A DNA stretch of 55,563 nt, the filler included, from Sphacelaria rigidula (taxonomy: Eukaryota), in the NCBI GenBank assembly GCA_964200075.2. It is 6 parts of 6 records of this genome, joined end to end, with 100 filler letters (N's around TTAATTAATTAA, not from the genome) between each part and the next. Parts side by side here need not be neighbours in the genome. Positions count along the whole stretch, not along the records: positions 1 to 9,178 come from CAXNAA020009113.1; 5 more parts are not named here. The stretch is one strand, 5' to 3'. Both the position numbers and the translations under genes were made by a program. Within the stretch, counting starts at the first letter, position 1. Each line of letters opens with the position of its first letter. Positions 1 to 55,563 of the stretch are shown piece by piece. The notes beneath the pieces are model-generated. The model did no database searches. It was not told where the DNA came from and worked only from the letters and a program-made list of their open reading frames with translations.

Positions 1-2872
1 CACAAACCAGCGATGGATATCCTTTAAAAAAGTACTGCTTCCTTGTACAAGCGAGAAAGTCATTTTCCAACATATCCGTCCTTCCCGCGACAGAAGATTA
101 CTCACCACTGACGGACGTCACGAAGCCGAAACTCTACGGGCAGGTGCTACTAGACACTAGCCGTCGTTCAAGCCCTGGCAGACTTCAATTGAGAGTCGAA
201 ACAGTGCAATATCTGAAGTAGATGATCTTCACTTCACCCCAACTTCCCATTTTGTGACAAGGGTGTTGGCCGCCAAGAAGTGGAGAACTGGTACAGTCTT
301 GCGCGCGAAGAAAAAAAACAATTGTTTCGGAACAGAATCTGACCCTTTTCCGCCCCCGGCTGCAGCGCTGCACCACGCAAGCGGAGATGAAATGATATGG
401 GCTTGTTGGCTGTGCTTTACAGGCCATGTGGCCAAAGTTCCAGCGCGTGAAAGCACCCACAGCGCAGGTATGGGCGTTCCTCCGCACCTCAGGCCCTCTG
501 CAGGCAGTGTGGGACTGGGTTTGGCAGAGATTGTCATTTTCCAGCGGGCGTCCCAGTAGGGGTCGATGTTTGTTTCCCCTTGCTACAGCTGTCGAAGGAC
601 TCATGATGTGGATGTCAGTGCACCGGTGCATCAAAGTGTGTCACAAGGGTCGGTATACGAAGTTTCCGCCCCGGGTAGGCCGTGTGGAGGGCGTATGGTC
701 TGTATTACAAAACCATTTTCCACCACACACCGCGCTAATATTCGCGCCGCGACGAAACGTGCCCCCGCTTGGTGTACATGCAGAGTGCATCATACCCAAC
801 TCGTGTGCCAAGTTTCACGTGGGTTCTTAAACCTTGGGGGGAGAACTTCACAACCAAGGTTTCAGTAACAAACGGCAAAATAATAGCAGTCGACCAGTGA
901 AGATACGGCGGGAACGATTGCGCCACATATTCCGCGTAGGGAACAGAAAGCATGCAGCCGTCGCATCTTCACTCTAACTGTCCCGTCTAGGTGATGTCCA
1001 TGCATGTGCAGGTGCCCGCAAGCGCTTTCTCGGGCTTCGTGCGGAACATGAAGTCGCGGCACATCATCTTCCCCTTGAGAACGTGGACAATAATGCATGC
1101 AACCTACAGCATCCACCTGGCAGCAGCAATGCATATGTTTGACTGACTGTGAAAAACTGTGTCGCCACTCAGGGTGTGGTGGCGGGCGGGCGGGCGGCAG
1201 GTTCTCTGTTTTGAAGACAAACTACTTGGTGGTTCTGTTCTTTTGTGTGTGCTTTTCGCCCTCTGCCATGCTGTCGTGCGCTTCCACCTGACCGCCCATG
1301 TCCCTCTCCGGGTTTTGAAAAGCCCTGGTGGCAAAGTATGAAGGAAACGATACTACCGCCTCTTACAAAGCTCGAAATGGCATCTCGACCTTGATCACGT
1401 TTCATCAATAAAGAAATGCCTTGCTAGCCATGGGATTGTAAAGTTGCAACATCGCGAAAATATTTCCCTATATGGCGCGGGGAGGAGGTGGGGGTTTGCT
1501 GCAGCATTTTCCTCCGGCCGTTGCAACACGGCTGTGCGAGCGTCATCCAGGAAATGATTTTATTACGAGTCAAGCAACGGTAGGGGTGCACATTTCAGTT
1601 CAAAATATCTCTGAGGCTGAACACTGAGGCTCGCCCGTAACATGTTTGGGATCGAGAGTCCTACGGCGAAGAGGCTCAGGACATTGAAACAAACATCCCT
1701 GCGGTGGTATAGTCCTCAGGATTTGCTAGCGTGCAACCATTTCGGTCCATCACTTGAGAGGGTTCTCCCTCTGTAACCAAAAATAGGCGCGTAGGTGTTT
1801 TCCTCTAAAACGACTTCCTCTAGACTACATCGAACAGTGAAGGCCTCCCCGCCTGGGTCAACCACCGCTCGCAACCGACGGAAAAATCCAAGACACGGGG
1901 AAACCTTCCTGCACAATTTGAACTGTGGACTCCCGGACGGTTATTGACAGTATAAGACCGAGGCCCACCGTGTGGAAGAATCGCTGCAGAAAACGGTTTT
2001 GAAAGAGTGCGGGAGCCGGCGCGGCGGGCACACACAACATCCACGCGGGGCGGACATTTCAGGGGCATCCCATCATGAACGGGATAACCGTCCCTGTGCG
2101 ACGAGGCATTATATTCAGTCTTTTTGGTGACGTAGACATCATTCGCGATCCTCTGGTGATGTTCGTGTGTTGAGATCACTTGTGGACTGTCTTCGAGTAG
2201 TGATTGCCTGCCGCCATTCCAGTCTTCGCTGTTGTTTAGGCGTCGATGAAAGAAACAGGGTAGAAGACGACGGCGACAATAAGGCAGAAAATCGATGTTG
2301 ACCGCTTGATTCTGTCGTAGCGGGTGTTTCCCGCCATTGGGGGGGGGGGCTTTCGCCGCCAAATGCGTCATTTACACAAAAAAAAAAAAAAGTTTTTGCT
2401 CGAAAATGCGAACAAGCGTAATATTCCCTCGCGACACAACGGGTTCATTTGCAAGACAATCGCTTGCACGTCTCCGGATCGAGGGATGGTGCTCCGTGAG
2501 TGACAGTGATAACATGATTCCAGAGACGGTTTCAAGACTACTTCGCGTGTCTTGTTGGGAACACTTCACGAAATTTGGCTTGTTACCTTTGCGTACTATC
2601 CACACGAAAACAAGCGTGACATCGACATTTTCACACATGGACAGTAGTGAAGTATCAACAGTTACCGCGCCAAGATTCTCCCCCACGGTCGCAAGCAAGC
2701 GTTTTCGCATGGATAGTAGAGAAACGTCAACAGTTCGAATGGCAGGATTTCGCACCAATGTGCGAGGTAAGCGTTTTGTCCATTAATGATGCAGGCACAA
2801 CCGGCCGCTGAAAGCCATGAAAAGCCTACTCTCAATCGTAGCGTAGACTCTCAATCTCACGGAAACACTGTT

Positions 2873-3138
2873 GGACATGAAACAAAGAAGTTAACCCTCC
2901 TTTTTCTTTGACCTACCACAACACAGCCCGGGCATAGACATGGAATAGAGAGGCCAATCCTCCTCTTCTTTCAACCTACCATAACACAGCCCAGACATGG
3001 ACATGGAAAAAAGAAGCTCACCCTCCCTTTTCTTCAACCTACCATAACACAGCCCAGACATAGACATGGAATAGAGGAGCTAATCCTCCATTTTCTTCAA
3101 CCTACCATTACAGAACCCGGACATAGATCTGGAATAGA
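2873..3138. repeat. 63-bp tandem repeat, about 4 copies, ABAB dimer pattern
   Basis: The motif CCTACCA recurs at 2912, 2975, 3038 and 3101 (63-bp period). Units 1/3 resemble each other, as do units 2/4. Confidence 0.9.
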
Positions 3139-3923
3139 CGCGCGGTCCCAGTTTATCGGGTGGCCGACTGCTGTGGTACATGTACGCTCGGCTAGCACTT
3201 GTAAAACTGCTACTCAAACACACGGCCCACACAAGTATGACGACGGTGCTTCGACGGGAATCTGGTGGAACGCCACGTCGGGATATAACCGGGTTTCGTT
3301 AGATTGACGGTCTAGCGTTGATCGAGAGTAAGGCTGATGACCTACTCGACCTTGACCATCTTCTCATTTTTGTGTGTACGTTATTGCATGTGACATTGCC
3401 GCGTGGTTGCAGCTCCACGACGAGATCCTACCCGGGGATATCAGACCCTTCAATAACAAGCTGTAACAGAACGCATATGGGGCCTAGACGAGCATGTCAG
3501 AACTGAAACCATTCGAGACATGAATAGACCATTTCTGGAACTGCGGAGAGTTCTATACTTACGCATGTTGACGGAGGCCAATGCAATCAAAGTATACACA
3601 TTGAATTCATCCCGCGAAGAAGCGCTCGCATTCGAGTCTATCCTAGCCTGACTGGGGCAGGTATTCTCCAACAATCACCGGTAAAAAAAAAGAGTAGGAA
3701 TTCCTATTTCTTGTGTTCTTACTCTCATCAAACGCAGGATTCTCAGTCTGGCAAAAAGCCTGTTTCGTCAGGACCCCGTCGAAATTCAGAACCGCCTTGC
3801 ATTGTCGAAGAGAAGACACTGTGACGACCAATCATCGTTTCGGACCTCTGACACCATACTTGAGCACAAATCAACAGACTCACTACCCGAGTCGTCTGAG
3901 AACGGTACAACGATTGGTGTAAT

Positions 3924-6900
3924 CTACCGTGTATCGGACGTCCGAGGAGAAGCACTACGTACTCCTAGCTCCAACTTCACCTCTTCAAACGCCACGTCAT
4001 CATACGTGCCCGAGCATCGAGTTACCGCTGCCGGCGAACCACAACCCAATCCAGTACCCCCACAACCACTGCTGGTGAATCCACGACTCCCGCCTTCGCT
4101 GCCCCAACCAATTGCAGGAGAAGCCTGCTTCTGTAACATCCTCGTCCCATCGCCACCCCGTGTAGGAGAAGGGACCGCCAGCTCTACCTTCATTCCTGCC
4201 CTTGTTCCTGCCCGCAAAAACACCCCATCATCAGCCCTCGAAGGTGGGTGTCTCGGGAGCAAAAGTGGACGTCCCGAGAGCGACGGGCTTCTCTCCCCCT
4301 GCCTGGAACCGGCGCACGAACTGCGACGGGCACCTACGCCGTCGTTCGCACCAGAACCCGACAGTGCTGCGCGCTTGCGCTTCATTCCTCGTTCATCAGC
4401 AACGCTCCCTCCATCACCCTCCGTCGCGCTACGGCCAGAGGTGCCCTTAACAGGGTTGAGCTTCGTGGTGTCGAAAACGGCAGCCGTGTTGTGTGCACTA
4501 GCATCCTTTTGGCAAAGTGTTTCGTTGTCGAGAGGTAGTTTGGAGCACTGCTTCTCGCCGCACCTCTTACGTACCACATTCGCCATTTCCACCCTGACCA
4601 CCTTGGAGCAAACCTCTGTCTTACTGCTTACTGCCACACAAGAAGTCGGCAGCGAGGAGCAGACGTCGTAGCCGCACTTGTTGTTCACCACATTCACCAT
4701 TCCCACCCTGGCATGCTTAGAACAGAACTCCGCCTTCTTGCTTCTCGCCACACCATACGACGGCTGCATGGAGGAGCCCTCGTGGCCGCACGCCTTGTGC
4801 TTCACATCCACCATTCCCGCCCTGGAATGCTCGGAACAGAACTCCGCTTGCGTGCTTCCCACCACATCATACGACGGCAGCGTGGAGCAGCCCTCGTGCC
4901 CGCATGTTTTGGTCTTCACACTCACCATTCCCGCCCTGGCATGCTCGAAACAGAGCTCCGCCTTCGTGCTTCCCGCCACACCATACGACGGCTGCGTGGA
5001 GCAGCCCTCGTACCCGCAAATCGTGTTCCTCACATTCACCATTCCCGCACTGGCATGCTTAGAGCAGAACTCCGACTTCTCGCTTCCCGCCACACCATAC
5101 GACGGCTGCGTGGAGCAGCCCTCGTACCCGCACATCTTGTTCCTCACATTCACCATTCCCGCCCTGGCATGCTTGAAACAGAACTCCACCTTTTTGCTCC
5201 CCGCCACACCATACGATGCAAGCGTGCGACAGCCGTCGTCGCTGCACGTCTTGCTCCTCACATTCACCATTCCCGCCCTGGCATGCTTGGAACAAAATTC
5301 CGCATTTTTGCTCCCCGCCACACCATACGACGGCTGCGTGGAGCAGCCCTCGTGCCCGCACATCTTGTCCTTAACATTCACCATTCCCGCCCTGGCATGC
5401 TTGAAACAGAACTCCGCCTTCGTGCTCCCCGCCACACCATACGACGGCTGCGTGGAGCAGCCCTTGTCGCTGCATGTCTTGTTCTTCACATTCACCATTC
5501 CCGCCCTGGCATGCTTGGAACAGAACTCCGCCTTTTTGCACCCCGCCACACCATACGACGACTGGATGGAGCAGCCCTCGTACCCGCATATTTTGTTCCT
5601 TACATTCACCATTCCCGCCCTGGCATGCTTGAAACAGAGCTCCACCTTCTTGCTCCCCGCCACACCATACGACGGCTGCGTGGAGCAGCCCTCGTCGCTG
5701 CACATCTTGTTTCTCACATCTACCATTCCCGCCCTGGCATGCTTGAAACAGAACTCCGCCTTCTTGCTCCCCGCCACACCATACGACGGCTGCGTAGAGC
5801 AGTTCTTGTCGCTGCACGTCTTATGCTTCACATGCACCATCCCCACCCTGGCATGCTTGGAACAGAACTCCGCCTTTTTGCTTCCCGCCACACCATACGA
5901 CGACTGCATGGAGCAGCCCTCGTACCCGCACATCTTGTTCCTCACATTCACCATTCCCGCCCTGGCGTGCTTGACGCAAAAATCCGCTTTTTTGCTCCCC
6001 GCTACACCGTACGATGCAAGCGTGCGACAGCCCTCGTCGCTGCACATCTTGTCCCTCACATTCACCATTCCCGCCCTGGCGTGCTTGACGCAAAAATCCG
6101 CCTTCGTGCTCCCCGCCACACCATACGACGGCAGCGTGGAGCAGCCCTCGTACCCGCACATCTTGTTCCTCACATCTACCATTCCCGCCTTGGCATGTTT
6201 GGAACAGAACTCCGCCTTCGTGCTCCCCGCCACACCATACGACGGCAGCGTGGAGCAGCCCTTGTCGCTGCACTTCTTGTGCTTCACATGCACCATTCCC
6301 GCCCTGGCATGCTTGGAACAGAACTCCGCCTTCGTGCTCCCCGCCACACCATACGACGGCAGCGTGGAGCAGCCCTCGTACCCGCAGATCTTACTCCTCA
6401 CATTCACCATTCCCGCCCTGGCATGCTTGAAGCAAAAGTCCGCTTTTTTGCTCCTCGCCACACCATACGATGCAAGCGTGCGACAGCTCTCGTACCCGCA
6501 CATCTTGTTCCTCACATTCACCATTCCCGCCCTGGCATGCTTGGAACAGAACTCCGCCTTCGTGCTCCCCGCCACACCATACGACGGCAGCGTGGAGCAA
6601 CCCTCGTACCTGCACATTTTGTCCTTAACATTCACCATTCCCGCCCTGGCATGTTTGGAACAGAACTCCGCCTTTTTGCTCCCCGCCACACCATACGACG
6701 CCAGCGTTGAGCAGCCCTTGTCGCTGCACGTCTTGTGCTTCACATGCACCATTCCCGCCCTGGCATGCTTGGAACAGAACTCCGCCTTTTTGCTCCCCGC
6801 TACACCATACGACGACTGCGTGAAGCAGCCCTCGTACACGCACATCTTGTACTTCACATTCACCGTTCCCTCCCTGGCATGCTTGAAGCAAAAGTCCGCT

Positions 6901-7790
6901 TTTTTGCTCCCCGCTACACCATACGATGCAAGCGTGCGACAGCCCTCGTCGCTGCACATCTTGTGCTTCACATGCACCATTCCCGCCCTGGCATGCTTGG
7001 AACAGAACTCCGCCTTCTTGCTCCCCGCCACACCATACGACGGCTGCGTGGAGCAGCCCTCGTACCCGCACACCTTGTGCTTCACATTCACCATTCCCGC
7101 CTTGGCATGCTTGACGCAAAAATCCGCCTTTTTGCTCCCCGCCACACCATACGACGACTGCGTGGAGCAGCCTTTGTCGCTGCACGTCTTGTCCTTCACA
7201 TGTATCATTCCCGCCCTGGCATGCTTGGAACAGAATTCCGCCTTCGTGCTCGCCGCCACACCATACGACGACTGCATGGAGCAGCCCTCGTGCCCGCACA
7301 TCTTGCCCTTCACATTCACCATTCCCGCACTGGCATGATCGGAGCAAAAACCCGCCTTTTTGCTCCCCGCCACACCATACGATGCAAGCGTGCGACAGCC
7401 CTCGTACCCGCACGTCTTGTTCCTCACATTCACCATTCCCACCCTGGTATGTTTGGAACAGAACTCCGCCTTCGTGCTCCCCGCCACATCATACGACGGC
7501 TGCGTGGAGCAGCCCTCGTAGCCGCACTTGTTTCTCACATTAACCATTCCCGCCGCGGCATGCCTGGAGCAGATTTCCCCCGTCTTGCTTCCCGCCACAC
7601 CATGCCATGCAAGCGTGGGACAGCCCTCGTGACCGCACATCGTTTTCGCCACATTCACCATTCCCGCCTTGGCATGCTTGGAACAGAACTCCACCTTCAT
7701 GCCTTCCGCCACACCATACGACGGACGCGTGGAGCAGCCCTCGTGGCCGCACATTTTGTTCCTTACATTAACCATTTCCGCCCCGGGCAT
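3924..7790 (-). CDS. EsV-1-7 cysteine-rich repeat protein: 27 near-identical 38-aa repeats plus 2 degenerate ones, and a low-complexity C-terminal tail
   Basis: Uninterrupted ORF 3924..7946. First ATG at 7790 (MPGAEMVNV), giving ~1288 aa. Repeat consensus CGYEGCSTQPSYGVAGSKKAEFCSKHARAGMVNVRNKM fits C-x4-C-x16-C-x2-H-x12, the EsV-1-7 motif known from Ectocarpus siliculosus virus 1 and the Ectocarpus IMMEDIATE UPRIGHT family. The true start or an upstream exon is uncertain. Confidence 0.92.
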   Translation of the reverse strand: MPGAEMVNVRNKMCGHEGCSTRPSYGVAEGMKVEFCSKHAKAGMVNVAKTMCGHEGCPTLAWHGVAGSKTGEICSRHAAAGMVNVRNKCGYEGCSTQPSYDVAGSTKAEFCSKHTRVGMVNVRNKTCGYEGCRTLASYGVAGSKKAGFCSDHASAGMVNVKGKMCGHEGCSMQSSYGVAASTKAEFCSKHARAGMIHVKDKTCSDKGCSTQSSYGVAGSKKADFCVKHAKAGMVNVKHKVCGYEGCSTQPSYGVAGSKKAEFCSKHARAGMVHVKHKMCSDEGCRTLASYGVAGSKKADFCFKHAREGTVNVKYKMCVYEGCFTQSSYGVAGSKKAEFCSKHARAGMVHVKHKTCSDKGCSTLASYGVAGSKKAEFCSKHARAGMVNVKDKMCRYEGCSTLPSYGVAGSTKAEFCSKHARAGMVNVRNKMCGYESCRTLASYGVARSKKADFCFKHARAGMVNVRSKICGYEGCSTLPSYGVAGSTKAEFCSKHARAGMVHVKHKKCSDKGCSTLPSYGVAGSTKAEFCSKHAKAGMVDVRNKMCGYEGCSTLPSYGVAGSTKADFCVKHARAGMVNVRDKMCSDEGCRTLASYGVAGSKKADFCVKHARAGMVNVRNKMCGYEGCSMQSSYGVAGSKKAEFCSKHARVGMVHVKHKTCSDKNCSTQPSYGVAGSKKAEFCFKHARAGMVDVRNKMCSDEGCSTQPSYGVAGSKKVELCFKHARAGMVNVRNKICGYEGCSIQSSYGVAGCKKAEFCSKHARAGMVNVKNKTCSDKGCSTQPSYGVAGSTKAEFCFKHARAGMVNVKDKMCGHEGCSTQPSYGVAGSKNAEFCSKHARAGMVNVRSKTCSDDGCRTLASYGVAGSKKVEFCFKHARAGMVNVRNKMCGYEGCSTQPSYGVAGSEKSEFCSKHASAGMVNVRNTICGYEGCSTQPSYGVAGSTKAELCFEHARAGMVSVKTKTCGHEGCSTLPSYDVVGSTQAEFCSEHSRAGMVDVKHKACGHEGSSMQPSYGVARSKKAEFCSKHARVGMVNVVNNKCGYDVCSSLPTSCVAVSSKTEVCSKVVRVEMANVVRKRCGEKQCSKLPLDNETLCQKDASAHNTAAVFDTTKLNPVKGTSGRSATEGDGGSVADERGMKRKRAALSGSGANDGVGARRSSCAGSRQGERSPSLSGRPLLLPRHPPSRADDGVFLRAGTRAGMKVELAVPSPTRGGDGTRMLQKQASPAIGWGSEGGSRGFTSSGCGGTGLGCGSPAAVTRCSGTYDDVAFEEVKLELGVRSASPRTSDTR
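4677..7751 (-). repeat. Coding tandem array of 114-bp units (27 copies, one of them 111 bp)
   Basis: First Cys codon of repeat 1 is at 7751 and of degenerate repeat 28 is at 4676. The spacing equals 27x38-1 codons. Confidence 0.95.
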
Positions 7791-8952
7791 GCTTGTTGAT
7801 GTACCGTCTTCTAGGAATGTCGGCCGTGAGCTCCTTCCGAGGCGCTCCTTCGCAATTGTACTGCTTAGAGTAGCACGAATACCCAGACGGCGGAAAATAT
7901 TTTGTGAGTCGGGGGCCAGAGCAAGTTGAAACGCCTTGCAGTGCAAATGTCATTGTTATTGCTGCACAACCTTTGGAGAAAAAACGTGTGCCTGCATTCA
8001 ACTCAGAAGACGCTTCATGTAAGCTAACGCCAACTTGCAAGATGATTCCAGCGGATGGGACGCCCTCTACGCTATTGCAGTAGGAATCAGAAGCGGATCA
8101 AGCAATAGAGTGGTACAAAACAAAAGACCATCATACTACAGGGCGCATGTAAAGCACAACACCGATGCTGAAGGATGTCGTATCATGGAGGAACGGCAGA
8201 TTGCTATATTTCAAAGTAGCAAATGTAGGGCTTACACGTCACACACGAAGAGTCAGTCGGAAAATGTTATGCACGATCAAGAGGCAGAAATAGTAACCGA
8301 CTGAGTGAGCGATCGCTATCCAGCATCACATGAGCAAACTACTCGGGTACACATGTGAACGGGCGCGAGTGTGGGGGGCGGTGCGGCTGCAGTGTTGCTA
8401 ACCAAAAGCGCCAGCAGAACTGCTCCTGCCGTATTATAGCTTGCAAAGAGGGTGAAGGCGATGTGATACATAAAGCGAGTTTTCAATTTAGCATAGACAC
8501 TTGCTACGTCAAAATATGAAAATAATTTGTTGAGATATCGACAATAGAGAGTTTCGGAAACACAAATCAAAACTCACGGATAAGGAAAAACTCAGGGATT
8601 ATCAAGAAAGTTGGGATTTAAGACCAGGACATGACGAATTCCCTTAGGTAAACCCCGAAAATTGAACCCTGAGAAAAGACATTTGCAGAAACTCAAGTTT
8701 AATTTTCAATTTTTCAAAAAAAAACTGAGCTGCTAGACACCCCAAAGCGTTGGTGCCAAACTCAGGGCTATGAAACGGAACTAGACACCCTGCCCCATAA
8801 CGACCTAGGTTACAGAACACAGCCATAGGGAAAATGTCATAAGTGAGGCGGTGGCGGATGTCGTGAACGCCCGCGACAGCACTGGTGATGGCAGCTCGTT
8901 CACAAGGGTGACCCAAACCTAGGAGGAACACTTGGAGGCGAACGGGGGTGTC

Positions 8953-9178
8953 GAGACACCAGTCGACCTGGCTTATGATGATGCGAAAGGGCGGGAGTCG
9001 GCCGCTCAAGCAGCTGCTATGAGGACTTGACGAAATGGCAACCCAACGTGAAGCTTGCGTTAGCTCGCGCAGTTGCACCACCGTTGGGTGGCCATTTTGT
9101 CGAGATCCTCGTAGCGGCTGCATGGGTGGCCGACTTCAGCCCTTCCACGTCATCGAAAGCCAGGTCGACAGGTGTCTC
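8953..9178. repeat. Imperfect inverted repeat, ~96-bp arms, ~33-nt loop, running to the contig end
   Basis: GAGACACCAGTCGACCTGGCTT...CCCAACG (8953-9048) pairs with CGTTGGG...AAGCCAGGTCGACAGGTGTCTC (9082-9178). Confidence 0.8.
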
Positions 9179-9278
9179 NNNNNNNNNNNNNNNNNNNNNN
9201 NNNNNNNNNNNNNNNNNNNNNNTTAATTAATTAANNNNNNNNNNNNNNNNNNNNNNNNNNNNNNNNNNNNNNNNNNNN
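9179..9278. other. Artificial contig linker N44-TTAATTAATTAA-N44
   Basis: 100-bp spacer with an all-frame stop linker, identical at five positions. Confidence 0.98.
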
Positions 9279-9344
9279 GAGAGCACTGTTTTAGGCTTGA
9301 AGCTCATCTCGAAGTTAAACCTCAATTCGCACAATTTGTTGTTA

Positions 9345-10757
9345 TACGGTTAATTTGGGAAACTGGGGAAGCTGTGGTGTGAGCAATATTTAGGAGCTTT
9401 GAACCTGGCCCAGGTCAAAATTGATCGGTGATCGTTTGCCCAAAATTATACGATTACGCAAAAGGGTAGTCTAGACCAAACCAGTATACAGCGCTGCAGA
9501 CTGGAAGCAGCATGACACTGGTAAGTAGTAGGTGGTCATTGCATAGACATTGTATGTAGTGGTAGACACCAATTCCGTTCCCACACGAAACTTGTCTGTA
9601 CATGTTGTCTTCCTCGCGTTTGTTGTACATTCCCCGCTGAGTATCAATGCCTTCGCGAAGGAGTTTCCTTCCCATACCCTGGGTTTTCCCCTTCCGTATG
9701 GTTTCAAGTCTTCACAGTAATTCGATATATTTTATCCCAGTGGCTTCAAGTCTTCACATTATTTCAATAAATTTTATCCGACAAAAATATAGGGAAGTTA
9801 TGGGGATTTTGAATTTTAGAAAAAGCTTGATTACGCCATAAGTCCAGGGGAATAAATCGAATCTGCGGCTGCTGACGGGACGTATCAGTTACTTGGGTGC
9901 AGATGGTCTTCCTGAAATTTCAGCTCAAGACTCGTCGAACCGGGCCGTGCGTGCAACATATTCCGTGACGGTGCTGCACCCCACTAACACCTAGTGCGGG
10001 GTGTTGCTGCCGTGAACCCGCCGCATTAAAAAAAACAAATCCGACACGCTATCGCTCAACGATATCAGACCCACCCTGCACTACATGTAGTACAATAACG
10101 TCATCGGCAATACGACGCCAATCGAACAGCGACGCAGACCTTTGTCATCAAGTGGGTCAGCAGTTCACAGTGATATGATTACATCGGGTTCAGTCGGGAA
10201 ACTGGGGAAGCTGTGTTGTGAGCAAAATTTAGGAGCTTTTAAGCAGGCGCAGCTCGTAATCGATTGCTGATCGTTTCCCGAAAATTACACGATTACGCTG
10301 AAGGGCAGTCTACACCAAACCATTTTTGAAAAAAATAAGAAAAACGTAGATAATGCCATAAATCCAGGGGGGAAATGAGAATCTGCAGCTGCTCATGGGC
10401 CGTATCACTTCCTTGGGTGCAGATGGTCTTCCTGAAATTTTACCCCAAGACTCGTCAAATTGGACAGTGCGCTCGACATTTTCCGTGGCGCTGCTACGCC
10501 GCATTAACATCCTGTGCGGGGTGATTGCTCCCGTGAACCCGCCGCATTGAAAATATAAACGCACTCCGAGACGCTATCGCTCAACGATATCTGACCCACC
10601 CTGTACTTTATCTATGCCGTACAATAACGCTATCGGCAATACGACGCCAATCGATCAGCGACGCAGTCCTTTGCCATCAGGTGGGTCAGCAGTGAACTGT
10701 GATATGGTTACATAGGGTTCATTCGGGAATCTGGGGAAGCTGTGGTGTGAGCAACAT
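9345..10757. repeat. Degenerate tandem repeat, ~520-530-bp unit
   Basis: GGGAA(A/T)CTGGGGAAGCTGT(G/T)GTGAGCAA occurs at ~9357, ~10196 and ~10725. Segment ~9843-10230 aligns with ~10362-10757 (for example TTGGGTGCAGATGGTCTTCCTGAAATTT). Confidence 0.85.
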
Positions 10758-11589
10758 TTATATCCTCGTACCTGTTGCGTCTTGTGTGGTTGATCGCGGG
10801 ATTTTTTATGACATACCTCGAGCGTTCCGATTGGTTTCTCCGCAAGCGTTATGCTTCCGAAGCGTGTTGGTGTTCGGTGGAGTCGCTCATAGTAGTGCTG
10901 ACGAGTTACGCGGTACCGTATCTCGTGAAGGGTGTCTGTGTGTCAAAGGTGCTGTATGTAACCGAGGTTGCACACCTGTGATTTTGGCCCGCGGGTGACC
11001 CGCCTTTTTTTGTGGTCAAACAGAGATGTTTCCTGCGCAAACGCCCCGCGGAGGCTGTGGTGGCCGACATTCGAGTTTTGTACGCTGCCAAAATGCGTTT
11101 GACCATGAGGTTATAAACAGATGTCGAAGTGGGTTAGTGTGGAGGGGTTACAGGGCGTTGTGCATAGTGGAATCTTCGCACGATCTGTATTCATGACCCG
11201 GGCGAACTGTTACCTCCGAACAGGCTTGGACAATATCCGCAGCCGCCTCTCAATCGTACGCACCTTGCGCACAGCAGGCAGAGACGTGGAGCAAACATAG
11301 CCGTCGAAGATCCAACCTACGGAACTGCGGATCCATAGCACGCAGTACATCCTACCATAACCTACCGCTGTAGCCTCGTAGTAGAGGAGGATGGGGTCTG
11401 TGGTGGCGAGTACAGGGTTGGGACGCTGTTTGCATCGGAGGAAGGTATGTTTCACTTCAGACTCGGTGTTGTGCAATACACCGGCGACGGCCTCGACCAA
11501 ATAAAATCAAGAAGCAGTCCACTCATTTGTCAGTCATTTTTCAAGTTAACGACGGACGACGACCATTCCTGTCTGTAGTATATTAACAT

Positions 11590-11688
11590 GATGTCCGGGC
11601 TGTGTCATAGTAGGCTAAATATAGAGGAGGGTTAGCTTCTCTATTTTATGTCTATATCCGGGCTGTATTATGGTGGATTGAATAAAGT
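11590..11688 (-). repeat. Degenerate inverted copy (~1.5 units) of the 63-bp repeat at 2873-3138
   Basis: TGTCCGGGCTGTGTCATAGTAGG is similar to the reverse complement of CCTACCA(C/T)AACACAGCCC(G/A)G(G/A)CAT. Confidence 0.65.
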
Positions 11689-12264
11689 GTTTCCGGGGGC
11701 AAACCATTCGGTTGTTCAATTTTGCTTGTTGTGTCTGTCGGTCCGGAACTTTTTTTAGTGGCGGTCCCCGGTATATGTACGGTGACAGTCTGTACATTTG
11801 TCTACATTTGGGTGGCTTGTTTTACAGCGCTGTTGCCACTCGACGCCAACCCAAGAGTCTAGAGGTGAAGGGGGGGGAACCAGGAGGGGAGGGGTTCTTT
11901 GCTGGTTCAGTCGGTAGTAGCACCCCTTGCTGTTCCGCGGAGTCGTTCTAAGACAGGCATTGACAGTGAGGGAAGGGGTGCCGCGGGCGGCGCGGGCCCG
12001 TCAGCTTGGAACGATGTTGGGAGATGCGGGGATGCAGAGATTAACTCCGAACCCACGCCCAAGAAGTCCAAGGGCCCACCCCGAGCCCCCCAACAGTGCC
12101 GTACGTGTGATCACCGCAAACGACGCGGCGGTTACGAGCGATATCACCCTACACCGCGAGAGAAAGGGGCGATGCCGCAATGCAATGTACCGCTAAAAGA
12201 GCGCCGCCCTGAATCATGTAGAAAAGCAAAAAGAAAACAATTCCGCTGAGGAGACCGGGCATGA

Positions 12265-12443
12265 TGTAATGCGTGAGAGGACCACATGCCCGGTTAGGGT
12301 TAGGGTTAGTGTTAGTGTTGGGGTCATGGTCAGGGGCGTGGTACTTGCAAGGACTGGTGCGATTGGTTTTGATAAACGTCGATCCTGAGGTATTTTGAAC
12401 TACGGCGCGGTCCTCTAAGCACTTGTTCCTCTCACGTAGTACA
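12265..12443 (+). mobile_element. MITE family A (TGTAATGCG...CGCATTACA TIRs, internal TTAGGG tract), copy 1, internally deleted
   Basis: Shares the TIR and the core GGTCAGGGGCGTGGTAC..GGACTGG..GATTGGTTTT with four other copies. Confidence 0.8.
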
Positions 12444-12716
12444 CATGGTGTCGGTGTGACTGAAAAATGCACAGCAAATGACACATGATTGTTGCGAGAT
12501 ATTTTGAAGTTGTGTTCAAATGGTAGAGTTGATCTCTGGTGCACTGTAAATAATGAACCAGCAACCGCTCTCAGGAGCGAAAGTGCCTGGACCGCTTCGT
12601 TTTCTTCCGATTCTCAACGCTTTGATCGCGAGGTTAGGTCACTGGCTAAATCGGCATCAATGTCACTGGAAAAAGTATGGCTGATTCAGATAGACTACCC
12701 TGACGGTCGAGAGGTA

Positions 12717-13149
12717 ATGGGTTGACGCGTTGTTGCCGTGTGTTACGTACTTTTTCCGCGCCAATTGTCCAGCTGCCCTGCTTACACCGACTCCTTCGGA
12801 ACCGTGAGGTCATCCGGTGAAAAGTCATGTACCAAACGCAACAAACACGGGTGGAAATGAAGTGTAATCTCGAAGAGAAACATCAAAGTTTGTAAAATTG
12901 CCGGCTCATATCGCACGCCCCGGTGTGAGACACAAATCCCTCATTATATATTCAGGGTTCATGGGTTGACGTGCTATTGCCGTGTGCTGTGTACTTTTGC
13001 CGCGCCAGTTGCCTAGCTGCCCTGCTTCCACCGACTTCTCCGAAACCGTCAGGTCATCCGGTGAATACTCAGGTACCAAGCGCAAAACAAACGGGTGGAA
13101 ATAAAGTCTAATTTCATAGAGAAACATCAAAGTTTGTAAAATTGCCGGC
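12717..13149. repeat. Direct tandem duplication, 244-bp period
   Basis: ATGGGTTGACG at 12717 and 12961. Both copies end GAGAAACATCAAAGTTTGTAAA(A)TTGCCGGCT. Confidence 0.85.
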
Positions 13150-14043
13150 TTCGATTGCAGCACCAGTGGAAAACACAAGTCCCTTGTCACACATATACAT
13201 ATATAATTTCCTACAGTGGAAAAAAAAGTCGCGCTCCTCGCGAACAATGTATTTCACTGCAAATTCATCCCCATGTATGGGTGCTGTGCCATATATATTG
13301 GTCGTGCAATATGCCGTCGCCCACACTCCCCCAATACAACACATGTATATATATATATATATATATCGATGGGACAATATGTGTTCAACCCCACGGTGTC
13401 AATATATATGGGGCGGACAATATATATGCAGATCCACAACATCAGTATATATTGGGCGCGCAAAATATGTTCAGTCCAAGGGTACCAATACAATATTATG
13501 TGGATTTTTAATATATGCAAAATTCCAATATGATCGACCAGTGTATATTGAAGATACTCATTTTGTTTTGTCCAGGGTGTACAATTGTGTTGTGTGCGAG
13601 GGACAGCGATCTCGTACGGCACGTCGAATTTGACCCACTTCGTGAGCAAGTGCTCCCAAGATGTTCACGGAATCTGCGGTCGGACATTTGGTCATGACTC
13701 ACCATTTCACCTGGTAGCACGCCCTCGTCAACGCGAAATTTCAGCCCACTATCCAGCCTGAGGCACACTTCCAAAGTATACACATGTAATGTATGTAACA
13801 CACATATTTGTATGTGATACACATATTTGTATTTCAATACACGATAACCTAAGCTCCGAAACTCAAATCATCGGCTGCCGACCCCTTTACAACATTGATC
13901 GACCGAGCACCCTTCACGGTAACGCATGTTTCTGCCATGACAATAGCGTGCAAATACTGCTCACTCAACGAAGGATCGAGACAAGGAAAACGTTTCAGAC
14001 ACAATATCGTACTCGAGCACGTTCTGGTAGCAGACGCGTGGAA

Positions 14044-14874
14044 CTACGTGCATGATCGCAAGTCTTGCTTGCTCTCCTGTCTAACACGCTTGAACTGCCA
14101 AAGCGACCGTTGGAACCCGGGGTCAACGATGTCCACGTGTACCGATGCATAAGTAGCAGGCTGCTCCAGACGACGAGCTTGTACGCGCTTGAATTCCCAC
14201 AGTGACCGCTGAAACCCTGGGTTAACAATGTCAAGCTGCACCGGCGGAGGGCACCCAGGCGACTCCAAATGACAGGCTTTGACAGTTCTTGGTTGCCTCA
14301 AGTCCACCATACCGTCATCAGCGCAGCCACTACAGAATTTCGCCTCATTGGTTCCCTGCCAACCGTGCGAAGGTCGCCTGCAGCAACCCTTGCGCGCACA
14401 CCTCTTGTTCGCAACGTTCGACATCTCATCACTGGCATGCTGTGAGCAGAATCGTGCCGTCGTCTCTCCCGCTATAGCGAAAGACGGCTGCTTGTTACAG
14501 CCCTCTTGGACACACTTTTTGCTCGCCACGTGCACCATTCCGTCCTCAGCATGCCTCACGCAGTATCTCGCCTTTTTTGTTCCCCTATTACCGTACGATG
14601 GCCTCTTGCCGCATCCACTGTACGAGCACCTCTTTCGTTTGTTTGCAACATCCACCATCCCTTCTTTGGCGTGCCGTACGCAGAACAGCGGCTTAGTAGT
14701 TCCTTCCAGTCCATAAGACGGGTACTTCGTACAGTCCTCGCGGTAGCACTTCTTACTCACGACGTCTCGCATACCACGCTCGGCGTGTGCTACACAGAAT
14801 TCCGCCATTCGAGTGCCTGGTAGGCCATACGATGCTCGTGTGGAGCAATCGACGTGGCGGCAAACTCGAGGCAT
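14044..14874 (-). CDS. Short EsV-1-7 cysteine-rich repeat protein (5 divergent repeats plus a duplicated C-terminal motif), ~276 aa
   Basis: ORF 14044..14955, first ATG at 14874 (MPRVCRHVDCSTRASYG). Five C-x4-C-x16-C-x2-H units, the fifth ending in C, each followed by a GMVDV-like linker. Confidence 0.88.
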   Translation of the reverse strand: MPRVCRHVDCSTRASYGLPGTRMAEFCVAHAERGMRDVVSKKCYREDCTKYPSYGLEGTTKPLFCVRHAKEGMVDVANKRKRCSYSGCGKRPSYGNRGTKKARYCVRHAEDGMVHVASKKCVQEGCNKQPSFAIAGETTARFCSQHASDEMSNVANKRCARKGCCRRPSHGWQGTNEAKFCSGCADDGMVDLRQPRTVKACHLESPGCPPPVQLDIVNPGFQRSLWEFKRVQARRLEQPATYASVHVDIVDPGFQRSLWQFKRVRQESKQDLRSCT

Positions 14875-15244
14875 GTCTCTCCCGAAAAAAGCAAACAAGT
14901 CGTCTTCGGTAAGTACCACACAGAACCCGATCTCGTGGGAAGCCGATGGCGGCACAGAGCGATAGGCTTAGGCGTATGTAAGACCCGTGGGAAGCTCTAC
15001 GCTCTCGGAGTGTACTTTCCAGCTGGAGATGTGGCGCCCCGATATTGCTGTACGATCTCTATCCCACAACGCCTTTCCGATCCAAATACTGTGATCCGCT
15101 CACGTCGCCTCCTCGTAACGTCTCAACCTGCAGGGCACTGTGCAGGCATATGTTGGACAGAATCACGGCCATGAGTGCAGTAGTGCATGTCTTTGACAGG
15201 ACCTTGCCATACGCCAAGAGGGTATGTTCGGCAGCTATACGGTA

Positions 15245-15438
15245 TGTAATGCGTCAGAGGACCGCATCGAATTTGAACACACCTATCGTCAGGGTTAGGG
15301 TTAGGGTTGGTCTTGGGATCAGGGTCAGGGGCGTGGTACCTGCAGGGACTGGCTCGATTGGTTTTGAAAAACGTCGATCCTGAGGTTTTTCGAAGTACGA
15401 TGCCTTTACCCAAGCACGCGATCCTCTCACGCATTACA
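15245..15438 (+). mobile_element. MITE family A, copy 2
   Basis: TGTAATGCGTCAGAGGACCGC ... TCCTCTCACGCATTACA, with AGGGTTAGGGTTAGGG inside. Confidence 0.85.
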
Positions 15439-15565
15439 CGTTGACTGGGCTAATTTTGATCGTCTGCACTACACCATTCCCTTCCGAGCAATATTCAGAA
15501 CGTAAGCTGCAGTTGGAGCCACAGTATCTGTGCTGTATTGGGCTAGCAGTGGGTTGTGGTCATAG

Positions 15566-15776
15566 TGTAATGCGTGAGAGGACCGCGTGCTTAGAGGACC
15601 GCATCGGAATGTGAACATCCCCCTGGTTAGGGTTAGGGTTGGGGTTAGTGTTGGGGGTATGGTCAGGGGCGTGGTACCTGCAGGGACTGGCCCGATTGGT
15701 TTTCAAATACATAAATTCTGAGGTGTTTTGAACTACGGCGCGGTTCTCTAAGCACGCGGTCCTCTCACGCATTACA
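15566..15776 (+). mobile_element. MITE family A, copy 3 (most intact; 4-bp ATAG flanking duplication)
   Basis: TIR TGTAATGCGTGAGAGGACCGCGTGCTTAGAG / CTCTAAGCACGCGGTCCTCTCACGCATTACA. ATAG at 15562-15565 and 15777-15780. Confidence 0.9.
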
Positions 15777-15892
15777 ATAGTCTCATATTGATGGACTTGA
15801 CTCAAATGTACCGTATGACTTTAGGATGCATTTTCGTGTCCCAGCATATGGACACCTCGTTTCGTTTTGGCCGACGAACCACTGCAAAGCGG

Positions 15893-16096
15893 TGTAGTGC
15901 GTGTGCAGAGCGCGTGCTCTGTGGACCGCATCGGAGTTTAAACATCCCTATGGTTCGGGTTAGGGTCATTGTCGGGGTTGGGGTCAGGGGCACGGTCCCT
16001 GCAAGGACAGCCTGATTGGTTTAGAAAAAAGTCGATCATGAGGTGTTTTGGACTACGATGCGGTTCTGAAAGCACGCTGTCCTCTTACGCATTACG
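15893..16096 (+). mobile_element. MITE family A, copy 4 (degenerate)
   Basis: Same core sequence. Right end CCTCTTACGCATTAC, degenerate left end TGTAGTGCG. Confidence 0.75.
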
Positions 16097-16902
16097 GGGG
16101 TTGGGGACGAGATTGCGTGTTAGCGTAGGCGACTGACGTGCGCACACGCCCATGGATGTGCGCAGATAGTATACGACTGCCTCTTGTTCAAGTCTTTTTC
16201 ACACAGATAGCACTGGATGCAGCAAATATTGTGCTGACTGCGCTCCATTTTGCCCGCTTCTTCTCCACCTGCATCCTATCGTACGAAACACCGACACACG
16301 CAGACACTATGCCGACAGTGCACTGTTGTCTTTACTGATTACAAATGTACACACATGCCACCCCGTGAATTATTGCGCTCGACTTTCTTCGATCAAGTTT
16401 GCAAATTCACTCGGACCCAACTCAGGCACAAGCGAACGAATTCGCGTGAATCAGTGAAGGCCACCACACGTTTTTTCTGACCGGAGGCGTATGTGCGAAG
16501 ACACGCCATTACCCTCCCACAATAATGGGACAAGGAGCGACTAAGGCGTATGAAATTGGAGCACACAGCGACGGAACAAAGTAAAAACAACAGCTGACGC
16601 ACCACAGCCGATCCGGGAGTTCAAATACTGCCCAAGAGGGTTACACTCCACTCCAGAGAGCGCGTTCGATAGGTACGAGCGGGGCCAGCCTTGGAGCGGA
16701 TTCAAGCTCTCAAAGCATTGACTCATCGACACAGACTAGTTGGGCCACGATCCGCATGTATGGTAGTAATCGTCTAATCAAAGGAAATATGGCCATCTGC
16801 TCAGAAGTCTCGGCCACATTTTTTTCGTCGATGTAACCACATGTACAGTAATTCCTATACCAAACGGAGGTAGCGTCCATACTAAATCTGTAAGGAACCC
16901 CG

Positions 16903-17107
16903 TGTAATGCGTTGGAGGACCGCGTGCTTAGAAGGACTGCATCGGAATTCAGACAGCCTTGTGTTTGAGGTCAGGGTTAGTGTTGGGGTTATGGTCAGGG
17001 GCGTGGTACCTGCAGGGACTGGCCCGACTGGTTTTGAAAAACCTCGATCCTGACGTGTATTGGACTACGATGCGGTCCTCCAAGCACGCGGTCCCCTCAC
17101 GCATTGA
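16903..17107 (+). mobile_element. MITE family A, copy 5
   Basis: TGTAATGCGTTGGAGGACCGCGTGCTTAG ... AAGCACGCGGTCCCCTCACGCATT. Confidence 0.85.
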
Positions 17108-18456
17108 ACCTCGAACGATACACTAATTGACCACTTTTCACTCTCAACAATATCCTCTACTCTCAATCTCACGAAAACATTGTTATGTATATACCTTTTT
17201 CCATGAGATTAAGGCAATAATCAGTTTTCAGATATCAACGGAATGCCATCAAACCATTGTTTAAAATTGTGTGCACTGATATTTTGTTTGGACAATATAC
17301 AAAAAGGGGTACACCCTGGTGCTTTTGGAACAAAAAAGGGTAACGTTTTTTTCGCTTTGGAGCGCGGCGCTGCACGCTGGCTGAACACCTTGAAAACACG
17401 TTCCAGAATCCTCAGCCCCACGCCCAAGGTGTCTGGGCAGCATGCCCGTTCGTTTGTTTTCATTTTCACAGTTGTTACTGGGCTCAACTACGGCGCCAAA
17501 AATGAGAGCCTGTGAGAGTACCCTTTTTTGTTAGCAAACCAGGAGGGTACACCCTGCCCTCGACTAAAAATTTACACGTCACCCTTTTTTGCTCTACTGT
17601 TGACCCTCTTCTGCTAAGTGGTGACTTTTTTTTGTGACGTGGTGACCGTACCACCGTCTCAGCACAAGTTACGCCGAGCAGTCACAACCATAACCATTTC
17701 CGGTAAAAGTATACCCCACCGAAAAAGGCCTAAACCCAACGACCGGAAGAGTGTAGCCCGCCTGTTGGTCGGTCCGGAGACCCGGAAGATCCAACGATGC
17801 ATACAGGGCGCTTGTGTTCCGGAGCTCACAAAGATCCAACGAACATGGGTGAACGTCTTGCCGACACACGAGCCCGAACGGCATCATGCGAAGACAACAT
17901 CAGACCGTTGCCGGATCTGCAGCCTGCGGCTCGGAAACGGAGATGGACACCGGGCGGATTTCGGATTGGTGCAAAAACGCTTGAAGCGAACGGCGCAGAC
18001 TGTACAAACGGGTGTCGTCCTCCGATCGTTGCCGTTGCACCCATAGGTCCCTTCCAGATCGTACTTGACTGCCGTGACCGACGGACCACAACCCAATCAA
18101 CACGTAGAGAGAACCGAGTGATTATCCACAGCAGGAAAGGTCAACACGCTACACCGCCGCGGAACAGTGACAATGCCACCCACAAATGGTGCTATGCTGC
18201 AAGCCGGCGCCGATCATTCAACGAACAGCAAATTGTTCGCCTCGGCCCACGCCCAGAGAACAGGAGATTCACGGGCTCTGAGTGATGATACATTGGAGAG
18301 TTTCGGAAAAAAAAATCAGAACTCAGGGATAAAAGCGAGAACGACTGGATTGTTTACGCTCAAACCCCAGGTTTGTTTTTATTTATTTGTACCACGTAGG
18401 TGTGGACCGTGGCCAACTTCTAGGGGTGTAGTATTTTCGTATTTTCTGTTCCGAAT

Positions 18457-18556
18457 NNNNNNNNNNNNNNNNNNNNNNNNNNNNNNNNNNNNNNNNNNNN
18501 TTAATTAATTAANNNNNNNNNNNNNNNNNNNNNNNNNNNNNNNNNNNNNNNNNNNN
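18457..18556. other. Artificial contig linker
   Basis: N44-TTAATTAATTAA-N44. Confidence 0.98.
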
Positions 18557-19715
18557 TGGACAATCTTTGAGAAACTAAGAAATTACGGATTGTGCATACT
18601 ACTGACGCTGACTACTGTAAGTCGGGGATTGCTAGGGAGGAAAAAGCAAAGGGCGGTTATTTGCACGCATCGTTCCCATATCCCGCGCGTGTTTGATACG
18701 GTGCTACACCTGTAGTAGTATCGTAAAACAGCTGCTGAAAAAATGTCTGTGCAACGAGACAACCGTGTGCCCACCGCCCAATAGTTGCTGTGCATGATCC
18801 GACTCGCTGCTCGAAGGCACGCCGGTCTTGAATAACAGAGCGCAATACAGTATACAGTAGTGTGATAGGCTGGCGGGTCTGAGTCACGCGTTGACCGTCT
18901 TCGAGAACGACGTGAATCCGGATGTTCTGGGATTTATTCCCGCTCGAGCTCTTCAAGTCGCATCCAATCACAGACCTTGACTTCACTCAAACCGCCCGAA
19001 CACGATGAGATTCGAAGACGATGCCCCAGCTGCATGATTCCTTTTATCGCCTGTGCGTTTTTTGGTGCGACCCTTTCCAGGGCGTGGTGAGTTCCAGATG
19101 AGAGCAATGATGCGAAGCACCGGGTTGTACTGTAGGAAGAGCTGAGCTGAAGCACTATGAATAAACAACCGCATGAACGTACTGTACCGTTGTACCCAGG
19201 ACGAGAAGGCCCCGTATTAGCCGAGAATGCCCCGTACTAGCGCGACAAGAGAAGCGAGAACGTGCCGTGAAAGTAAGAGTGATTCTGGCGGTTTTGGTTA
19301 TTAAGATTTTTTCAGTGTTTCCGATCGGTTGAGAGCTGATGGGTAGCCAATTGAAAGGACGAGAAGAGGAAAAAAAAGAAAGCCAGAATTGCTCTCACCA
19401 GCGTGTTCTCACCTCTCTTATTTGGTTCAAACAGACCCTACCAATGGTATCACCCATCACTTTGCCTCCTGCTTGTTCTTGAAGGCGACAATAGCTTGCC
19501 ACTTTTGTACGAGTCAGGCGTTGTGTACTGTCAAAACAGATGATTGTTAGATACTGCTAGCAGGGCATACTTGGCATGATGGCCGATCTGTAAACCACGA
19601 GAAAAGATCCCAGTAGTACTTGATTTTAATGACTAGACCATAGTACTGTACGAGCGTGTAGGCATTACAAGTCGCCGACCGCTGGGCGCCCCGCCGTGCA
19701 TGGTGTTCTTTTCAG

Positions 19716-22700
19716 GCAGAAGAACGGGCGCAAGATGCGGCACCGAGCGCCTCCGCGCTGAGATCCAACGCGGAATTGGCGGTGTCGAAGGGCGAGCATG
19801 ATAAGGCCATCAGGCTCTTCTCCCAGGTACGAATAGCTCCCATACAGCCGGTGCAGCGATCGGTACCGTGGTGACTTCGCCTTCGACAGTTTCGGCCGAA
19901 CACATGAGCGGTGCCGCGGTATGGTACGAATCGATGATCGGGGCTGCCTTTGCTCGTAGTTGAAGGAATTTTACGTAACACACGGGCAGTCCGTCGAACA
20001 CAACGTGAGCGTCGGTTCTTTGATCGGCGAGGTGGGCCGTATTCGAAGAAGGCAATATTTTCATTCGAAATAAATGATGCAAGACCCAGATAACCCACCC
20101 TGGGGGTAGCCAAAGTATTAAAAAGATCACAAGAAGAGAATATATATATATATAGATATATATAGATATAGATCTAGTGTGCAGTGACCGTCGCGGTCGT
20201 TGTAATGTCTGAATAGCAGCTGAAACGATACACAACTGAAACACGGTCGGCGTGGGGCATCTCCGCTGAACTTCTCGTTTGCGTCAACTTCCATCGTTGG
20301 ATGTCTCGACTGCCACAAACATATAATTAGCCCTGCAAGTGCGTTCCCGTTTATGTCTCGAGTGTGCGTAAGTGTTCTCCTCATCTCGCATGTTGTACAC
20401 AACTTGATGTCATCGGAACCAAAAAGAAAGTAAAGCCGACAGGCGAAAACAAACCCTATCGCGGGTATTTTCGGAATCGATGTTCCTTGTTTCCCACGTA
20501 CGAACAAAGAAGAAGGTCCATTGAAAATGGATTGTGTGGGGGACGTCGCAGGTGATCGCGCTGGAGCCGAAGAACGAGCGAAACTTGTACAAGCGGTTCC
20601 GAGTGTATCTGTCGAAACGGAAGTATGCAGAAGCCGTCGCAGACCTGTCGCGTGCTCTCGAGCTCAAGCCCAAGTACAAGCAGGTACGACGAGGGAAATG
20701 ACGAGCTACTGTTATAGTGTCCATATTGAGTCGTGGATCTTTGTGACGCTTTTTTTTTCTCTGTACGGTTTTTAACTAGATATTGGTTGTTGTTTTTCGT
20801 TGGTTGTGGTTACCGCTGATTGTGTACGGTTTTGTGCTTTTTACCCTCTCGCTTCTTCCTGTTTGCTTGAAGGGAGAAGATGTTTTAACCGTTCATGTAT
20901 CCATATACGGCGGGGGGGGGGGGACGGGGCATACGTCTAAGCCCCGCTATACTACCTCACCCTGCTTGCCGGCAGCGGATGAGATGACGCTCGTATTCCC
21001 TCTTCTCCCCCACTTCCTCGTTCTAATTGGATACTGGTACTATCCGATGTCGTTTGGTGAGTCTCCCAGAAATAGGTTGGCGGTTGATCATTGAAAGAGC
21101 CTGTCTCTGTAGAGCGGGACTCTGCTACGATGACATATACGGGATGTGTGCAACGTAGTGTGCATCAATCACCCGAAAAAAGCTCGATGTGGGAAAATAT
21201 CCACCCAGCTGCTGCGATGAGTGATTTTTTTTCCCCCTGCTTCTTGCTTCGATCCTCGACAATCGCTGTACCTGCACCCGCGTTATTCAGGCCTTGGCCC
21301 AGCGTGCTCGGCTGCTCCGCATGATGGGCCGGTGCGAGGGAGCGATGAGGGACTACGCCGCGTTGGAGAGTATCGACCCCAAGCATGCCGACCTCGCTAC
21401 GCTGTATCCCCTTGCCCAAAGCTGCGCCACGAGACTGGTGGATGCCACGCTGGCGGAGTCCCGAAGAGATTGGCAGGTGAGGTCTCCTGAGTATCCCGTA
21501 GTATGCGTGGGATGACCAGTCAAGATATATTGTAGTATACTACCCGAAGATGAGCGAAGTTGGCGTGTGGGCCGCCGTGCGATCGGTTGACCATGGCGCA
21601 GTGGTGGGTGGATTCCCGAAGAGGTTGGGTATGCGAGAGTCACCCAAGTATTTCAAAGTTGTGTTCTTTAGGGTATACCGGCTGATTTTTGGGTATTTGT
21701 GTTCATGTTTAGGCTAGATAGAGATTTGTATATTTTTCTGGATTGATACCTACACGCGCACGCACACGACCTCTCTACCCCCTCCACAACATGCCAATGC
21801 GAACCAGGCGGCCGCCGACGCCTACGATGCCATCTTAGACGAGCAGCTAGACCTTGTCGGCGCGGGACTGCTCCTAAGGAGGGCTAGATGCCACTTTGCG
21901 CTGGGGAGGTGGCTGCAGGCGGCTGCGGATGCCGGTCGAGCGGCCAAGCTAGCGGCCGAAGGAGACATGGACCAGGGCGGCAGCGGGGCGCGCGAACGTG
22001 CGGAGGCTCTGGAGCTTCGGGGGCGGTGCTACATCGCGCTGGGGGACTTCGAGATGGCTGCCAATCACTTCAGAGAGGTGTGTGCGAGAGAGAAAGAGAG
22101 ACGGACAGCGAGACAAATATGTGTAAATATATATTTCGCATGGGACATGGATGTATCTGGAGACTTGAGTGTAGCAAGCACAAATCCGTTCTTGGAGAAA
22201 AGAGGAAGCGAGCTCTGGGATGCGAGTCTTGTGTTTTGTGTTTTGTGTTTTGTGTTTTGTGTTTTGTGCCATGCTGTACTGTGCAGGACGTTTGTAGTTG
22301 GGAAAGGAAGGGATGACGGAATGAAGAAGGTACCAACAACGGTGTGCCGCAGATGATACCGTATGTTAACGGCAAGTATAGTAGTATCACCTTTAACCAC
22401 CATTGAATAGCCACGAGGCAGTGTAATGAGTGGCTGTCTCTGGAAGTGGCGAGACCAGAACACGAACCGGTTCATTCGAGGTTGTCTTCCGTGTGCAAGA
22501 TGATTGGAACGCTTCGGGTATAGCAATCTTTGTAGGATGCAACCCACCCTTGATGCGACTTGCCGAACACATCACGGCGCTTCGCGCTTGGTGGTTGATT
22601 GCAAGCCTAGTCCGACGAAAGCCCAGCGTGCTCCGTCCCGGCTTTGTAGAGATGCGAGGTCAATGGTTCTATTACTACGGCCTGTAGAATCATGAGTGCA

Positions 22701-25700
22701 CCCCAGGTCGAATAGCACCCCGACGTGGTCAGGTTTCGGCTATGTTTGCCACCATGTTGGTATCCAAAGTACTATATAAGGATAGGTATTGATCCCTCTC
22801 CCCCCTCAATAAGGGGTGGGAGGGGAGGGAGGGGGCGTACTCATTCGTTGCTTGCCTTGGTCGTTTGACCATTGACCACGCATCCCTTTCGAGACGGAGC
22901 ACCATTCCTGCTCCTAATAGAGACTCCAACATTCCGGCGCTCATTACGTTTCTTCCGTACATTGCACAAAAACCTTTTACATTTTATAAAGAAGGGAGGG
23001 GGGGGGGGGTAAACGACTGAAAATAATATTACGTGGTATACGTTGGAATATTCGGCCTTCAAAAGGTATTATGGCCGGTCACACGCAATTGGTATATGAA
23101 ACGCCACAATTTTGCAAAGTGACGTATATCGCTTGTGGATGTTGTGCCGCCTCCGTGCCTCTAAAATAAACACGAGAAAAATACATGCTGTCGTCTTTTG
23201 CGGCCATGCCCCTAGATTGCGGTCGTTCACCGAACCCTCAAGTGTTCTCCGTTCGTAGCTATTTGATCAACGGGTGTGTTGGGAATACGAGCAGGTCTTC
23301 CCTCTCAAACATACCGTAGCATCGCCCAGCATCTCTCTGCACGGGGACAGCGTACGTTATAATCGGCAGAGTGTTTTTGGGCAAGTTTCAGTAGCAGTGT
23401 GTGTGTGTTGTATCCTCTGTGAAGCCAATACGTGTGTTGTCCTTCACTTTTCCGATGACATTCTGCTGCTTGTTGGGCAGTCGCGCGCTCTGACTTGATT
23501 ACACCGGGAACGTGGGAAAGGTACAGTGTCCGTCCACGAAAGGTATTTCAAGAAGAAAGAAAAATGACCACATCGAGTGCACTTTTCTTGAAAACTAGCC
23601 TAATTAGGGTGCAGCAGGTTTTTCGGCAAACGACAGCTCTTCTGCGCTCGGGCGTATGAGGCGAGAACATGCGTGTGCTTCCCCGTCTTTTCTCGCTGCA
23701 AGGATGCACCACATCCCCGTGATCGATGCCCGTCAAGAATCCGGATTAAAAATAGTGTTCGTGTGGCAGGGTACTAATTGAGTCTGTGACAGGTCATACA
23801 TGGTACGTTCAGGGGAGGGGGACATATTCAATGTTGTTTCTCCTCCAGTGTATTCTTTGTTCGAAAATAAACCTACACTCCCATCAACGAAAAAACGGCT
23901 TGCCTCTTCGAGTGTCGATGGAAACTACGCCCCTGCCAAGCCCATTTCTTGTAGTGGAGAAGCAGCTGCGTGAAGATATAGCCACTCAACACTCATTTGG
24001 GAGGGGGAGCGGGGGGGCGAGGGGGGCGTACTCATTTGTTGCTTGCCTTGGTCATTTGACCATTGACTACGGATACCTTCCGAGACGGAGCAAGGGGAAC
24101 AGGGGGGGCTCAGCATGCGTTGTTGCACGTCGTACGAAACAGGTGGTACGTGAAGTTCGATTCCACGCCCGCCCTACGACGTCGCCTCCCCCTCCGAAAT
24201 TCAACGGAGCTGAACTGTACTGAACTGAACTGAACTAACGGATCTTTGAAAACGAACTTCGATGAAAAGGTTCTCCTGGACGACCCAGACAACGGACCGT
24301 GTCGAGAGGAGCACCGACGCTGCCGAGGTGTTGTGAAAAAGCTGGAGGCCGGGGCGAAGCTGGTGGAACGGGGAGACGTGGATGGCGCCACGCGAGAGTG
24401 GCGAGTGGCCACCACTCTGGAGCCAGATAATCCTCTTTTCCTCGGTCCGCTTTTGTTGAAGGTACTGCTGCTGCTTCTGCTGCTGTTTTTGTGGATATAT
24501 TTTGGGGGCAGAGAGAAGCGAGATGTGCTATACTGGCAGGCCGCCGCGGGCGCAGTACCCTAATAGTGGAATGAACCACTCTTTGGGCAGTAGGTTACAT
24601 ACATTGTCAAGAAGCATACTGCCTGCAGTATCGACTATTCGTTTATTGCATTAGTCAATATATATATATATATCCGATACTGTATGCAGTACGAATTTTG
24701 ATAATGCAATTTTTCACGGTTCGGACGAATCATCGCCGGTTCGAATCTACGATTTTTTCAGGCCTGGTTGCTCGAAAGAGAGAAGGGAACTTGACCGCTG
24801 AACAAAAAGGTCTCCACGCAATTTTTGCGCCATTCCACGTTCCTGGGCTGGTCTTACCTGGGGTGCAACGCTGAAAGCGAAACCTGAGGATTGATTCATG
24901 CGGCACGAATTAATCACACTAGAGATAAGTAATTTCAAGACGAATCATTCATTCGTCCGACCCTTGAATCTTTTGTTCAGGGTGTGGAACGAATGCAAGG
25001 CTGTTTTCCACGTGGAGTGTTCGGGCGGGACGGGTGTCCTTTACTCGGTCTTGGGGAATTTGTTATGTAGCTGCCGTCTCGTGTCCCCCGCTTCGTTTTT
25101 TGTTTGTTCGTTTTATGCGGCCGGCCATACGGCTCAAGCTTTTGCTCTTTCCGTAAAATAATGTTTTCGGGGTAAACACAGAAGAGATATGCTGGGAACA
25201 TGTACTGAGAAAATGTGTTTTTTTTTTCATCTTTGTTCGTCATGCTTTTACTCAACTCCTTCCTTTCCTTTCCCTTCCCTTTGATCAAGGGATCAACTCA
25301 TCTCTCTCCCCCGCAGTACTGTTTACGCCTTGCAGTTTTGTCTCGCGGATTGAATCATGACTTATTAGCACTCCCACACCGCCCGCCGACTGTCGTCAAA
25401 CAAGCTAATTTTGCTGGAGACGTCCTCACGCTTTGTAGTTGCAAACACGTACAGTAATCCAGACACTGTCGAGAGAGAACCCGAACCCATCCGGCGGGAA
25501 CCGAACCGACTCCTTTCTCCCGTGATGGTGGGTGTCACTTAGGCCATTAGACCGCGGCCCCGCGACATACTTTTATATGTGTATATGTCACACTATGAAC
25601 CCCTCTCTTTCCTCAGGACGAGTCCATGATCTCAGGGGATCAACCCATATATCTGTATATATATATATACATGTGTATGATTTTGCCCGCGATGTGTGCA

Positions 25701-25965
25701 TTTTGTTTTGCCTCGTCCCGTCCCGTCTCGTCCCGTCTCGTCTCGTGAAAAAAAAATGAGAAAAACGGCACCCTCCGTTCCTCTGCATGTGTCCGTTTTG
25801 CTATTTTGCTCGTCTATCGATATCACGAAACTTGTGTGCTGTGTTGTCCATTTTTTTCCGGGATGTGGAATGTGCTAGATTGCGTCCGCGCATCTCGGGG
25901 CCAAGAACTGGGTAGAAGCTAAGCGTGCGGCGCAGGAGTGTATCGGCGTACACCCAGGAGGCGAG
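19716..25965 (+). CDS. Partial multi-exon TPR protein, DNAJC3/P58IPK-like co-chaperone (first exon and J-domain not located)
   Basis: Six AG/GT-bounded phase-0 exons that splice in frame: 19716-19826 (AEERAQ..DKAIRLFSQ), 20552-20683 (VIALEPKNERNLYKR..ALELKPKYKQ), 21291-21476 (ALAQRARLL..RRDWQ), 21808-22077 (AAADAYDAI..AANHFRE), 24270-24461 (VLLDDPDNGPC..GPLLLK), 25879-25965 (IASAHL..HPGGE). TPR signatures and the order of motifs resemble P58IPK. Orthology is inferred only. Confidence 0.85.
22229..22268. repeat. (TTGTGTT)n minisatellite in intron
   Basis: Directly visible 7-bp unit. Confidence 0.9.
22831..22901 (+). repeat. Dispersed repeat family (GGGGGCGTACTCATT..GCTTGCCTTGGTC..TTGACCATTGAC)
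   Basis: Further copies at ~24022-24092 (+) and ~27834-27890 (-). Nearby ~22604-22705 also matches ~27903-28003. Confidence 0.8.
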
Positions 25966-27607
25966 GTACGCATACACGCGACCCCGTACACGTCGGACAA
26001 CTCATCTCATGTAACTCATTTTCGTACCACCCAGCTGTTGAGATGCACACTGAAACTCAAACTAGACGGTATTTACGTCCACTGGCAAGGATATGTTGTA
26101 TAGATCAGCGGTAATACTGAAATATATTATCGTCGACAGAGTTGTCGACTTCTCTGACCGGCAGTCCTTTCAATCTTGGAATTACATTTCACATTCCGCT
26201 TCGTAACAGGCACTGGGGCATCTAATGTTCTCTGATGTTCTTTCGCTTGCACAAACGTCAGATTTTGTCTTGGTCTCGATCTTGCGTGTTCGTGCTACGC
26301 AGATAATTTAGATAATATTTTTTTTACTCCTCTCCTTTTTCTACACATGCGTCAACACCATAACATTGTGATATTCATCGCTGTAGAATTGATGAAAGTG
26401 GTGGACAAAATTGTGATATCCAGCGCTCTTGCGTGGAAATCTAACGTTGAGAGCAATAGGGAAAACGGCATCGTACCCCGCACATGATTGGGCGATATGA
26501 GTCACTGACGCTTTTATTCTTGTTTTCATTATGGGTCATGAAAAGAGTGCACCGAACGCGTGTTATTTCATGTTTATGGGTTTTCGGGACCAGTAAGTGG
26601 TGTTTTACCCCAGTTTGGCGCATATAAGCTACCGGGGAGTCATGGGTTGGTGCTTTGAGACCACGGACTAGTCCCGAGGGAGGGGAGGGGTTCAAAGTGC
26701 AACAAACAGATGAAAACAATGAAGTGATGAAAGCAATGGTTGAATGTATGCTCGGTTTTTAGGATTGACCATAATATTCGGGTTTTCACAGGGTTCACCG
26801 TGCCGAGCACTCGCTCACGTCCGCCGTAGCGTGCACAGCGTGCGCATCACGTGTTTTTGCACCGATTTGAGCTTGAACAAAGCTTACTTTGCCTAGGGCT
26901 CTTTATTCAGACACACATACCCTTGTCCGAGAGTCGTGGGTCTGTCTGGGAGTTTCGTTAGCGTTAGCGTTTCAGGAGAAGAAACATATATGTCAACCAT
27001 CGCCTATGTGCGCCGAACTGGAATACCACCGCCTCTTGGGGCTGGATGTGTGAAGGTATGCAAGAGGAGGGGGGAGGGGGGCGGAGGGGTGAAGGCTCTG
27101 TATTCTGATCGTCTTTTGTTGAATCAGGCGTCTTTTGCTTTATCCTTGTTTTTCTATCAACATTTGGGTTGAGATATCGAACAAATCGATATCATTGCTG
27201 TTCTACCCCTCAACTTGGAGGGGATGCATGGCCGGTCCGTTGCGGGTGTACATGTGGAGGATTCTATATTTTGGTCGTCGTCATGGTCATGGTCATGGCC
27301 GCGGTGATAGGTATCGAATAAAAAACGTCGACGGACTACGATATCCGATATGACGTATCGCGTGATATCGGTACGACATCACATACGATACCGGGATATT
27401 TGCGTCCAAACTTTCTCTGACGCGTCTAGAATCCAGTACAAAAACCTGGGTTTCACACATCAAATTGCACGTACCGTATCTTGTATCCTGCGATGTATCG
27501 TACAGTAAGTGATATCGCAACGATATATCGCCGGATATGAGATACGATACAATAGCGAGATATCGCGCAATTTCAGGCGATGTCCTGGATATGTCGCGGT
27601 AGACTGC

Positions 27608-27711
27608 CGCGCCCCGGTGGTGTATTGGTCCGACTGTCGCCACCAGGGTGGAGAGAACGGGGGTTCGATTCCCGACGCGTTGGGTTTTTTCTTCGTAATG
27701 TATGATTTCCA
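27608..27711 (+). mobile_element. tRNA-derived SINE-like head (Pol III A/B boxes)
   Basis: A-box TGGTGTATTGG and B-box GGTTCGATTCC. No acceptor-stem pairing. A close second copy lies at 46388-46491 (-), including non-tRNA 3' sequence. Confidence 0.7.
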
Positions 27712-27733
27712 CCGGGGAAAGCGTGAGAACGTG

Positions 27734-27833
27734 NNNNNNNNNNNNNNNNNNNNNNNNNNNNNNNNNNNNNNNNNNNNTTAATTAATTAANNNNNNNNNNN
27801 NNNNNNNNNNNNNNNNNNNNNNNNNNNNNNNNN
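27734..27833. other. Artificial contig linker
   Basis: N44-TTAATTAATTAA-N44. Confidence 0.98.
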
Positions 27834-28337
27834 AAGGGAGGCGTGGTCAATGGTCACACGACTAAGGCAAGCAACAAATGAGTACCCCCCCCCCCCCCTC
27901 CCCGCCCTGGTGCGGCGAAACCCGGCGTGCTTCGTGCCGGCTTTGTAAGGATGCGAGGTAAATGACCTTATGACTATGGCATGCGAGATTATGAGTGCAC
28001 CTCCTCCCTGCCTCCATCCGGCCCTAAACTCCCTGATGATTAATCCGTCTGTTTGTTTTACGTGCTGTTTTTTTTTCTTCTCTGTTTTGTTCGTGCTGTT
28101 TGGACTCTGGTAGTCGAGCAATCGGACGGATTGCCGGGCAAGGAGGCAAAACTCGGCACGCTATCGAAAACGCCACCCGCACGAGGATCGTCGTGGCCGA
28201 CCATAAAGTTCACATCTTGGGATCTTTCAGCAACATCAAGGTGCCCGCAGTGTCCCGATGAGTTCTGCAGTTTTGCAGAACGGAAATGTCTATATTGAGT
28301 TTAATCCTGTGGGCGCCCCACCCTGTGTTAATTGTCC

Positions 28338-28481
28338 CGCACCCTGGATAATGACGATGCATTGCGTTATCGAAACGTTTACTACGTACAGTATCGGCTG
28401 TTGTGTCTATTACAGTTGACATTTCATTCCATACTGTACGCAGTACATTTTTTTACGATGCTATCTGTTGTCCAGGGTGTT
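28338..28481. mobile_element. MITE family B (hAT-like, CACACCCTGG TIR), degenerate copy
   Basis: CACCCTGGATAA...TTGTCCAGGGTG. Flanks AATTGTCC / GATTTTCC (6/8 match). Confidence 0.75.
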
Positions 28482-30951
28482 GATTTTCCAAATTTGTCAA
28501 CTTGCAGTCCCGCGAGGTTCCTGGAGGATGGCCACTGTAGGAAGCAGATGGATGCCATGAAGACGTTGCTGGCTAGCCAGAGTTGCTCCAAAGTTGAAAA
28601 ATCAAGGCCTCATTGTTATGTAGTAGCCTTGTGGCCGTGTTGGAGGTAAGCGGTCGAAGGCTTCACCCCCTCATGCATCGCTCAGTTGCGCTACGGCTTA
28701 AAGAATCTGGTGCTTGCACCACTGCATGTGTTGCCGGGGCCACTACTGCTCATGGTCGCCACACTTTACAGCCAATGTGCCTGGCTGTGACTTGGATACT
28801 ACAAAGCATGACACATGGTATCTGCGTGGCGTGGTAATTTCGCGTCATTCCCTGTTGCTACGTGGGTCATATCTCTCCACGAGAAGCGTCATTCTGACAC
28901 CCCTCAAAACGTCAAAGTGGGATCTAAACTTGGGTGGTGTAGTCGTCGAGAGTCTGTCGAGGTGTGGTGCATGAACGTGTGTAATACAGTGTGGCTTGAC
29001 GCTGGTCAATTCATTGAGATGTTCCCTCATTTTGCAGTGTGTGCGTCCTCTCCATGCGTGGTGTCGAGTGTGCATGTGGTGGTGACGACGAAGCTCCCTT
29101 CACCGGGAGGATGCACACGCAAATGTTCGAGGGCAGGCGCTCGTTTTTTTTTGTTCAAGTTCTGGTTGATTTGATGGTCGCGGCCAACCGATCCGCCATT
29201 AGCCCAGTCGTGGTCACAACTTACACGTGCCCACGATGAAGAATCAGAAACACTGGATTGAGGAAACTCGACAGTGAGAAAGAGGGAAAATAAATGAAAC
29301 AGAGTGGACTGGAAACAGAGGGGGGGGGCGAGTAAGAGAAGAAAGCAGCACTCACCTGGTATTGGATTTAACAAAGTCCCGAACAACAAGAACAAGATTT
29401 GTGTCGAAGTATCCGCAGGGGGGCAGGAGGGCGGTGATATCCAGGCCCCTTGTTAACGTCTCAGCTCGCAAATCTCCGCTCCCTCAGACTTCCCCAATCA
29501 GCGTCGCGGTTGTTGCCGGTTTTGTTGACGATGTTGTCATCAGTTTTGGTATTATGTTTATTTCTCAGGCCAGTCCCGTGCGTGGCAAGGTGTCACAGTT
29601 TATCTTGGGTCGTCCAGCAACAGGGAAAATCGGAACCTAGCTCCTAACCGGGCGCAACTCTCACATGCACGCCCTGTTGAGCGTTTCGGGAAAAAAGTGA
29701 AACGGTGAAATGACGCGTGTTACGTCGGTCATGTGAGGCACCGTGAGTGTTTTTTTGGGACATGGGAAAGCCGTCGCTCCTGATAAAAATTGAAAAATGT
29801 CGTAACTGTATCACACGTTTGTTCTCGCGTCTTGCCCACCCGATTATATCTTGTCCGCTCAGGTGGCTCGGGACGCAATTTGTGCCCTCATTCTGGGGGC
29901 GCCGCCGGGAAAGGTGTACAACCAAATGCGGAACGTAGCGCGGCGAATGAACGAGAGGTTTTAAGGGAGTATGTTGCTGTTTATATCACTCGCCTGACAC
30001 GGCGCAAGTTGGTTCCCGTGAAGGGTGTGAGATGCCAGGGCATTAGCATATTGAATTTGAATGCCTCATCGAATATCTTGCTCACCGTTTGTATTGAGTT
30101 TTTGAACAAGTGCTGTCAGTGATTGGTCGATTGTAATGTAGAACGTCAGCAGCGCTTGCTTGTTTGAGAGAACGGAGCGCTGTGTCCGCTGGGGGCGTTT
30201 TAGTCGATGGGTACGTTGTAGAGCTAAGGGAAGGGAGGGCGGAGGGGACTGTGTGTGCGTCCCTATGATCCCAGTGCACATGGCGTTTTGGAAGGATGGT
30301 GGGTGGCAACTGCTAAAAGTCATGATCCTTGCCCTGCATTTAATTTTGTGATGCTGGTGCCTTTTGACACTGGTTTTTACCCTTGAAATACGCCTATATA
30401 TTTTTTTCGTCACACTTCCAAGCCGTCCCATTCCTCGAGACGTGTCCGTCGTCTCGAGGATTTCATCAGCACTCCCGCTCCGCGCGAACTCTCGTAGCAC
30501 AAACTGGGTCAAACTAGGGGGTACACTGATGTGCAGGACGTTGTAGGACGCGAATAAATCTGTCTCCTAGCTACGTGGTTTGCATCTGTTTGCCCCTACA
30601 CTCCCCTACACTGCGATTGGTGAATCGGACGTTGGGCTTGTTGGCTTCTCGTAGTAAGTTCACTATCCACGGTGTCGGCGCGCGCCATATATACCTGACT
30701 GCGCGGTAAACTTTCTGTCGTGTTTTAATTTGCCGAGCATGGTAATCCGTGCTTTGCGGGCCCATGTCCCCTCTCATTATCGTCGAAGTTCCTTCGTTTG
30801 TCGTCACCAACACCAAAAATATAGGATATAATTTGTTCATGTTCATCACAGGTGTCAACGGTGTGACCTCGAAAAGGTTCCATGATTCATCATGCCGACT
30901 GCTAGGCCTTGTCCAAACAAAAGAGAATAAACGACAAGGGGGAGCATATTC

Positions 30952-31094
30952 GGTACCCTGGACAAGAGAATACACGGTCAAAGAATGTACTGCGTACAGT
31001 ATGGAATCCACTGTCTATTGCAATACAATAGACAGGAGATTCCATACTGTACGCGGTATATTTTTTTACCGTGTATTCTCTTGTCCAGGGTATG
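30952..31094. mobile_element. MITE family B, near-perfect foldback copy with a perfect 8-bp TSD
   Basis: 67-bp arms with 6 mismatches and a 5-nt loop. GCATATTC at 30944-30951 and 31095-31102. Confidence 0.9.
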
Positions 31095-31963
31095 GCATAT
31101 TCCACATTATGTGAATTCGTCGCGGCGCCGTCGTCCCCACCAAAAAAAAAAAAGCGGCAGTCCTTTCCGAGGTCGCGTCGCTATTTTTTTCATGAAATAT
31201 GTTGAAATTTTTCAGCCTACGCGTGTTCGACTAGAGTTTTTGGGTCTGGTCACTGTGAAGGGCAACATGAACCCGCCGCGGAAAGACCCACTGCTGTGGT
31301 GTACGCCTCCCACACGACCTGGACCTGAGGCACAAGAACACGTCAACTTCTGGATAGTGTGGATGAGCAGGAGCTGACGCCAGACACGATGCTCTCGCGC
31401 TATACATAACGTGTCTGTGTGGAGCAATGCTACGGTAGGGGTGTACTTTTTTCGCGAAACTATGTATAACTCAGAGGCTTCTAACGATTCTAGATGCACA
31501 AAAGTATGGGTCAGGGCATCCCCGTTTGCAAATTCATTCTGGATATCCCCATCACATTGAGGTAGTAATCCTGGCGTACTTTCACATACTTTCATAGGTC
31601 TTGTTTTGCATGAGAGAAAGGGCTCCTAACAATTCTTACCTCAGAATATTTGTGCACCCCTACCGTAGCAGCACTCTGTGTGCAATTCTTTAGGGCTCAG
31701 TTGTGCACGTGTTGTTCCAGTCACTGCTGTTGAGATTACCTGGTTCCGGCTGCGTCCAGCGCTGGAAGGAACACCGTTCTTCCCACAGAGTCGGTTTGTG
31801 TTTTTTTGTTAAGGCCCAAACTGGTTGTTGCGCGGAGACACGCGTGATCGAGACGTGACTTATTCGGATGCAGATCGCCTGCCGTAAGGCTCTGTGTCGA
31901 GGCGAAAATAAAAGCGAACACGTTCACGCCACCCTCCGGCGTCATTACCTCGTCCTCCCTGTG

Positions 31964-32473
31964 CAGGAAGCGAACAGATCGAACCAGTGAGCGCTCACTT
32001 GTTCAACGGGTAAACTGTTCGCTTCCTAGACAAAGTATATGCTGTGTGGTCCGTTCCGGCATGATACTTCAATGATCTCCAGAGCTCTCCGCCCCGTGCA
32101 AGCCTATCATTTGTTCACATGTCAAACTTTTATTCCACAATCGATCAAGCCGGGACGGACCACAGAGCAGATATTTTGTCCAGACAGCGAGCTCTTTACC
32201 CAATGAACGAGTGAGCGCTCATTCGTTCAATGAGCAAATCAAGTGTTCGCTTCCTGGATGCAGATGATGCAGCTCGAATCCCGGCGTACTCGATCGTAGA
32301 AGGAAATGATGTCATATGAACAGTGAGGCTTGCGAGAGGCTGGGAGCTCTGGAGATCACTGAAGTGTCATGCCGGGAAGAACCACACAGCTTATATCTTG
32401 TCCAGGAAGCGAACAGATTACCCATGGAACCAGTGAGCGGTCACTGGTTTAATGGGCAAACTGTTCGCTTCCT
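31964..32473. repeat. Three copies of a ~70-bp stem-loop motif
   Basis: AGGAAGCGAACAG...GTGAGCG(C/G)TCA...TGTTCGCTTCCT at ~31964-32029, ~32180-32256 (degenerate) and ~32403-32473. Confidence 0.65.
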
Positions 32474-33530
32474 CGACACTCCCCCCCATTCTTCTTCCCG
32501 GGGATAATCTCAACGCATCCCCTTCCCGAGCATTCTCAGCGAAAGGAGGGGTGTCATGCAATGCTTGAGCCATTTGCGGCCGGACAACAAAAAACCTGAA
32601 TACGATATTAGTACCGATAAAAAGCCTACAACCCACCTAAAGTTGTGACACCTGCTGTTTAGGTTAACGGGACTGCAGACACCCGGAGAGTACATCGTTT
32701 CATCCTCTGCCCAGGTATGCACGGGTTACGATCTATACCGGCAAGACTTGTTAAATGTAAACGGCGATAACCCTCAACAAGCCGGAGACATCGATGTTAG
32801 AAGGTGTTCATCCCACTCCACTGCTTCACCATCTCTTCCCCCCCCCCCCCCCTCCCTCCACCACTCTTCCCAGGGATAACAACAACGCAGCTCCTTCCCG
32901 AGCACTCTCAGCGGCAGAGAGGGTCTCATCCACGGTCTTACCCACTAGCGTCCGGATATCAATGAATCTTGACACGTCAGCTGCATAAATAGAAATCTTA
33001 CAGCTACCCTATGTAGTGTTATACTCATATTTTTCTCAACAGGACTGCAGACACCCCGGGGCAGAGACTGTTTCATCCCCTCCCGAAGTACGCACTGGGA
33101 TAACGATGTACCGTTAGGGTCTATTAAATGCGAATGACGATGCACCTGCACAAGCTAGAGGTATCGCTGTTAGAATGTGTTCACTCTACCCCGCGGTTTT
33201 ACTACCCCTTCCTCTCTTCATCCTCTTCCCCGGGGAAAAAACCAGCGCATCCCCTCCCCGAACATTCTCGATCAGCGGAAGAGAGGGTCGCCTTCAGCGT
33301 GTTACCCATTGGTAGCGGCTGGAATACAATGAATCTGAGCACGTGAGCTGTATAAGTAGAAATCCTACGAACCTACCTTATTATGTAGTGTTACCTTTTG
33401 TTTTTCTGAACGGTACTGCAGACATCCCGGGGAAGATATTTTTCCATCCCGTCCCTTAGTACTCGCTGGGACCATAATGTATCGTCAGGGCTTGTGTTGA
33501 ACACCAGTGGTGATGCCCCTGAACACGCGA
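32470..33530 (-). repeat. Three degenerate tandem copies (~370-bp period) of a dispersed repeat
   Basis: ACTGCAGACA(C/T)CC at ~32672, ~33044 and ~33415. The reverse complement CCCGGGGTGTTTGCAGTCCCGTT occurs at ~46017, upstream of a poly-A run. Confidence 0.7.
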
Positions 33531-34308
33531 GTGGTCGCTAGAACGTACACAACCTACTTGCAGATTCAGGACTATTTTTTCCCCCTCCCCGGCGATGAGG
33601 TGGACATAATATCTCCCCCCCAGACACCCTCACCTGGGGGGGGTGTTACTTAATGTGTTGGCGTTCGCGGGCAGACTACATGATGACGCATCTGAGCTCA
33701 AAAGAGATCGTCAAAACGTGGATACCCTCACTATATATACCCGCAGGAGAGGCAGGAGCACCAATGTTCGTTTGCGGCGAGATATACCGGCAGATAACAC
33801 CACGGGGGAAGGCTACTCTTGTATCCTCGGAAAAAACATGGGCTGGATCTCGACAATGTGTGTCATACATGATGTTGACACAGCAACAGCGGAGGTTCAA
33901 CATTTTCAGAAGAGGCATCAAGCGCAGATTTCTTAAATGTAACTAGATGACAATCTCAAGCTTGCAATTGACTGAATATTATTCGTAGCAGAAGGAGGTG
34001 ATCTCAATGGTTACGGGTCGAGCGGATCACCCTTCCACGTAAACATGAAAACAAAAAATGTGGTCTCGAGTTCGGGTAGTGGGCGAACCGTAACGTTTCA
34101 CATCTATCACCACCTGTGATACATGTGGTATTATTCAACATGTAGCTGGGATGCGTTTTGGACGCCCTGGAAAGCTGTTTTCGCAAAGGCTGACGCGCCA
34201 CGAACCCCTTCACCGTGTCATTCAAACGGTTTTCACTCGTTGTTCCGATTGTGAGAACGGCTGCGAAGAGCCTACGCCAGGGTCCTGGTCGCTACACCCT
34301 TGGGAGGC

Positions 34309-34386
34309 TTCGTCAGAGGGATTTCACCACTAGACCAACCAGTCAGCGCTGACTGGTTGGTCTAGTGGTGAAATCCCTCTGACGAA
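34309..34386. repeat. Perfect 78-bp palindrome without a loop
   Basis: TTCGTCAGAGGGATTTCACCACTAGACCAACCAGTCAGC is followed directly by its exact reverse complement. Confidence 0.97.
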
Positions 34387-36966
34387 CAAAATGAGTGTTT
34401 TTGAGCAGCACGATATCCCCCCGACGCGTCCCTCCGGTTTACCCCTCGCCAACGCTGCAGCTGACAAGATCCAATGCCTCAAACGTCTATCAGCGACTAT
34501 GAGAAATATCTCCCCTCGACTATTTTCGACTATTGGAAGGAGTGGACGCGTCGAGAATCGAACACGGCAAGGTGCTGGACGAGAGGGTGTACCTTTGATA
34601 TCTGTGATCTTTGAGCGAGCTACCCTTTCACCTCTCGAAAGCTACTCAGTTATTATGATGACAATATATGCGGAAAAATCACCGCCGCCGTACTTGCTCA
34701 CCATACATACGCTACAGAGACGTACTTACCTGTTCGCCAGCACTGTTTGTGTCGTCATCTAGAGCAGCTGTTCTTGTGGTGACTACCTTGTGACCACAGC
34801 ACCAGATGGCATGGCACACATAATATGCCATACCCTTTGTTGGCCACTCACGAAGGCATTCGAGCCGAATTAAGGGCAATATTGATTTTGGCCCATCAAG
34901 GACATCAACAAGGTGTGACTCGATGAAGGGGACATAACAACAGCTGTTCCGAAGAGATTGTAATTGGGTACCTATATCGTGGAGCAAGGAGCGTGAAACG
35001 ATGTAGATGGGGTGGTGGTAAAGAATATTATTATATTGTTAGTGTGCTGTTTGACGAAATGCCACTGCTCAACCTTCCATGCACTTACTATTGTAATCGA
35101 TCTAATGTACGGCACAATCAGGTCCCCGATCCTGGTCCAACAATAAGGGTGTATATGACAGTTAAGGGCTTTGGCTGTGTATGTCATAACCCTTGATGAC
35201 AATATTTTATGCTACATTGTCGTACTCTGTGGTTCAACATGACAACACGACAAGGTGTACCCTTTTTTGAATTTCTCTTCATTGTGCCCTTGATTGATGA
35301 ACCGGCAGACATTGTCCCGCGGCAGTTATTTGCCCGGAACCCGAAGTTTCGAAGTTTGCTCGCAGCTATTTGTTGTGGGGGCTCCCAGATGTCTCCAACA
35401 GTATCTTACCTGACGACCCGAGGGTCGTACCCCGGCACACGCACGCACTCAAGCAAAGAACAGGTACTTCGTGCCAACCTTGGCTGGCTGAGGGTTGAGC
35501 CGCTATAAACGGCTGTGTGCAGACAGTGCAATAGCAGCACAGCAGCAGAGTTTGCTGTAACTGCTACTGTCCGTTACAGAGGCAGGGAGCTAGGTGTGCG
35601 AGGGCGCGGTACCATACCCAGTACCAGACCATACCATACGGTAGACAACACCGTACCGTTTTGTCGGATAATTTTGCGAATCTTTTCTCGCAACAGCGCC
35701 GTCTACAGGGCTGAGCTAGTTTGTACGGACAGCCGAACGAGAAGGGGGCGTCGACACGAGCCGAGGCATCCTACGTGCAAAGGTGCGTTGTCTGGTTTCG
35801 TGATTCAGGATACTTGCTGCATGAAGTGCCTGGAATGCGACTGGTTGTGTTATGTGTTATGTTGACCAAACACAGCGGAATTGCAACTGGACTACTCGTA
35901 CTACGTACGAGTACTTTGTCGATGTTGTTCCTTTTCAATAATCTGGAGGCGGTATAATCGAAGATAAAGCGCCCCCAACACAGCGCAAAACTCATGTCCG
36001 GCTTGGTAGATGTTGACGCAGCAGCTTCGGTGATCGAAGCTGTTTTGTGCGCTGCGTCACTTGAAAGGATGACGGTGCACGATGCTGCGGTGATTCCGAA
36101 AACTAGATCACTTTCCAATGACAATTCTAGAGGGAAACGACGTGAAATCCGCTGAAGGTCAGCCAGAGATCTTGGCAGCGTTGTTATTTACGTTGGCCGA
36201 CTGTCGGTCAAGGCTGGCACTAAGATAGGAAATAACCACAAGTCAAGGCTCTCCATACTGTATCCTAGAGGGTGGTACCCTTTGTTTATATACGCCGTAT
36301 CGAGCAAGACACGGCCGTACAACCGAGCGGAACAGAACAGTGTCTTGCCCCAAGGACCACCACCCAGGATAGAGCTGCTCGGGGAGGGGGCAACATCTCC
36401 CTCCAGACAGTGTCAGACTTTGGTGGGCGGCTACCACGACGGTCTCACGAGGACAAGGGCGTATGCTGTAGTATTCTTCTAGCAGAATCAACCGGAAATT
36501 CGTCGTGCAGGAGCTCCCGCGTCGACATCGTGACCCTTTCCCGACAGTCGTCTCATCGCCCTTGTGCGGAGTTTTTTTTCGTACTGTATTTCACTTGGTT
36601 CCAGAATAGGACAGAGGACAAGTTGTCTAGTTGAAATTTTCACGGATGGATCGCGGGTATTTCAGCCCTGCCTAGGCGTCGTTCGCATCTTACAGTCAGT
36701 ACTACACTCGTTGTAATTCTGGCTGGTAGCACACAGTGTCAACCACGTGGTGTATTACATGGCCGCGATGCATTTCGTGCATTGAGTGCTTTCTCCCTTC
36801 GCAGTAATGTCCATTCACTCCCATCCGGCTGCCTCAGCCTGTGCGGAGATCTGTCGCGCCACCTTGCCGTGCAGATGTGGACTTTTCTCGTCCAAGGACG
36901 TCTGCCTGTCTAGTCTCGGCATATTTTAGGCCTTGCGAGCATGACCATCTCCAATGGACGCCGCGG

Positions 36967-36968
<2 letters not shown>

Positions 36969-37010
<42 letters not shown>
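36969..37010. repeat. (TTA)n microsatellite at contig end
   Basis: Directly visible. Confidence 0.95.
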
Positions 37011-37110
37011 NNNNNNNNNNNNNNNNNNNNNNNNNNNNNNNNNNNNNNNNNNNNTTAATTAATTAANNNNNNNNNNNNNNNNNNNNNNNNNNNNNNNNNN
37101 NNNNNNNNNN
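37011..37110. other. Artificial contig linker
   Basis: N44-TTAATTAATTAA-N44. Confidence 0.98.
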
Positions 37111-38410
37111 AGAAGAAAAGTTGGAGGGAAAAAAAAAATGAAATTTGGGAATGTTGGGGGGGGGGGGTACATAGGGTCCAGGATTTTTTTTTCCGGACGC
37201 CCTTGCCTCACTCGACGATCAACAGAAAAAGCTGCAGATTATTTGTTTCGCCGGGTATGTTGTCCTGTGTAATTCCCAAGTACATGCGAAGACGAACATA
37301 ACGACATACTCGTAACAAGCTCACCCAAGATAGAAAGTAATCTCGCGGAAAAGAGTTCTGAAGTCTTTGGATGTCCCCTCTTGCCGTCGGATGAGCGCCA
37401 GCTTGTGTTGGAGCACCTGCGGGTTGGGCAGATCGTGTGCAAGTTTTTCGTTTTGTGCTCTCTCACCGGCTTGTGCGTTTGGGCACTCACTGGATTGTGC
37501 GTTTGGGCACGCTCTTCACTTTTGAATGGAGATGTTCTACATTCATCTATCGCACATCGAATCCGCAGTAGGAGGATCGAAAGCAATGGCAATGTCAATC
37601 ATGATGCACTACAGAGGAGGGTCCCAATATGGCCCGTGCCGACTGGGTGTCACGCAGGATCAACGTTGGTTGAACGCCAGAGTGCAGATTCTAAGAAGCT
37701 CGTAGAAATCCGTTCAGCACTCTCGTGGCGCTCTTGGGAGGGGCACACTCTTGAATAGACGTGATGCGCAACGGCGAGCTACATTTTGCATTTTGCACTA
37801 CTTCTGTACTGCACTGTATGTTCTGTGAACCGCATATTGTCCACCCTGTCGATGCGCACCGGGATAAAGATACAGACAGTACAGTACCACACCCCTACAA
37901 GGATACTTGAGTTATACTTCGTACTACTGTACTGTACTGTATTTTGTACTCAGTGGCTGTGGGCGGTAAATTCCACCCTCACTGTGTTGCTCTGCCTGTT
38001 CTGTACTATTCTTGCGACTGCGGATACAGACAGAATGTGACGAAACCCTTGGATATGGTAGATCTCTCACCGGATGCTGCGACACTTCCGCACGGCAAAG
38101 TCCGTCCTTAGACCTTGCTTCATCAGATGAAGCCATAATCAGCATGCACGACAACGTGTGTCCAAGTTGCCTCACCCCTCGCTCAACGCCGTTTGGGTTA
38201 TGACTTCCGTCGAAACTTCAACTGTTGTGACCGCGTATAAAAACGGTCATGCTACCTCCAGCAGTCCAGTGTAGTATGTTCAGTCGGCCAAGCTACCATC
38301 AGCCTCGTAGTCTACAGAGAGATCCAGCGAGCCGTGGCTGTGGTACAAGCAGGTAGTTCATCAACTTGGACGGCGAATATCTAACGGCGATCGTATATCA
38401 GTGGAAAGCG

Positions 38411-41400
38411 ATGCAAGGAGCGAAAACGTTGTCAGTTCTAGCCCTTGCAGTTGGGAGCACCGGAGCTGATCAAAAATCCCCAGCTGCAGCTAACGAGACC
38501 AACGTTGCAGGGGGGCTGCTAGAGGGGGGTCAAGAGAGCCGACCTTTCTTCATACAGGACCCCGCGGATGGTCTCTGTCTCAGTGGGAGCACGTTCAAAC
38601 GCTGCGCAGTAGACACGCTTTGGCGCGTGGAAGGGGAGCCAGGGCGTCTATCTGTGCGGCATATGGCTGTGAGGGAAGATGGTGAGACATATGCTATGTG
38701 TATCGCGTTATATAATAGTTGCTGTTGCTGGTACTGGAGTTGTATGTTGCAGACGTGTCGTCAGATGAAACTGACCGCGGAGCCGCTGCGGTGCCTCGTT
38801 GTCAACTGCCAGCTGGTCATCGCTATTCTTAGTGCTACATTGAGTGAGCTATGATGAGCTAGTTGCTTATTAGCAGCGCGTAAGCTCATGCGTTATTTTC
38901 ACATTCGGTGAAAGAAGACAGCAGTCTCTCGAGGAATGCAGCGTGCATGGAAGTAACGTTCTTCGAACACTTGGCAGCCTTACGCGTGTCCCGTGGGTTT
39001 TTTGTAGGATACGAGGCAGGCAGCACATGCACAAATGTATCCATACCAGTCCTGTACGGTACTCGTATTGTGAGGCACCTGTCTGTTAGTTATGGAAACG
39101 CGCGTGTTTCAAAGGGTTCTGTAGGCTGCTGAAAGGGCTGGCTCAAGCTGAGAGCGTCACAGGACTCCTGCTCTTGGCATGTTTGATGGTATCTACTTGT
39201 AGCATCGTTTCTACTGCAGACAGAACAAGTTTTATTGTACTGTTGTCCCTACACGTTATTATCTGAAAAGGGGTTTGTGCCGTGTGAATTGACGACTTCA
39301 ACTCGTCTGTCCCGCAGTGGAGTTGACATACCAGTACCTGGGGCAATGTCACCCGTTACACAGTACGTAGTTGGCGTCTGTTTAGACACCCACACAAAAG
39401 GAGGGGAAAGTACACCATAGCTTCACCAAGCCAGTATTCTGTCTGATGATTTTAAGACTCCATACATGCAAATGAGCTCTCGTCTTTCCTCACAGTTCAA
39501 CTCGCCCCACCTACTCCAACAGTAGGTCCGACCTATACTACGGTTAGGGGTATCACGTGTCATACTCGTACTGTCCGCCCTACTGTACTTGCACGAAAGG
39601 TGTGGATCCCATTCCAAAATGTGCCGTTACTTATTGTGTGCCAGCCGACGTCTACTTTTGTGAAAGATCTTCGATCGACGCATTCTCTACCCTCCTCTTA
39701 ACCTACCGGTATTCTCACTTTAGCCTTGCGTAGTGTACACCCACTGAGGCATCGATCCGTGCCTGCCTGTGGGCTGAAGGGCGGAAATTATTCCGAGCTG
39801 AGGCCACTTTTGCTCATCCGAGTGAAATATTAGGTATATGTACACCCATATACACTAAAGTTGTAGACTGGCGTCGACACATACACACACGGGTGCATCC
39901 TCAAACTTGTGTGCACTCCTGGATAATGGCAAGTATAACGCGCGGCTAGTCACGATTTGAGGTCTGTCAACGCACATTTAACTTGACCATCCCTTGCTCA
40001 AGTCCTTGGTATGCCTCGGGTTAGGGTTAACGTTATTGCCTTGGACGAAGACAGTCTTGCTTTGAGTAGTAGAACGGCTGTATGATTCAAGTTGACACGT
40101 GTTCTGCTGTGCTGTCTATTTATCTATCTATTAATATCTATGGTGCAGTACAGGTATTGCACCCAGAGCCCGCATGAGCAAGCAGATACACTGTTTCGAA
40201 AAGGTGAACGCGGTTGAAATGGCCATGCAATTGTGGTCAGCAGCTCGTTGCGTTTGCTATTATCCAAGCGTACACACAAGTTTGACGGTGCACCAGGGTG
40301 TACATATAATTTTTCCGCCCGAAGAATCTCCAGCCCGGAAAACGTCTGAGTGTATTATCCGCATGCTTTCCTAAAATCTTTCCTGAGACGATAATTCTCT
40401 GCGACTGGTATTTTTTACCGCACAAGTGTTTTCTCCGTCCATGTTGTCGTGAAGCGGGGTATATCGAAAACGCCTCCCGTGAAGCACGCTGCAGCTAACC
40501 GTTCTTGATAAAATGTACATGGAGGAGAGCTGCAAACAGCACCGTACAGACGGTGCACAGCTGTAACACATCGCTGTGCTGTATACACACAAGTGCGTGC
40601 AAAAACGACACCAGCATACTGTCCGTGCCATATACATGCGGTACAATCACAGTGCATGCCAAAACGGGAGTGTGCATTGCAGGCAACACGCTGCTGTAAA
40701 CACACGACTATACACCGGCCGCTGTTTCGCACACCGCACACAGCACACCGCACAGCAATGAACGAAACGTATCATGCGAGCGGGTGTTCCCATCTTGCTC
40801 CACTTGCTCCACTTGCTGTACCAGTAAAACCCGCCAAAATGTTTCACGATTACAAAATATGGCTACGGAAACTGTTTTGGTCGAGACAAGTTATGGGAAG
40901 TGCACTGCCTCAATAATGAGAAATGGCCTCTACCTGTCAAGTCCGGCGCGCCCGCTTTAACGCCTGACTATTTTTTCTTTCCTTCAGTTACACTTTTATT
41001 CAACCTCCACCCTCCAAGGCCCTACCGTACCCTTCGGACGAGTGCGTCGTTGACTGGTTGACTGGTCTCAAGGGATTACATCACATTACACCAGTCCATC
41101 TCTCCCTCGGCACAGCACACGCACAGGCCGTGCTTGCATTTTGGTCTCACGGATTGGATACTTGTATGGATACTTGTACCGTATCACTTCCGCGCCGGGG
41201 CGACTCTCGTCAAATAAACTATTATACTTTTGCTACTCACGTCCTACTCACTTCCTACTCGCGTCCTGAAGCTTTCAGCCACGGGGCGGGAATCATGAAA
41301 TCATTTACTATACAGACAGTACTTGGAACAAAAACCCAAACGCATGTGGCGAGACTCGAACTCGCGTTCTTTTCACCCTAATTATGTCACGTGTACTGTA

Positions 41401-44400
41401 CCATGAGACATTGGACATTGCATCAGCGGGGCACGACGGCTAGAACACACTGTAGTTTAGGCCCAGCGGTGGTGAATACTCTGCACGTTGCGACCGTTTG
41501 TGTAAATGTTTTCAAGGTCGGTCGGGCTCGCGGGTCACATCACGATAGTGTGGAAGTGTTAAGGGTGCATGCAGGGCAACAACCGTACAGCAATTGCATA
41601 CAATAGTGCACTGCGCCTCTTGATCCCTTCAGCTCGACCATGGATAGTGCGTATGGCGCGTGTGCTGAAGTAAATCGATGCTACCCACTTGGCGACAGGG
41701 GAAGAAGACGCGAAGCAGCCGTGCTTGGATCGCAAGAGCTGCGATTCACACACGTCGCCTCTACGCACCTCGAGCTGTGAACACTGTGGGGCTAAGGGAT
41801 GGAATCTTGTAGGGTGAGCCTTGCCTCAACAAGTAGTTTTCGCAATATAGACTATTTCCACTAGCACGCTCTGCAGTTGCTGGTGGTGCAATGAAGTTAA
41901 TAGCGGAAATGATGATACTGATGGAGTGGCGCAAAGTAAGGATGCTACACCTGCGATAAACATATGACTCCCCTCTCTTGCCACGCTGAATACCGCAGTA
42001 ACAATTTCGTGCGCCGTTGACGATGTAAATTACACCCCACAGCTGGAGTGAAAGCACTGTGCCGCTTACCCCTCACGTACTCGCGTACCTGCTTTTTTGC
42101 TTTCTCGTCCGCAGAGATACGGAGACGGGGTACACTTTATCAGTAGGGCCAGGACAACCAGCAGCAGCAGCGGCGGCGGCGGCGGCGTCTGGCGGTATGC
42201 CGTTACCGGCGGCGTTTGAGGCGGCAACAACGGCTGGGGCTGGAGGGGTGGGTGCTCTGTTGTGCATTGTACGAGACGGAGAGGCGGCGAGAATGGGGAG
42301 TTGCGGCGAACAAGCCATGTTAACTTTGCAGGTGAGAGAGTGCTCTCGCCTTCGCATCCTTCGTCTGCTTCTTGCTTCCCTTGGAAGCGAAGACCCTAGT
42401 CAGTGCAAGAGTCCTGCCGTCCCTCATAGGAATGATCGGAAGGGATGGGCACACTGTAGTGGGTATACTGTATCCTGTTTCTCTCTAGGGTTGTTTTCTT
42501 TGCTGTCGTGCTGTCGTGCTGTCGTTCTCATGTCATTTTGCTATTGTTATGCACCAACAAGAAGAGATCCTGCGGCAAAACACGTTGTAGTGCAGTACCG
42601 ACATTGTACATGTTGGGAATCGAGTGTTGGTCAAGGTGCATTGGAAGATTGAAATGTAAGAAGCGAGAGATTGTACGGACGGTGACAGCGCCGACGATTC
42701 AATTTCCCACCTTGTCTACCGGCGTTCATGGCGGATGTACTGCCGACAGGCTCCGTGTAATGGGTAATAAATAGGTTCGCTAGTGCTTGTGAAGTGTACC
42801 CGTAGTTGAGGCAGGCAAGGGACACTGCGAGGGACACTACGCCATTTCTCTCCTTCATTACGCTGCCAAGAAGTTCTACCAAGCGTGTTGTCCCACTTGT
42901 TGCTAAGCAGCATGGTTCAATTTAGACAGGGGGCAGTGGTGCTGTCTCTGTTTGCCACGTGTGCAGCGGTTGCCGCAGGGGAACCCGGGGGATGTGGGAT
43001 TTGACTGTACTGTACTATTTTACTCCACCTTTTCCAGTTTGCCAGCGAAGACGACATGGCGGCGATGGCGGCGCCAGGGGTACGACTGATCACAGCAGCG
43101 AGTGACGGGGACAAAAAGGGAGTGAGGAGATGGCTGGATCAAGGCGTTGACGTCGACTCGAGAGATTGGGACAATTTAACGCCTCTCATTGCGGCATCCA
43201 GTCAGGGACATTTGGTGAGGGGGAAATTTGATCGTGTTGTGATGGAAGATGACTGGTAAGCAAAACCAGATTTCCCGGGGGTATGTTATTGTGCTTTGCC
43301 TACTTTTGGCTACTTTTGGCTGTGCTGCCGGATGGCATACTATACATTTTATGCTCCTCCTGGCTTGATACGTGGTTGTGCTGCACTGTAGTAGTTTTTG
43401 CCAGCACCGCCGTGATTTTGCGCTTGTTGCTTTCATCGGCCTGTTTGTGGTCATGGTGTCATGGCGTCAATGCGCGATTGCGCGATTGCGCGATTGCGAT
43501 GTGCAGTCCTGTCCAGATGTTGTCGGTAGCGTGTGTGCGGCCTGGTTGTCGTGAGACTATCGGAGTGCTGTAAATGAAAAAGGCGATGCCGCGCAGCACG
43601 TGGATACTACGCTTTCTGAAAAGACGACTTGCTTTGCGTTCGTCCTGTTTATTCGTTTCTTCGCTTCGGGCAGGATGTTGTGAAATTACTCGTGCAGCGG
43701 GGGGCAGGAGTGAACTCGAAAGACAAGGACAACATCAGCGCTCTGATGGAGGCGTCGATCATGGACCACAGGGATGTCGTCAAGCACCTGTTGAAGGTAG
43801 CTTGCCCCCATTAGTGTCGGGCATATCATCGTGCCCTGCCACAAGCTGCTGTTGTAGTGCTATGTCTGCTGCTCAAGTGTCTCCGTTTATAGATTTTTCG
43901 CAAATTAGCTCATCCCTGGGGAATCCAACCGGGGGCACAAGGGGTATAAGTTGGACGTATCCAAAGTAAACTTAACGGAAACACTCGCCAAAGACATCTC
44001 AAGCAAAGGCAAAGACGAAAGAATGAAGACAAAACAAGAATAAGGCCGAAGGTGAAAAAGAACGGGAAGGAGAGGACTGGACGAAAAACAAGAAAGCCGC
44101 CGAAATTGGTGCTGCATGAGACGGATTGATTTTGCAAGTGAACGTCGTTTTTTGTCATGTGTTGGAGTTGCCGTTATTTTTTTCTGTTGCCGAAGCACCC
44201 CGTCCACTTCATGCTCATGCTCATATTCATCCTCCTATGTCCGATGCCTCCGCTACTCTACTACCCCACTACGGTGGCGGGGCTTACGCTGTTGTTGAAT
44301 AGTGCGTTGGTTGTCCTGAGGCACCGGGGGCTGCGTTTACCGAACGGTTTCGTGCTGCACCACCTTGTCACATCCTCGCGTCTTGACAATGCCCGAGTAC

Positions 44401-45856
44401 GGTCGCCTACGGCAAATTATCCCATCCCAGTTTTTTTTTCCCCAGTCACACTTTCTTCCTTTCCCAAACCCGTTTCTCCCCCAGTGCATAATAGTAGACA
44501 ACAGATTCGATACAGTACACTTTTTTTTTGCCAACGTCATATGTCGTCATTGTCCACCGTGTGCACACGTTACATTTTGGTATCGCGGGTTGGATGGTGA
44601 CCATCACCACTCCCGCACAGCGTCGACCGTCGTATAACAAACAAACTAACTAACTAACAAAGTCAATAACAAAGTGAGTCAAACAACCAGACTGACTATT
44701 CTTGCTACTGAAATCCTGTCGTTTTGAACAATGTTTTCAACAATGGAACGAAGCCAAACTACGTGAATCTGGCGGTAATCTAACCCGCGTTTTCCGGAGC
44801 TAATGGCGTCTGTTGTATCATGAGACCGACCAATGGGGCGCGGCGGTACATTCATTGTCCGTTACGTTCACCCTTGTGGGCTCCGGCCAGCCTCCTGCCT
44901 CGCGAACGACGAAAAAGGCGTTTTTGTGGCTGGTCGTTATTGCAGAGGGTGGCGCACATGGTCAGAATCGAGCACCGCACAGTGAAAATAGTGCCTTCCA
45001 ACTTCCAACACCAATCACAGTCAGTGCCACAGTACAGTGCTAGTAGAGCGGAGTACCGCACAGTAGAGTACAGGCGGCAGAGATGCGCGTTGGAGGATGA
45101 TGACCAACAATGAGTGTACCGTACAGTGTGCGCACCAGTTCGTATATAGTACAGTAAAATAATTGCTGGCGGCTTGTGCCCCTGATCTCGCTGTAGAACA
45201 TAATGGTAGTAGAATAGCTGCTGCCAGCCGTGGCTACAAGGGGTGAGGGGTAAGCGGTAAGCAGGAGTGACATCGGAAGGACTCAGATGGCTTACTAATC
45301 AATTACTTGATTATAATGTTGGGCCGTCTTTACCCCCGTCACGTTTTTTCTGTATAAACAAAAAAAGGGCGCGTTCTCGTTCTTGGTCAGTTGGCGCTTG
45401 ATCGCTCCGGCCTCGGCATTGATGATGTCATTCATGTCATTTGTTTATAATAGTGCGATCGGAAAATATGAGGGACAAAATCCACACTCCTTCCATTATT
45501 TATGTGTAGTACAGAAGTATGTATAATAGTATATGTACACAAAAGTAGTACGAACACGGGGTGAAGCTGAGGTTGAAAAGGATTTCTGCACTGTACTGTG
45601 ACTTGAGATGGTAGTCCAAACGGTATTGCACTCTCGTCTTGACATACAGACATCCCCATACGTTGGGCGCACCGTATTGCAGGAAGGCGCAGAGGTGGAC
45701 GCCAAAACGACAACGGGGGTGACCGCTCTGTGGCTGGCGGCGGGGGAAGGGAGAAAAGAGGTTGCTGCAACGCTCATCGCCCGTGGTGCGGACGTGAACA
45801 ACCGAAGAACAGACGGAATAACCGCCGTCATGGCAGCCGCTGTTGGAGGACACAAG
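38411..45856 (+). CDS. Partial multi-exon ankyrin-repeat protein with an N-terminal signal peptide and a Cys-rich (possibly beta-trefoil) domain; 3' end missing
   Basis: Exons with GT/AG ends and compatible phases: 38411-38681 (phase 1), 41699-41813 (phase 2), 42115-42331 (0), 43038-43214 (0), 43674-43796 (0), 45683-45856 (0). Ankyrin motifs: GVDVDSRDWDNLTPLIAASSQGHLDVVKLLVQRGAGVN, GAEVDAKTTTGVTALWLAAGEG, GADVNNRRTDGITAVMAA. Confidence 0.88.
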
Positions 45857-46235
45857 GTGTGGTGTGTCATGTGCCATGTGTCATGTCAGCAGGAGGGGGG
45901 CGTGTGCGCTGTGTCGCGCTGGATTTATTCGTTGTACACTGGTTTGTATACGCCTACCAAACGTGGCCCCCGGTGGGTGGAGCACTATTCACTGCTTGAT
46001 CTAGTCCAATATCTTTCCCGGGGTGTTTGCAGTCCCGTTGAGAAATCAAAAAGTGGCACCAGTTACGGTAGCTTGTAGGCTTTTTATAGGTACCGGTTAC
46101 GTGTTCAGATTGATTATTGTCCAACCGCAAATGACTAGCACGCCGGATAACACCCCCCCCTCGCTGACAATGCTAGGGGAGGAGATGCGTTGACGACACT
46201 TTCTACGATAGACAACAACCCCCACCCCCCACAAA

Positions 46236-46287
<52 letters not shown>

Positions 46288-46387
46288 NNNNNNNNNNNNN
46301 NNNNNNNNNNNNNNNNNNNNNNNNNNNNNNNTTAATTAATTAANNNNNNNNNNNNNNNNNNNNNNNNNNNNNNNNNNNNNNNNNNNN
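46288..46387. other. Artificial contig linker
   Basis: N44-TTAATTAATTAA-N44. Confidence 0.98.
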
Positions 46388-46491
46388 TGGAAATCATACA
46401 TGACGAAGAAAAATACCAACGCATCGAGAATCGAACCCCCTTTCTCTCCACCCTGATGGCGACAGTCGGACCATTACACCACCGGGGCGCG
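46388..46491 (-). mobile_element. tRNA-derived SINE-like head, second copy
   Basis: Reverse complement aligns with 27608-27711. Confidence 0.7.
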
Positions 46492-47168
46492 GGCTACCAG
46501 CGTTAAATATTGGCCGAACAAAATGTTGTTCCGAAAGGAGGTCTGGTCTGGCTGGCGCTCTGATGCTGAAATCCGGTAGCCGTGCTGTAGCCATGAAAGT
46601 GTATTCGGCGATTGTGTTACCCACCCCCCGAATGGTGTGTATGTCGACTGACTTGTTGCGCAATATTATGGCTGATTTGCTGTATTTGTACACGTGCATT
46701 GAAGCTACAAAAGACAAGCGAGCATATCCACGAGACGCTTCAGTGGACGCCTCGGGGCAGCAGTGCAAGCTGAGCTTTCTGAGTGTTTTTTATAGATCTT
46801 TTTAGTGGGAAAGAAAATCCGACAAGCCTTTACCGCGGTGCGGGAGTGCTGATCTTATCCGCGACGCCAGAATGTAAGGCACGTGCCCAGGGGAGAGACG
46901 GGCTGATTGATATCTTGGGTCGACGGGCTGTCCCGAGGATGCGAAGGGGTGGAATAAGGTACTACACATGGCAGGTGGGGGGGACGTACTCATTTAATGG
47001 AGTACATATTTATTGCAAGTGCGCCGGTTTTGCCGTTATGATACTTGATCACTTGGGCGTAGGGGCAGTATCCGAGTAACTACGGTTGCCTACGCACTTT
47101 TTCTTTTCTGGGCACACCTACCTCTACTTTATATATACTCCGGGGTATATGCATATAGGTCTACCTTC

Positions 47169-48549
47169 CACACGTAGGACAGCTCATGAGCTAGCTCATC
47201 TGCGGGCGGTAGCTCACTTGTAGTCAAATATGTACACGTGAGCTACGTCCGATTGCTCAACACAAGGTAAACGGGCGCTGATGAGCTACGAATTGGTAGC
47301 TCACCCAGGACAAACATGCGTAGCTCATGCAGCTCTCATAGCTCACCCAGGGCGAATATGAGCTGATGAGCTACGGGTTGGTAGCTCACCCAGGGGAAAC
47401 ATAAGTAGTTCATGCAGCTCTCATAGCTCACCCAGGGCGAATCTGAGCTGATGAGCTACGGGTTGGGAGCTCACATGTCGCAAACATGCGTAGCTCATAC
47501 AGCTCCCATAGCTCACTCAGGGCGAATCTGAGCTGATGAACTACGTGTTGGTAGCTCACCCAAGGCAAACGTGTGTAGCTCACGCAGCTCTTGTAGTTCA
47601 CCCGGGAAAAACATGAGCGGATGAGCTACGCCCGGTAGCTCACCCCAGGGACACACGGCCGTGGCTCACTCACGTCAAATGCTTAGCTCGCCGCTGGCCA
47701 ACCCCGCGTGTCGCTTACGATGTACTCCGTAACATTCTTGTTCGAAAGGATGGCGCCACATATCATAAGGTTGTGATGTTTTGCCTCACTCTTCGCGATA
47801 GGAAGACGAGAAGCCAACACATATCCTCGTTCGCTTGGTCGGATGGTTAAAAAAGTATCAGTAATCTGTGTCTACAATAATCGACCGATTCATTTGTTTT
47901 GATCGGTTGGCCGCGAGGGTACGAGTCCATCTGGTCATGCATACATTATTCAAGTGAAATTGGAGCCGATTCAACAGATGACTTATGCTCGCCGTCAAGG
48001 GGTTAGTTCTTCGACCGCGAGGGCTGGCGATCTGATAGATCAGCACAATTCACTTCATTTTCTGGGTGTGAATGATGCCGATTCACAGACCTCCTACCCT
48101 CGCGGTCAAAGGGATAAGCATTAGTAGCTCTCATAGCTCTCATAGCTCCGCTAGAGCAAATATGCGTAGCTCATGCAGCTCTCATAGCTCACCCAGGGGG
48201 AATATGAGCTGATGAGCTACGGGTTGGTAGCTCACCCAGGGGAAACATGCATAGCTTATACAGCTCTCATAGCTCACCCAGGACGAATCTGAGCTGATGA
48301 GCTACGGGTTGGTAGCTCACCTAGCAAACGTCCGTAGCTCATACAGCTCCCATAGCTCACCCAGGACGAATAAGAGCTGATGGGCTACGGGTTGGTAGCT
48401 CACGTACGGTAAACATGCGTAGCTCATACGGCTCTCATAGCTCACCCCAGGAAAACATGCGTAGCTCATGTAGCTCTCATAGCTCACTAGGGAGCTACGC
48501 TCAAAAAGAGCTAGCTCGAGCTATAGGGAACTGATCTGTCCAACGTGTG
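47169..48549. mobile_element. Non-autonomous hAT-like DNA transposon (1381 bp) with internal 85-bp tandem arrays
   Basis: TIR CACACGTAGGACAG / CTGTCCAACGTGTG (13/14). Perfect 8-bp TSD CTACCTTC (47161-47168, 48550-48557). GCTGATGA-type motif at 47277, 47362, 47447, 47532, 47617 and at 48208, 48293, 48376. Confidence 0.92.
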
Positions 48550-48626
48550 CTACCTTCTGTACCGCGATGCGCCTGAGTTATTCACCACAAGAGGACCGAC
48601 GACAGCCTTGAAAAACGTGTCGATTT

Positions 48627-48808
48627 CACACCCTGGATAATGACAACATATGGTCAATGGATGCAATAGACAAAATATGTACTGGATAAAGTATGGGCCT
48701 ATTGCAACTATTGATTGCCGACAATAGTCGCAATAGGCCTGTACTTTACCCAGTACATTTCCTGTCTATTGCGTTCATTGACCATATATTGTTATTATCC
48801 AGGGTGTG
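48627..48808. mobile_element. MITE family B copy
   Basis: CACACCCTGGATAAT ... ATTATCCAGGGTGTG. Flanks GTCGATTT / GTAAATTT (6/8). Confidence 0.85.
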
Positions 48809-49114
48809 GTAAATTTTTGGCTCCTGTAGAACTGTGTTGTGTGTGTTGTCATCCCATCTATTCTGGACGCCGGTCTACACTGTTCGGTATATGTGAGCGC
48901 ACCAGCCGAGGTAACTCAGGAAGAAGGCCGACACAAGAGTTTTTGTCCTTTTCGTTTGTTTTAGTCCTCCACCTTCCTTCTGCGGTGCTTGCCTTTATTT
49001 TGTTATCGCGAGAGGAGTTCAGCAGTCCCTTTCCCTCGTCGACCGTTAAGTCGAATTTCGTGTACCCACGACATCGTCGCTCTCCACTGTTGGGCATTGT
49101 GCGAAAAAAATTCG

Positions 49115-49190
49115 CAGATCGCTCCCGAGAATTCGAATCCACGACCCAACCGTTAAAGGGTTTCGAGGTTACCAACTGAGTAGCATTGCA
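49115..49190 (-). mobile_element. Degenerate tRNA-like / SINE head
   Basis: Minus strand reads CTCAGTTGGT (A-box-like) ... GGATTCGAATTC (B-box-like). No full cloverleaf. Confidence 0.4.
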
Positions 49191-49253
49191 AGCTACTTTC
49201 CGACCGAGTTTTTTGTTCTTGTTCTGATCGATCATGCAATCTTGTCGAGATCC

Positions 49254-49422
49254 CACACCCTGGATTGGTTGATGGCAACAGAATGCACTGTCAAAAACTG
49301 AAAAAATGTACTGCGTACGGTACGGAGTCTGTTGTCGATTGCAATAGACGCAACAGTCGGTTCTATACGTACGCAGTGTGCACTTTTTGACAGTGTAATA
49401 TATCGTCATTATCCAAAGTGTG
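49254..49422. mobile_element. MITE family B copy
   Basis: CACACCCTGGAT ... ATCCAAAGTGTG with an internal TACTGCGTAC/GTACGCAGT inverted pair. Flanks CGAGATCC / CTAGATTC (6/8). Confidence 0.8.
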
Positions 49423-49811
49423 CTAGATTCTGCACGTCAACATGTACATACATATATCTTGCGGCTGCGCCTGGATTAATTCCTCCGCGAACAATGAATG
49501 TGCGACAATCAAACACTCAGTCAATCAAACGTATAATGTCCCTCTGAACCCCTTTTTGTAAAATTGTACACAAATTTATCATCTGTCGTTTATGCGCAGA
49601 ACGTGAGCGAGCGCTTCCGTTGTGTTCACCTCGAGTAGGCGTCTTTTGTGACAATGACTGGATTTCCTCGGGTGTCACTCAGTGTGCGACAATCATTCAA
49701 CCGATCATCAAATACGTTGTTTTTCCTGTTTTTGTTTTTGTTTTCATCAGGGCATGTATCCTGCTCTCCGGCGTGCGCTCCTCGCACTTTTGATCTGCCG
49801 AAGTGTGCATA

Positions 49812-49961
49812 CACACCCTGGAAAAGGGATGATATTGTCAAAAGATGTACTGAGTACAGTATCGATTATTTCGTCTATTGCAAAAGAAAATAGACAATGG
49901 TTCCACTCTGTACGCAGTACATTTTTTAACAATGTTTTCTCATGTGATTATCCAGGTTGTG
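49812..49961. mobile_element. MITE family B copy
   Basis: CACACCCTGGA ... TCCAGGTTGTG with the same internal core. No TSD recognisable. Confidence 0.7.
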
Positions 49962-52900
49962 GAAGAGTGTCCGTCAGACTCGGGTGTCCATCTACGTTAT
50001 CTCCATCGCTGTTGCGCTCGAAAGAATGACCCTGAGCTTTGTTATCTTGTGTTTTTTTCTCCAATTTATTTCTTGTGGATCACAATACAATACCTGATTT
50101 TTTCCTTTTTTATTCCCTCCCCCCCTCCCCCCCCCCTTTTGTATTTACATTCGTTTTCTGTGTGTATCTCTTCTTCTCTTCGCTTGCGATCGTTTGTTGA
50201 CGGCGTTGAGTGTGTATCCCAGAACTCAACCGTGGACCTTGAGGAAGTAGAGCCGCAGGTACAGAGCCGATTCAAGGCTGGTCTGTACGACAGACCCCCA
50301 AGGGGGGCTGGGCGGTCCGGGGCAGGTGCCTTTGGAGCGGGGGCAAGTCAAAATCCCTTCTCGTTCTGGGGGCTCTGATCCTATTTTGGCGGGTTCTTGA
50401 AAGCCCTGAAGGCGAGAGGGCGAAAATTCGGAACAATATCACCGGCCGCCTGTGAATGCCTTGGGCAGTAACTCCGACCTCGTAGCCTGGGGACGGTTCG
50501 AAATCCCTTTTTTTTTCGGGCTCGTGTAAGCCGTTGAGGCTCCAGAGACCGCCTTTCGGAACAGTGTGGCGAGCTGCCTTCCAATGCCTGCACGATAACC
50601 CCGACCTCTGTAGCGAAGTTACAGCTCCCCCCTCACTTTTGCGAGCACCCCCCGCTCCTCCCCCCGGACGATATACCGTGTAAGTCCCGGTTCCCATTAC
50701 ATGGATAAGGCTTAGGTACGGTACGACAGTTGTGAAGCGGTTTGGATTTCAAAATTTTCTGTCTAGTCGAGGAAGGAGAAGGAGGGCGGGGGGGGGGAGG
50801 TGGTTGGCGAAGGCACGGTGGTGAATTATGTATGCGAGAAAGTAAAGTGTATGTGTGTGTAGAAATGTCATTGATTGGTCGTTCCCAACCTTCAAGCCAT
50901 GTAATGGTATGGTGTGCTGACCGAGGGCAAGGTACTGTTGTAGTTGCTGTTGGTAACGGATTTCCATTGGCCGATTTTCGAGGCGATCCGTTGCACGTCA
51001 CGCCCGGGGGGGCAAGTGGACGTATTTCCGCTGAAGCGCTCGGGGGGGTCCACCCGTTGAGTCGGCAAGTTGCGCACTTGGATGTATGGCCACCAGATAT
51101 ACTACTTTCGTGCGCCTGGGTGCGCACGAAGGGTGGAGTGCGTCGAGATGATGAAATGTGCATTTGTCGACCTGGCATCATGAACGGTCCATTCGCGGTG
51201 TATACAAGAACTCGATGACGTAAAAGTGTTTCGGTACTTCGGGTCTCCGACACTTTCTGCGATACCCCCCTCCCCCCCCCAAAAAATACAGTCTAAAACC
51301 GTTACGAAAAAAAATAAACATACAGCTCCTGATGTTTGGTTTTAGACTACATGGGGCGCCTTACATGGGCGACATTGGCGGAAACGAACCCAAGCGTGGG
51401 AATCCGCAGCTGCTCCTTGTGCTCGGATTTTTTCATTCCGAGTCACGTGTAGATCTTGCCTCCCCAAACCAGCCACATTATTTGGTATGGAGGTCTCGCA
51501 GGAAGTGTCATCCTTTGCTTTTGTTCTTTAGGGTGTGTCTTACAATGGCGTATCACTTTTTTAATTCATAACGTGCGGCCGGCGGAAAAGAAAATTTCCG
51601 ATCTGATGAGGTCATTTTTGCATAAATCTCTGAATGACGATCTGTCAGCTCGGAATATTTTCCTTTCCGCCGCACCTTGATTCGATCGAAAAATATTCTG
51701 CCAAAGACACGGCCTCAGTTTACTCCCGTGGTTTATATGTTCTTATTTTTCTCCCTTTTGTTTTTTTACCCAGCGAGCGTTTCCGTCTTCACCTTCACCG
51801 ACAAGAACAGGCCTCAGCAGCCGGGAAGTTTTTACACCCTGGATAACAGAATACAGTCAAGAAGTGTACTACGTACAATATCGACTATTGCGCCCATAAC
51901 ACGGGATTTTACAAAGGGATGGATATTTTGTTAGGGATGAAAACCCGGAGGAATAAAATCTTCGTATCCACACCAAATCTTCGGAGTATGCTTCCATTTT
52001 TTCGCTTGCTGGTGGCTATTGACAACTACTACACGCCATACAAATTTGGATTTTGATAATCGAAATATCGGGGTCCTAAGTTCCAATTTTCAAATTGGTT
52101 GTTGTCACAGGCTTTTCCAGATTCGGCATTAATTAAATTTTTGTGAGGCGGGGTCCTATCAGAAGTGATTATCACTTTTCAAGAAATCACTTGAACAAAC
52201 TTTGTGAAAAACGACCGATGATTGGTTTCTGCGATACCACCCCCTCCAAAAAGTGCCAAAAAATCACTTTTGTAAAAGTAATTTTGTGACACCTCGAACG
52301 GGAACATACAGCATCCCGTTGACGGGGGCATAACCGAAGTCTTGACACAGACAAGTCAACACAATCAAACGTCAACCTGAGGATTGCATTACCCTCTCAA
52401 ACCAAAACAGACCGCTCCATCCATTGCTGCTCATCAGCTAAGCACGCTGTGCGTGACCTTGTTCAAATCGAGTCAAAATTCAGAGAGAAATGATGATTAG
52501 CGTGAGACGCGCGCACAGCACACGCTCAAAAACAGTCAGCAACAGCACGTTTTCGGTTGCTAGTTGACACGCACGCTGCCGCCTTTCGTCTAATACTGGA
52601 CGGATTTCCGTCAAACAAAGGCTGTCGTGTGTAGATGATCAAGAGCTAGCGCTTGAGCTAATGCGCGTGAGTGGTGAATATATATCCGTCTATATTCGTG
52701 GCTAGGTGTGTCTGCGCTGTGTTACCTCTTTGCGTCTTGTCGGCAGCAGTACAGACATTTGGGACTAACGGCCACTTCCAGAACCACCGCATTTTTTACC
52801 TGTGCGCAGATCTGGGCTTCGATCTGAACAAAACTACCTGTCGATAAGACGCAGCACTGGTCGTTGTGGGGGCAATCACTTCTCCAAACGTGATTTTTTT

Positions 52901-53201
52901 TTAGTGATGATCACTTCTGTGATAAGACGCCGCCTGACAGAAAACACTCTCGTTTTTTTCGGAATACTTTTCAAAAAACGAGGAGAACTTTTCGAAAAAC
53001 TGCTCGAACCATTGACGCCATTACATGGAGTACAGGGTAGTACACTCAAGACAAGATAACTTTGCATTGGTGTATAAAAAACAGAGTACTACCCTGAACA
53101 CAAGACAGCACGGCAGTTCTGCAGTGTTTTCTAGTTTTAGAACCTGTTACAGCTTGGTTTACAGAGAGACCACGAGAAATCACGCGCCGTTCTAATCGCG
53201 T

Positions 53202-53511
53202 TCCGCACGAGGAGGAGAAGAAGCAACAGCAGCATCTTTACTGCCAGTAGATGTACGCGGCTGGGGGTGGGTCTAAATCAGCCGGTGTCGATTTGTGTGT
53301 GTGTCAGCGCTGTCCAGCACGGTGGTTATCACTCGCAAGGTGCGTGGGTGTTGTCGCACGGTCGGAACGCGGACCGTCTACGATCAAGAGCAGCGGCAGC
53401 AGCAGCAGCAGCATCGGCGCCGGTTGATTCAGACCCACCCCCAGCCACGTACATTTACTGGCAACAATTATGCTGCTGACACTGCTGCTGACTTGCTGCT
53501 TCTCGTGCGGA
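53202..53511. repeat. Long imperfect inverted repeat (foldback or MITE-like)
   Basis: 53228-53292 pairs with 53413-53478. Outer TCCGCACGAG / CTCGTGCGGA also pair. Confidence 0.85.
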
Positions 53512-53906
53512 CGGTCCACGGCACTTGACAGCCCTCCGCATACAAACAAGATCTAGATGAACTTTCTGCACTGGAGCCCTGACATGAAGCAGCCGCCAGA
53601 TTTGTCTTCCTTCTGTCAACTCTCCCTCTGCAGCTCGACACTTCAAAGGATACTCGCCATGCGCAGTCACTGCGGTTACGTTGGTGTGTAGCGGCCACAA
53701 CAGCTGCTGCTCGTGCTCTTGTCTTGTGACCTTCGCAATGACGGTAAACATGGGGTGGCAGCTCGGGGGCGTGTGCTTCCCGATTGGTACAGACAAAGGG
53801 AGGACACTCGCTAGTGCAACAAAATTGTCCATCTACTGATGTGGAGCGAGCTTTCCGGAGGAACAAAATCACCTCAACACCGACCACTCTCAGACTTGAA
53901 TAAATG

Positions 53907-54305
53907 CGCAAAAACTATATCCACCTACGGGAGCCCACATTGTTTTAATCAGCTGCCCGTTACGGATGGTTTCAAACAAGGTGAAGCCTTCACGCGTAGT
54001 ACCGGAGTGCAGGCAGTACACAACAGTAACACACACACATAGTAAACAAAGTGAAGCCTTCACGTGTAGTACCGCGCTGTTCACCTGCCCGCTGAGCGGG
54101 TTTGTAGAGGTGGCGCTCTCAAATTCAAACACTCGGCTCTGGCTTTTCTCGTAACCCGAACCCACTTTGTTTAAAAACATCCGTAATTGGCAGCTGATTA
54201 AACAAATGTGGGCTCCCGAATAAAAAAAACCAACGCGGGATCGGTCATAATAAAAGGTCGCGGTGGAAATAAGGATCCACCTACATAGGTGGATATACTT
54301 TTTGC
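53907..54305. mobile_element. Foldback/MITE-like element with long inverted arms
   Basis: CGGGAGCCCACATT..TAATCAGCTGCC (53928-53957) / GGCAGCTGATTA..AATGTGGGCTCCCG (54189-54218). Outer TATATCCACCTA / TAGGTGGATATA. Internal direct repeat GTGAAGCCTTCACG.GTAGTACCG. Confidence 0.75.
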
Positions 54306-55563
54306 GTGAATAGATGTACTACAAGTATAGTTCATTTCCGGCCGGCGTATATCTGCCTGTACCATAGAACCAGTTCCATACTACGTTTGAGCAGACCCGC
54401 CAGTCTAAAAACAAACACATTTTTGAATTCACCAACCACCCCCAAAAGTGACGAAGCATCATAATGCGAAACGGCCACGACATGTACACACGCACAGTAC
54501 TACATGCACATGCCGTCGACGCAGTCGTTGGCGTTCCCCCCGACGCGTCCGAGACTCTCTCTTTAGGCGTAAAGTACTCCTTGATCTCGGTTGTGTAACT
54601 CCTCTGGGTGGGCGCCCACTACGTCACGCAGTTCCGTTTGCAGTGAAAATGGCTCGAGTACGATTGCACTACTGGGGGTGGCACTATAACGCGTTTGCCT
54701 CATGCGATGCCCACTGGCATTCCGGGAGGCACGTGTTGTACGTGTACGTCAAGACGGATCTACAAGTAGTGGCCAGAGATAGATCGAGAGAACCTAGCGG
54801 GAACTTGCCGAGCGACGACTCCGGTCTCAGCTCAGCCTTCCTGCGCACCCTTGCGCACGTGGAAGGACGTCACTCGGACTAGAACGATAGTGTCTGGAAT
54901 TTGCGTGGTGCGATGCGCGAAAGAATTGTCATCGTCAATCTATGGCCCTTACTTTTTTTCCGTCCCTTCTTCTGCTTGTATGCCGTTCTTGCTTTTCTTC
55001 ATTGAGGGCGTCTGTCTCTCCTGTCCCTTTTCCATTCCATTTCAATGTGAGAAAGGATAGGAAAATTGGACGTGCGATGCGAAGTAGAGCGATCTATTTG
55101 TACAAACAACGCCCCTTTCACAAACTTCGTATGCTTGTCAGGTGTGCACGAAGAAAATTCCCGTACACGACTAAAGTGCGAAAATAATAATAATGATACG
55201 TACTCGTACCCATATTTTATTTTGGACCTCTCAGGCCGGGAGGTAGGGTACACGGGTGGCCACTGGGGTCTGTAACCTAGCCGTTTTGGGACCTTATCCA
55301 CCTTTTGCAAGGTCCGCGGGTTGGGTAGACAACTGAAGAGCATTCGCACAGCATGGGCAGGATCGAAACAAGACATGTCCCAGTCTATAGGCGGGTTTTT
55401 ACTCTGTAGGCTTGGTTCATACCGGGTGTAATATTTCCACATGTCAGCGAGACGTTCCTAATTTCCAGCGGAATATTAGGTTAATAGGTTAGTAGATCTT
55501 AGGAAAGAGTCATCCTACGATAGAGAGGGGGGTATTTGGTTGCACGAAAAAAGAGGCTCATAA

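Follow-up and report, generated by a model that had tools for sequence, protein, structure and literature searches.

A 27-unit EsV-1-7 repeat array in Sphacelaria rigidula: block structure, recombination and a family-wide hot spot at position 9

Does a long tandem array in Sphacelaria rigidula spell out a target, one repeat at a time? The array is made of 38-aa EsV-1-7 units that differ, among other places, in two adjacent residues just after the second cysteine (positions 9 and 10), and the preliminary description of this locus proposed that these residues form an essentially four-state code comparable with that of TAL effectors. Here we address this question by analysing the array within the window, i.e. 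the whole stretch of 55,563 nucleotides in which it lies, and by comparing it with relatives from brown algae and giant viruses.

Gene, array and relatives

The proposed coding sequence (3924..7790, minus strand, 1288 aa; from the ORF list and a Pfam scan of the translation) starts with the ATG at 7790 and ends with the stop codon at 3924-3926. The frame stays open upstream to 7946, amounting to 1340 codons in the ORF list (7946 to 3924), and another in-frame ATG, five codons further on than the one at 7790, corresponds to the start of relatives that begin with M-V-N-V, such as P0127, P0129 and P0157. The array itself, delineated by Tandem Repeats Finder, a unit table and PF19114, comprises 27 units of 38 aa or 114 nt (4677..7751, minus strand): unit 1 spans 7751-7638, and unit k, from the third onwards, starts at 7526-114(k-3). 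Unit 2 has 37 aa, while all other unit spacings are 38 aa. Tandem Repeats Finder places the repeat at 4633-7795, with a period of 114, 27.8 copies and 83% matches. The exact C-x4-C-x16-C-x2-H motif is found in 26 of the 27 units, the exception being unit 27, where the second Cys is replaced by Ser; the translation then runs into a degenerate 28th unit (4563..4676, minus strand), in which the three Cys remain but the His ligand has become Val.

The EsV-1-7 identity assigned in the preliminary description is firmly borne out by the PF19114 (EsV_1_7_cys) profile, which matches 27 stretches with a score of 1287.2 bits (gathering cut-off 25). In keeping with the putative Zn binding suggested there, all four putative metal ligands are retained in 26/27 units, and their codons vary synonymously (Cys23: TGT 19, TGC 8; Cys6: TGC 20, TGT 6; His26: CAT 25, CAC 2). 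Comparison among units yields a pS of 0.235, a pN of 0.139 and an omega of 0.54, i.e. the array is under reading-frame constraint.

Protein searches returned 20 and 105 matches, all of them carrying PF19114, the named ones being from Sphacelaria, Ectocarpus, Scytosiphon and Pylaiella; the nearest relatives with a name belong to the EsV-1-7 proteins of brown algae, and the family as a whole amounts to 6334 representatives at E<=0.001. With the C-x4-C-x16-C-x2-H-x12 motif and 38-aa period of that family and 27-28 units, the protein is an unusually long member of a known family and has the longest array among the proteins compared: in a non-exhaustive sample of 267 other family proteins, none exceeded 16 units by a loose pattern or 15 by a strict one, and five repeats are reported for the Ectocarpus protein IMMEDIATE UPRIGHT (IMM). 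A homology search for a close full-length orthologue found none. A separate EsV-1-7 gene with five much more divergent units (14044..14967, minus strand; motif scan, translation and PF19114, 232.7 bits over 5 stretches) forms a local same-strand cluster with the 27-unit gene, similar to the tandem clusters of EsV-1-7 genes that have been reported; these proteins have also been described as the largest orthogroup, and a preprint counts 2018 of them in 31 genomes. No viral or transposon Pfam domain was found in the 20 ORFs scanned in the window.

Giant-virus EsV-1-7 arrays (13 loci on IMG/VR contigs, L002-L014) consist of 5-12 units of the same motif and share 26-47% identity with the units of the 27-unit array. 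They differ from the latter in their location on viral contigs, in their shorter length and in having no counterpart of its C-terminal tail. Since none of the 10 giant-virus EsV-1-7 ORFs scanned (10/10) carries a real second Pfam domain, enzyme fusions were not reproduced.

This non-repeat tail (212 aa; 3927..4562, minus strand), into which the BLASTP alignment of P0129 extends, is common only to a small sub-family of shorter EsV-1-7 proteins with about 4-8 units. Its pI is 9.5 (211 of 212 aa analysed), and the array is basic too, as stated earlier, with a pI of 9.3 and a net charge of +3.0 per unit. In the alignment of the tail with P0129, P0157, P0127 and P0136, invariant columns cluster around KRKR and two K-x-E motifs. 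The NLS-like motif that had been pointed out in the tail is this KRKR (4371..4382, minus strand; translation and alignment), and it is conserved in relatives: four of the five aligned sub-family members have K-R-K-R and P0136 has K-R-N-R, leaving three of the four columns invariant. KRKR is a putative nuclear localisation signal.

Unit order, recombination and the residues at positions 9 and 10

The list of di-residues at positions 9-10 given in the preliminary description is exact to the letter (QP 9, LA 7, QS 5, LP 5, RP 1), and LA is indeed encoded in two ways, as CTT-GCA in six units and as CTG-GCG in unit 10 (6699..6704, minus strand; codon table), the latter differing by one base from the LP form CTG-CCG. 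The setting in which these residues were placed does not hold up. The units had been called near-identical, on a nearly invariant scaffold; their mean pairwise identity is 84% at the DNA level (range 74-97%) and 72% at the protein level, and each of the 27 is distinct in sequence. Nor do the two positions stand out as a hypervariable pair, with eight or more other positions being equally variable. In terms of entropy, position 10 (1.43 bits) ranks 4th and position 9 (1.19 bits) 10th of 38, among positions 36 (2.40), 38 (2.03), 3 (1.53), 35 (1.38), 33 (1.37), 2 and 18 (1.33 each) and 24 (1.28); by nonsynonymous diversity (piN) position 9 ranks 7th and position 10 6th. Variation in the array is spread across 10 or more positions, while position 11 is invariant in 26/27 units.

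The order of the units, described earlier as aperiodic, has a period of four. The identity of units four apart is 0.870 versus 0.840 +/- 0.007 in shuffled order, an excess that 0 of 5000 order shuffles reached, and it is 0.861 for units eight apart (p 0.007). An R-T-L-A unit type recurs at units 4, 8, 12 and 16, and an S-D-K type at units 6, 10, 14 and 18. The core of this higher-order repeat comprises units 5-16 (5931..7298, minus strand; lag analysis, block identities and translation), where blocks 5-8, 9-12 and 13-16, aligned in register, share 90-91% identity, the background being 84%; the greatest divergence among units is found at the array edges. Superimposed on the blocks is extensive recombination. 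As many as 324 of 595 informative site pairs, synonymous sites included, fail the four-gamete test, and the incompatible fraction rises with distance, from 0.36 below 10 nt to 0.68 at >=50 nt. That the array has been rewritten by repeat shuffling, through unit and block duplication and recombination, is supported by both analyses. Special shuffling of the 9-10 states is not: the incompatibility of codon 9-10 sites (0.47-0.71) falls inside the range of synonymous sites (0.47-0.85), which are equally shuffled.

How tightly, then, are the states tied to the units that carry them? Units sharing a state are slightly more alike in the rest of their sequence (identity 0.863 vs 0.845, p 0.002): Thr18 accompanies LP in 5/5 units, and LA is accompanied by Lys18 in 7/7 and by Arg7 in 5/7, most LA units representing a separate, Arg7-linked unit type. 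Single-base steps connect QP, LP and QS. When codons 7-10 are left out of the tree, 13 state changes are counted versus 15.3 for shuffled labels (p 0.067), so by this test the states follow the backbone only weakly. Most likely, the 'four states' are the product of two ordinary variable codons, and the apparent code has mostly arisen from block duplication and gene conversion. The caveat attached to the original proposal, namely that recombination among a few ancestral units could produce the pattern, accounts for the array better than a di-residue code does.

Family-wide variability and predicted structure

Across the EsV-1-7 family the two positions part ways. Position 9, the third residue after the second Cys, is a recurrent variable hot spot: its site piN exceeds the array piS in 6/6 unsaturated arrays, with a mean ratio of 1.85 (1.33 in the 27-unit array), as against just 1/6 for position 10, 4/6 each for positions 24 and 36 and 3/6 for position 11. 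These per-site piN estimates are noisy, coming from 6-26 units per array with an array-wide piS, and some of the viral arrays may be related to one another. In 23 homogenised arrays of other organisms the highest within-array entropies were at positions 36, 9, 35 and 11; the mean for position 10 was 0.37 bits. In the giant-virus arrays, too, the hot spot is at position 9 and position 10 is Pro. Of the variable pair proposed originally, one half therefore stands, position 9 being the most consistently variable site family-wide, and the other falls, position 10 being among the most conserved. A di-residue code sits poorly with the predominance of Pro at position 10 (188 of 274 family units, followed by Ala in 52 and Ser in 21), as does a four-letter alphabet with the at least eight common states seen at position 9.

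An AlphaFold2 model of three units (pLDDT 87.6; an earlier model from a window-only alignment had reached 31) is all-beta, with no helix of four or more residues. Its pTM is 0.52, and the arrangement between units is uncertain for that reason. The model matches predicted giant-virus proteins, including EsV-1-7 protein Q8QNQ2 (E 4.4e-13, TMq 0.62); some of the matches are called endonuclease or DNA primase, by name alone. Foldseek and VIA-align searches found no significant solved look-alike, the best solved Foldseek rows being the nsp13 zinc domain, LIM, RING and PHD (all at E 1.7 or above) and the best VIA-align hits being B-box chains (Z 2.1). In two of the three units, DSSP assigns bridge residues at position 9 and at position 38 of the unit before it, which suggests that hot-spot residues may be placed near each other.

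What the array may do

We consider it probable that the locus encodes a basic, probably nuclear protein of many zinc modules that has grown by unequal crossing-over and binds a polyanionic partner. Each 38-aa unit would fold into a small module made mostly of beta strands, in which Cys1, Cys6, Cys23 and His26 probably coordinate a single zinc ion, in line with the putative one-zinc-per-unit arrangement proposed for the family. The array would have reached 27-28 units through unequal crossing-over involving either one unit or a four-unit block at a time, its variants then being scrambled among units by short-tract gene conversion; LA units would mostly stem from the Arg7-linked type recurring every fourth unit, and QP, LP and QS from single-base changes. 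In the nucleus, many weak contacts by individual modules may hold the protein on a long polyanion, most likely DNA or chromatin; these contacts would be tuned by surface positions near the first zinc knuckle, position 9 foremost and, in relatives, 36, 24 and 11 as well. It is charge, tail and family context that suggest a nuclear location and the binding of nucleic acid, the latter of which we regard as plausible.

The TALE-like reading, in which each repeat recognises one base or ligand unit through its 9-10 state and the order of repeats spells the target, now appears very improbable. It can draw on the di-residue list, the weak link of states to unit backbone on the tree, the two codon routes to LA, the family-wide hot spot at position 9 and the basic charge. 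However, positions 9-10 are no outliers within the array by entropy or piN, position 10 varies little across the family, position 9 takes too many states, the unit order is periodic, shuffling is as strong at synonymous sites, and the predicted fold is no helical solenoid. A search of the window with all 24 state-to-base assignments, a weak test in 55 kb, gave at best 18/26 matches, the level of order-shuffled controls (18-20). A reader of another kind, in which a patch of positions 9, 11, 24 and 36, led by position 9 and under diversifying selection, contacts a few bases per unit, seems unlikely. It would represent an undescribed class closer to tandem C2H2 fingers, PRDM9/KZFP or PPR proteins than to TALEs, with a short DNA or RNA step per zinc module and arrays re-targeted by duplication and conversion, the patch being selected in algae and giant viruses alike. 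The recurrent piN excess and entropy ranking of the patch positions, the DSSP bridges and a reported Tc1/mariner transposase with one EsV-1-7 domain fused at its N-terminal end (PMC12477816) are in its favour, but high variability may merely mark the least constrained surface, the piN estimates carry the sampling limits given above, the model offers no regular superhelix, and position 11 hardly varies in the long array.

Equally, the modules might gather protein partners rather than nucleic acid, in the manner of LIM, B-box, RING or PHD domains. We hold this to be quite unlikely: the weak solved look-alikes are all protein-binding zinc modules, but these matches are far below significance, and the charge of +3 per unit, the transposase fusion and the published hypothesis (PMC12629598) that EsV-1-7 proteins are zinc-finger transcription factors point to nucleic acid. 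Finally, it is very unlikely that the array is an assembly artefact, or else a neutral and decaying expansion that does nothing by itself. No contig from four runs spans the array and many fit two places, and none of the runs on record is listed as RNA; the missing orthologue and the ligands lost in units 27 and 28 (Cys and His, respectively) could be read the same way. Yet no two of the 27 units are the same, which is hard to reconcile with errors of collapse or duplication; the 1340-codon open frame, the omega of 0.54, the silent codon changes at invariant residues and the conservation of the tail in relatives also weigh against such a view.

TALE repeats are helical, metal-free, almost identical units of 33-35 aa with two adjacent hypervariable residues. 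Our array resembles them in being long and tandem, with units of similar length (~35 aa) that have differing residues and are encoded by repetitive, recombination-prone DNA; it differs in its Cys/His units, 72% protein identity, all-beta model and dispersed variation, and no TAL family is among the Pfam matches of the translation. The helical repeat fold of PPR and PUF proteins is likewise absent from the all-beta model, and so is any such Pfam match. The best functional analogy is with tandem C2H2 arrays of the KRAB-ZNF and PRDM9 type (PRDM9 and KZFP fingers). In both cases small zinc modules, putative ones in the EsV-1-7 array, are encoded by minisatellite-like DNA that expands and is rearranged through unequal crossing-over and conversion, with what appear to be a few variable hot spots in each module. 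Here, in contrast, the ligands are CCCH with 4/16/2 spacing, the model lacks the beta-beta-alpha helix, the translation has no zf-C2H2 Pfam match, the hot-spot excess is modest (about 1.3) and inter-unit synonymous divergence is high.

Few gene families of brown algae have expanded as much as that of the EsV-1-7 proteins, which counts the developmental regulator IMM among its members and also occurs in giant viruses. For this family, position 9 of each module, with position 10 discounted, provides a concrete experimental handle, and the 27-unit array a natural long array for binding or structural work. Should neutral expansion prove to be all there is, the locus would still be a clean case of higher-order repeat growth and conversion in a coding minisatellite.

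The EsV-1-7 gene and its surroundings

The window has a eukaryote-like composition (~50% G+C), and its minus strand holds one open frame running from 7946 to 3924 (1340 codons) with the first ATG at 7790. Divided at the first Cys of each unit, the translation yields exactly the 27 units at 4677-7751 that the preliminary description had reported. By Pfam the array belongs to EsV_1_7_cys (PF19114; 1287 bits, 27 stretches), and Tandem Repeats Finder recovers a single array at 4633-7795 with a period of 114 nt, 27.8 copies and 83% matches. The pattern C-x4-C-x16-C-x2-H is fitted by 26 of the 27 units, the exception being unit 27, in which the second Cys is replaced by Ser; unit 2 is shorter by one residue. 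On the same strand, the translation reveals a 28th unit (4563-4676) that keeps the three Cys and has lost the His, and directly after the repeats comes a non-repeat C-terminal tail of 212 aa (3927-4562, minus strand; 211 residues analysed).

The array is basic (pI 9.3, +3 net charge per unit). Comparison of the units yields pS 0.235, pN 0.139 and omega 0.54, and codons change synonymously at invariant residues (Cys23, TGT 19 and TGC 8; Cys6, TGC 20 and TGT 6; His26, CAT 25 and CAC 2). Given this omega and this synonymous variation, the array is coding sequence under constraint. Plus-strand ORFs of 886 and 665 aa over the array DNA were rejected as genes, being a by-product of the stop-free repeat. 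None of the contigs from four sequencing runs, which are short and uninformative where they leave parts uncovered, bridges the array. Upstream of 7896 depth drops to ~0-5 in two runs of unknown kind or guessed to be RNA (X1 and X4), with X5 and X7 continuing; this drop is at most a weak hint of a candidate transcript end.

Neither LTR- nor TIR-like repeats bracketing the gene were found, and 20 other ORFs of the window carry no viral or transposon domains. The ORF at 21718-22356 (plus strand) shows sub-threshold tetratricopeptide-repeat matches (TPR_2, 25.1 bits, the cut-off being 27). At 2874-3203 lies a ~63-nt tandem repeat (self-matches at 63- and 126-nt offsets, 83-84% identity), and two DNA-like runs cover it at very high contig word depth, so that it is probably a high-copy satellite. 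At 8508-9100, immediately upstream of the gene, this depth reaches ~1e4 to 7e4 in X5 and X7 compared with a few hundred nearby, which suggests a high-copy repeat; a 97-nt inverted self-match pairs 8953-9048 with 9082-9178. Paired 44-N runs recur five times at a spacing of ~9277 nt (9179-9278, 18457-18556, 27734-27833, 37011-37110 and 46288-46387) and look like masking or scaffolding marks with no biology.

The EsV-1-7 family is a large one, counting 6334 representatives at E<=0.001 and 991 at E<=1e-30, and the closest named relatives are brown-alga proteins of Sphacelaria rigidula, Ectocarpus species, Scytosiphon and Pylaiella. In a non-exhaustive sample of 267 other family proteins the highest unit count was 15 with a strict and 16 with a loose pattern, making the 27-unit array the longest in that sample. 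Its C-terminal tail is common to four shorter proteins of roughly 4-8 units (P0129, P0157, P0127 and P0136), and the gene is therefore a member of a tail-sharing sub-family in which the array has been expanded here. Arrays in this sub-family have as few as about 4 and as many as 27 units. A search of proteins 708-2254 aa long returned no tail relatives, the known ones being shorter. The shared tail carries KRKR and two K-x-E motifs (hydrophobic-K-x-E), the latter resembling the SUMO-acceptor consensus.

The minus strand carries a further EsV-1-7 gene of five divergent units at 14044-14967, in another of the joined parts; its presence fits the clustering of family genes reported in the passages of the literature covered. 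In its C-terminal part a ~20-aa motif occurs twice, ~30 aa apart, as a direct duplication. The 27-unit array is real and an extreme case within a known family.

Unit order and the variable di-residue

The preliminary description pictured near-identical units on a nearly invariant scaffold, arranged in aperiodic order. All 27 units are in fact distinct, with a mean identity of 84% in DNA (74-97%) and 72% in protein, and the order is periodic: lag-4 unit identity is 0.870 against 0.840 +/- 0.007 for shuffled order, a value reached by 0 of 5000 shuffles, and lag-8 identity is 0.861 (p 0.007). Blocks 5-8, 9-12 and 13-16 are 90-91% identical in register, an Arg7-LA type occupying units 4, 8, 12 and 16, a His33/His36 type units 5, 9, 13 and 17, and a Ser-Asp-Lys type units 6, 10, 14 and 18. 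Divergence is greatest in the units at both array ends, the pattern expected of an array homogenised in its middle.

Exchange among units is pervasive, all four gametes being present in 324 of 595 informative site pairs, and the fraction climbs with distance from 0.36 (<10 nt) to 0.68 (>=50 nt). Sites in codons 9 and 10, which encode the variable di-residue, have incompatible fractions of 0.47-0.71, like those of synonymous sites elsewhere (0.47-0.85). Unit pairs sharing a di-residue state are more similar than other pairs (identity 0.863 versus 0.845, p 0.002), also with codons 7-10 masked (0.862 versus 0.850, p 0.02); on the poorly resolved unit tree this tie between state and backbone is weak (13 state changes versus 15.3, p 0.067). 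Taken together, block periodicity, pervasive exchange, the behaviour of codons 9-10 and the state-backbone tie indicate that the mosaic unit order is the product of duplication and conversion across the whole unit, with no special di-residue process.

The di-residues listed earlier for positions 9-10 are right in every unit, and the two spellings of LA are borne out (CTT GCA in six units, CTG GCG in unit 10). Their reading as four independent states of an outstanding variable pair did not survive. Entropy at positions 9 and 10 (1.19 and 1.43 bits) is matched or exceeded at positions 36 (2.40 bits), 38 (2.03), 3, 35, 33, 2, 18 and 24, and by nonsynonymous diversity position 10 comes sixth and position 9 seventh among the 38. 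QP (CAG CCG), LP (CTG CCG) and QS (CAG TCG) are separated by single bases, and the LA of unit 10 is a single base away from LP. The six CTT GCA units, with Arg7 (CGC) in five and Lys18 in all six, are a distinct unit type. When all 24 state-to-base assignments were searched in four orientations, within the window only, the best match was 18 of 26 positions, compared with 18-20 for 20 order-shuffled controls. On the features tested, the proposed analogy with TALE arrays fails.

Position 9 across the family

Across 274 distinct units from 103 family proteins, few positions are as conserved as position 10 (Pro 188, Ala 52, Ser 21); position 9 comes fourth in variability and takes at least 8 common residues. 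Entropy in 23 homogenised arrays of other organisms (at least 6 units each, unit identity >= 0.55) is led by positions 36 (1.71 bits), 9 (1.65), 35 (1.48) and 11 (1.43), with position 10 at 0.37.

Giant-virus contigs encode EsV-1-7 arrays of 5-12 units (e.g. L002:2069-4000, L005:476-1951 and L007:2492-4054), in which position 10 is fixed as Pro and position 9 is Arg, Gln, Ile, His or Glu. We compared the coding DNA of eight giant-virus arrays and the window array, six of which are unsaturated. Although such per-site ratios are crude, with few units per array and some viral arrays possibly related, position 9 alone has a site piN above the array piS in all six (ratios 1.17, 1.58, 1.85, 3.44, 1.73 and, in the window, 1.33; mean 1.85). 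The ratio is above 1 in four of the six arrays at positions 24 and 36, in three at position 11 and in the window array only at position 10. Position 9 is a real variable hot spot family-wide, and to that extent the di-residue site is special in the family; its partner residue, position 10, and the alphabet of four letters reflect local accidents in this array.

Three further 620-aa ORFs on these contigs (L012-L014) match model positions 8-35 only and represent a truncated unit variant. All ten giant-virus EsV-1-7 ORFs scanned for second domains carry PF19114 only, with no passing stretches of the other listed families. The sole match of P0001 among metagenome contigs, L001, is a 30%-identical array too divergent for within-array tests.

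Structural models and possible function

A six-unit model built on a window-only alignment was unusable (pLDDT 31). With 105 natural relatives, a model of units 9-11 reached pLDDT 87.6 and pTM 0.52; it contains beta elements only: unit positions 12-14 and 31-33 form strands, and bridge residues occur at position 22 in three of three units and, in two of three, at position 9 and at position 38 of the preceding unit. No solved structure proved significantly similar. Against the PDB, Foldseek returned nothing at E<=0.001 (its best rows being zinc modules) and a profile search of PDB sequences nothing at E<=1; the best Z in a wide VIA-align comparison was 2.1, and the ESM Atlas gave no usable match. 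Among BFVD predicted viral structures the three-unit model had 30 matches at E<=0.001, including EsV-1-7 itself (Q8QNQ2, 4.4e-13) and EsV-1-115, and also giant-virus proteins that UniProt names endonuclease (several; Faunusvirus, cedratvirus and pithovirus) or DNA primase (one). If these names are right, all of these enzyme-named proteins would be fusions of an EsV-1-7-like module to DNA-acting enzymes.

In the portions of the literature covered, the hypothesis is put forward that EsV-1-7 members are zinc-finger transcription factors (PMC12629598), a Tc1/mariner transposase is described that has one EsV-1-7 domain at its N-terminus (PMC12477816), and a per-unit recognition code is proposed nowhere. 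On account of these leads, the basic array and the conserved KRKR tail, we favour a role as a nuclear, multivalent binder of nucleic acid or chromatin. We regard a modular reader as the minority alternative and a TALE-like code of four states as unlikely. What usefully remains of the recognition-code idea is the hot spot at position 9 across the family.
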